From Balneola sp. (lineage in GTDB: Bacteria; Bacteroidota; Rhodothermia; Balneolales; Balneolaceae): 64,000 bases of DNA. The position numbers and the translations under genes were made by a program. The notes under the pieces are model-generated. The model did not search any database and had not been told where the DNA came from. It saw only the letters and a program-made list of their open reading frames with translations. This document shows positions 1-64,000 of the stretch, piece by piece (within the stretch, counting starts at the first letter, position 1; the number at the start of each line of letters is the position of its first letter). The DNA is taken from positions 13,742 to 77,741 of the forward strand of contig JBLWXC010000006.1 in the NCBI GenBank assembly GCA_048267645.1, in the 5' to 3' direction.

Positions 1-33
1 AAAAGCAAACAACCTGAAGTTGTAATAATACAT

Positions 34-462
34 TTACGCTATTTCAACTAACTCGATGTTGAACGTAAGATCTTTACCAGCAAGTGGGTGATTAGCGTCG
101 ATTGTTACATTTTCGCCTTCCACTTTGGTGATTTGAACAGGAATTACTTGTCCGTCTGGCTGGTTTAACTGAAGTTGAACTCCAACTTCTGGTTCTAAAT
201 CAGCAGGAAGTTGACTTTTCTCAACTTCGATAATCATTTGTGGGTTTGGTTCGCCATACGCTTCTGCGCTTGGGATGTTTGCTGTGGTGCTTTCGCCCAC
301 TTTTAAGCCGATAACAGCTTTTTCGAAGCCTGGGATAAGTTGTCCTTGGCCGAGAGTAAACTCAAGAGGTTCGCGTTGTACTGATGAGTCGAATACAGAT
401 CCGTCTTCAAGTTGACCTGTGTAATGAACTTTTACGGTGTCGCCGTTTTTTACTACTGACAA
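34..462 (-). CDS. FKBP-type peptidyl-prolyl isomerase, short SlyD/FkpB-like (no His-rich tail)
   Basis: VKVHYTG, FDSS, GQLIPGFE, AYGE, IDANHPLAGKDLTF motifs with the insert-in-flap domain. Confidence 0.9.
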   Translation of the reverse strand: MSVVKNGDTVKVHYTGQLEDGSVFDSSVQREPLEFTLGQGQLIPGFEKAVIGLKVGESTTANIPSAEAYGEPNPQMIIEVEKSQLPADLEPEVGVQLQLNQPDGQVIPVQITKVEGENVTIDANHPLAGKDLTFNIELVEIA

Positions 463-557
463 AATGTTTCCTTCTTTTAGGAATTATAAATTGATTAAGA
501 ACCTTTAAGTTACTGAAATTAGCACTTAAATATTACCCCAAATCCGAGATCCTATTT

Positions 558-980
558 GTGATGAACGCAGACGTTAAAGAAGTACTTCAATCGGCTAAAA
601 CTATTGCCATAGTTGGTTGCTCGCCAAATCCATATCGAACAAGTAATTATATTGCAAAATTCTTGATGGAAAGAGGTTATACAATCATTCCTGTTAATCC
701 TGGGCATGATGAGATATTGGGCGTTAAATGCTATAGAAGCTTAGGTGAAATTCCCGCACAAACGAAGATTGATGTAGTTAATATTTTCAGAGATTCCGCA
801 CATACCGCTGGAGTTATGGATGAGGTTTTGGAATGGAACAAAGTTTCTGGACAAAACCCAACAGTTTGGACCCAACTAGATGTTTCATCTCCTGAAGCGG
901 AAGTAATTGCCGAGAAGAACAACGTTCCTTACATCAAAAACCGTTGCATTATGGTAGAATGGGAACGAGAAATACAGTAG
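558..980 (+). CDS. CoA-binding domain protein (YccU-like)
   Basis: TIAIVGCS, IIPVNP, DVVNIFR, VWTQL, NRCIMVE motifs. Confidence 0.85.
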   Translation: MMNADVKEVLQSAKTIAIVGCSPNPYRTSNYIAKFLMERGYTIIPVNPGHDEILGVKCYRSLGEIPAQTKIDVVNIFRDSAHTAGVMDEVLEWNKVSGQNPTVWTQLDVSSPEAEVIAEKNNVPYIKNRCIMVEWEREIQ

Positions 981-1046
981 TAAAAAGCTTATTTAGAGAA
1001 GGAGACTTCATTCCTAAAGCTTCTGGAACATCAGACTAGAAACTAA

Positions 1047-2213
1047 TTAAGGAAGGTTCTTTAGTAAGAAGTCTCGCATGTTTTCTCCCATTATGGCTTT
1101 TATTTCATCTCTTGTAAAGCCTTGCTTTAGCATTTCGTCCACTAGCAAAGGCAAACCTGTTACATCGAAAGGAGTGGTTACGCTGCCGTCAAAGTCGGAG
1201 CCAAGGGCAACAAATTCAATTCCGACTAAATCTCTCACGTGTTTCATTGATGCTACGATTGCAGGAATCCCACCATCACCAATTGCTCCTGGAAAGAATG
1301 CAATCCCAATTAAACCTTTGTTCTCAGCAATGGCCTTTATGTGTGCGTCAGAAAGATTGCGTTGTGAATTGTAAACTGCTCTTACACCTGTGTGTGAAAC
1401 GATAACAGGTTTAGTAGTTCGGGCAAGAATATCGTCGATCATATTTGGGGAAATGTGCGATAAGTCTACCAGCATTCCCAATTCGTTCATTCGGTCTATA
1501 ACTTGTTCTCCAAAAGGAGTGAGGCCTTCTCCTGATAATCCGTGAGCAGAGCCACCAAGTTTATTATCGAAGAAATGAGTTGGGCCCATCATACGTACAC
1601 CAGCCTCGAAAACTCGATCTAGGTTCTCCAAATTTCCTTCAATGGCATGAGCGCCCTCAATTCCCAAAAAGCCACCAATCACATCAGGATTGTCTTTTTT
1701 AAGCTGAATGAGTTTTTCTAAATCTGCTCTGCTTTTAACTAAGACAAAATCCCCATCATAAAACTCAGCAAAAAGGCGCAGTTTTTTGGTTTGATATAAT
1801 GTTCTGTTCAACAAACTAAACCAATTTGAAATAGGGCGACCTTGTACAATATTCAACAAAGTGATGTTATCAAAGGCATCAGCGCTGTTAGATTCAAAGT
1901 TCTGCCCAGCGGGTGATTTGCTAACTATGGTAAAGGCTTGAAGTGTAACGGAAGACTGTTGCAAGCGGGGGAAGTCTACATGACCAATATCTGATTGTCG
2001 AGTTAAATTCCTGTTCCAGAGCAATGCATCACTGTGTAAATCTCCGATAAAGGAAAGGGAGTCGTACAAAGCTTGTGCCTCTTCAGAAGCGTTGTAAGGC
2101 GGTTGTTGTGTGACTTTATTCAGATCTTTTTCTACAATATCTGGCACAATCAGGGTTACAAGTATGTAAATAATAGCTAGTAAGAATGAACCGTAGAATA
2201 ATTTTTTTTTCAT
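1047..2213 (-). CDS. Membrane-anchored dipeptidase (peptidase M19 family)
   Basis: N-terminal TM; DLHSD, GIEG, LVDLSH, VIVSH, LGSDFDG motifs. Confidence 0.88.
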   Translation of the reverse strand: MKKKLFYGSFLLAIIYILVTLIVPDIVEKDLNKVTQQPPYNASEEAQALYDSLSFIGDLHSDALLWNRNLTRQSDIGHVDFPRLQQSSVTLQAFTIVSKSPAGQNFESNSADAFDNITLLNIVQGRPISNWFSLLNRTLYQTKKLRLFAEFYDGDFVLVKSRADLEKLIQLKKDNPDVIGGFLGIEGAHAIEGNLENLDRVFEAGVRMMGPTHFFDNKLGGSAHGLSGEGLTPFGEQVIDRMNELGMLVDLSHISPNMIDDILARTTKPVIVSHTGVRAVYNSQRNLSDAHIKAIAENKGLIGIAFFPGAIGDGGIPAIVASMKHVRDLVGIEFVALGSDFDGSVTTPFDVTGLPLLVDEMLKQGFTRDEIKAIMGENMRDFLLKNLP

Positions 2214-2256
2214 GAAATGAAGAAATTAAAGGGAAAGTGAATTGTTTCTGAAACGC

Positions 2257-2676
2257 CTAAACTCCCAACAAGTGCAAATGCTTTACTTTGTGGTACGTTA
2301 ACGCCAACGTGATACAATGCTTTAATTCTGAAGTTGGAATGTCTTCATTCAACCCAAAAACAATAGCTCTGTTTGTTTCAAAGTTGAACACCTCAGAATA
2401 CAACTTCCTAAATGTAGGCACCAAGCTGGAAGTGCATTTAAAATAAACGGCATATTGATTTGGAGTTTTAGCCTTCCAATCCATTCTAACTGTGCTACCG
2501 TGCTTTGTTAAATAACTTGGTTCGCCCCATTTCAACGTTTCTTCTAGTGTTTCTAGTCCCTCAATTTCAGAAGCTGTTTCTAGTACTAAGGCTCGTAATG
2601 ATGCCATTTGTGAGCGAACAGATTCGGGATAGTTCTTAAAAATTTCTTCAGCTTGTGGGTTGGCGAGTAGCTTCAA
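2257..2676 (-). CDS. DUF1801 (YdhG-like) protein
   Basis: LEETLKWGEPSY motif, family-typical length; TTG start uncertain. Confidence 0.75.
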   Translation of the reverse strand: MKLLANPQAEEIFKNYPESVRSQMASLRALVLETASEIEGLETLEETLKWGEPSYLTKHGSTVRMDWKAKTPNQYAVYFKCTSSLVPTFRKLYSEVFNFETNRAIVFGLNEDIPTSELKHCITLALTYHKVKHLHLLGV

Positions 2677-2764
2677 TGTTAATTTGCTTGGGTATGATAT
2701 TAAATTGAAATATGAGGTATCTCTAAAGACTTTGCAAGAGCAGACGTTCGGTTAGTGAATGTGT

Positions 2765-3520
2765 TTAAGAGGATTTAGAGAAGAGTTTCTTTTTATGCAA
2801 AGAGCGCTTTGAAGAAAGTACGACCCGAACTCGGAAATCATCATAAAACAAACTAGCAAGAAGTATAAATGCACTTACAATTAATGTATTGAGCCCAAAA
2901 CCCATTCTAGAGTAAATAAAACCGCCTACTAATCCACCAAAAAAGAAAAAGCAAATGATGTAAATACGAAGCTGAATATTTGCCTTAATATGTTGTCTGT
3001 TGGGATACATTTTCGGAAAGAAAAGGTGCGATAGATCAATGCCTAAATCAGTAAATAGACCTGTTAAATGCGTAGTTCGTACAATAGCGTCAGATATTTT
3101 GGTAACAAAAGAGTTCTGAATCCCCATTGCAAAAAGCAAAAAGCACGCAATTATATTGGCATTTGAAACCACAGAGAAATCGCTGATAAGGGCAATGAAA
3201 ATCAACACAAAGGCTTCAATTACGGTAGGAATAACAAATACATTTAGTTTCTTACTCTTTCTAAAAGTTTCGATGAAGAAACTAGAGGTGAAAGAGCCAA
3301 ATAAAAATGAAAAGATGTAGAGGAAATAAATGGTTCCTTTCCAGAATTGGAAGTCGGCAAGGTCATTTATGAATAAAGCAAAATGCCCAGTTACGTTGGT
3401 TGTTAACTGCTTTATAGCCAGAAAGCCTGCAGCATTCACAGTTCCTGCTACAAAAGATAGAACGGAGGCTATCTGTACGTTGTGTTTTAATGTTCTGCGT
3501 TTACCTTGATGTCTGAACAT
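2765..3520 (-). CDS. YoaK/DUF1275 family membrane protein
   Basis: FVAGTVNA, TTNVTGH, FAMGIQN, RTTHLTG motifs; multiple TM helices. Confidence 0.88.
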   Translation of the reverse strand: MFRHQGKRRTLKHNVQIASVLSFVAGTVNAAGFLAIKQLTTNVTGHFALFINDLADFQFWKGTIYFLYIFSFLFGSFTSSFFIETFRKSKKLNVFVIPTVIEAFVLIFIALISDFSVVSNANIIACFLLFAMGIQNSFVTKISDAIVRTTHLTGLFTDLGIDLSHLFFPKMYPNRQHIKANIQLRIYIICFFFFGGLVGGFIYSRMGFGLNTLIVSAFILLASLFYDDFRVRVVLSSKRSLHKKKLFSKSS

Positions 3521-3553
3521 TCAAATCTCATTTAGCGTATTTATATACGGGAA

Positions 3554-3693
3554 GCTTACAACAGAGAGTAAATAATAGGAGGCAAGTATCAAGAGGTGGT
3601 TCAATAGTGCGTATGAACAAAAGTGTTGTAAGCGGTAATTAATTTCTGTTAGTAAGAGTTCGAATAACTTTGGAGTTATTTCTCTCAAATATA
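3554..3693 (-). promoter_or_regulatory. Possible promoter and structured 5' leader of the yoaK-like gene
   Basis: Minus-strand TATATTTG (3686-3693) fits the Bacteroidota-type TAnnTTTG -7 element; 7-bp hairpin at 3663-3680; 10-bp inverted repeat at 3554-3563/3624-3633. Confidence 0.3.
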
Positions 3694-3734
3694 CTGAAAT
3701 TTAGAATTACATGAATGACATGTAGAGGGTTTCT

Positions 3735-4796
3735 CTAATACTTTCTTTTACGCCGTTCTGTTTGTACTTCGCGATACATTTTAACTTGGCTTTTGGAGCG
3801 TTGTCTTTTCTCATGAACAGAACTTGAGAAGTGAAGCTGTTCTCTTTTCATTTTGTGATAGTTATCGTACGCACTTTTAGAAATTCTACCTTCTTCAACA
3901 GCTTGGAGCACTGCACAGCCGACCTCATGAACGTGACTACAATCATTGAACTTACATTCATTCGAAATTTCTTGAATCTCGTCGTAGGTTAATTCGATGC
4001 CCTTTGCGTTATCAGTCATTCCAATTTCACGCATTCCGGGTGTATCAATCACAATACTTTGGTTGGATAGTACCAATAATTCACGATGGGTTGTGGTATG
4101 CCGACCTTTATTATTACTTGAACTTACTTCGCTGGTTTTAAGAGTTTCTTCGTCTTTTAACTGATTTACGATGGTGGATTTACCCACACCTGATGAGCCA
4201 ATGAAGCAATAAGTTTTATATGCTTCCATGATTTCAGAAACCGCCTCAAAACTTTCGCTTATGTGGATACTAAGAGGAATAACCGGTACATCTTTTATGC
4301 GTTCATTGATTTGAGCTATCAATGCGGATTTTTCTTCATCACTAATCAAATCTGTTTTAGAAAGCAGAAGAATGGGTTTGATGTTTGCGGTATAACAGAT
4401 TGCCAAATAACGCTCAAGTCGCTTTAAGTTGAGATCTTGCCCTGCAGCTTGCACAATGAAAGCGTAATCAATATTGGTAGCTATAACCTGAGTTTCAGCA
4501 TGTTTACCGACAGCTTGACGCTCTAAAATGGTTGTTCTTGGAAATACGGAAAGAATGATGGCTGTCTTTTCATCCATCATGGTAACTTTGACCCAATCGC
4601 CCACGGCGGGGAACTCCAATCTGCTTTGCGCAGCGTAGCGTAAATTTCCCGTTATCTCAGCGCTATAAATTCCAGTTGTAGTTTGGATGGTATAGCGTTC
4701 TTTGTGCTCAATAATTACACGAGCAAGTTCATAGCCTTCGTAATCTTCAGGAGAGATGAGAGAAGTAATGGGTCCGGTAAATCCTAGATGTTTCAT
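3735..4796 (-). CDS. rsgA: Ribosome small subunit-dependent GTPase A
   Basis: OB-fold, then circularly permuted GTPase (SKTD, GSSGVGKST, GRHTT, DTPG), then CKFNDCSHVHEVGC Zn motif. Confidence 0.95.
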   Translation of the reverse strand: MKHLGFTGPITSLISPEDYEGYELARVIIEHKERYTIQTTTGIYSAEITGNLRYAAQSRLEFPAVGDWVKVTMMDEKTAIILSVFPRTTILERQAVGKHAETQVIATNIDYAFIVQAAGQDLNLKRLERYLAICYTANIKPILLLSKTDLISDEEKSALIAQINERIKDVPVIPLSIHISESFEAVSEIMEAYKTYCFIGSSGVGKSTIVNQLKDEETLKTSEVSSSNNKGRHTTTHRELLVLSNQSIVIDTPGMREIGMTDNAKGIELTYDEIQEISNECKFNDCSHVHEVGCAVLQAVEEGRISKSAYDNYHKMKREQLHFSSSVHEKRQRSKSQVKMYREVQTERRKRKY

Positions 4797-4892
4797 CCGA
4801 ATTAGTTCTATTGGGTAGGTTGTAGTAATAAAGTCCGTAAAAGGAGGGGTTTTTCAAAATAATTTGGTGGGTTGATTATCTAAATAATCAGT

Positions 4893-4957
4893 GGCTCCGT
4901 GGGAGCCTAAATTTTTGTAGAAATAATACAAAAGGTATACAGGAGCTCCAGAGGAGT
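4893..4957 (+). repeat. Left REP-like pair
   Basis: GGCTCC-GTG-GGAGCC-taaatttttgtagaaa (4893-4923) and GCTCC-AGA-GGAGT (4945-4957). Confidence 0.75.
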
Positions 4958-4965
4958 GATATTTT

Positions 4966-5427
4966 CTATTCAAGCCAATTGAATAAATATTTGCTATCGT
5001 ATTGGATATTAAATTTCAAAAGGAAATCAAGATATTCTTCTTTGAATGTTTTCTTATAATGATGTTCAGGTTGGTTTAAAATATAATTAACAACTGTATC
5101 CAATTGACTTCTTGCATAACTAAATGCACCATATCCTTCTTGCCACTGAAATTTATATTCTGTGTATTTATTCTCATTTAACCATTTGGTAGAATTTGAT
5201 TTAATGTCTCTTGCCAAATCCGAAAGTGACTGGCTAGGATTTAAGCCTACTAAAATGTGACAATGATCCGGCATACAATAAATAGCCAATAGTTTGTGCT
5301 TGTTATTAGAAATGATTCCAGAAATGTATTTTTCCAATGGAATTCTGATATCATCTTTTATGACGGCTTCCCGGTGTTTCACTGCAAATACGTATTGAAT
5401 TAATATTTGTGTGTAGGTATTTGGCAT
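4966..5427 (-). CDS. tnpA: IS200/IS605-family Y1 transposase
   Basis: HUH motif in MPDHCHIL, WQEGYGAFS, catalytic YILNQ (YxxxQ); 153 aa. Confidence 0.9.
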   Translation of the reverse strand: MPNTYTQILIQYVFAVKHREAVIKDDIRIPLEKYISGIISNNKHKLLAIYCMPDHCHILVGLNPSQSLSDLARDIKSNSTKWLNENKYTEYKFQWQEGYGAFSYARSQLDTVVNYILNQPEHHYKKTFKEEYLDFLLKFNIQYDSKYLFNWLE

Positions 5428-5430
5428 ATC

Positions 5431-5507
5431 GAAACAAGGTTTCGCCCCGATGGGGCTAGTTGAGATGCTTTAATCGATTTTCTACAAAGGTTTAGCTCCT
5501 CTGGAGC
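5431..5507 (-). repeat. Right REP-like pair (inverted relative to the left pair)
   Basis: GCCCC-GAT-GGGGC (5444-5456) and tttctacaaaggttta-GCTCC-TCT-GGAGC (5479-5507); the reverse complement of the latter closely matches the first left unit. Confidence 0.75.
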
Positions 5508-5649
5508 AAAGATGTTTTGTCTGCAAAGTTTGTTTAATTAAGCATAAAAAATGTGCAAAAACTTATTCTTTTCAAAATAGCATTATGGATTTTTAACAAG
5601 ATTAAAGGATATATAAAATGTTAAAAACTGAACCCACATATAAAAAACC

Positions 5650-6534
5650 TCACCGATGTTGTTCGTATTTGTTTGGAGGGAGGACTGTTCCTAACTCTGC
5701 AAGTTGATTAGCCGGAATTTCAACACTGGTAGATTCTATAATCTCACTGAGTTGAGGTAGTGTTCTTACACCTGATATTGCTGATGCAACCGCAGGGTGT
5801 TGTAACACATACTGCAATGCACTTGAAACAGGATTTTGTGTATTTACAATTGCAGCTTTAAGTTGATTAATTTCTTCTACATCATAGCCTAATGAAGCAT
5901 TAGCTGGCTTATTGATTAACATTCCTTTGGCCAAACTTCCACGTGTTAACACAGAAACACCTGAGCGATGTAAGTAATCCAAACATTCTTCTTCTGGTCG
6001 ACGATCGAGTAAACTGTACTGCATCATCACACTATCTAAATTGGACTTCTTAACCCATTCTCTAATTACATTTGGTCGGATTGAAGAGATGCCGTAAGCA
6101 CGAATTTTGCCTTGTTGTTTAAGCAGTTCAAACGCTTCAATAATTTCAGGGATATCATCATCTAAGGTTCCTCCGTGAAGTTGGTACAAATCTATATAAT
6201 CTGTTTGTAGGCGTTTAAGGCTTTCTTCAACGGCTCTTAGAATGTGAGTTTTACTAGGATTCCATGTCCAACCTTTGCCGTCTTCATTCCATTGATTTCC
6301 TACTTTGGTAGAAATTACAACTTGATCTCGAATGGGGGCGAGGGCTTTTCCAACGGTTGTTTCATTTGCACCTTTATCATATAAATCAGCAGTGTCAAAT
6401 AGTGTAATTCCTGCATCAAAAGCGGTTCTTAATAAAGTCTCGTTTTGGGCATGTTGCTCGGGTTGTAGCGACATACAACCAAAACCAATTTCACTTACTT
6501 TGATGGAGGAGTTTCCGAGTTTGCGGTAGTTCAT
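5650..6534 (-). CDS. Aldo/keto reductase
   Basis: IGFGCM, FDTADLY, STKVG, YIDLYQLH, YGISS motifs. Confidence 0.92.
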   Translation of the reverse strand: MNYRKLGNSSIKVSEIGFGCMSLQPEQHAQNETLLRTAFDAGITLFDTADLYDKGANETTVGKALAPIRDQVVISTKVGNQWNEDGKGWTWNPSKTHILRAVEESLKRLQTDYIDLYQLHGGTLDDDIPEIIEAFELLKQQGKIRAYGISSIRPNVIREWVKKSNLDSVMMQYSLLDRRPEEECLDYLHRSGVSVLTRGSLAKGMLINKPANASLGYDVEEINQLKAAIVNTQNPVSSALQYVLQHPAVASAISGVRTLPQLSEIIESTSVEIPANQLAELGTVLPPNKYEQHR

Positions 6535-6565
6535 ACAGTTGAAAATTGTTTTGAAAGATAAATAT

Positions 6566-7513
6566 CTAATCTATGTTCTTAAGCCAAGAGAACATCTTTT
6601 GAAACACAAGTTCACGAACTTCTTTTCTAGAAAGTACTAGATCGTGCATTCCATTTTTAATACTTACCATAGTAACATCATCACCTAAAGTTGATCCAAA
6701 TTTTTTGATGTGTTCTACATTCAGTACGGTGTCTGCGCTGTGCGCTTCCTCGGAATAAATCTTGGTGATTAAAGATTTGCTAGAGTGCATAACCAAAACT
6801 GGAACTTGGATGTTAGACTCCTTTTTTAACCGATTCTGAGCTTTTAGAACAGCATTCGTCCATGCGTAAAATGCGGGGAATCCATCTACAGGTTTCCATT
6901 CTTGAGTAAATTCCCATTCCCCAAAATCACCTTTATGAATGCTCTGAGAATAGACTCTACTTAAAGCTTCGTCTAGCTTGGCAAATTTGTTAAACAGAAT
7001 TGAGAATTTCGAAATAACAGGTAAAAAGAGTCTTTTGAGCTTAGAAATATTGAACTCTAAAAAGGGAGAATTCAGGATAAGTGCATTAACTAGATGCCTT
7101 TCTTCGCCTTCATTCATATATAAACTGGTAGTTAAACCGCCTGTTGAATGTCCGATTAGCGTTATCTTGTGTTTACTTCGTTCATTTATATGTTTTAAAG
7201 AAATAGAAATTTCTGGAAAATACTCAGTAATCGACCTGCAATAGTTTGGGTGTTGATGAGGGAGAAGAGAGTGTCCATATTTACGAAGTTCTAGCGCGTA
7301 AAAATCATAGCCTTCATTCAAAAACTTTGCCGCCATATGCGCTTGAAAAAAATAATCTATAAAACCATGTACGTAGAGTACGCTCTTCCGATTTCCTGTG
7401 TTTGCATTTGCTGCAATTAAGGTTGCTGTAACCTTCCCTTCGTAATCGTCAGGTAAGTCAATGGTTTGGTAACTAAAATCAGAATCTAAGTTTAAAGTGC
7501 TAATAGAGTTCAT
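6566..7513 (-). CDS. Alpha/beta hydrolase (lysophospholipase-like)
   Basis: VHGFIDY, GHSTGG nucleophile elbow, GMHDLVLS catalytic His region. Confidence 0.85.
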   Translation of the reverse strand: MNSISTLNLDSDFSYQTIDLPDDYEGKVTATLIAANANTGNRKSVLYVHGFIDYFFQAHMAAKFLNEGYDFYALELRKYGHSLLPHQHPNYCRSITEYFPEISISLKHINERSKHKITLIGHSTGGLTTSLYMNEGEERHLVNALILNSPFLEFNISKLKRLFLPVISKFSILFNKFAKLDEALSRVYSQSIHKGDFGEWEFTQEWKPVDGFPAFYAWTNAVLKAQNRLKKESNIQVPVLVMHSSKSLITKIYSEEAHSADTVLNVEHIKKFGSTLGDDVTMVSIKNGMHDLVLSRKEVRELVFQKMFSWLKNID

Positions 7514-7576
7514 AATAGATTATGTGATGAATGGTATTCGAACTAGAAACGAGGTGATTAGGTTCCAAAATAGTAG

Positions 7577-8533
7577 CTACTCATTAATATCATCAAGAGA
7601 ATGCTCTAAAAGCCAGTTGTAAATATCATCTCCGCCATAAACACGCTTCCATGTGTCGTGGCCCATATCTTCATGAATAGTAAAGCGGAGATTTGTATTC
7701 CCAAGTTCCTCAAGCAAATTCATTCCCTCAAAAAAGTATTGGGCTTCAATCACTTTATCGCGACCACCAGCAAAAGCCCAAATTGGCATGTTTACTTCTG
7801 CTAAAGGTTCCATCAAGCTTGGATGTCCCCAGCCAACCACAGGATTGATTGCGGCAAAGCGTTCTGGATGTTTACTTGCCAAATACCAAGTTCCAAATCC
7901 ACCGTAGCTCAATCCTGAAAGGTAAACTCTGTTTGAATCTGCATTGTAGTTTTCAAGAACGGTATCTAACATTCCGATTAAATCATTTTCAACGCGATTC
8001 CAACCATATTCAAAAAGAGCAGGTTCAGCAGGCATTTCTGTTGAGGGAGTGGCTCCGAGCATTTCGAAATCTGGACGAGAAGCTACACTGCGAGGTGGTA
8101 CGCCATCTTCTAAACGTTTTGGAACCATATCTAACGTTCGATTTTCAAAACTTGGAGCGTCAAGAGTGTCTTGGCCAAACATGTGCAACTGTGGGACAAT
8201 CATTATAAAAGGGAAGTCTCGTTTTTGAACCCATGCTTCAGAAAGTGGGCCGTGAATCATTACGTAATCCAATTCATCTTTGCCATTTCCGCGTTCGCCA
8301 TTTCCATGTAAAAACATAAGAACAGGCCATTCTTTATCAGGATTAGTATCGTAGCCCTTGGGCAGATAAAGATAAAAATCTCGTTCTTCTTGGTTTATTT
8401 CGCTCACATACGAAACGCGTTCTAGCTTAGCAGAACAATTTAGGGACGAACTCAAGGCCATGATAATAATCAGATATTTGAAATTTCTTTTAACCACAAT
8501 ATAGGCTCCTTTAAAAGGTGGATATAGATACAA
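7577..8533 (-). CDS. Secreted esterase/peptidase of alpha/beta-hydrolase fold
   Basis: LYLP, FLHGNGERG, VPQ, GLSYGG, GGRD, GHDTW motifs; the true start is probably downstream of the called one. Confidence 0.8.
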   Translation of the reverse strand: MYLYPPFKGAYIVVKRNFKYLIIIMALSSSLNCSAKLERVSYVSEINQEERDFYLYLPKGYDTNPDKEWPVLMFLHGNGERGNGKDELDYVMIHGPLSEAWVQKRDFPFIMIVPQLHMFGQDTLDAPSFENRTLDMVPKRLEDGVPPRSVASRPDFEMLGATPSTEMPAEPALFEYGWNRVENDLIGMLDTVLENYNADSNRVYLSGLSYGGFGTWYLASKHPERFAAINPVVGWGHPSLMEPLAEVNMPIWAFAGGRDKVIEAQYFFEGMNLLEELGNTNLRFTIHEDMGHDTWKRVYGGDDIYNWLLEHSLDDINE

Positions 8534-8687
8534 AAAAGAATAGTATTTGAGTAACTAATTTATCAAGAATTATTGGAATACTAACCAATAATATTGAAAA
8601 ATATATTTTCGAATTAATACAAGCATCTCTATAAAAGGATTAGAATTATGAGTACTATTGTATTTCAAAATCTAATGTATATAATGC

Positions 8688-10652
8688 ATGAATATTTCCA
8701 TCCGAAGATCTGTTTTAGGCGATCTAAATCTTTTGGAATCAATTGAAAAAGCTTCCTTTCCATTTTTTCAACAAAGTAGCCGAAGAACTTTAAACCTCAG
8801 CTTGAAAAGTAGCTTTCAAGAAGTGTGGTTTGCGGATATTAAAGAAGGCAAAACTACAAAATCGGTTGGGTGTTTAGTTCTACATATACACAAGAAAACG
8901 CTACGTATTTTTTCAATTGGGATTTTACCTGAGTACCAAGGCTTAGGAATTGGATTTAAACTGTTAAAACAAGCTGAAGTTATAGCGCTTTCGAAAGGAT
9001 TTGAAAGAATTTCGCTTGAAGTAGACGCCAATAATAGAACTTTAGTGCAATGGTATTTAAAAGCAGGATATCATTCTACAGAAATGATTTCCGATTATTA
9101 CAGCGAAGGCCAAGATGCACTTCGATTGGTTTTTGAGCTTCCATCAGCATTAGACAGTAATAAGCTCACAAACTTGATTGTAGTCGACCATCCCAAGCAA
9201 TGGAAGCTTGATATAGATAATGTGGTGGTGATGTCATCGGAAGATTACACCGCCAACAAAGGCAATATTGCAAGTAAAAAAGTACGAGTTTTCAATTTGT
9301 GCAATTCGTATCGCTATCAGAGTTTTGGATATTACGTGTCGTTGTTGGCTTCTGCACGCGACCAAAGAGCGATACCGAACGTAACAACCATTCGTGATTT
9401 AAAAGACGTTAATGTAATTCGTTCAATCGCGGATGATTTTGATTCGATGATTCAAAAGACACTCGCTAAGTGTATAGATGATACACTTGAATTGAACGTC
9501 TTTTTTGGTCAAACCAAGGAAGTTGTGTATCGCCAATTGGCACAAAAAATCTATCAAATGTTTGAGACACCGTTGTTTCGAGCTCATTTTGTAAAAACCA
9601 ATAAGTGGCAAATCAAGAAGATTCAACCTTTATCGCTAGATAAAATATTGCCCGAAGATTTAGGGATGATTAAAACTTTTGCCCAAACGTATTTTGAGAC
9701 CAAGCGATTTCAAAAGAGTAAGCTCAAAAACTATAAGTATTACTTGGCTATTCTTGTGAATCCAGACGAGAAAAATCCTCCATCTAATAAATTGGCATTA
9801 AAACGATTTAAAGAAGCGGCAGAAGCTTTAGATGTTTACCCAGAGTTCATCACAAAAGAAGATTACAACAAGTTGTACGAATACGATGCCTTGTTTATCC
9901 GAGAAACCACAGATGTAAACAACTACACTTACCAATTTTCTCGAAAAGCTTATGCGGAAGGTTTGGTGGTAATAGATGACCCTTGGTCTATATTGAGATG
10001 CTCGAATAAGATATTTCTGAATGAACGTCTTCGGAATAATGCGATAAACACGCCTCAGACATTGGTACTTAGCAAAGCTAGCGAGAAGGAAGGCTTGTTG
10101 GATTCGTTGAAGTATCCAATGATTTTGAAGCAACCCGATAGTGCGTTTTCGATTGGTGTTACAAAAGTGACTAGCTTAGAGGAAATGAAAGCTTCTTTGA
10201 AAGAGCTTTTTGTAAAGTCTGATTTAGTGATTGCCCAAGAATTTCTTCCTTCAGAATATGATTGGCGAATTGGGGTACTTGATAATCAGCCTTTATTTGC
10301 TTGTAAATATTTCATGGCTAAGAATCACTGGCAAATCTATAATTGGAAGGGGAAGCAACAACATCAATCAGGAGATTCATCCACTTTAGCCATAGACCAA
10401 GTTCCCACTAAAGTAATGGACACCGCTTTAAAAGCTGCAGCGTTGATGGGAGATGGACTTTATGGTGTAGATTTAAAAATGATTGGCGATAAAGTGTACG
10501 TGATTGAAGTAAACGACAACCCAAACATTGATGCCGGAATTGAAGACAAAGTACTGGGCAAGAAAATCTACGAACGTATTCTGAAATCATTGCTTACACG
10601 CATTGAGATGTCGCGTAATATTGAACGATTTGTGAGTATAGAACCGGATTAA
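8688..10652 (+). CDS. GNAT acetyltransferase - RLAN domain - RimK-like ATP-grasp ligase fusion
   Basis: RimI-like GNAT (QGLGIG, LEVDANN); RLAN (NLCNSYRYQSFGYYVSLLA); ATP-grasp (ILKQPDSAFS, QEFL, YGVDLK, EVNDNPN). Confidence 0.85.
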   Translation: MNISIRRSVLGDLNLLESIEKASFPFFQQSSRRTLNLSLKSSFQEVWFADIKEGKTTKSVGCLVLHIHKKTLRIFSIGILPEYQGLGIGFKLLKQAEVIALSKGFERISLEVDANNRTLVQWYLKAGYHSTEMISDYYSEGQDALRLVFELPSALDSNKLTNLIVVDHPKQWKLDIDNVVVMSSEDYTANKGNIASKKVRVFNLCNSYRYQSFGYYVSLLASARDQRAIPNVTTIRDLKDVNVIRSIADDFDSMIQKTLAKCIDDTLELNVFFGQTKEVVYRQLAQKIYQMFETPLFRAHFVKTNKWQIKKIQPLSLDKILPEDLGMIKTFAQTYFETKRFQKSKLKNYKYYLAILVNPDEKNPPSNKLALKRFKEAAEALDVYPEFITKEDYNKLYEYDALFIRETTDVNNYTYQFSRKAYAEGLVVIDDPWSILRCSNKIFLNERLRNNAINTPQTLVLSKASEKEGLLDSLKYPMILKQPDSAFSIGVTKVTSLEEMKASLKELFVKSDLVIAQEFLPSEYDWRIGVLDNQPLFACKYFMAKNHWQIYNWKGKQQHQSGDSSTLAIDQVPTKVMDTALKAAALMGDGLYGVDLKMIGDKVYVIEVNDNPNIDAGIEDKVLGKKIYERILKSLLTRIEMSRNIERFVSIEPD

Positions 10653-10664
10653 AAGTAAGAGTAG

Positions 10665-12527
10665 TTACTTATTTTTTACGATATACAATGGGATACGGAG
10701 TTTGCGTTGAACTTTTCCAATCGTTGTACCTTTAAATATTCTATGAAGGATTCCTTTGTTGTGAGAAGCCAAAACTAGAAGTTCTAAATCTAACTCATTA
10801 CAAATTTTAGGAACACTTTCGCCTACGTAACCAAAACCTATTTTCTTGGAAGTATTAATTCCCATTGCGCGTAGTTTTTCAACGTAATTGTCTAGGATTT
10901 TGTCATCATTCTGAACTTCAAAGTCGTATGCATCTTTACGTAAAGCACGTGCAGCACCCGATTCCACCACATGAATGAGTACAAATTCAGTCTTTTTTGT
11001 ACCAAATTTTAAAGCTCTGTTTATTGCATTTTGATCAGAGGGAGAAAAGTCTAAACAAATCCCGATTTTTTGGTAGGGTTTAGATTTTTCAAAAACCACA
11101 TCGGTGAGTTTTGTATGTGGAGTTAGAATTTCACGAACAAGTTTCTTGCTAAAGAAAGGCTCTATAATTACATAAATAAGCAAAATAAGTGCAGCAAAAA
11201 TAGGAGTAAGAATAAGGGAAACATAAAACCTGTGAATGGTTGTTGAGTTGAGCCACTCCAACATAAAATCAAAAACCAGCTTAATGTTTAGCCCTAAAAT
11301 ACCTAGAACTACAATCCATGAAACGACTTTCGTAAGTGCTTTAATTTGAAATTTGCCCATTATCTCTTTTGAAGAAACCCAATGCAGAAGTGGGATTACG
11401 GCAAAGCCCAGTTGTAAACTTAAAATTACTTGACTTAAAATGAGTAATGGGCCAGCTTCAGATTCACCAAAAATAAGAATCACAAAAAAAGCGGGTATTA
11501 CTGCTAGCAAACGAGTTATTAGCCTACGAAGCCAAGGTGCAATCCTGATATTTAGATAGCCTTCCATTATGATTTGCCCAGTTAACGTACCTGTTAATGT
11601 TGAACTTTGGCCTGAGGCAATTAAAGCCACCGCAAAAAGAATTGGAGCAAGTACGGTTCCTAAAATGGGTGCTAACATTTTGTGAGCATCCATGATGTCT
11701 TCAATTTCATAATGTCCGCTTTTATAAAAAGCTGAGGCTGCCAAAATTAGAATGGCTCCATTTACAAACAAAGCAAGATTTAACGCAATGGTGGTGTCAA
11801 TAAAATTGAAGCGAATTGTTTTGCGTTTGCCATCATCGGTTTTGGGAAATCGACGTGATTGAACCAATGATGAATGCAGGTATAAGTTGTGGGGCATTAC
11901 GGTGGCACCAATAATACCAATTGCGATGTAGAGCGCATTGCTATCTGGGATAGAAGGGAAGATTCCTTTTATCAATTCAGAGACGTCAGGTTTTGAATAA
12001 AAGAGCTCTATGGTAAAAGAAAGACCAATAATGGCAATTAAAGCAAGGATGATAGCTTCCATTACTCGCATTCCTTTCTTTATCAAAAACATGATAATGA
12101 GTGTGTCGAATAGTGACAAAACAACCCCATAAAGTAGATCTAGTCCGAAGAGTAATTTCAAACCTATAGCCATGCCTAAGATTTCAGCTAAGTCGGTTGC
12201 AGCTATGGCAATTTCCGCAAAAACCCAGAAAACGAAATTGAGTTTTTGAGGATAATAAGAGCGACTAAACTGAGCTAAATCTTTGCCCGTCACAATGCCC
12301 AACCTTGCACTGTGGTTTTGAACTAAAATGGCAGCTAAGTTTGAGGCAATTATGACCCAAAGGAGCGTGTAACCATATTTACTTCCGGCAGCTATATCGG
12401 TGGCCCAGTTACCTGGGTCCATATAGCCAACACTTACTAGATAAGCTGGTCCTAAGAAGCTTAAGACCTTTTTCCAACCTTTTTTATTCTCAGTGTTAAC
12501 TGGATGAAAATGAGTGTATTCCAACAA
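10665..12527 (-). CDS. mntH: Nramp divalent metal (Mn2+) transporter with C-terminal USP-like domain
   Basis: MDPGNW and MPHNLYLHS motifs; C-terminal USP-like domain; only a TTG start is available before an in-frame stop. Confidence 0.9.
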   Translation of the reverse strand: MLEYTHFHPVNTENKKGWKKVLSFLGPAYLVSVGYMDPGNWATDIAAGSKYGYTLLWVIIASNLAAILVQNHSARLGIVTGKDLAQFSRSYYPQKLNFVFWVFAEIAIAATDLAEILGMAIGLKLLFGLDLLYGVVLSLFDTLIIMFLIKKGMRVMEAIILALIAIIGLSFTIELFYSKPDVSELIKGIFPSIPDSNALYIAIGIIGATVMPHNLYLHSSLVQSRRFPKTDDGKRKTIRFNFIDTTIALNLALFVNGAILILAASAFYKSGHYEIEDIMDAHKMLAPILGTVLAPILFAVALIASGQSSTLTGTLTGQIIMEGYLNIRIAPWLRRLITRLLAVIPAFFVILIFGESEAGPLLILSQVILSLQLGFAVIPLLHWVSSKEIMGKFQIKALTKVVSWIVVLGILGLNIKLVFDFMLEWLNSTTIHRFYVSLILTPIFAALILLIYVIIEPFFSKKLVREILTPHTKLTDVVFEKSKPYQKIGICLDFSPSDQNAINRALKFGTKKTEFVLIHVVESGAARALRKDAYDFEVQNDDKILDNYVEKLRAMGINTSKKIGFGYVGESVPKICNELDLELLVLASHNKGILHRIFKGTTIGKVQRKLRIPLYIVKNK

Positions 12528-12561
12528 AGTAACTGGATAAATCCAGTTCCGCTAGATTAAT

Positions 12562-12580
12562 AATTAGCGTGTGCTAAATT
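12562..12580. promoter_or_regulatory. Candidate DtxR/MntR-type operator upstream of mntH
   Basis: AATTAGCGTGTGCTAAATT, a near-palindrome with a TTAG-N6-CTAA core, 35-53 nt upstream of the start. Confidence 0.45.
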
Positions 12581-12608
12581 ATTATTAAACGCACTAATAA
12601 ACTAGTAT

Positions 12609-13907
12609 TTATTTTAACTTTTCAAGAAAGTTTTTGAATGAATCAAAGTCTTTGTTCATCGCAATACTTTTCTTCTCCAAATTGGTTAACTCGATGTGTG
12701 TTGGAATCTGCATTTTCTGTGGAATTTGTTCTTCTACAGTACTAGCAAACTTAACAGGGTGAGCAGTTTCTAGAATGATTCCAGTTCCTGAGTTTGATTC
12801 CAAATAATCTTCAAGACCCAAATAAGCAACTGCACCGTGAGGATCGAGAACGTAATCGGTTTCTTCAAAAACACGAGTGATTGTAGCACGAGTTTCATCA
12901 TCTGAAAAGGAATAGCCTGTAATGGCTTCCGTCATTTGCTTGTGACTATTTCCGAATAGGTCTAGCATTCGAACAAAATTGCTTGGATCGCCTACATCCA
13001 TCGCGTTAGAAATAGTTGGTACACTTGGCTTTGCAATGTATTCACTGGTTTCTAGATACTTTGGCACGGTATCGTTTGCGTTTGAACATGCCAAGAAGTG
13101 TGCAATAGGTAAACCCATTTTCTGAGCTAGTAATCCTGCAGAGATGTTCCCATAGTTACCACTTGGAACTGCAAAAACAGCTTTTTTCTTCTGCTCTTCA
13201 CTGAGTTGAGCAAAGGCATAAAAGTAGTAGATGCTCTGAGGCAATAGCCTTGCCATATTGATAGAGTTAGCTGAAGTCAGATTTTTCTCTTTAGATAATT
13301 TCTTATCCAGAAAAGCTAGTTTTACCAGCTTCTGACAATCATCAAAAGTACCATCAATTTCCAAAGCGGTGATGTTGCCACCAAGAGTAGTCATTTGTTG
13401 CTCTTGGAAGTCGCTAATTTTGCCTGAAGGGTAGAGGATTACAACATCGATATTTGGAACGTTGTAAAATCCGTTAGCAACGGCACTTCCTGTATCACCA
13501 GAAGTAGCCACAAGAACGGTTAGTTTTTTGTCTTCAGAAGCTGAGAAATAACTTAGTGATCTTGCAAGGAATCGAGCTCCAACATCTTTGAAAGCAAGTG
13601 TTGGGCCGTGGAACAATTCCAAGGAGTACACGTCTTTTTTGATTTCCTTTAAAGGAATTTCAAATGCGAGAGTATCTTCGACAATCTTTTTTAAATCCTC
13701 AGTTGGGATTTCACCTTCGGTATATTGCTGAATTACTTCTAGTCCAATCTCTGGTAAAGTCATTTCAGAAATGCGTTCAAAAAAGCTCTCAGAAAGCTTC
13801 GGGATAGATACTGGCATAAAGAGACCGTTATCATCAGGAAGTCCTTTAAAAATGGCTTCTTTGAAGGATACAGGTGTTACTTCGCCTTTGGTGCTATAAT
13901 ATTTCAT
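12609..13907 (-). CDS. thrC: Threonine synthase
   Basis: LFHGPTLAFKD PLP-lysine motif, ATSGDTG, SANSINMARL, PSGNYGN. Confidence 0.96.
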   Translation of the reverse strand: MKYYSTKGEVTPVSFKEAIFKGLPDDNGLFMPVSIPKLSESFFERISEMTLPEIGLEVIQQYTEGEIPTEDLKKIVEDTLAFEIPLKEIKKDVYSLELFHGPTLAFKDVGARFLARSLSYFSASEDKKLTVLVATSGDTGSAVANGFYNVPNIDVVILYPSGKISDFQEQQMTTLGGNITALEIDGTFDDCQKLVKLAFLDKKLSKEKNLTSANSINMARLLPQSIYYFYAFAQLSEEQKKKAVFAVPSGNYGNISAGLLAQKMGLPIAHFLACSNANDTVPKYLETSEYIAKPSVPTISNAMDVGDPSNFVRMLDLFGNSHKQMTEAITGYSFSDDETRATITRVFEETDYVLDPHGAVAYLGLEDYLESNSGTGIILETAHPVKFASTVEEQIPQKMQIPTHIELTNLEKKSIAMNKDFDSFKNFLEKLK

Positions 13908-14836
13908 CCAATAACCTCAGTTCCTTTTGGATTAATCTTTGAAACATAAACTAAGGCTTCAATTCCTTCATCAGAATATAATTTCTTGAATGCATTGCTG
14001 ATGTTTTGAGCAGTTTCTTTGTTTTCGCTTAGTGCAAAAATAGACGGCCCCGAACCAGAAATACTGCAACCTAAAGCACCAAGATTGAGAGCTTGAGATT
14101 TAGCATCATCAAAGAAAGGAATGAGCATTGATCGAACAGGCTCAGCAACCACATCTTTAAGCGAACGGCTTATGAGGGAATAATCTCCTTTTGCTAAACC
14201 ACTTACTAGTCCGCCCACATTTCCCCATTGGGTGATGGCATCTTTGAGGCTAATCTGTCGCTTCAACATTTTTCGAGAATCTGAAGTTTTAACTTCGATT
14301 TGAGGATGAACTACGGTGCAGTACATTTCTTCAGGATAATCGAGCTGAATTACATCTAATGGATGATAATCTCTAACTAGAACAAATCCGCCCAATAAAC
14401 ATGGAGCTACGTTATCGGCATGTGCTTGGCCTGATATTGCAGCTTCGCCCTGCATTGCGAAAGGAATGAGTTCGTGCTTTGTGAAAGGCGTTCCGAGTAA
14501 CTCGTTTACTGCAAAAACTGCAGCAACTGAACTAGAACCACTTGACCCAAGTCCACTTCCTGGTTTAACTTTTTTTGTAAGTTCGAAATCAAATCCAAAC
14601 GAAGGTTTATCTTCTAAAGCATCTAATAGTGCTTGTGCAGCGATAGTAGCAACATTCTTGTCAGCTTCCATCGGTAAACCTTCAGCACCATGAATTGCCG
14701 AAATTGTAAGTTTTCCGCTATCGTTTTTAGTGGCAATTATTTCATCGCCAATTTCATTGAGGGCAAAGCCCATAATATCGAAGCCACAAGCCACATTTGA
14801 TACTGTGGCAGGGGCAAATACTTTTATTTTTTCCAT
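13904..14836 (-). CDS. thrB: Homoserine kinase
   Basis: APATVSNVACGFD, GHMP PGSGLGSSG, HADNVAP, ISGSGPS. Confidence 0.96.
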   Translation of the reverse strand: MEKIKVFAPATVSNVACGFDIMGFALNEIGDEIIATKNDSGKLTISAIHGAEGLPMEADKNVATIAAQALLDALEDKPSFGFDFELTKKVKPGSGLGSSGSSSVAAVFAVNELLGTPFTKHELIPFAMQGEAAISGQAHADNVAPCLLGGFVLVRDYHPLDVIQLDYPEEMYCTVVHPQIEVKTSDSRKMLKRQISLKDAITQWGNVGGLVSGLAKGDYSLISRSLKDVVAEPVRSMLIPFFDDAKSQALNLGALGCSISGSGPSIFALSENKETAQNISNAFKKLYSDEGIEALVYVSKINPKGTEVIG

Positions 14837-14844
14837 AGTTAATT

Positions 14845-17295
14845 TTATGCTGAAGCTATTCTCATTACGTCTGCAAATATTCCCGAAGCGGTTACATCAG
14901 CGCCTGCTCCAGCGCCTTTTACTACTAAAGGTTGTTCAGGATATCGATCAGTATAGTACAGAACGATATTGTCTTTGCCTTGAAGCTCGTAGAAGGGATG
15001 TTCAAAACTAAAGGATTCTAAACCAGCTCTTGCTTTGCCTTGGTCGAAAGTAGCAACGTATTTAATGCGTTTGTTTTGCGAAGCTGCTTCACTATACATT
15101 TTTTGGAATACTTCGTCGAACTCATCGAGCTTTGCTAAAAAGGCTTCAACGCTGTCAGCTTCCATACATTCTTTTGGTACGAAAGGGGTTCCATCAATAT
15201 CAGAAAGTTCCATTTTGTATCCACTTTCGCGAGCAAGAATTAGAATTTTACGCATTACATCAACGCCGCTTAAATCGATACGTGGGTCGGGCTCAGTAAA
15301 TCCTGCTTCTTGTGCCGCTCGTACAACATCGCTGAATTTTTGTGTTCCATCGTAATTATTGAAGATGAAATTGAGCGTTCCAGACAATACTGCTTGGATT
15401 TTGTGGACACGGTCACCGCTTTTAATTAAATCATTCAACGTATTGATGACAGGAAGACCAGCACCTACGTTTGTTTCGAAAAGAAAACGCGATTTATAAC
15501 GCTTCGCTTTTTGGATTAAGTTCTCGTAATTCTCTTGTGAGGATGAACACGCAATTTTATTTGGTGTTACAATGGAGATACTTTCCGTTAAAATTTGCTC
15601 GTAGAAAGGAGGGATGGCATCGCTTGCAGTACAATCAATAAAGACTGTATTTCTCAAGTTAAGCTCTTTCATCTGCTCAATAAATCCTTCCAAAGTCATG
15701 GCTAGGTTTGAGTTATCAAGTTCTTCTTGCCAAGAATCTAGTTGAATCCCTTCTTCATTGAAAAGCATTTTTCGAGAGTTTGAAAGGCCAGCTACAATCA
15801 AATCTAAATGATGATGTTCGGCTAAATACTCTTGTTGTGCTTTAACTTGATTTAGAAATACCCGTCCGACATTACCAGATCCAACCATGAAGAGGTTAAT
15901 TTTCTTTAAGTCAGATAAGAAGAAACTTTCGTGAATACTATTAAGACCTTTTTTAAGGTTCTTTTTGTCGATTACTACTGAAATATTCAACTCAGTAGAA
16001 CCCTGAGCGATAGCGCGAACATTCACACCATTATAACTTAGTGTCTCGAATAATTTGGCACTAATACCAACTTGACGCTTCATTCTAGAACCGACAAGTG
16101 CTACAATAGAAAGGTTAGTTTCTACATGAAGCGGATTCACTTTTCTATGTTCAATTTCGTAAGAAAACTCATCTTCAATAGCTTGTTTAGCATTTTCAAC
16201 ATCGGCTAGAGAGATAGCTACTGTAATTGTATGTTCTGAAGAAGCCTGTGTAATCATTATTACGTTCACTTCTTTCTGGCTAAGCGCTCTAAATAAACGA
16301 TAAGAGAAATTAGGAACGGCAATCATTCCACTTCCTGAAAGCGTACAAAGAGCTACTTCATCAATGCTTGAAATACCTTTTACGATTACTGATGAATCGA
16401 TATCGTTATTTGAAATGGTAGTTCCAGCGTCGTTAGGGGCAAAGGTGTTCTTTACGTAAATCGGAATTTCTTTATCCAACGCAGGTTGAATAGTAGGAGG
16501 ATAAATAACTTTTGCGCCGAAGTGTGAAAGCTCCATTGCTTCTTCGTAAGTAATAGTCTCAATAGGACGCGCTAAAGGCACTAAACGTGGATTTGCGGTC
16601 ATCATTCCACTTACATCTGTCCATATCTCTAAACCATCGGCTTGGAGTGCTGATGCAATAAGGGCGGCAGTGTAATCGGAACCGCCTCTGCCTAATGTAG
16701 TTGTGTAATTTCCTTTTTTAGATGAGGCTACAAATCCAGCAGATATGGAAACTCGTCCCGCACTTTTGGCTGCTTCAACAATATTAGAATAGGTGAGTTT
16801 TTTGTCTACCGTTGCATTACCAAATTGGTCATCAGTTTTAATAAGAGCATGTGTATCCAAATAAGAAACATCCAGCCCTTCACTTTTTAAGTAGTTATGA
16901 ATGATGGTTGAAGAAAGAATTTCACCATAACTTAAAATATGATCTGATGAGCGTAGAGAGAGTTCTTTAATGAGAAATACACCTCTAAAAATATCTTCTA
17001 GGTCGTTAAGTAGAATTTTAACCTTCGTTAAGGTGCCGTTTCTTTTAGCTACTGGTAACAAAGCATTACAAAGCGATATGTGGCGAAGTTCTATTTCACT
17101 AAAAATAGATTCATACTCAGCATTTCCAGCCTCAGCAGCTTTAGCACAGTCAATTAACTTATTTGTAACACCGCCTAAGGCAGAAACAACTACCGAAAGT
17201 TGGGATGACTTGGATTTTTCAAAAAGTATGTCGCGAACTTTTTTTAGACTTTCAGCTGTGGCAACAGATGTGCCCCCGAATTTAAGAACAATCAT
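14845..17295 (-). CDS. thrA: Bifunctional aspartokinase/homoserine dehydrogenase I
   Basis: VLKFGGTS, LGRGGSD, two ACT domains, GSGNVG, ETNVGAGLP, GAGAGADVTA. Confidence 0.97.
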   Translation of the reverse strand: MIVLKFGGTSVATAESLKKVRDILFEKSKSSQLSVVVSALGGVTNKLIDCAKAAEAGNAEYESIFSEIELRHISLCNALLPVAKRNGTLTKVKILLNDLEDIFRGVFLIKELSLRSSDHILSYGEILSSTIIHNYLKSEGLDVSYLDTHALIKTDDQFGNATVDKKLTYSNIVEAAKSAGRVSISAGFVASSKKGNYTTTLGRGGSDYTAALIASALQADGLEIWTDVSGMMTANPRLVPLARPIETITYEEAMELSHFGAKVIYPPTIQPALDKEIPIYVKNTFAPNDAGTTISNNDIDSSVIVKGISSIDEVALCTLSGSGMIAVPNFSYRLFRALSQKEVNVIMITQASSEHTITVAISLADVENAKQAIEDEFSYEIEHRKVNPLHVETNLSIVALVGSRMKRQVGISAKLFETLSYNGVNVRAIAQGSTELNISVVIDKKNLKKGLNSIHESFFLSDLKKINLFMVGSGNVGRVFLNQVKAQQEYLAEHHHLDLIVAGLSNSRKMLFNEEGIQLDSWQEELDNSNLAMTLEGFIEQMKELNLRNTVFIDCTASDAIPPFYEQILTESISIVTPNKIACSSSQENYENLIQKAKRYKSRFLFETNVGAGLPVINTLNDLIKSGDRVHKIQAVLSGTLNFIFNNYDGTQKFSDVVRAAQEAGFTEPDPRIDLSGVDVMRKILILARESGYKMELSDIDGTPFVPKECMEADSVEAFLAKLDEFDEVFQKMYSEAASQNKRIKYVATFDQGKARAGLESFSFEHPFYELQGKDNIVLYYTDRYPEQPLVVKGAGAGADVTASGIFADVMRIASA

Positions 17296-17367
17296 TTATA
17301 AAGAGAGTGAGTTTGGAATTTGATGTAAACCTAATATTGGGATAACCCCACGTTGTGATATGTTCAT
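17296..17367 (-). other. Possible second uORF (23 aa) whose stop abuts the thrA start codon
   Basis: ATG at 17367, MNISQRGVIPILGLHQIPNSLSL*, TAA-ATG junction in frame with thrA; may be chance. Confidence 0.3.
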
Positions 17368-17376
17368 AGATACCCC

Positions 17377-17475
17377 CTAAGGGGTAATTGTGGTAATTGT
17401 AATAATAATCCCTGAAATACTCGTAATAGGAGTATTTGTATAAGAAAGGGTGATATGTTTTTGGTTTACTTTCAT
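17377..17475 (-). CDS. thrL: thr operon leader peptide (32 aa), not in the ORF track
   Basis: Hand translation MKVNQKHITLSYTNTPITSISGIIITITTITP* (8 Thr, 8 Ile), directly upstream of thrA; the stop codon lies in the loop of a TACCCC/GGGGTA hairpin. Confidence 0.85.
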   Translation of the reverse strand: MKVNQKHITLSYTNTPITSISGIIITITTITP

Positions 17476-17623
17476 CAACTCTAGTCTATTCCTTTTCACA
17501 AATAAAGTAAACCCCAAAAACTATCTTTTTTATTAAACCTTAATATGTAGTTGATATACTATTCTTTAGGCTTTGATGGAAGCGTTTTTTCTGAACAACA
17601 AATTTCTGATTTAACTCACATAT

Positions 17624-17659
17624 CTGAGAGTATGCAATAATTTAGATTCATACTCTCAG
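17624..17659. promoter_or_regulatory. 11-bp inverted repeat in the divergent intergenic region
   Basis: CTGAGAGTATG-N14-CATACTCTCAG; function unknown. Confidence 0.35.
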
Positions 17660-17887
17660 TTGTAAATCTATGCTAGTAAGGGGTAAAGGGTAAGAATAAT
17701 CTATAATGAAGTATAGTAGTATGCTATTAAAATTATACAAGTAACATAATGTTTTAGGTTTATTCATTTAGATATTTTTAACGCTAGCTCTAATAATTCT
17801 AATCAATTTAACGAATTTCATTTCTTCATTGCTTGTACTTTAATTTCTGAAAAGAAGGACGCTGAAATTTACTACAGGCAAACTTGT

Positions 17888-20647
17888 ATGGTAAAAAAAT
17901 TACTCGCTCTTTTATTTCCTTGTTTAATTATGGGGAATGCTTGGGCTCAGACTGACTCAATTGCACCGCAATTGCATGATTCATTGTTAATTGAATACTT
18001 GAGGACGAACTATTATCCCTCAAATCCTAAAAACTATGATCCTGCTAGGGATTATATGTACCAAACCTTAGATGTAGATGAAACAGATAGCCTAACAGGC
18101 GTTTATACTGGTTTACGAGCTAAGGCAGATGGAACAAGAACACCAAGTAATGGTTCTTTAAGTTTTAACACCGAGCATTCGTGGCCACAGAGCTTTTATA
18201 ACAACAATGAGCCCATGCGAGGGGATATTCATCACTTGTATCCTGTTTGGAGTTCGGCTAATTCTTCACGTAATAATAATCCTTTTGCCGAGATTGATGA
18301 TAATCTGACCACATCTTGGTGGTATTGGAAAAATGGAGAGAAATTAGAATCCATTCCTGTTTCAGATATTGATGAGTACAGCGAGTATTACAATAATTCT
18401 TTTGAGCCTCGTGAATCTCATAAAGGAAATGCAGCTCGGTCGATGTTCTACTTTTGGACTTTATATCAAACAAATACCAATATTATTAACGATGAATATG
18501 ATAATCAGGCATTTTTTGATGGGATGAAGGAAACCCTTTATCAATGGCACAAACAAGATCCTGTTGATGCCGCCGAATTAGCTAGAAGTTTAGCTATAGA
18601 GTCTTTTCAAGGAAATCGGAATCCATTTATTCACGATACCTCCTTAGTTAGAAGGGCATTTTTCTATGAAGGGGAAATAGCATCACCAAATTCTGAGCTA
18701 CCAGATGTATTCATTTCAGAAGTTTATGAAGCAAATGGTGGGACTGTTAAATATTTAGAGTTATTCAATACAACTGATAGCGGTATCGATTTCACAACCG
18801 ATAGTTGGGAGCTGAGAAGGTATTCAAATTCAAATTCTACTTTTACTTCAATTCCATTAACAGGAAGTATATCATCAAAAGGGTTTTATGTTATTGGTGA
18901 TGATAATTCAGGAAGTGGAGTCCAAACTATATTTGGTGAGGACATAGTTGATCAAAGCACTAACGCGATTAATCATAACGGAAATGAAAAGTATATACTT
19001 GTTCGTACCGTCTCAGAAGTAATTGATACCGTTGATTCTTTTGGAATTGACAATATTGGAAACAGCAGTGATTTTGCAAAAAACCAGGTGGCGTATCGCT
19101 TATTTGATGAGTTACCAAATAATGGAAGCTTTGGGCAATCATCACTTTCTAGCAATGGAGATACGGTAGCATCGGGTAATTGGGTAGTTTTTAATGTTAC
19201 TTCTTCGAATGCTAACGCAAAAATTGTGGCTTCTCCGGGCTTTAGTAAAGGTTTAGAGTCTTCTTTAAAGCCAGAAGCGATGATTACTGGAAGTGCCGGA
19301 TGGCGATTGATATCAATTCCAGCAAATAATGGAACCATATCAATGATTTCAGATGATATGGCTATTCAAGGTGTTGGAAATGGGTCTACTCCAAATGTTT
19401 ATACGTTCGATAGCTCCGGTTTATATCAAACTCCATCAACTTCTAGTACCACTCTAGAAAATGGATTAGGGTTGTTGGCGTATTTCTTCGATAATAATTT
19501 ATTGGGGAGCAATGAGCTTCCTTTAGCTCTTGATGTAACCGAAGATGAGCCAGAAAGCGATGTTAATGTTAGTTTAAATACAACAAATCTAAATAATGGA
19601 AGTTACTTTACCTTGGTGGGAAATCCATTTCAAAGTAATTTTGATGCAAGTTCTATTTCAGTAAATAACTCCATTCAAGCGAATGCTCATTTTCTTGCAA
19701 ATGGCTTGTATTACACAGAACCATTGTCAACTACTACATTGCTGCCTTGGCAAGCATTCTGGGTGGAGTCGAGTTCGGCAAACGCCTCTACTCAACTAAC
19801 TTTTCCTGTAAGTGGCAAAACAAACTCTGTGGCAACAGTTAGTGCATTTTCTAAGCAAAACGCTCTCAAATTTGACATTAGCCTTAATCTAGAGTCAAGT
19901 AAATCCTATGATAGAGGTTGTGTAGTTACTTTTAATAGCGAATCTGGTTTTGGTTGGGATAGATTCGATGCCTCCAAATTAGCACCATCTGTTGACCAAT
20001 ATGCCATACTCGGTTGCATTGAGGAAGGTAGAGTTAAGGCTGTTAGTTCTTACTCAAGCGACTTGCTAGAAGAGCTAGAAATTCCACTCTTTTTTGAATC
20101 TGTTAATGTAGATGATGCACTTTCATTAAGTTGGGGCGTTTCAGAAAATCTGCCTACTGGATGGGATGTCTTTTTGAGAGATAATGTTACAAACGAAGAA
20201 TTTTCTCTACTAGATAAATCAGAATATGATTTCCTAAACGAGACCTTATCTAAAGAAATAACCAGTGCTGTTCCCCACATTGAGCTTAAAGAAGTTCAGC
20301 TGAAAGCACAGGAACAAGAGCGTTTTACACTTGTTGTTAGGCCAAGCATAATTGTTAGCAATAACCATGAAGTAACTCTTCCAAATGGATTTTCTTTAGC
20401 TCAAAACTATCCAAACCCTTTCAATCCAACCACTATAATTAGCTATTCTCTTGACTCTAATGAACATGTTCGGTTATCTATCTATTCTATTACAGGGCAA
20501 GAGGTTGCGAGATTGATTGACTCGTCGCAATCGTCAGGAGAGAAGCAAGTTGTATGGAATGCAGGTAATCTTTCTAGTGGCGTTTACTATGCACAATTGA
20601 AAATTGCAGGTGAGATAAGATCAATTAAAATGACCTTATTGAAATAA
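17888..20647 (+). CDS. Secreted endonuclease I-family nuclease with lamin-tail domain and T9SS-type C-terminal domain
   Basis: Signal peptide; NTEHSWPQS, DIHHLYP, KGNAAR, QGNRNPF; LTD-like FISEVYE...YLELFN; QNYPNPFNPTT...MTLLK C-terminus. Confidence 0.85.
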   Translation: MVKKLLALLFPCLIMGNAWAQTDSIAPQLHDSLLIEYLRTNYYPSNPKNYDPARDYMYQTLDVDETDSLTGVYTGLRAKADGTRTPSNGSLSFNTEHSWPQSFYNNNEPMRGDIHHLYPVWSSANSSRNNNPFAEIDDNLTTSWWYWKNGEKLESIPVSDIDEYSEYYNNSFEPRESHKGNAARSMFYFWTLYQTNTNIINDEYDNQAFFDGMKETLYQWHKQDPVDAAELARSLAIESFQGNRNPFIHDTSLVRRAFFYEGEIASPNSELPDVFISEVYEANGGTVKYLELFNTTDSGIDFTTDSWELRRYSNSNSTFTSIPLTGSISSKGFYVIGDDNSGSGVQTIFGEDIVDQSTNAINHNGNEKYILVRTVSEVIDTVDSFGIDNIGNSSDFAKNQVAYRLFDELPNNGSFGQSSLSSNGDTVASGNWVVFNVTSSNANAKIVASPGFSKGLESSLKPEAMITGSAGWRLISIPANNGTISMISDDMAIQGVGNGSTPNVYTFDSSGLYQTPSTSSTTLENGLGLLAYFFDNNLLGSNELPLALDVTEDEPESDVNVSLNTTNLNNGSYFTLVGNPFQSNFDASSISVNNSIQANAHFLANGLYYTEPLSTTTLLPWQAFWVESSSANASTQLTFPVSGKTNSVATVSAFSKQNALKFDISLNLESSKSYDRGCVVTFNSESGFGWDRFDASKLAPSVDQYAILGCIEEGRVKAVSSYSSDLLEELEIPLFFESVNVDDALSLSWGVSENLPTGWDVFLRDNVTNEEFSLLDKSEYDFLNETLSKEITSAVPHIELKEVQLKAQEQERFTLVVRPSIIVSNNHEVTLPNGFSLAQNYPNPFNPTTIISYSLDSNEHVRLSIYSITGQEVARLIDSSQSSGEKQVVWNAGNLSSGVYYAQLKIAGEIRSIKMTLLK

Positions 20648-20661
20648 TTTATTTCCAAAAA

Positions 20662-20691
20662 AAAAAAGCTCTACCGAAATAGAGCTTTTTT
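20662..20691. terminator. Bidirectional intrinsic terminator
   Basis: AAAAAAGCTCTA-CCGAAA-TAGAGCTTTTTT between convergent genes. Confidence 0.85.
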
Positions 20692-20711
20692 AAAAATGAA
20701 TTCAAATGAAC

Positions 20712-21440
20712 TTACTTAACTTTGATAAGTTCAACTTTAAAGATAAGCGTTGAGTTTGGTCCAATAATACTTCCTCTTGGAGCATTTGGGCCGTAAGCCA
20801 ATTCAGCTGGGATATAAAACTCATAAGTAGCGCCTTCTTTCATTAATTGTACGCCTTCAGTCCAACCTCTAATAACACGATTTAAAGGGAAAGAAACAGA
20901 TTCTCCACGCTCGTATGAGCTATCAAATACGCGACCGTCAATAAGTGAGCCTTCGTAGTTAACTTCAACTTCGTCAGTAGCGGCAGGAGATTTACCAGTA
21001 CCTTCTTCAAGTACTTTGTATTGTAACCCTGAAGAAGTTTCAATAACACCATCTTTAGCTTTATTAGCAGCTAAAAACTCTTGGCCTTCTTTCATGTTTT
21101 TGTCCATTAACATTTTTGCTAAATCAGAACGGTAGATATTGATGATGTCGTTACGTTCAGTTTCAGTTAAAGACTCATTATTATTCATCCCGTTAATAAA
21201 ACCAGATAGATACTGCTCGTAATTAAAATCGGTAGCACCTTCGTTAACAAGGAACTGCGCGTTTTGATATCCCAATGCAAAACTTACGCTGTCAATTTTA
21301 TTTTCTAGTTTAACTGCAGGAGCAGTGGAATAATTTGGGGTTTGATTATTGCAAGCAACTGTAACTGATACAAAGAATAAAGCTACTGCAAGATAATTTT
21401 TTTTTAATTTCATAAGATTTATTAGTGATTTTTTATTCAA
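20712..21440 (-). CDS. FkpA/Mip-type FKBP PPIase, probable lipoprotein
   Basis: Lipobox-like VTVAC; SFALG; SGLQYKVLEEG; FDSSYERG; VIRGWTEG; start probably 21413. Confidence 0.9.
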   Translation of the reverse strand: MNKKSLINLMKLKKNYLAVALFFVSVTVACNNQTPNYSTAPAVKLENKIDSVSFALGYQNAQFLVNEGATDFNYEQYLSGFINGMNNNESLTETERNDIINIYRSDLAKMLMDKNMKEGQEFLAANKAKDGVIETSSGLQYKVLEEGTGKSPAATDEVEVNYEGSLIDGRVFDSSYERGESVSFPLNRVIRGWTEGVQLMKEGATYEFYIPAELAYGPNAPRGSIIGPNSTLIFKVELIKVK

Positions 21441-21540
21441 AACTTTCTAAAAATAGGGTAAATACTTCCAAAGTGGAATATAAATTCATCCATTCTATGT
21501 ATATTTACATCTAATTAATAAAGAAAAGGATAAAAGCACT

Positions 21541-23055
21541 TTGACATTTAACGATATAGAGCTCAATGAGTCGCTAAGATTAGGCTTGAATGATGTTGGT
21601 TATACTGAACCTACACCAATTCAAGAACAAAGTATTCCGTTTGCGCTTGAAGGAAAAGACATATTGGGAGCGGCCCAGACGGGCACAGGGAAAACAGGCG
21701 CATTCGTAATTCCGATTTTGGAGAAGATTCTCAGAAATCCTTCAAAAGGAACAAAAGCGTTAATTTTATCTCCAACTAGGGAGTTAGCGCAGCAGATTGA
21801 CGAACAGATTTTTGCATTAGGTTACCATACTGGAATTTCATCCGCAATTGTGATTGGTGGAGAAGATTTCACTCGCCAAGCTAATGCTATTAGAGCAGGT
21901 GTTGATATTATAGTTGCAACACCAGGTCGACTTATCGATCAGATAAAAGTACTAGATGTAGATTTTAGTAACATCAAGTTTTTGGTTTTAGATGAAGCTG
22001 ATCGAATGTTAGACATGGGTTTCTTACCCGATGTAAACAAAATTATTGATAAGCTACCAAAAGAACGCCAAACGATGTTGTTCTCTGCAACCATGCCTAA
22101 AGAGTTGCAGAAGCTTATGAACAGCGTGATGAAAGATCCGCTAAAAGTTCAAATTGAAGTTTCTACTACATCAAAAAGAGTAGACCAGAGAGCATATTTT
22201 GTTCCTCCACGTAAGAAAATGGAGTTGGTACAACAACTTCTCGATGAAATAGAATGGAGTTCTTGTATTGTATTTTCTGCAACTAAGAAAGGAACAAACG
22301 AACTCGAACGTTTGCTAAACAAAAAAGGCATTAAAGCAGGAAGTATACATGGTGATAGAAGTCAAGATGAGAGGACTAAATCTCTTCGTGATTTCAAAAA
22401 TGGTACAGTTCCTGTAATTGTAGCTACCGATGTACTTGCTCGTGGTATAGATATTGATAATGTGTCGCTTATCATCAATTATGATGTTCCAAAAGCTGTT
22501 GAAGATTATATTCACAGAGTTGGAAGAACTGGCCGTTATGATAAAGATGGAATCGCAATTACTTTGGTTAGTAAAGCTGATCAAAAATATTTCGAGCCTA
22601 TCAAAAATAAAGTGGGCAAAGACTTAGTAATTTTGGAACAATCTGAAGAAGCTCCTGTAGATAGCGCTCCAAAAGAAGAAAAGCCAAAAGCAGAAAAACG
22701 CGATCCTAAATCATTAAAACCTATCAATGTTGATAATGATAAGGTTTCAATCACTACAAATTCTGAAGGGCGAGTAATTATAAAGCTTAAGAACAAACCT
22801 ACTCCTGTTGTTGAGGAAAAGAAAGAAGTTGTAGAGAAGCCTAAAAAAACTTCTAAGCCTATAGTTACTAAAAAGGCTCCTAAGAAAGCTGAAGTTAAGA
22901 CAAAGAAGAAAAAAATCGAGCTTAAGAAAAAGAAGCCAGCTGTTACACCAGATAGAATAGGTAAGGCTACAGAGCGAAACAAAAATATCCGTAAGCCCGC
23001 TAAAGGTTTTTGGGGTATTATTAAAAGCTTTATACCACGTTTTGGTAAAGACTAG
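21541..23055 (+). CDS. DEAD-box RNA helicase (RhlE-like) with Lys-rich tail
   Basis: Q motif PTPIQ, AQTGTGKT, PTRELA, DEAD, SAT, ARGID, HRVGRTGR. Confidence 0.95.
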   Translation: MTFNDIELNESLRLGLNDVGYTEPTPIQEQSIPFALEGKDILGAAQTGTGKTGAFVIPILEKILRNPSKGTKALILSPTRELAQQIDEQIFALGYHTGISSAIVIGGEDFTRQANAIRAGVDIIVATPGRLIDQIKVLDVDFSNIKFLVLDEADRMLDMGFLPDVNKIIDKLPKERQTMLFSATMPKELQKLMNSVMKDPLKVQIEVSTTSKRVDQRAYFVPPRKKMELVQQLLDEIEWSSCIVFSATKKGTNELERLLNKKGIKAGSIHGDRSQDERTKSLRDFKNGTVPVIVATDVLARGIDIDNVSLIINYDVPKAVEDYIHRVGRTGRYDKDGIAITLVSKADQKYFEPIKNKVGKDLVILEQSEEAPVDSAPKEEKPKAEKRDPKSLKPINVDNDKVSITTNSEGRVIIKLKNKPTPVVEEKKEVVEKPKKTSKPIVTKKAPKKAEVKTKKKKIELKKKKPAVTPDRIGKATERNKNIRKPAKGFWGIIKSFIPRFGKD

Positions 23056-23109
23056 TTAACTCCTTTTTAATTTGAACATTCTATTTTTAAGGAAAAAAAT
23101 AATTAAAAT

Positions 23110-24291
23110 ATGAAAACATTTAGCATAGCACTTCTCACAATTGTATTTGGTTTGAGTTGTCAAAAAGTTGTAGAAAAGAGTAATACAGAAACTTTTACTG
23201 TAGTTTCTTCAAAATCTACAATTCAGGATAAACTACCCCTTGTTGCTGATAAGAAGATTAAGAATGTAATTTTGCTTATTGCCGACGGTACGGGTATTGC
23301 ACAGATTACATCAGGTCAGTACGCAATAGTTGGTTCAGATGGAACTTTGAACCTTCAAAGAATGCCAATTACAGGTATTACAAGAACAAAATCGGCAAAT
23401 AGTTTAGTTACTGATTCTGCCGCTGGTGCAACAGCTTATTCTTGTGGAGAGAAAACTGATAATGGAATGATTGCGTATTTACCAAATGGTAAGAACTGCA
23501 AGACCTTACTAGAGTTTGCTGAAGAAATGGGGCTGAGTACTGGTTTGGTTGCAACATCAACAATTACGCACGCTACGCCAGCAAGCTTTGCTTCTCATGT
23601 AGAATCTAGAAGTATGCAAGCTGAAATTGCCGCTCAATACCTAGATTCTGGTGTAGAAGTGTTTTTGGGTGGCGGTTTGGAATATTTTATCCCCCAAACT
23701 ACAGAAGGAAGTTCAAGAAAAGACGACCGTAATTTGGTAGATGAGTTTATCGCAAAAGGTTACGATTTTATTGATAATGCCGACGATTTGGCCACAAGTA
23801 ATGGTGAGATGCTTTTAGGCTTATTTTCATTAGAAGGAATGGATAGTGAGAATAGAACGCCGACGTTAGCTCAAATGACAGAAAAAGCTCTTTCTAATTT
23901 AAGTACCAATGAGAAAGGATTTTTCTTAATGGTTGAAGGAAGCCAAATTGATTGGGGTGGACATGGCAATAATACTGAGTATGTTATTCGTGAAATGAGA
24001 GATTTTGATGCTGCCGTTAAAAGTGCATTAGATTTCGCAGAAAAAGACGGAGAAACCTTAGTAGTTCTTACTGCCGATCACGAAACTGGTGGAATGACAC
24101 TTCAAAACTCTAAATCTGATTCAAAAGAGATGGAGATTTATTGGACTACAACCCATCACTCTGGTGTTCCAATTGCAACAATGGCATACGGCCCTCACGC
24201 AATCCAATTCTCTGGCTGGCAAGAAAACACCGATGTAGGTCGTAAAATCGCCGCTTTGATGGGAATTAAAATGTTTCCTGTTAGCGAATAA
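23110..24291 (+). CDS. Alkaline phosphatase (PhoA family), lipoprotein
   Basis: Lipobox GLSC; IADG, VTDSAAGATA phosphoserine motif, HATPA, EGSQIDWGGH, TADHETGG. Confidence 0.92.
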   Translation: MKTFSIALLTIVFGLSCQKVVEKSNTETFTVVSSKSTIQDKLPLVADKKIKNVILLIADGTGIAQITSGQYAIVGSDGTLNLQRMPITGITRTKSANSLVTDSAAGATAYSCGEKTDNGMIAYLPNGKNCKTLLEFAEEMGLSTGLVATSTITHATPASFASHVESRSMQAEIAAQYLDSGVEVFLGGGLEYFIPQTTEGSSRKDDRNLVDEFIAKGYDFIDNADDLATSNGEMLLGLFSLEGMDSENRTPTLAQMTEKALSNLSTNEKGFFLMVEGSQIDWGGHGNNTEYVIREMRDFDAAVKSALDFAEKDGETLVVLTADHETGGMTLQNSKSDSKEMEIYWTTTHHSGVPIATMAYGPHAIQFSGWQENTDVGRKIAALMGIKMFPVSE

Positions 24292-25483
24292 TAGACGTTT
24301 TTATCTGTTTGGATCCATCTTCATTAATGTGGGTCCAAGCAGCTATTAGTTGGTTCCCATTTTTAGTTAGCTGAGGGAAACCACTAGTTCTCGCAGAAGC
24401 CATTTCTGAAATTACTCGAGATTGTATCACATTTCCTTTTTGATCTATCTGCTTAAGCTTGTAAAGCGCTATAGATGCATTATCAGGTGAACGCTCAAGC
24501 CAGGTAACTACGGCCGTCTTATCGTCTAATACTACAACATCTACTCGGCCTAGCGCATTAACATCATCTATTTGGATTGCAGGTTCGAAATTATCTCCAA
24601 AATCATTCGAAAAGCTTAATTTCACTTTTGCTGAATCATTAGCTGCTGTAAACCAAGTAACGGCCACAGTTTTTTCGTTAGCGCTAATCGAAGGTCCATT
24701 TACAGGACAAGCTGCAATTTCCCAATTATCATTATGTACTGCTTTGGGTGAAGACCATTTTCCATTCTTAAATTTAGAAGTGTAAATATCACGGATTTCG
24801 TATTCTGTACGATTTCTAAAAACACTGATGAGTCCATCCTCTGTAAGAACAGATGCTGTTCCGCAACAATCACAAACACTTGCATCAATTTCAAACTCAG
24901 AAAGTAGTTCTAATTGATTTGAAATAACGGCCGAACGTAAAGTCATAGCTGAGTTCAAATCGGATGCAGTTCCATGAGATTGCCTAACTGTTTTTCTTCC
25001 ATCTAGCCAAACAGCCATAAAAGTGGAATCGCTTAGAGGTGTCATGCTTACGAACCCATGTTCACTGGCAGTATTATCATTGTGAGGAGTTAGAACGTTA
25101 CCCCATCTCTCAAAAGCTGTTGAAATATTGACATCATATGAATAGGAACTTCCTTTTTTTTTCTGAAGCCAGTGAGCGGCCATAATATCTCCATTTCTGG
25201 CTATTACTGAAGGAAAGTCGGCCCAGTTTACAAACCATGTATCAGAGCTTCGAATTGATACAGCATCACTCCAAATTGAATCATCTAAAGAAGAATAGAA
25301 TAGGGTAGAGCTATCATCGTTTGTTTCTACCCAACTCATAAAAACTATTCCTGTATTGTCGGTAAAGAGATTTGGCAAAGAGGAATTCATACCGCTGGGC
25401 GCTTCTATCTCACTAATACTAAAGTTATGAGGCTTAGAGCATGCAATTGTAATTAAAAGGAAGCTAAGGGTTATGTATCGCAT
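24281..25483 (-). CDS. BNR/sialidase-fold lipoprotein with CDCC and CPVNGP motifs
   Basis: Lipobox TIAC; VNWADFPS; CDCC; WEIAACPVNGP; Asp-box-like SNDFGDNF. Confidence 0.7.
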   Translation of the reverse strand: MRYITLSFLLITIACSKPHNFSISEIEAPSGMNSSLPNLFTDNTGIVFMSWVETNDDSSTLFYSSLDDSIWSDAVSIRSSDTWFVNWADFPSVIARNGDIMAAHWLQKKKGSSYSYDVNISTAFERWGNVLTPHNDNTASEHGFVSMTPLSDSTFMAVWLDGRKTVRQSHGTASDLNSAMTLRSAVISNQLELLSEFEIDASVCDCCGTASVLTEDGLISVFRNRTEYEIRDIYTSKFKNGKWSSPKAVHNDNWEIAACPVNGPSISANEKTVAVTWFTAANDSAKVKLSFSNDFGDNFEPAIQIDDVNALGRVDVVVLDDKTAVVTWLERSPDNASIALYKLKQIDQKGNVIQSRVISEMASARTSGFPQLTKNGNQLIAAWTHINEDGSKQIKTSIIR

Positions 25484-25862
25484 TCTGATTTAATTTATAG
25501 GTATAGTCAGCTAAAACGATGCCAACGATAGATGTAAATGGAAAAGTGAATAAGTACCAATAAGGCACCATTGTAAGAGAAGATGCTATTTCAAAAGCAC
25601 TCCAAAGCAGTGTAAGAGCAAGAAAGGCTAGAAGGTGATATCGAGGAGAAAAGCCAGCTACAGTCATAGTCATCATACAACCAAGCCAAGAGGAAATAAT
25701 GGAAACTAGGTATACGACAATAACCCAAGAAGTATCAGGAATGGAGGATAATCCGAAGAAGGAAAATTCGATAGTAAAAAAGAAAGAAATGATGATTCTA
25801 GAAAAGCCTTCTACAAAAAGACTAAGAATGAATCCTAAAAAAACAGCGCCGATACTCTTCAT
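25464..25862 (-). CDS. Hypothetical multi-TM membrane protein
   Basis: About four hydrophobic helices; overlaps the next gene. Confidence 0.65.
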   Translation of the reverse strand: MKSIGAVFLGFILSLFVEGFSRIIISFFFTIEFSFFGLSSIPDTSWVIVVYLVSIISSWLGCMMTMTVAGFSPRYHLLAFLALTLLWSAFEIASSLTMVPYWYLFTFPFTSIVGIVLADYTYKLNQNAIHNP

Positions 25863-25952
25863 AAATATTTGTTAGTTGCTCTGATGGTAACCACTTCATC
25901 AAGTTAAAACAACTATTGGTAGATTTATAAACGAAAAGAAATTAAGAATTAA

Positions 25953-26507
25953 ATGAATTATTGTAATTGTTCTTTGTATTTTCAGAAAAACCCAAAATCA
26001 ATTGTTATGAAATATACACTTACACTATTAATCGCATTATTAATTTCAACAGTAAGCTTTGCACAAGAAAGCGAGAAAAAAGAAGTTCTACGTCTTTCAG
26101 AACCTGTTGAAGTAACAGATCAATACGAAGTTTTTGGTTCTAAAATCAAAACTAAAGATGCTCCAAAGCCACTTGCTGATGTTATTGCAAAAAGCGCTGA
26201 CCATCAAGATAAAGAAGTTATTGTAACCGCAAATGTTACTGAAGTTTGTTCTAAAAAAGGTTGTTTTTTTGTAGCAAATAGTGGCGATAAATCAGCAAGA
26301 ATTACTTTTGTTGATTATAGCTTCTTTGTTCCAACCGACTCTCAAGGTAAAGACGTTACTATTGTTGGCGTGTTTAACGAAAAGACTTTGACCGAAGAAC
26401 AAGCAAAGCATTACGCTGAAGATGCTGGACAAAATCCAGACGACGTTGTTGGCGAGCAAAAAGAGTATTCAATCGTAGCAACATCAGTTGTAATACCAAA
26501 AAACTAA
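25953..26507 (+). CDS. DUF4920 secreted OB-fold protein
   Basis: Signal peptide from ATG 26007; VCSKKGCF and FFVP motifs. Confidence 0.8.
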   Translation: MNYCNCSLYFQKNPKSIVMKYTLTLLIALLISTVSFAQESEKKEVLRLSEPVEVTDQYEVFGSKIKTKDAPKPLADVIAKSADHQDKEVIVTANVTEVCSKKGCFFVANSGDKSARITFVDYSFFVPTDSQGKDVTIVGVFNEKTLTEEQAKHYAEDAGQNPDDVVGEQKEYSIVATSVVIPKN

Positions 26508-26522
26508 AAGAGCCTATTATAC

Positions 26523-27014
26523 ATGAATGAAAATGATATTCTGGTTCCATCAGAAGTGACTTCATCAGAGAAGCAGCTAATGGAATCTCCAGAAATAGAG
26601 ACTATTGCTAAAAAAGTAATCGAAAAGAATAAGCTCGAATTTGGCCCTGCAGAAATTGGATATTTTTTAGTGTATCCAAATATTTCGAAACAGAAAGCTG
26701 CCAAATGCATGAAAGCAACCCGAGAAGTTAAGTACTATTCGGGAAACGATTACTTAATCGAAGTTTCTGGTGAGCTTTGGGACATGCTTGATAACGATAC
26801 TAAGGAAATGGTAATCTATCATGAGTTACTTCATATAGACCCTTCTTTTAAGTCTAAAACTCAAGAATGGAAGATGAACTTAAAGCGCCCAGATTTTTCT
26901 GATTACTACACTATAAACGACAAGTACGGAAACGAATGGTATAAAACGGTACAAGCAACAGCTTCGTCGTTATACGATTTAGATCCACGCCAAGAAAGCA
27001 AAGTTTCTCTTTAG
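26523..27014 (+). CDS. Putative HExxH metallopeptidase (phage-metallopeptidase-like)
   Basis: IYHELLH motif preceded by DYLIEV...W. Confidence 0.6.
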   Translation: MNENDILVPSEVTSSEKQLMESPEIETIAKKVIEKNKLEFGPAEIGYFLVYPNISKQKAAKCMKATREVKYYSGNDYLIEVSGELWDMLDNDTKEMVIYHELLHIDPSFKSKTQEWKMNLKRPDFSDYYTINDKYGNEWYKTVQATASSLYDLDPRQESKVSL

Positions 27015-27033
27015 TAGTTTCACTTTCAGAGCA

Positions 27034-27255
27034 TTAAAATGTAAAGCCCTCTTTTTCTAAGAGGGCTTTTATTTTATTAAGATGATCCCCTTGGATTTCA
27101 ATACTCTTTCCTTTTACAGTTCCACCTGTACCTAATTGCTGTTTTAGTTTTTTAGCAAGGTTTTCGATAACCTGAGGGTTATGCTGGATGTTTTTAATAA
27201 CTGTAACCTGCTTGCCTCTACGGCCAGATTTATCAACACTGATAGATAATTTCAT
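27034..27255 (-). CDS. SUI1/YciH translation initiation factor
   Basis: GRRGKQVTVI, LKQQLGTGGTVK, IEIQGDH. Confidence 0.9.
   Translation of the reverse strand: MKLSISVDKSGRRGKQVTVIKNIQHNPQVIENLAKKLKQQLGTGGTVKGKSIEIQGDHLNKIKALLEKEGFTF
27043..27078 (+). terminator. Intrinsic terminator embedded in the convergent SUI1 CDS
   Basis: AAAGCCCTCTT-TTTCT-AAGAGGGCTTT followed by a T-rich tract. Confidence 0.7.
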
Positions 27256-27258
27256 TTT

Positions 27259-36546: not shown

Positions 36547-37791
36547 ATGCAGACGGGATCAACAGAACAGACACTCAGCAGTATAACTGCACCTTTAATT
36601 AAGAAAATACCATTCACTGCAACTGGTACTGAACTACATGCTGTTTTGGGTAGAATACTTGACGAAGAAACAGAAGATACAAGACTGGCATTAAAACAAA
36701 TTCTTGAGCAGTATTTGCTGCATATGCTTAAAAATCAAGCGTCTGATATTGATATTGGAGGTCTGGGTTGTGATGGTAAAATTTGGTATAGAATATTTGG
36801 AGATAAAAAACCATTCAAAAAGTCCGATAAGTACTCTTTATTAGAAACGGACTTTCTATTGTTAAACATTATTGAAAAGAGCCAAAGAGAACGATTATTT
36901 CGGAATAAAAATCTCGATTTTTCATATTCCATTGATATTGGTAATGGCAAAACGCAACGTTTTAGGGTAGATATCTATTTAGATATGGAACATTTCGCCT
37001 TAAATATGAGAAAAATTGATAATACAATTCGACCATTTAAATCGCTAAATGTACACCCAGAAATCGCTAAAGCTTTAAGTCTTAAATATTATAAATATGG
37101 CTTAACTTTAATTACAGGTATTACTGGTTCCGGTAAATCTTCTACATTAGACACTATAATTGATGCGAATAATCGTACTGTAGACTCCCATATCGTTGTT
37201 ATTTCTTCCCCAGTTGAATTAATCCATAAACCAATTAGATCTGTTGTTAGGCACCGGGAAGTTGGTAGAGATGTTGATTCTTTTAAAGATGGTGCAATTC
37301 AAGCCTTACGTCAGGATCCTGATATAATTGTTATTGGTGAGTTGAGAGATCCTGATACCATTATGACTGCTTTAGAAATTACGGATTCTGGTCACAAGAC
37401 TTTTTCAACATTACATACATCCTCAGCAATGGATAGTATAGACCGAATTTTAGGCGAGGTTCCAACGGCAGAACAGAATAGGGTTAGATCTAGGTTAGCC
37501 GATGTTTTAACCTGTGTGATTAGCCAAAAATTAGTGCCAAGTATTGATGGTAGAAGGGTACTAGCAAAAGAAGTATTATTGGGTACGTTCTCTGTTAAAG
37601 CGGCCATACGTAACAATAACATTGGCGAGATTTACCAGATGATGATGGAGGGTAGTGAGAAAGGTATGAATACACTAGAACAAGACTTAAAACGTCTTTT
37701 CCAAGAGGGTAAAATTTCCAAAGAAAGCGCACTGAATTACGCGAATAATAAACCTAAAATGATGCAGCTTTTTAGTGAGGTTAATTATTAA
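36547..37791 (+). CDS. pilT: Type IV pilus retraction ATPase PilT/PilU family
   Basis: GITGSGKSSTL, ALRQDPDII, GELRD, TLHTSSA, AIRN-like C-terminal helix, GMNTLEQ. Confidence 0.85.
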   Translation: MQTGSTEQTLSSITAPLIKKIPFTATGTELHAVLGRILDEETEDTRLALKQILEQYLLHMLKNQASDIDIGGLGCDGKIWYRIFGDKKPFKKSDKYSLLETDFLLLNIIEKSQRERLFRNKNLDFSYSIDIGNGKTQRFRVDIYLDMEHFALNMRKIDNTIRPFKSLNVHPEIAKALSLKYYKYGLTLITGITGSGKSSTLDTIIDANNRTVDSHIVVISSPVELIHKPIRSVVRHREVGRDVDSFKDGAIQALRQDPDIIVIGELRDPDTIMTALEITDSGHKTFSTLHTSSAMDSIDRILGEVPTAEQNRVRSRLADVLTCVISQKLVPSIDGRRVLAKEVLLGTFSVKAAIRNNNIGEIYQMMMEGSEKGMNTLEQDLKRLFQEGKISKESALNYANNKPKMMQLFSEVNY

Positions 37792-37796
37792 TATCG

Positions 37797-39524
37797 ATGG
37801 CAAGTAAAAAGATATATACAGGCATTGTTCTAGAAGACGATTATTTAAAAGTCGCAAGAATTAGTGTAAGCGGTAAAAAAGCGCAATTAGTATACTTAGA
37901 TAAAATAAAGCTTGTTGAAAACCTCGAAAAAACAACTTCTTCGGTTGAAGAAGAGGTTCCTGTTATTTTTGATGCTTTTGAAGACGAACTAGAAGATGAC
38001 AGTATCTTTGGTATTGAATCAGATTCGGAAGACCTAAATACTGACTTAGGAAGTGACCCAGATGAATTCGATATCGATTTAGATTTAGATAATTTAGACA
38101 GTGGTGAAGAGTTAATTGATGTAGATATGGCGGAAGATAGTAGCGAAGCTGCTCCCGCTAGTAATGAGCTATTACTCTATAATCTATTAAGCAACTTCAG
38201 CCATAAAAAAATTCACCTTGGGCTTAATATCCAAGCAGGTGATAGTATCTTTCAGATTCTTAAAGACGTAGACTTTTCTTCTACAAAAAAGAAGGATCTT
38301 AAAATTATTGTTGATGACCGGTTAGAAGCATTATATGGAACTCCTAAAGCGGAAGATTTTTATTCATACACGGTAAGAGATGATGGTGCCCTACTTTTAG
38401 CCTCTATCGATGATGAGCCTCAAACCCTACAATTACTAGATAGAACTTCTAGCTTATACAGAGGGAAATTATTTATAGATGAGATTCTCCCTGATGAAGT
38501 TCTTTTAATTGGTCTGATAAGAGCCAATTATAAACTAGACCCGAATAGTATCACTGCGGTAATACAATACGGTGAGACTTATTGTAGAGTACTGTTTATG
38601 AAGGGTAAAGAATTATGGATTGTTTCTCCGATTATTACAGAAGGAACTAATTCACGAAAGTTCTTAAATACTGTTTTTAGTAAGATTTTATTCCAATTAG
38701 ATACGGGAGAGGTACCGAATCTTGATCGAATATTGTTATGTAATAATATTTTAGGCGATGAAGCTGTAGACTTTTTCCAAGAGCGTTTTCCTGATATAGA
38801 TGTATCAGGGTTTACTTTCGAAGAAGAGTATTTTGACACAGAAAAATACGATTCAGGAGCTGTAGCATCTTTTACTACAGCAATAGGTATGGCTTGGGCT
38901 TCTGCTGGGTTTAATAAAGATAAATTTCCAAAATTAAGTTTCCTTCCCAATTCAGTTAAAGATCGCCAAAAGATTTTCAAATTACAGTGGCATGGTTACT
39001 TAATGCTGTTTCTCATTTTTATAACTCCATTTATTTTCAACTACTATTACTTAAAAAATTCTGCAGAGATAGATTCTTTACAAGATCGTGTTGCTACATT
39101 AGACCAAAATATCAGTCTACTTCAATCAACTGTAAATAATTATAACCAAACCAGCCAAGATTTATCTGGTATACAATCTCGGCTAATGTTATTGGATGAA
39201 TTAAGTAACGGAACGCTAACTTGGTCAGTTAATTTAGATATTATAAATCGTGGAATTAATAATATAGATTCCATATGGCTAACTTCCTTAGTTTCTACTA
39301 ATAATAAAAATACAATAGAAATTCAGGGTTATTCGCTCTATAAAAATAGAATTCCTATGATTGCAGATATTTTTGATAATGCAGTTTTACTGGATGTTAG
39401 TAGAGAGGAAATTAGAGAAAAGGAGGTATTCTCATTTCGATATCTAGTAAATAGAATTGTTGCAAATGAAAACATGTATACTCCTGAAAGTGCTAAAGGC
39501 TTAGATAATGTTTTAGGTAATTAA
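37797..39524 (+). CDS. PilM-PilN fusion (alignment complex) with acidic insertion
   Basis: Actin-like PilM segments, internal LSFLP (PilN INLLP-like) motif, TM, coiled coil, PilN-like IWLTSL...IEIQGYS. Confidence 0.7.
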   Translation: MASKKIYTGIVLEDDYLKVARISVSGKKAQLVYLDKIKLVENLEKTTSSVEEEVPVIFDAFEDELEDDSIFGIESDSEDLNTDLGSDPDEFDIDLDLDNLDSGEELIDVDMAEDSSEAAPASNELLLYNLLSNFSHKKIHLGLNIQAGDSIFQILKDVDFSSTKKKDLKIIVDDRLEALYGTPKAEDFYSYTVRDDGALLLASIDDEPQTLQLLDRTSSLYRGKLFIDEILPDEVLLIGLIRANYKLDPNSITAVIQYGETYCRVLFMKGKELWIVSPIITEGTNSRKFLNTVFSKILFQLDTGEVPNLDRILLCNNILGDEAVDFFQERFPDIDVSGFTFEEEYFDTEKYDSGAVASFTTAIGMAWASAGFNKDKFPKLSFLPNSVKDRQKIFKLQWHGYLMLFLIFITPFIFNYYYLKNSAEIDSLQDRVATLDQNISLLQSTVNNYNQTSQDLSGIQSRLMLLDELSNGTLTWSVNLDIINRGINNIDSIWLTSLVSTNNKNTIEIQGYSLYKNRIPMIADIFDNAVLLDVSREEIREKEVFSFRYLVNRIVANENMYTPESAKGLDNVLGN

Positions 39525-39532
39525 AGGCTAAT

Positions 39533-40393
39533 ATGTCATACGCTCTACGAAATACAATTATACTTCTCATAACACTTTTCCTCTTTGTTGGTGCGGCTAC
39601 TGGATACGTTAAGTTTTTTCAACTAGCCAAAATAAATGACTTAACGTCTGAACTAAAGGTTAAAGAAGCAGATTACACTGAAAAACAACAGATTAAAGCG
39701 GATTATCCAGCTTTATTAGATAAGTATATTTTAGCTAGAGATATTGTTCTTGGCTATGATAAAACGCTCTATAAAACTAACAATCCTGACGATGTATTTA
39801 ACTATTTAAGCGAAATTTCTGGAGACGGCTTAGAGTTATACTATGATTATATTCTTGCTGATTCAGTTAATGAAGAACAATATGGCATTATAAACTCTGA
39901 TATTCAGGGGTCAGGAGCTTTTAGTGATATTGTTACTTTTATAAATATCTTAGAAAATAGCCCACTACTCAATAAAGTGGAAAATTTGTCGATTACTCCT
40001 TTAAATAATTATGAAAACGTAGACTATGTATCTTTCGATTTTCGTCTTAAGAGTTATTACCAAAGGGTGGATTTTGAAAACGATGTGAATATTGATGATT
40101 CGCTAAAACAAAATCCCAATATTTCTGTGTATAATCCTTTTAAACCAATTATTTTACCAAATATTCCTTTGAATGAGGATGATAAAATTGAAATTGAAAA
40201 ATCTAGATTGTTGGGTATCTCAGGTTCTAGAATCTTCTTGATTGATCAGTTTGGGAATAGAAGAACTTTAAAAATCGGCGATAAAGTTTTTCTGGGCTAT
40301 TTGAAGTCTATAAACACTAGTAAAAGAGAAGTTATTTTTGACCTTGATAAAGGTGGAATTAAAGAATTATTTACTCTAAAGGTAGAACGATGA
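39533..40393 (+). CDS. PilO-like protein with a PilP-like C-terminal domain
   Basis: N-terminal TM, coiled coil, GSGAFSDIVTFINILE ferredoxin-like fold; NPFKP then LLGI...LKIGDK beta domain. Confidence 0.65.
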   Translation: MSYALRNTIILLITLFLFVGAATGYVKFFQLAKINDLTSELKVKEADYTEKQQIKADYPALLDKYILARDIVLGYDKTLYKTNNPDDVFNYLSEISGDGLELYYDYILADSVNEEQYGIINSDIQGSGAFSDIVTFINILENSPLLNKVENLSITPLNNYENVDYVSFDFRLKSYYQRVDFENDVNIDDSLKQNPNISVYNPFKPIILPNIPLNEDDKIEIEKSRLLGISGSRIFLIDQFGNRRTLKIGDKVFLGYLKSINTSKREVIFDLDKGGIKELFTLKVER

Positions 40394-42240
40394 AATTAAT
40401 GAGTACTTATAAACAATTAAAACCCTTGCAGTATTTATTTCTGTTGGGCTTGATATTTACACTTTCATGGGAGGTTAATGCACAAACTTTACCATTTAGA
40501 GAGTATACGAATCCGGATGAAATTGTAACCTTTGATAGGGCAACATCCTTTATTGAAGCTGTTGAAATTATTAATCAATTTGCTCAAGAATATGAGAACA
40601 AATTTATAGTTGATAAATCAGGATATTCAGGTGAAATAGGAGTTAGTTTACCTGCAATGCATTGGAAAGATGCGTTGACATACATTCTACAGTTTAGAAA
40701 TTTAGAACTTATTACCACTCCTCAGTATTATGAAATTGGAGTTAAAAAAATAGAGACTGGAAGTATACAGCAGAAAAATAGCCCTGCATTAGCTTCAACT
40801 CTACCACCATCAATTCAGTTAGCCACTACAGCAACTCGAGAAGTACGTATTAATGCTACTTTTTTTGAAGGTAATAAAAGAGCTCTACAAGAAATTGGTG
40901 TGGATTGGTCTACACTCACAAAGAATGTGCCAAGTAATATCCAAGATTTTGTAGACCCTGACGGAGACGAAGCTTTACCTCAAACTACTTTTAACGATCA
41001 ATTCGTATCAATAAACGCTACTAATGCAAATCAAGTTTCTCAGAATGTGTTTAATGCATTGGTAAATTTTGGTGAAGTTGGTCCTGTAAATGTTCAAGCA
41101 TTATTCAGTGCATTTGAGTCTAGTAACCTCGGTAATATTCTAGCAACTCCTTCCATTAAAGTAGTTGATGGTCAGGAAGGTAAAATTCAGGTTGGGCAAG
41201 ATTTCTCAATTAAACAGAAAGATTTTGCAGGAAATGTAAGCGACGCTTTTTACAGTACTGGTACAATCTTGACAGTTACCCCAACGGTTATCGAATATCA
41301 AGACACCACGTTTATACATCTAGATTTAGCTTTAGAACGATCTACTGCTTTACCTGATGCCGTAAGTACAATTGTTAATAAACAAACCGCACAAACACAA
41401 ACTTTGCTTCTTAATGGAGAAGCGACTTCAATTGCTGGTCTTTATAGAACCGACCATACAACCGTAAGAAGAGGTGTTCCTATTCTTAAGGATTTACCAC
41501 CATGGTTTTTTGGATTAAGATATATTTTTGGATATAATTCTGATGACAAACTTGAGAATGAATTGGTAATTCTCGTTCAAGCTGAACTTGAAAAATCTTT
41601 GCCTGAGCGAATGAACGAAGCTTTGGTTTCTAAAGGAATGCTACTTCAGCAAGAAAGAGAACGTTTTAGAAATGGCATGGATTATATTTTGGAGCAGGCT
41701 GCAAAAAGTGCTGAGGTTCCTTTGGATGTAAGTCCTAAAGTTGTAGAAGTTGAACCTGTAGAAAAAGTAGTTGAGCCCAAAATAGTTGAAACAGTTACTG
41801 AACCGGAAGTTGTTGCCCCTCCTAAAGAGGAATTAACTGAAATAGAGGAAGAGCAATTCTCTGAACTATCTATGCCAGTTAAAAATCCTGAATTAATGGT
41901 GGTTGTTCCAAAAGCTTTTGATTTGGATGATTACCTCGTAAAACAAGAAAATGGAGACTTAGAGGTAGCAGAAGAAGACAAATCACTAAAGTATTTTGTA
42001 ATTGGTGGTTCTTTTATTGTACCAGATAATGCCTATCGCTTTGAAAAGTCACTAGACGCTGAAGGCTTCGAGTCTCGGATTTTATACAACCCTAGCACTA
42101 AGTTTAATTATGTAGCTTATTATGGGTTTAGTAATTACGATGAAGCTGTTGCTCAAACACTTAAAATCCGTGAGGCTTTAAATTCTGAAGCTTGGTTATT
42201 TAAAATGGAAGGCAAAACAGAATATAAGGGAGAGAACTAA
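40390..42240 (+). CDS. pilQ: Secretin (PilQ-like) with C-terminal SPOR domain
   Basis: Signal peptide; VRINATFFE..EIGVDW, ATPSIKVVDGQ, TGTILTVTP, GVPILKDLP; P/E/V-rich linker; VIGGSF...A SPOR motif. Confidence 0.82.
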   Translation: MKLMSTYKQLKPLQYLFLLGLIFTLSWEVNAQTLPFREYTNPDEIVTFDRATSFIEAVEIINQFAQEYENKFIVDKSGYSGEIGVSLPAMHWKDALTYILQFRNLELITTPQYYEIGVKKIETGSIQQKNSPALASTLPPSIQLATTATREVRINATFFEGNKRALQEIGVDWSTLTKNVPSNIQDFVDPDGDEALPQTTFNDQFVSINATNANQVSQNVFNALVNFGEVGPVNVQALFSAFESSNLGNILATPSIKVVDGQEGKIQVGQDFSIKQKDFAGNVSDAFYSTGTILTVTPTVIEYQDTTFIHLDLALERSTALPDAVSTIVNKQTAQTQTLLLNGEATSIAGLYRTDHTTVRRGVPILKDLPPWFFGLRYIFGYNSDDKLENELVILVQAELEKSLPERMNEALVSKGMLLQQERERFRNGMDYILEQAAKSAEVPLDVSPKVVEVEPVEKVVEPKIVETVTEPEVVAPPKEELTEIEEEQFSELSMPVKNPELMVVVPKAFDLDDYLVKQENGDLEVAEEDKSLKYFVIGGSFIVPDNAYRFEKSLDAEGFESRILYNPSTKFNYVAYYGFSNYDEAVAQTLKIREALNSEAWLFKMEGKTEYKGEN

Positions 42241-43025
42241 GAAACGGCATTCTTTTCAATAAATTTAATGGAGAGTTCATTGAACTCTTCAGGCCGTTCA
42301 ACATTACATACATGCCCACAATCTTTTACTACTGCTAAATAAGATGAGGTGTGTTTTTCAACAATTTGTTTAACAGGAGGGAGAAACATATAATCTTCCT
42401 CTCCCATAATATAAAGCATTGGTGTTGATATCTCTTTCTCCTTGAAATAACGCAATAATGGGTTAATCTCGTTTGTAAGCTTAAACCATTTTAAAAACTC
42501 TTTTTGATATAGCTTTTTAGCCTCTCTTATAAAGAGGTTTCTGGATTCTTCGTGTCGTTTCCTTGGCATTATTATCCAAGCAAAAAACCTATATAAGAGC
42601 ATATACGGAATAACTCGTTTGAAAATATTTCCAATAAAAACGAGTATCCTCGATCTAACATTTAGTCTAGTTATTGCACCACAAAGTATCGCAGAATGTA
42701 TTCGTTCTGGAGCGATTTCTCCCAATGTTCTAATGATTATAGTTCCCAAAGAAACACCTACAAAGTGAGCTTTCTCTATCTTTAAATGATCAAGTACATC
42801 AATAATATCTTGGCTAATATTCTCAAAGGAATAATTCTCTTCATAATATTTCTGAAGTAAGTCTTTCGATTTACCGTGTCCTCGTAGGTCAATGAGAAGA
42901 ATGTTGAACTTTTTCTTATACGGCTTAATCTGATTAAACCAAATAGACGAACTTCCTCCAGCGCCGTGAATAAACACAACCCAGTCTGCCGATGGAGATT
43001 TTATATATTCTTTGTAATAAAGCAT
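42237..43025 (-). CDS. Alpha/beta hydrolase
   Basis: FIHGAGG, IDLRGHG, GVSLG elbow, GEED, CGHVCN. Confidence 0.88.
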   Translation of the reverse strand: MLYYKEYIKSPSADWVVFIHGAGGSSSIWFNQIKPYKKKFNILLIDLRGHGKSKDLLQKYYEENYSFENISQDIIDVLDHLKIEKAHFVGVSLGTIIIRTLGEIAPERIHSAILCGAITRLNVRSRILVFIGNIFKRVIPYMLLYRFFAWIIMPRKRHEESRNLFIREAKKLYQKEFLKWFKLTNEINPLLRYFKEKEISTPMLYIMGEEDYMFLPPVKQIVEKHTSSYLAVVKDCGHVCNVERPEEFNELSIKFIEKNAVS

Positions 43026-43155
43026 GCTTCTAACTAATCCTCAGGTGCAGAACATAAATTATTAAGTTTATAATGCAATAACATCCTACTAAATATTTCA
43101 TAATTCTGAATTAATATGATAGGAATATTATCTATTAACTAATAGGTAACTTGCT

Positions 43156-43941
43156 ATGATTAACTGCTCAAATAATTATAATTCTCAAACATTCAGAGAT
43201 TTTGAAATTAAAAGCCAAAAATATACTGTACGATTGGCTCTAAATCGAGAGGAGGTAGAAAAGGCATTAAGACTTAGATTTTATGTTTTTAACGTAGAAC
43301 TCGGTGAAGGTTTAGACGAATCTTATTCAAAAAAGTTAGATGAGGATTGTTATGATAAATTTTGTCATCACTTAATTATTATTGAGCACGCTACAAATGA
43401 AGTGATTGGAACGTATAGAATCCAAGATAGTGATAGTGCCAGAGAAGGATTTGGTTTCTATACGGAGAATGAATTTGATCTTTCAAATTTCCCAGAGTTC
43501 ATAAAAACTAATGCATTTGAACTCGGTAGAGCTTGCATTGATATGAATCATAGAAATGGGCGTGTACTTTATATGCTATGGAAAGGGCTAGCTAAATACA
43601 TGATTCTGTCAAATAAACGCTATCTCTTTGGTTGTTGCTCCATAACAAGCCAGAATCCTGATGAAGGCAGAGCGATATATGAGTACCTAAAACAAGGTAA
43701 CTATATTGATGCTAACTATTTCGCAAATGTAACTCCCGATTTTGAATGCCTAACTTTATCTTCAGAATTAGGCTATAACCAAAAAGTGGAAATTCCACAG
43801 CTTTTTAAACTTTATTTAGAATTAGGGTGCAAGGTATGTAGCCCACCTGCTTTAGATAAAGATTTTAAAACTATAGACTTTTTAATCCTTCTCGATATTG
43901 ATTCAATTTCAAAAGAAACAAGAGCACTTTTTTTAAAATAG
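43156..43941 (+). CDS. OlsB-like GNAT N-acyltransferase (amino acid N-acylation)
   Basis: LRLRFYVF, D.YDKFCHHL, IGTYRI, FYTENEFD, ELGRACI, LWKGL, YLFGCCSI. Confidence 0.85.
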   Translation: MINCSNNYNSQTFRDFEIKSQKYTVRLALNREEVEKALRLRFYVFNVELGEGLDESYSKKLDEDCYDKFCHHLIIIEHATNEVIGTYRIQDSDSAREGFGFYTENEFDLSNFPEFIKTNAFELGRACIDMNHRNGRVLYMLWKGLAKYMILSNKRYLFGCCSITSQNPDEGRAIYEYLKQGNYIDANYFANVTPDFECLTLSSELGYNQKVEIPQLFKLYLELGCKVCSPPALDKDFKTIDFLILLDIDSISKETRALFLK

Positions 43942-43958
43942 TTTACTAGATTCTCTCC

Positions 43959-44750
43959 ATGAGGATTTTGAGAATAATTGTACGATTACCGGCTTTTTTA
44001 CTAATTACCTTGGGTTGCTATTTACTGGTAATGGTGGGCCGATTAGCAACTGCTTTAGGGTTTAAAGGGCAAACAATTAGTAACTATTTTTTAGGTTTAT
44101 GGGGACATCTTGCTTGCCTAGTACTGGGAATGAAAGTCAAAGTAACAGGAAACGCTCCGAAACCACCTTTTTTTATTGTAAGTAACCATTTAAGCTATGT
44201 TGATGTAATGGTTCTTTGTAAAACCACACAAACTTTGTTTGTTGCAAAGAATGAGGTAAAGAACTGGCCAATTTTTGGAATTCTTGCAAAAACAATAGGA
44301 ATGATTTTTGTTGATAGAGAGAAGAGATCTGACGTAGCACGTGTCAACAAAGAAATTTCAGACAGACTTGAGAAAAATTACGGAGTCACAATATTTCCTG
44401 AGGCAACTACAAGTCCAGGCTATGAAATTCTTCCATTTAAAACATCATTGCTTGCATATCCCGCTGCAAGAAATATCCCCGTGCATTATGCTTCTATTAC
44501 TTACTCAACACCAGAAGATGAACAAGAAGCTTATATGGCAGTTTCTTGGTGGGGAGAAATGCCATTTTTAAGCCATTTTATTAATATTTTGTCTTTAAGA
44601 AACTTTACCTGCAATATTACGTTTGGTGAAGAGCCAGAACTTCATAACAATAGAAAAGTGTTGGCGTCAACATTACATAAAAAAATATCACATACATTTA
44701 ATCCAGTAATAGAATATTCAAAGTATGCAGAAAGACACAGGATTGAGTAG
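43959..44750 (+). CDS. OlsA/PlsC-like acyltransferase
   Basis: SNHLSYVD (HX4D), FVAK, FVDR, FPEATT motifs. Confidence 0.88.
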   Translation: MRILRIIVRLPAFLLITLGCYLLVMVGRLATALGFKGQTISNYFLGLWGHLACLVLGMKVKVTGNAPKPPFFIVSNHLSYVDVMVLCKTTQTLFVAKNEVKNWPIFGILAKTIGMIFVDREKRSDVARVNKEISDRLEKNYGVTIFPEATTSPGYEILPFKTSLLAYPAARNIPVHYASITYSTPEDEQEAYMAVSWWGEMPFLSHFINILSLRNFTCNITFGEEPELHNNRKVLASTLHKKISHTFNPVIEYSKYAERHRIE

Positions 44751-44845
44751 CCTCAGGTTCAATTTATGGAACGAAGAAATACGTTTCAGCCTTCAATTTA
44801 CAATATGAACTGGGTAGCGACGCTTTACATTTCGCATACTAATTA

Positions 44846-47341
44846 ATGAAAAAACTAAAAAGCTTTTACACCTCAATAAGCTGGAAATACTGCGTTGTTG
44901 GTTATTTATTTCTTCTCGCGTGCTCTTTCTTTTATCTGACATTTACACAGAATGATTCTTCAAACGAATTTATAACTCACCTAAGTTCTGATAATATTCA
45001 GAAACCAATTGTCTTACTTATTCCAGATCTACAGAATCTCGACAATTTAGGTGATTTGGATACTTTTCTTAGCACAGATTTCAATCTACTTGTAGCAGAT
45101 TATAGAGAATTATACAACCAAGAAGATAACAAAAAGCGATTTCACGCATCTGATAATGCTCAAATACTGGTCAAGCAATTAGAAAAATTACAGACTAGAA
45201 AAGTTCATATTGTTGCACAGGGTTTCGGTGGAATTATTGCTGCTAATGCAATTGCCCAGAGCCCAGATGCTTTTTCTTCCATTACATTCATTAACCCTTC
45301 TGGATTACAGGAGTATGAACTACTTGGCGGTTATGCTATGAATAAGGCAGTATATGGAGCACAAACTGGTTTTTGGTGGGGAGCATATTATTTAATACCA
45401 CATTTTGGTTTTCTAAAATCAGCTCATTTAAAACATCAATTTAATAGAGCGAATTACCAAACGGATAGAAGAGATTTAAGGGAAATATTCAAACAAATAA
45501 AAATTCCAACACTAATTGAACAGAAAACGAATAGAAAATTCGAAACCTTTGGGATTTCTAAAGAGATTGAGCGGTTAGTTCCGCAGAGTGTTTTCAAAGA
45601 ATATGATGTTACTGAAATGGGGTATGTAAATTCTGAAGAAGCTATCAAGGAGTTTATTCTATCTGTTAATCAAGGTGATATTATCCAACCTTCACAAGAA
45701 AGAATTGCAATAGCGAAACTTCCATTTGAATACAAAAATGTAATTAAAGCAGAAGGGTGGACCTTAATTGCCCTCATGCTTTTAATCGTTTTTTCTACAT
45801 TTATTTCTGAGGATTTAGCGTGTATTGGAGCAGGACTTATGGTAGCCCGAGGGCTTATGGGTTTTTGGCCAGCTATGCTTGCAGGTCTATTAGGGATACT
45901 TGTTGGTGATGTTTTTATTTACTTGGCTGGCAGATGGTTAGGGAAGTCTGCTGTGACTCGAAAACCTTTTAGCTGGTTTATAAACGAGCAGGATTTAGAA
46001 CGTTCTTATCATTGGTTTAAAACTAAAGGGCCAATTATAATTATTGCAAGTAGATTTATCCCAGGCACTAGATTTCCCACATACTTTAGTGCAGGAATTC
46101 TTGGCGCCAGCTTCTTTATGTTCATGTCTTACTTTGTAATTTCCTCGATTGTATGGACACCATTAATTGTGGGACTTTCCATGGCTTTGGGGCAACAAAT
46201 GATGGATTACTTCACTATGTACCAAGGGTACGCAATGTGGTTAATAATTGGCCTCGTAGCTTTTGTTTATCTTTTCATTAAACTAGTAGTTCCATTATTT
46301 ACCTACCGTGGAAGAAGAACTCTAAAAGGAAAATTTATTCGGAAAAGAAATTGGTCGTTTTGGCCGACTTCCATACTATATTTCCCTGTAGGGATTTACC
46401 TTATTTATTTATGGATTAAGCACCGAAGTATCTCTCTTTTTATAGCTACAAATCCAAACATTGAAGGTGGTGAAATTGTAAGGGAATCAAAGTCTAAGAT
46501 TTTGGAGCAAATCAATGAACAATCTGCCGTAGCACCATTTATTGTTCTCAAAAATGAATGCTCGCTAGATGAAAATTTATCTCTTTGTGATACTTTTATC
46601 GATAACCAAGAAATCAATTATCCCGTAGTATTAAAACCAGATTCAGGAAAGAATGGAAAAGGTGTTAAGTTCATTCAGAATAGAGAATCTCTAGAAAATG
46701 AGCTTAAATCTTTAAAAGAAGTTCATTTACTTCAGAAATTTGTAGAAGGACAAGAATTCGAGATATTCTATTATCGATATCCAAATGAGGCTAAAGGGCA
46801 TATCTTTTCAATTACTAGGAAGGAATTACATTTCCTAACTGGAGATGGAGAGAAGAATATTGAGGAACTAATTTTAAGGGATGATAGAGCGATATGCTTG
46901 GCAGATTTACATCTCGAAAAATTTATGCATGAACTTTATGATATCCCTGAGCAAGGAGAAAGGGTTCCATTGGTTGAACTAGGCACACACTCTAAAGGCG
47001 CTCTATTTTTTGATGGAGAAGAGTTTAAAACTCCTGAACTAGCACTAGCTATAGATCGTATTAGCAAGAGCTTTAATGGCTTTTATTTTGGACGATACGA
47101 TGTTAAAGTTCCAACAGAAGAACACCTGATGAAAGGAGAAGGGATTCTGGTATTAGAGTTAAATGGTGTTACTTCAGTGTCTACAAATATATATGACCCA
47201 AAATATGGATTTAAACATGCAGTAAGAATACTGGCGAAACAATGGGAAATAGCGTATAAGATTGGTTCAATAAATGCAAAAAAGGGATTAAAAAAAACAG
47301 GGACCATGGGCTTCATTAAACAATTAGTGAACACCCATTAG
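44846..47341 (+). CDS. Fusion of degenerate alpha/beta-hydrolase, DedA/VTT membrane domain and ATP-grasp ligase
   Basis: N-terminal TM; hydrolase fold with AQGFGG elbow; DedA motifs (STFISEDLAC, GDVFIY..GR, SRFIPGTR); ATP-grasp motifs (LKPDSGKNGKGV, QKFVEG, GRYDVK, ELNG). Confidence 0.8.
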   Translation: MKKLKSFYTSISWKYCVVGYLFLLACSFFYLTFTQNDSSNEFITHLSSDNIQKPIVLLIPDLQNLDNLGDLDTFLSTDFNLLVADYRELYNQEDNKKRFHASDNAQILVKQLEKLQTRKVHIVAQGFGGIIAANAIAQSPDAFSSITFINPSGLQEYELLGGYAMNKAVYGAQTGFWWGAYYLIPHFGFLKSAHLKHQFNRANYQTDRRDLREIFKQIKIPTLIEQKTNRKFETFGISKEIERLVPQSVFKEYDVTEMGYVNSEEAIKEFILSVNQGDIIQPSQERIAIAKLPFEYKNVIKAEGWTLIALMLLIVFSTFISEDLACIGAGLMVARGLMGFWPAMLAGLLGILVGDVFIYLAGRWLGKSAVTRKPFSWFINEQDLERSYHWFKTKGPIIIIASRFIPGTRFPTYFSAGILGASFFMFMSYFVISSIVWTPLIVGLSMALGQQMMDYFTMYQGYAMWLIIGLVAFVYLFIKLVVPLFTYRGRRTLKGKFIRKRNWSFWPTSILYFPVGIYLIYLWIKHRSISLFIATNPNIEGGEIVRESKSKILEQINEQSAVAPFIVLKNECSLDENLSLCDTFIDNQEINYPVVLKPDSGKNGKGVKFIQNRESLENELKSLKEVHLLQKFVEGQEFEIFYYRYPNEAKGHIFSITRKELHFLTGDGEKNIEELILRDDRAICLADLHLEKFMHELYDIPEQGERVPLVELGTHSKGALFFDGEEFKTPELALAIDRISKSFNGFYFGRYDVKVPTEEHLMKGEGILVLELNGVTSVSTNIYDPKYGFKHAVRILAKQWEIAYKIGSINAKKGLKKTGTMGFIKQLVNTH

Positions 47342-47814
47342 CGTCTCTTTCTTTGGAAAAAATCTTTTAACAAAAACTCGCAATCACTCTCTAGTATTCC
47401 TTGTATCACATTTATTTGGTGATTTAACTCTTTATTAGCCGAAATATTAAATAAGGAGCCACAACCTCCAGATCGGGGATCAGATGCTCCAAAAACGATG
47501 GTATCAATCTTGCTCCAAACTAACGCTCCCGAGCACATTGGGCAAGGTTCTAAAGTAACATAGAGAGTACATCCTGTTAAATATTTCTCACCTAAAGTTT
47601 CACAAGCTGCAGAAATTGCAATCATTTCAGCATGAGCAGTAGGGTCTTTAAGAGTCTCAACTTGATTGTAACCTTTGCCAATAATCTGCTGATTTTTAAC
47701 TACAAGAGCACCTATCGGAACTTCACCTTTTCGCTCGGCTTCTTCGGCTAATAGCAGTGCTTTCGCCATAAACTGCTGGTGTGGTTGCCATAATGCAGGT
47801 TTGGTTTTTTCCAT
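47338..47814 (-). CDS. tadA: tRNA-specific adenosine deaminase
   Basis: EVPIGA, DPTAHAE, TLEPCPMC motifs. Confidence 0.9.
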   Translation of the reverse strand: MEKTKPALWQPHQQFMAKALLLAEEAERKGEVPIGALVVKNQQIIGKGYNQVETLKDPTAHAEMIAISAACETLGEKYLTGCTLYVTLEPCPMCSGALVWSKIDTIVFGASDPRSGGCGSLFNISANKELNHQINVIQGILESDCEFLLKDFFQRKRR

Positions 47815-47861
47815 GTGCTTGGTTTGTTTATCTTCTTTTTTTAAAGTTAAATCTATTGATA

Positions 47862-48401
47862 ATGCCGATCGAAAAAGACAACATCTCTGAATTCCTGTTA
47901 AGTAAAATCAGAACAATTTCAGACTTTCCTAAACCAGGAATTCAATTTAAAGATATAACTACATTACTTGCCGATAAAGAGGCATTAAAATTAACTTCTC
48001 AAACGCTTACAAAGCCTTTCTTAGATAAGAATATTGATGTTGTTGTTGGCCTTGAGTCACGTGGTTTTCTATTTGGAACTAATATCGCAGAGCTTTTGGA
48101 TGCGTCTTTTGTACCTGTAAGAAAACCAGGGAAACTTCCATCTGAAGTTATTTCAGAAAGCTATGCTCTTGAATACGGAACAGATAGCGTAGAAATGCAT
48201 GTTGATGCTATCAAAAAAGGCGATAGAGTTTTAATTCATGATGATTTAATTGCCACCGGTGGAACTGCAGCCGCCGCTACTAGGCTTGTTGAAAGGCTAG
48301 GTGGGGAAGTAGTTGGTTACTCATTTATTATCGAGCTTGGATTCTTAAATGGCAGAGAAAGTCTAAAAGATTCATTTATTGATAGTATTATCGTTCTTTA
48401 G
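47862..48401 (+). CDS. apt: Adenine phosphoribosyltransferase (start moved from 47781 to ATG 47862)
   Basis: DFPKPGIQFKDIT, ESRGF, RKPGKLP, LEYG, HDDLIATGGT; the longer call overlaps tadA head-to-head. Confidence 0.95.
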   Translation: MPIEKDNISEFLLSKIRTISDFPKPGIQFKDITTLLADKEALKLTSQTLTKPFLDKNIDVVVGLESRGFLFGTNIAELLDASFVPVRKPGKLPSEVISESYALEYGTDSVEMHVDAIKKGDRVLIHDDLIATGGTAAAATRLVERLGGEVVGYSFIIELGFLNGRESLKDSFIDSIIVL

Positions 48402-48431
48402 AAGGAACAAAGCTTTCATCTTCTGATATAA

Positions 48432-48947
48432 TTGTTGAAACGCTCACCAATTAATCAGGAGATGATTATGCTAAAATTAATACGCCCCCAGCTTTTTCTA
48501 TTATTTGCCACATTCTTAATTGTTGGTACCGCCTGCAAAACATTTGTGGTTAAAGATGTAAACTATTCCCAGCAAATAGAAAGTGTACTTACACCAAACT
48601 CAAATGGTGAAGTTCGTGATAGTCGCTATTCACTTTCATTCAATATTCTTCCTTTTCAATTTCAAGAAACGCAAGACTCATCTTCTGTATCTGTAGAAGA
48701 AGTAAGACTTATAAGAAATTCTGAAGGCTTTTACTTCATCACTGCAAACGGCTTTTCTAACGTTTATGTAATGGAGCCCATTAAAAATGGATTGAAGCTT
48801 AAAAAGAAGATTCAGATTTCAGAGCAAGGTCTAGCCGCTCCAGCATTCAATCTACGTACACCTTATGTGGAACTCGTAGATAAAGAAACATTGAAAACAT
48901 TCAGTTTAAATGAAAAAGGAATTCAAAATAAGGAGGGTAAATCATGA
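48432..48947 (+). CDS. Hypothetical lipoprotein
   Basis: Lipobox-like GTAC; AGGAG RBS favours ATG 48468. Confidence 0.7.
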   Translation: MLKRSPINQEMIMLKLIRPQLFLLFATFLIVGTACKTFVVKDVNYSQQIESVLTPNSNGEVRDSRYSLSFNILPFQFQETQDSSSVSVEEVRLIRNSEGFYFITANGFSNVYVMEPIKNGLKLKKKIQISEQGLAAPAFNLRTPYVELVDKETLKTFSLNEKGIQNKEGKS

Positions 48948-50170
48948 AAGGTTTAGTTAATACAGTATTAGTTGCGTTAATCACAGTTATATCAACATTT
49001 TCAGTTTCTGCGCAGCAGTCAGATTATGAAATTAAAAAAGACTTCGAGACTAGGTATGAAGCTCTAGGTTCTGAAATTGATAACGCAAACAGCGTACATA
49101 GAATTGATAGCATTCTTTTAGCTATTGATGACTTGGCCCTCGATTATATTGAACACGAAGATTTGTTGAACTTTGGGCTTTATCCAGAATCCTATGCTTC
49201 AGCAATTTCTAAATTAAAAAGTAATGCAAGAACAGCAGAGTACAAGTTGTTGATTATAGAAAATCAGACTGAGCGCTTAACAATGCTATCAGACGAGATA
49301 AGCCGTTACAAATATGAAATAGCTAATCTTGCTCGTAGAAGTGACTCATTGAGGCTTGCAATTTCAAGTTCTCAAAAAAGTGAGCAAAAGCTATCTCAGC
49401 TTGTTCGTAGTTATAGAAAAAGCGTTGAACAAAGAGATGAGTTCATCTTTGATATAGTAGACTCGTTATTCATTACTTATAAAGAATTGAACCCTAAAGC
49501 TGTAAAAGAACTTGCTCGTCAAAACGAGGGCGGTACTTTATCTCCTACGGATAATCCACTTTCAATGATTAGCTCCATTGTGGATCAAAACATTGAAACA
49601 TTGAAAATTAAAGATCGGTCTCTATCCACAGAAGACTACCTAAGAATGTATGCGCTACAAAAAAGAGTTGATACCGTTTGGAAACAAATTGGCGATGAGC
49701 TCATAATGATTTATGGCGGAAATAATAAGAGTAAGTGGCAAGAAAATATCAATTCGGACATTAAGGAATGGAAGGCAAGTGCCTCCTATGCTATGTGGAA
49801 TTCTTTAGATAACTATTTAGACTATCAAGATATTAACCTTGATGCTTTTGATAATAATCAGAGTTTTTTCGCTGCGCTTGATAGCTTTGTAACCAAGGCA
49901 ACAGTAAGTAGTGATGGAAACATCATGAAACAAGACAGTTACAACGAGTTTAAAGCTTTTAAAGAGTTATGGTCTGGTAAAATTATGGACGATTGGAATA
50001 AGTATTTAGTGGATGCTGATGTACTTACTTCCTCTCAAATTGCAAGCATCGATAATAAAGTTGATGAATGGGGAGATAAATCTAAACCTATACCAATGGG
50101 ATATTTCATGATAATTGGTTTCGGACTAATCGCACTTATTGGCTTTATTGTAGCTCAAGTGAAACGCTAG
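48944..50170 (+). CDS. Hypothetical exported coiled-coil protein with C-terminal TM anchor
   Basis: Signal peptide (VSA/QQ), heptad-rich region, C-terminal hydrophobic helix; ATGA overlap with the upstream gene. Confidence 0.75.
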   Translation: MKGLVNTVLVALITVISTFSVSAQQSDYEIKKDFETRYEALGSEIDNANSVHRIDSILLAIDDLALDYIEHEDLLNFGLYPESYASAISKLKSNARTAEYKLLIIENQTERLTMLSDEISRYKYEIANLARRSDSLRLAISSSQKSEQKLSQLVRSYRKSVEQRDEFIFDIVDSLFITYKELNPKAVKELARQNEGGTLSPTDNPLSMISSIVDQNIETLKIKDRSLSTEDYLRMYALQKRVDTVWKQIGDELIMIYGGNNKSKWQENINSDIKEWKASASYAMWNSLDNYLDYQDINLDAFDNNQSFFAALDSFVTKATVSSDGNIMKQDSYNEFKAFKELWSGKIMDDWNKYLVDADVLTSSQIASIDNKVDEWGDKSKPIPMGYFMIIGFGLIALIGFIVAQVKR

Positions 50171-50192
50171 TTTTAGCATTTGAAAAAAAAAT

Positions 50193-50224
50193 AAAAGGTT
50201 GACGGTTATCGTCAGCCTTTTTTT
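50193..50224 (+). terminator. Intrinsic terminator
   Basis: AAAAGGTTGACG-GTTAT-CGTCAGCCTTTT followed by T run. Confidence 0.82.
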
Positions 50225-50257
50225 ATATTCTGTGAACGGAACTAATCTAATTTACTT

Positions 50258-50782
50258 ATGAAAAAAACTTTACTTATAGTATTTATTGCACTTACGTTCA
50301 CTCTGGATGTTTTTGCACAATCAGAGGCCAAAAACCCTACAACTTTGATTTTTGTTCGACATGGCGAAAAAGTTGATGATGGAACACGAGACCCTGCACT
50401 TTCACCACAAGGAGAAGCTAGAGCAGAACTTCTTAAAAACATCCTTTCTTCTGAATATGAAGAAATAACAGCCATCTATAGTACAGCGTACAAAAGAACC
50501 AAGTTTACTGCTAAACCAACCGCAGAGCATTTTAAGGTTGATGTTGAGGAATACGGTTTAAAAGATCCTAAAGCACTGATAAATTCTCTTCTTGAGAAAC
50601 ATTCGGGAGAAACTGTGCTTGTTGTAGGTCATTCAAACACTACACCAATGCTAGTGAATGTAGTTTTAGGGGAGAAGAAGTTCCCTCAACTCGATGAAAG
50701 CGTATATAATCAGATATACATTCTTCAAGCTACAGAGATTGGTGATACTACTGTTGAAGTTAAGACTTATGACACCAATTAA
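50258..50782 (+). CDS. Exported histidine phosphatase (phosphoglycerate mutase/SixA-like)
   Basis: Signal peptide; VRHGEK; RTKFTA; VVGHSNT. Confidence 0.85.
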   Translation: MKKTLLIVFIALTFTLDVFAQSEAKNPTTLIFVRHGEKVDDGTRDPALSPQGEARAELLKNILSSEYEEITAIYSTAYKRTKFTAKPTAEHFKVDVEEYGLKDPKALINSLLEKHSGETVLVVGHSNTTPMLVNVVLGEKKFPQLDESVYNQIYILQATEIGDTTVEVKTYDTN

Positions 50783-50785
50783 GAT

Positions 50786-52870
50786 TTAAGGAAGCGAAAA
50801 CCTTTTTCTAAACAACCATTCGCTTGCTAAAAGAATCAGAACTAAAATAAACCAAAATATTCTTTTCACAGGGAAAAAATATGATTCTTCAACACTTGTT
50901 GTAGTTTCAAGGAGGTTCTGATTCTTTAAATCTTCCCAAAGAGAAATCTCTTTATCATACGTGTAGAACTTTCCATTCGACCTTTCAGATATTCCACGTA
51001 GAATCTCATCATTTCGTATAGTATTTGCTAGCTCTGTACTTGATTCTGAAACCAGAAATTCACCCCTTTGTGTTTCTATGGTCCGAGAGTCTTTCTTAGC
51101 AACGGCTTCATAATTGTATTTACCACTTGGTAAAGCAGGTAAATTTAGCTTGTAAAGGCCGTCTCCAAGATTATTTAGGGTGTAAGTGCTTCTATCATTC
51201 TTGTCGTTTTCTAAGGAAAAATGAATAGTGGCATTAGCTTCGATAGCACCATTTTCATTTATTAAACTAGCATTCACAATAGGTCTTTCAATCTGCGTAT
51301 AAGAAGTTTTGGAAGTACTCACCTTAAGAAGTCTATTGTCAGGGTCTGTCGCTGTCCAGTTAACAATGTTGCTAAGCAGGTTAATTACAAAATTTCTCTC
51401 TTTTAAATTGTTACTCAAATACATTTTATACCAACCAAAGGCATGTAACTCACTTCTTCTAATGTTTCCACGTTCTAAGATTGAAAGAAGTGGGGAATTG
51501 GTATTAATTCCTTGAAGTTGTGGAGAAATCAGTGTTGTGGCATCAAGCTTTGATAAAGTTGACCTTGTTTGAGTATATACTGGAGCTAGCCGTGAAAAGT
51601 CGATGTCTTTTAGGTCTTCTAAAATTGGGTGATTCGAGTTGTTTTCATTAAAAAAAAGCTTAGCTCCTATAAGTCTCTGAGATTGGTTCTCTACAAGCAC
51701 AAATGAAGACTCGGAACCAGTTTGACGTCCTTTAGGCAAAGGTAAATAAAAAGTAGGGAGGGCTTCAATATCCAAACCTAATGTCGTAAACACTGAAGAT
51801 GAAGGAAACCCATGAATTATTACTAAATCATATTTCTTATTTCGATCAAGGTTAGAAATTGCTTGGCCTATAAAATTAAAAGTAGTGAGCTCAATATTTT
51901 TATCTTCAGCTAAGATGGAGCGAATTGTTTTAACATCTGGATGTACAGAACTCGCAATATGTAAAATGCTAGTTTTACTATCTAAAATATCAATAGTAAA
52001 ATTAGTTTTGTTGTTGGAGGTAATCCATTCTCCAGCAACTGGTTGAACAATTAGAGTGTATTGATTTAAACCGGGTTCTTTAAGATTCAATTCAAACGTT
52101 AAGGACTCAATTTCTTTCTTCTCACTCAAAGTAATTTCTTTTTTGAGTAACTCTTCATCGTCCTTCATCAAAGAAACTGAAACTGTCTTTCCAGTAAATC
52201 CAAACTGGGAAATATCTACAGTTACGATATGATTGGTATTCGAAAAGCCTGTAGAATTAGTTGAGACGTTCAATATCGCAATATCTCGGACCTTAGAAGA
52301 GTCTCCAACACCAATTGTGTAAATAGGAATGGGTGATGAGCCAGCTTCAATAATCGGATTCTTTCCATAAGTAATGATTCCATCAGAAATTATTACTGCG
52401 CTTTCATAGTCTTCTAATGCATTTATATAACTTACAACCTCTGACAGATTAGTAGTTGTTTTATTGAGCGATAGAGAATCTTTTTTTATTGGCTCTATAC
52501 TATTTGAAAACCCAAAATAATCCATTTTAACGTCAACGGATTTCTCACGTTCAATTAGATTAAGAAGATTGTAATAGCTTTTTGAGCCTTCATAAGCACC
52601 TTTAGAAATAGAAGTACTTTCAGAGTTATCTAAAAAGACAGCGATTTTTGGAGCAAGCTCTATTGTTCTTTCCGATTTGAAAAAAGGATTCATAAACAGA
52701 AAGAACAGTATAAGAAGGGCTGCCGCTCTTAAGCTAGAAAGTAAAAACTTAGATAACTTCGAAATGGTATCGTAACGGCGATAAGACAACCAAGAAAGTA
52801 CTAGTAAAAATATTACTACTAGAACTGTAACAATTACAGGAAGGTTATTCTGAAAGCCCTGAAAATCCAC
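50786..52870 (-). CDS. Membrane-anchored VWA-domain protein (MoxR partner)
   Basis: N-terminal TMs, MIDAS DNSES, IISDG, C-terminal TM EWLFRKR. Confidence 0.75.
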   Translation of the reverse strand: MDFQGFQNNLPVIVTVLVVIFLLVLSWLSYRRYDTISKLSKFLLSSLRAAALLILFFLFMNPFFKSERTIELAPKIAVFLDNSESTSISKGAYEGSKSYYNLLNLIEREKSVDVKMDYFGFSNSIEPIKKDSLSLNKTTTNLSEVVSYINALEDYESAVIISDGIITYGKNPIIEAGSSPIPIYTIGVGDSSKVRDIAILNVSTNSTGFSNTNHIVTVDISQFGFTGKTVSVSLMKDDEELLKKEITLSEKKEIESLTFELNLKEPGLNQYTLIVQPVAGEWITSNNKTNFTIDILDSKTSILHIASSVHPDVKTIRSILAEDKNIELTTFNFIGQAISNLDRNKKYDLVIIHGFPSSSVFTTLGLDIEALPTFYLPLPKGRQTGSESSFVLVENQSQRLIGAKLFFNENNSNHPILEDLKDIDFSRLAPVYTQTRSTLSKLDATTLISPQLQGINTNSPLLSILERGNIRRSELHAFGWYKMYLSNNLKERNFVINLLSNIVNWTATDPDNRLLKVSTSKTSYTQIERPIVNASLINENGAIEANATIHFSLENDKNDRSTYTLNNLGDGLYKLNLPALPSGKYNYEAVAKKDSRTIETQRGEFLVSESSTELANTIRNDEILRGISERSNGKFYTYDKEISLWEDLKNQNLLETTTSVEESYFFPVKRIFWFILVLILLASEWLFRKRFSLP

Positions 52871-52871
52871 C

Positions 52872-53864
52872 TCAATTCAAGTTTTCTATAATCATCTCGA
52901 TTAACTTTACAGTAGTGTAACCTTCTGCTTCAGCAGCATAGTTGTTTACAATTCTGTGGCGCAAAACAGGGACTGCTAAGGCATTAATGTCGTCAATGGT
53001 TACATTGAACCTTCCTTGAGAAAGCGCACGAGCTTTACCGCCAAGAATGAGATATTGCGAAGCTCGGGGACCAGCACCCCAGCTTAAATATTTTTTTGAA
53101 AACTCTGGTGTGAATTCTGAATTTGGTCGAGTTGATGAAACTAATTTTATGGTGTAATCTAAAACAGTTTCTGGTACAGGAACTTCTCGAACAAGTTTTT
53201 GAAATTGCTCAATCTTCAGTTTGTCTACTTGGGGAGAAAGCGTCACATTAGAAGAGGATGTAGTTTTGCTAACAATTTCTTTTTCTTCAGAAAAAGAAGG
53301 GTAATCTACCCACAGGTTAAACATAAATCTATCCAACTGAGCTTCAGGTAAAGGATAAGTTCCTTCTTGTTCGATAGGATTTTGAGTCGCTAAAACAAAA
53401 AAAGGAGTATCTAATTCGTACGTTTCGCCTGCAGTGGTTACGTGATACTCTTGCATTCCTTCAAGCAATGCAGCTTGAGTTTTAGGAGGAGTTCTGTTGA
53501 TCTCATCAGCTAATACGATATTAGCGAATATAGGCCCTTTTATGAATTTGAATCCTTTCTGACCAGTCTCTTTATTCTCCTCAATAATCTCGGTACCTGT
53601 AATATCGCCAGGCATAAGATCTGGGGTAAATTGAATACGGTTGAAACTAAGCCCTAAAGTTTCAGCTAAAGTTTTTATAAGTAATGTTTTGGCAAGACCA
53701 GGAACACCTACTAATACACAATGTCCCTTAGAGAATAAACTAATAAGTAATAAATCAATTACATCCTCTTGACCTATTACAACTTTATGGATTTCAGACT
53801 TTATAGATTCAAAAGATATCTTAAACTCTTTTGCTAATGCTACTGTATCTACCGTATTCGACAT
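52872..53864 (-). CDS. MoxR-family AAA+ ATPase
   Basis: GVPGLAKT, RIQFTPDLMP.D, LADEINR, ATQNPIEQEGTYPLPEAQLDRF. Confidence 0.95.
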   Translation of the reverse strand: MSNTVDTVALAKEFKISFESIKSEIHKVVIGQEDVIDLLLISLFSKGHCVLVGVPGLAKTLLIKTLAETLGLSFNRIQFTPDLMPGDITGTEIIEENKETGQKGFKFIKGPIFANIVLADEINRTPPKTQAALLEGMQEYHVTTAGETYELDTPFFVLATQNPIEQEGTYPLPEAQLDRFMFNLWVDYPSFSEEKEIVSKTTSSSNVTLSPQVDKLKIEQFQKLVREVPVPETVLDYTIKLVSSTRPNSEFTPEFSKKYLSWGAGPRASQYLILGGKARALSQGRFNVTIDDINALAVPVLRHRIVNNYAAEAEGYTTVKLIEMIIENLN

Positions 53865-53866
53865 AA

Positions 53867-64000: not shown

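Follow-up and report, generated by a model that had tools for sequence, protein, structure and literature searches.

Three co-oriented open reading frames make up the locus, which lies in a window of 64,000 nucleotides (the whole stretch of DNA from a marine Balneola sp. that was analyzed), with intergenic gaps of 17 nt (gene 1/gene 2) and 95 nt (gene 2/gene 3), exactly as an earlier note on this DNA had stated. The first two genes encode an OlsB-like and an OlsA-like acyltransferase and the third a large membrane fusion protein, P0001, in which a transmembrane (TM) helix, an α/β-hydrolase fold, a DedA/VTT domain, and an ATP-grasp domain follow one another from the N to the C terminus. The features are as follows.

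43156-43941, + strand: OlsB-like GNAT N-acyltransferase gene (261 aa)
43959-44750, + strand: OlsA-like (PlsC-family) HX4D O-acyltransferase gene (263 aa), with a hydrophobic N-terminal segment
44751-44845, no strand: spacer between the olsA-like and fusion genes (95 nt)
44846-47341, + strand: gene for P0001 (831 aa), a member of the hydrolase-DedA-ATP-grasp family
44888-44947, + strand: N-terminal TM helix (aa 15-34; hydropathy peak aa 16-34; model helix 13-34)
44963-45715, + strand: α/β-hydrolase-fold domain (aa 40-290), predicted to be catalytically dead in the window's copy
45743-46300, + strand: DedA/VTT membrane domain (aa 300-485), intact and the most constrained part of P0001
46301-46426, + strand: basic loop (aa 486-507) and conserved hydrophobic/amphipathic helix (aa 508-526) preceding the ligase
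46427-47338, + strand: ATP-grasp ligase domain (aa 528-831) of the cyanophycin-synthetase-G/GshAB/Ddl type

The spacer, which showed no terminator-like site, is the position at which most relatives carry a ∼180-residue DinB-family gene and some also a TANGO2-like gene, both of which are absent here. The Balneola locus is a real observation and its arrangement is far from chance; the fusion architecture is that of a conserved family (at least 749 homologs with full-length coverage, and 248 loci in GTDB genomes).

The Acyltransferases

Gene 1 matches PF13444 (Acetyltransf_5) in Pfam at 1.3e-28 (100 bits versus a cut-off of 22.4) and is the single match to this family in a profile search of the whole Balneola genome. 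Its top NCBIfam model is OlsB (7e-41), at 141 bits against an equivalog cut-off of 350 for the Rhodobacter type; the Brucella-type OlsB model (131 bits, cut-off 320) is likewise below equivalog level, and the GlsB model gives only 23 bits (cut-off 300). Gene 2 matches PF01553 (Pfam, 8e-22), its top NCBIfam model is OlsA at 143 and 127 bits, short of the equivalog cut-off of 300, and its translation contains the HX4D motif as NHLSYVD together with an FPEGT-like block, FPEATTS. Both enzymes are under purifying selection: gene 1 retains 67 of the 69 columns conserved in 45 homologs (dN/dS 0.08-0.14) and gene 2 all 33 of its conserved columns (dN/dS 0.08-0.17).

The pair resembles the OlsB/OlsA ornithine-lipid pathway of the Sinorhizobium meliloti type, where a PF13444 N-acyltransferase is followed by an adjacent, co-oriented PF01553 HX4D O-acyltransferase. 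The earlier reading of the two genes as OlsB then OlsA holds for the domains and the best NCBIfam models, but not at equivalog level, where the Balneola enzymes differ from that pathway in scoring less than half of the cut-offs; even "ornithine" is therefore unproven as the head-group amino acid. Relatives of OlsB/OlsA include GluB (glutamine lipid), GlsB/GlsA (glycine lipid), and OlsF.

The TM Helix, Hydrolase, and DedA Domains of P0001

The AlphaFold model of P0001 has a mean pLDDT of 84.5. The N-terminal TM helix includes two residues, Y20 and S27, with a family conservation of 90% or more. The hydrolase domain has a weak Pfam match to Abhydrolase_1 (aa 97-166); its top Foldseek matches are α/β hydrolases (∼1e-7, TMt 0.55-0.70) and its profile matches PDB hydrolases at 8.6e-13. 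The weak Pfam calls in gene 3, for the hydrolase and the ATP-grasp domain alike, are thus borne out by the predicted structures.

The catalytic triad is lost here, though outside the Balneola clade it remains intact: in P0001 the Ser of GYSMGG has become Gly125 and neither the Asp nor the His of the triad is retained, whereas sampled members from outside the Balneolaceae keep the motifs G-Y-S-M-G-G, HGxxDxLVP, and GGHxL, and many Fodinibius/Halalkalibaculum-type members also have an intact triad. The description of this domain in the earlier note as a pseudo-hydrolase is right for the window's copy, for which an active serine hydrolase (a Ser-Asp-His triad with a GxSxG elbow) was rejected. Within the window's subclade the domain evolves at a dN/dS of ∼0.25.

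The DedA domain matches PF09335 (VTT/DedA) over aa 330-444 at 2e-17 (64 bits versus a gathering cut-off of 33.9). Across 58 sequences there is no variation at E322, D323, D355, R403, or R409, the conserved acidic residues within the membrane and the R-x-x-P-G-x-R motif are both present, and these conserved residues presumably correspond to those of Escherichia coli YqjA. The domain retains 39 of 40 highly conserved columns at a dN/dS of ∼0.05 and, with OlsB and OlsA, shows the clearest sign of being kept by selection in the Balneola lineage. The top NCBIfam match of this region is the undecaprenyl-phosphate transporter UptA, an equivalog assignment that was rejected because the score, 64 bits, is well short of the cut-off of 250.

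The ATP-grasp Domain

The ligase is joined to the DedA domain by a basic loop (aa 486-507), with a family mean of 6.4 Lys/Arg residues over aa 484-507, and a helix (508-526) that is seen in the AlphaFold model and is also present in stand-alone ATP-grasp homologs, whose N termini share the consensus WEFWP...YPPV...KHRS (alignment A3). Its retention even in the stand-alone forms favors membrane proximity of the ATP-grasp domain. Pfam matches to the ligase are weak (aa 581-640; RimK at 21.5 bits versus a cut-off of 21, with other models just below cut-off), and the domain is modeled with a pLDDT of 88.6 and a pTM of 0.86. A Foldseek search with this model returned CphA1, GshAB, and Ddl (7wae at 8.4e-12, 3ln7 at 9e-11, and Ddl at ∼1e-9), and a profile search of the PDB returned CphA2 (7ta5, 5.8e-8).

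The likeness to the CphA G domain, CphA2, GshAB, and Ddl extends over the fold (Foldseek 8e-12 to 1e-9, TM ∼0.5), the K-P...G-x-x-G loop, and the R-x-D and E-x-N Mg/phosphate ligands, and an insert of the hvvGDGxxTLxELI type is common to CphA and P0001. In contrast to these enzymes, the ligase of P0001 is membrane-tethered through its hydrophobic helix and the DedA domain and shares only 11-19% identity with them; the M and N domains of CphA1 and the GshA part of GshAB are also absent. The domain is therefore best described, from its predicted fold and its motifs, as an ATP-grasp of the amino-acid/peptide C-N ligase type, which makes an amide extension of a lipid head group chemically reasonable.

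P0001 keeps K549, K597, Q630, H715, R750, D752, E771, and N773. Five of these (K597, R750, D752, E771, and N773) are invariant or at least 90% conserved across the fusion family, and the ATP-binding Lys and the R-x-D and E-x-N ligands align with the KP and E-x-N blocks of CphA2. Altogether 58 of 63 highly conserved columns are kept, the five changes being E504S, G543E, R603N, G639E, and E778V, where R603 and E778 are conserved in at least 95% of other members. In the window's subclade the domain has a dN/dS of 0.27-0.31, as fast as the dead hydrolase. The proteins of sister species, P0003 and P0004, have lost 18-19 of the 63 columns, including R750, E771, and N773, and with these Mg/phosphate ligands gone their ATP-grasp domains appear dead. 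The alignments thus indicate a catalytic core that is kept in the window's copy under a constraint that has relaxed in its subclade and, given the losses in the sisters, the "assembly line" proposed earlier may be partly vestigial here.

These observations bear on an alternative in which P0001 would act here as a DedA-type scramblase or flippase, either of the OlsBA product or of lipids in general, with vestigial enzymatic domains and no extension of the head group. The strong constraint on the DedA domain, the missing triad, the fast evolution of the ATP-grasp domain, its decay in P0003 and P0004, and the absence of DinB and module-type TANGO2 genes from the locus are all consistent with such a role. 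On the other hand, the window's own copy keeps all eight ligase residues listed above and 58 of its 63 columns, folds confidently, and evolves at a dN/dS (∼0.3) that still denotes purifying selection, so we regard this alternative as rather unlikely.

Gene Linkage and Split Architectures

All but one of the Balneolaceae loci with enough flanking sequence have OlsB/OlsA-type genes beside the fusion homolog; synteny in this family reaches the unrelated flanking genes pilQ and tadA, so this linkage is not independent evidence. Among 25 loci from outside this family that have enough flank, 12 show the linkage, to OlsB/OlsA or, in Desulfobacterales, to a non-orthologous OlsF. The genes immediately upstream of the fusion are OlsB and OlsA in Balneolaceae, in Calditrichia (L034, L064, and L067), and in L057, L062, L072, L078, and L079, and an OlsF-type bifunctional synthase adjoins it in L044, L047, L052, and L054. 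The linkage is seen in Balneolota, Calditrichota, Rhodothermota, KSB1-like, and Acidobacteria-type loci, with OlsF as the partner in Desulfobacterales. Because each genome tested holds only one PF13444 gene in 3.8-6.3 Mb, adjacency within 6 kb would be expected by chance in ∼0.3% of cases. In about half of the loci from outside the Balneolaceae (Verrucomicrobiota, Kiritimatiellota, and some Desulfobacteraceae), no aminolipid synthase lies within 6 kb, and all five of the "unlinked" genomes tested still hold one OlsF-sized PF13444 ORF elsewhere.

The module also occurs in split forms. One locus (L083) reads OlsB-OlsA-174aa-TANGO2-[DedA+ATP-grasp], with a separate downstream hydrolase whose relation is uncertain; two others (L084 and L093) have [hydrolase+DedA] followed by [ATP-grasp], and in Acidobacteria-type loci a DinB-133aa-[DedA+ATP-grasp]-TANGO2 arrangement faces a PF13444 gene. 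Linkage to PF13444 therefore recurs in three forms (OlsBA, OlsF, and lone OlsB-like) across distant phyla, the split architectures included. Genes of the DinB family and TANGO2-like genes also accompany the fusion module as conserved partners, DinB lying upstream of the fusion gene in 48 of 80 loci in the gene-order maps. A query for a DinB-family homolog found none in the Balneola sp. genome of the window, and the module-type TANGO2-like partner is absent from the locus. The earlier note had made its proposal depend on gene 3 being linked to olsB/olsA-like genes in other genomes; this linkage does recur across phyla, and the comparison supports a functional link among the three genes.

Two further alternatives can be weighed against these data. 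The ATP-grasp domain could first make a soluble head-group precursor, a dipeptide or modified amino acid, to be acylated afterwards by OlsB, which would place the ligase upstream of the lipid. Ddl and L-amino-acid ligases make products of this kind, the nearest structures (Ddl, GshAB, and CphA) all belong to enzymes that couple soluble amino acids or peptides, and the distance of OlsB from every characterized equivalog would allow an unusual acceptor. However, a DedA membrane domain accompanies the ligase in every case, within the same protein or encoded beside it, and the hydrophobic helix conserved even in the stand-alone ligase is hard to square with a purely soluble reaction; we consider this order of events unlikely. 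It is very improbable that P0001 is unrelated to aminolipids and acts on another envelope lipid (polyprenyl-phosphate-linked or a peptidoglycan precursor, through an UptA-like DedA and a Ddl-like ligase) with olsBA adjacent only incidentally since, despite the UptA match, the Ddl structural neighbors, and the many Verrucomicrobiota/Kiritimatiellota loci without a nearby aminolipid synthase, the UptA score is far below equivalog level, the PF13444 linkage recurs as described, and no cell-wall genes are found among the conserved neighbors of the fusion family.

Proposed Function

In most lineages the same protein seems to have an active Ser-Asp-His hydrolase and to be accompanied by DinB-family and TANGO2-like (Cys-Ntn) partners. 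The Balneola copy is a trimmed-down form of this arrangement, with the partners missing, the hydrolase dead, and the ligase under relaxed constraint. We give about an even chance to the reading that the three genes represent, in reduced form, a widespread module of genes found alongside aminolipid synthases and acting on the aminolipid head group. The earlier note had missed that the locus is cut down from a larger module, with DinB, a TANGO2-like protein, and an active serine hydrolase, and that constraint on the ligase has relaxed in this subclade. Its assembly-line reading stands insofar as the linkage and the ligase type fit an amide extension, and is weakened by the reduced locus and the relaxed constraint on the ligase.

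Judged from gene content and conservation, the module probably modifies or moves aminolipids. By family membership, the OlsB-like enzyme would N-acylate an amino acid with a 3-hydroxy fatty acid and the OlsA-like enzyme would then O-acylate the product to an acyloxyacyl amino-acid lipid, on which P0001 may work as a membrane enzyme. The DedA domain could bind or translocate this aminolipid in the bilayer, and the membrane-proximal ATP-grasp domain could use ATP to form an acyl-phosphate and from it an amide bond at the head group; in the simplest form, the free α-carboxyl of the aminolipid would be joined to an amine or amino acid, though the amine of this lipid or a lyso form may instead be the target. 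The charge bias is ambiguous for an order with the hydrolase outside and the ligase inside.

Comparison with Known Systems

MprF combines a head-group synthase and a lipid-translocating membrane domain in one polypeptide, and associated hydrolases could reverse or trim the modification. P0001 would follow a similar logic but has no sequence relation to MprF, would use ATP (ATP-grasp) rather than aminoacyl-tRNA, has a DedA domain in place of the MprF flippase, and probably acts on an aminolipid rather than phosphatidylglycerol. Membership in the MprF family was rejected, as Pfam and NCBIfam matches place neither an aaPG synthase nor an MprF flippase domain in P0001.

The locus is also reminiscent of the Vibrio cholerae vca0646-0649 operon, in which an aminolipid synthase, there an OlsF, lies with genes lacking an assigned function. 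VCA0646 is a second functional OlsF, co-expression of vca0646 and vca0647 leads to colony cell death, and VCA0647-0651 have no function assigned (PMC12186959, PMC11573629).

A printed description of a hydrolase-DedA-ATP-grasp plus OlsBA module was not found in the literature. Described aminolipid pathways have no ATP-grasp, DedA, DinB, or TANGO2 partner (PMC12971839, PMC11631085), and a review of March 2026 names no ATP-grasp, DedA, or TANGO2 partner (PMC12971839). The same review reports that transfer of taurine onto the ornithine-lipid carboxyl is ATP-dependent and that the gene responsible is not known (PMC12971839). The ATP-dependent amide at the head-group carboxyl of cerilipin, the tauro-ornithine lipid of Gluconobacter cerinus (PMC12971839), is the kind of bond that an ATP-grasp enzyme encoded beside OlsBA could catalyze.

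Organization of the three-gene locus

The locus lies on contig C6 of a 3.77-Mb genome that is 99.9% complete and comprises three co-oriented genes, separated in the ORF listing by gaps of 17 nt (genes 1 and 2) and 95 nt (genes 2 and 3).

43156-43941, + strand: gene 1, OlsB-like N-acyltransferase (GNAT-type, PF13444; best NCBIfam models OlsB)
43959-44750, + strand: gene 2, OlsA-like acyltransferase (PF01553; best NCBIfam models OlsA)
44846-47341, + strand: gene 3 (P0001), 831-aa fusion of alpha/beta-hydrolase, DedA/VTT and ATP-grasp domains

Gene 1 scored 141 bits against its OlsB model (cut-off 350) and gene 2 scored 143 bits against its OlsA model (cut-off 300), the translation of the latter containing an HX4D motif (NHLSYVD) and an FPEATTS block. 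The DedA/VTT domain of gene 3 is a solid Pfam match (aa 330-444, 64 bits), and the weak matches to alpha/beta-hydrolases (aa 97-166) and ATP-grasp enzymes (aa 581-640) are confirmed, since structure prediction agrees with both. The full-length model has a pLDDT of 84.5, and its N-terminal part resembles alpha/beta hydrolases (Foldseek). The C-terminal model (aa 505-831; pLDDT 88.6, pTM 0.86) matches the G domain of cyanophycin synthetase (7wae, 8.4e-12), GshAB (3ln7 and 3ln6) and D-Ala-D-Ala ligases in Foldseek, and a family profile finds CphA2 (7ta5) at 5.8e-8. The layout, gaps and domains described in the earlier note were thus right in every particular. In a promoter and terminator scan of positions 42900-47900, promoter-like sites were fewer than in shuffled sequences and the gaps between genes held no terminator, a result that says nothing about operon structure. 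The sequencing runs matching the locus are DNA only and all come from marine metagenomes.

Distribution and architecture of the fusion family

The three-domain architecture of gene 3 is that of a conserved family, which is uncharacterised but assembled from known domains. At least 749 full-length homologues are present in the protein database, and 248 fusion loci were found in species-representative genomes; the retrieved loci carry the phylum labels Balneolota, Calditrichota, Rhodothermota, Thermodesulfobacteriota, Myxococcota, Verrucomicrobiota, Kiritimatiellota, Latescibacterota, KSB1 and Bacteroidota. The fusion in the window groups with those of Balneola MAGs (67-68% identity; Balneolaceae, Balneolota).

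A query with the ligase part alone returned 1497 proteins, including two-domain DedA+ATP-grasp proteins of ~510-545 aa (with Acidobacteria and Dadabacteria names, and Planctomycetota in Atlas) and stand-alone ATP-grasp proteins of ~320-390 aa. Split forms of the fusion also occur. Locus L083 is arranged as OlsB-OlsA-174 aa-TANGO2-[DedA+ATP-grasp], with a separate alpha/beta hydrolase gene downstream whose kinship with the fused hydrolase domain is uncertain; its product has no signal peptide as called, the gene start being uncertain. At two further loci (L084 and L093), [hydrolase+DedA] is followed by [ATP-grasp]. The Acidobacteria-type loci have the order DinB-133 aa-[DedA+ATP-grasp]-TANGO2, facing a lone PF13444 gene; the 133-aa ORF between the DinB and DedA-ATP-grasp genes is conserved (L090:5600-6001 and L092:5594-5995) and has no Pfam match. 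A DoxX-like gene (~135-140 aa) was observed 3' of the fusion in L027, L029, L032 and L034.

Linkage to aminolipid synthases

Gene neighbourhoods were mapped around 80 homologues. In essentially all Balneolaceae, OlsB-like and OlsA-like genes lie directly upstream of the fusion; these loci amount to roughly one observation, because unrelated flanking genes (pilQ and tadA) are common to them too. Outside the family, linkage was found in 12 of the 25 loci with adequate flanks. OlsB/OlsA, or OlsB alone, are upstream in three Calditrichia lineages (L034, L064 and L067) and in L057, L062, L072, L078 and L079. In four loci of Desulfobacterales/"Deltaproteobacteria" (L044, L047, L052 and L054), an OlsF-type bifunctional synthase (PF19576+PF13444) adjoins the fusion instead, and this non-orthologous replacement is strong evidence of a functional tie between the synthases and the fusion. 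The split forms tell the same linkage story as the fused loci.

PF13444 genes are near-universal in Bacteroidota. Exactly one was present in each of the six genomes tested (3.8-6.3 Mb), and the chance of a fusion gene and a PF13444 gene lying within 6 kb of one another is ~0.3%. All five "unlinked" genomes tested carry one OlsF-sized PF13444 ORF elsewhere. The proposal that gene 3 belongs with olsB/olsA-like genes, for which the earlier note had asked for linkage in other genomes, is therefore borne out both inside and outside Balneolaceae. Comparative genomics lends good support to a functional coupling of the genes, as the aminolipid interpretation of the cluster had implied; the ligation chemistry that it attached to them is plausible only.

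Two further genes recur at these loci. Of the 80 loci, 48 have a gene for a DinB-family protein (~180 aa) ahead of the fusion, and 15 have one for a TANGO2/NRDE protein between the two; the TANGO2/NRDE protein carries the N-terminal Met-Cys and the NRDE motif that a Cys-Ntn hydrolase should have. In five loci outside Balneolaceae (L057:81-2433, L062, L067, L078 and L079), three extra genes precede olsB. One encodes a 347-aa fusion of a ferric-reductase-like transmembrane domain with a Rieske domain; the products of the other two, of ~170-200 aa and ~256 aa, have no Pfam match. All three may be additional, perhaps oxidative, tailoring partners.

Reduction of the module in the window

The module in its complete form consists of aminolipid synthases, DinB, a TANGO2-like protein and the hydrolase/DedA/ATP-grasp protein. 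DinB and module-type TANGO2 genes are missing from the window locus, where the 95-nt spacer takes their place, and a DinB query against the whole genome found nothing. The only TANGO2/NRDE-family gene of this genome (L094:1501-2271, equivalent to G000:C11:35445-36215; PF05742, 255 bits) lies on another contig, a distant paralogue sharing only 28% identity with the module-type proteins. Its product begins with MC and contains the NRDE motif; codon 154 is an in-frame TAG, which reflects a pseudogene, a sequencing error or read-through.

The hydrolase triad of the family is formed by Ser in G-Y-S-M-G-G, Asp in HGxxDxLVP and His in GGHxL, and is kept in every sampled member outside Balneolaceae and in many Balneolaceae of the Fodinibius/Halalkalibaculum type. 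The Balneola-type clade has Gly at the nucleophile position; the window's protein has Gly125 and lacks both Asp and His, so that the label "pseudo-hydrolase" was apt for this copy. Selection across the fusion, calculated for the window and its three closest relatives, is uneven: dN/dS is ~0.05 in DedA, ~0.25 in the dead hydrolase and 0.27-0.31 in ATP-grasp. Purifying selection on OlsB and OlsA is of the ordinary kind (dN/dS 0.08-0.17), and 67 of 69 and all 33 of their conserved columns, respectively, are retained. Taken together, the missing partners, the lost triad and the uneven selection identify the locus as a natural reduction of the module, in which selection has clearly kept the DedA domain and the pair of synthases.

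For the ATP-grasp domain, comparison with 55 other members gave 63 reference columns with conservation of at least 95%. The window's protein differs at five (E504S, G543E, R603N, G639E and E778V) and retains K597, K549, H715, R750, D752, E771 and N773. Judged from these residues, its ligase may still be functional, and the proposed ligation step may be weakened in this reduced copy. The fusions of the sister Balneola MAGs (L002:6001-8496, L003 and L004) have 18-19 of the 63 columns changed with the DedA domain kept, and the changes include R750Y/Q, E771A and N773D. We take R750, E771 and N773 to be phosphate and Mg ligands by analogy with DdlB (R255/D257/E270/N272), and on this analogy the ligases of the sister species are probably inactive. 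The sister fusions look like a stepwise decay of the enzymatic domains. The resulting series, from the full module, through loss of DinB and TANGO2-like proteins with a dead hydrolase (the window genome), to a probably dead ligase as well (the sister species), indicates which components selection keeps together.

Neighbouring genes in the window

42237-43025, - strand: divergent alpha/beta hydrolase (PcaD/MenH/BioH-like, 262 aa), just upstream of olsB
47338-47814, - strand: convergent tadA-like deaminase gene, its 3' end overlapping the fusion stop by 4 nt
47781-48401, + strand: divergent phosphoribosyltransferase (ComF-like) ORF, overlapping the deaminase start by ~34 nt

Packing 3' of the fusion gene is very tight, leaving no room for a terminator there. 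The upstream hydrolase has 95% amino acid identity to relatives whose OlsB, OlsA and fusion are only 68-75% identical, with dN/dS of 0.02. It is syntenic throughout Balneolaceae and was found outside them only in the Calditrichia locus L034, 3 kb from the fusion. This gene was considered as a replacement in trans for the dead hydrolase domain and rejected, as its synteny is bound to Balneolaceae (and L034), its conservation is extreme and nothing was found to link it with the module.

Proposed mechanism and membrane topology

The fusion is a partner of aminolipid synthases, the ATP-grasp domain is of the amino-acid/peptide C-N ligase type, and the ligase is obligately associated with a membrane domain, a hydrophobic helix being conserved at its N terminus even in stand-alone forms. 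We infer that the ligase, working at the membrane surface, would form an acyl-phosphate on a carboxylate and couple the carboxylate to an amine. The simplest pairing would bring together an amino acid or amine and the free alpha-carboxyl of an acyloxyacyl aminolipid; the lipid amine could also serve as the nucleophile, or the ligase could act on the lyso form. The DedA domain would present or translocate the lipid, and the transfer or removal of acyl or aminoacyl groups could, in canonical members, fall to the Ser hydrolase and the Cys-Ntn TANGO2-like protein. An alpha/beta hydrolase, OlsI, serves as the O-acyltransferase of the OlsHI route (PMC12971839).

Hydropathy and K/R bias yield two self-consistent topology models for gene 3. 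The first has a cytoplasmic hydrolase, an N-out first helix and a canonical N-in/C-in DedA domain, and places 12 more K/R residues inside; the second has a periplasmic hydrolase, with helix 508-526 as a sixth transmembrane segment. The K/R-rich loops 366-400 and 484-507, with a canonical DedA domain, point to both catalytic domains being cytoplasmic, and the basic N-terminal tail points instead to an outward-facing hydrolase.

Relation to known aminolipid pathways

Aminolipids stand in for phospholipids in many marine and soil bacteria. The system is of an already known kind, aminolipid synthesis with a tailoring step, here with gene 3 from an uncharacterised family. Three synthesis routes and five modifications are recognized for ornithine lipid (PMC11631085, 2024; PMC12971839, March 2026) and, unlike the module, the pathways in both reviews include no ATP-grasp, DedA, DinB or TANGO2 partner. 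No relevant paper came up when published full text was searched for ATP-grasp together with ornithine lipid or DedA. One of the five modifications is ATP-dependent taurine ligation, and the transferase that makes cerilipin in this way has been without a known gene since the 1970s (PMC12971839).

The family thus places a membrane-tethered ATP-grasp ligase beside aminolipid synthases in at least eight phyla, a concrete candidate for chemistry resembling taurine ligation. It also connects a defined lipid pathway with DedA proteins and, by way of neighbouring genes, with bacterial TANGO2 relatives. A broader reading, which we offer tentatively and consider rather unlikely as a whole, is that the DedA-ATP-grasp core supplies the ATP-dependent ligase long sought for aminolipid head groups, of the type behind tauro-ornithine lipid, joined in one polypeptide to a lipid translocator as a tRNA-independent counterpart of MprF, and that the five-part module (OlsB/OlsA or OlsF, DinB, TANGO2-like, hydrolase and DedA-ligase) makes, moves and edits an undescribed class of membrane lipid. 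If so, bacterial TANGO2 relatives would for the first time have a biochemical setting, and the Balneola locus, as a naturally occurring "minimal" variant, would help to sort out which parts are required.

In V. cholerae, VCA0646 is a characterised second OlsF (PMC12186959), its gene belongs to the vca0646-0649 operon, and colony cell death follows when vca0646 and vca0647 are expressed together (PMC11573629); VCA0647-0649 are without annotation in both papers (the latter with supplements) and in the Tn-Seq preprint. Fodinibius species show two unidentified aminolipids on TLC (PMC12260241) and carry the module, a co-occurrence that is suggestive only.
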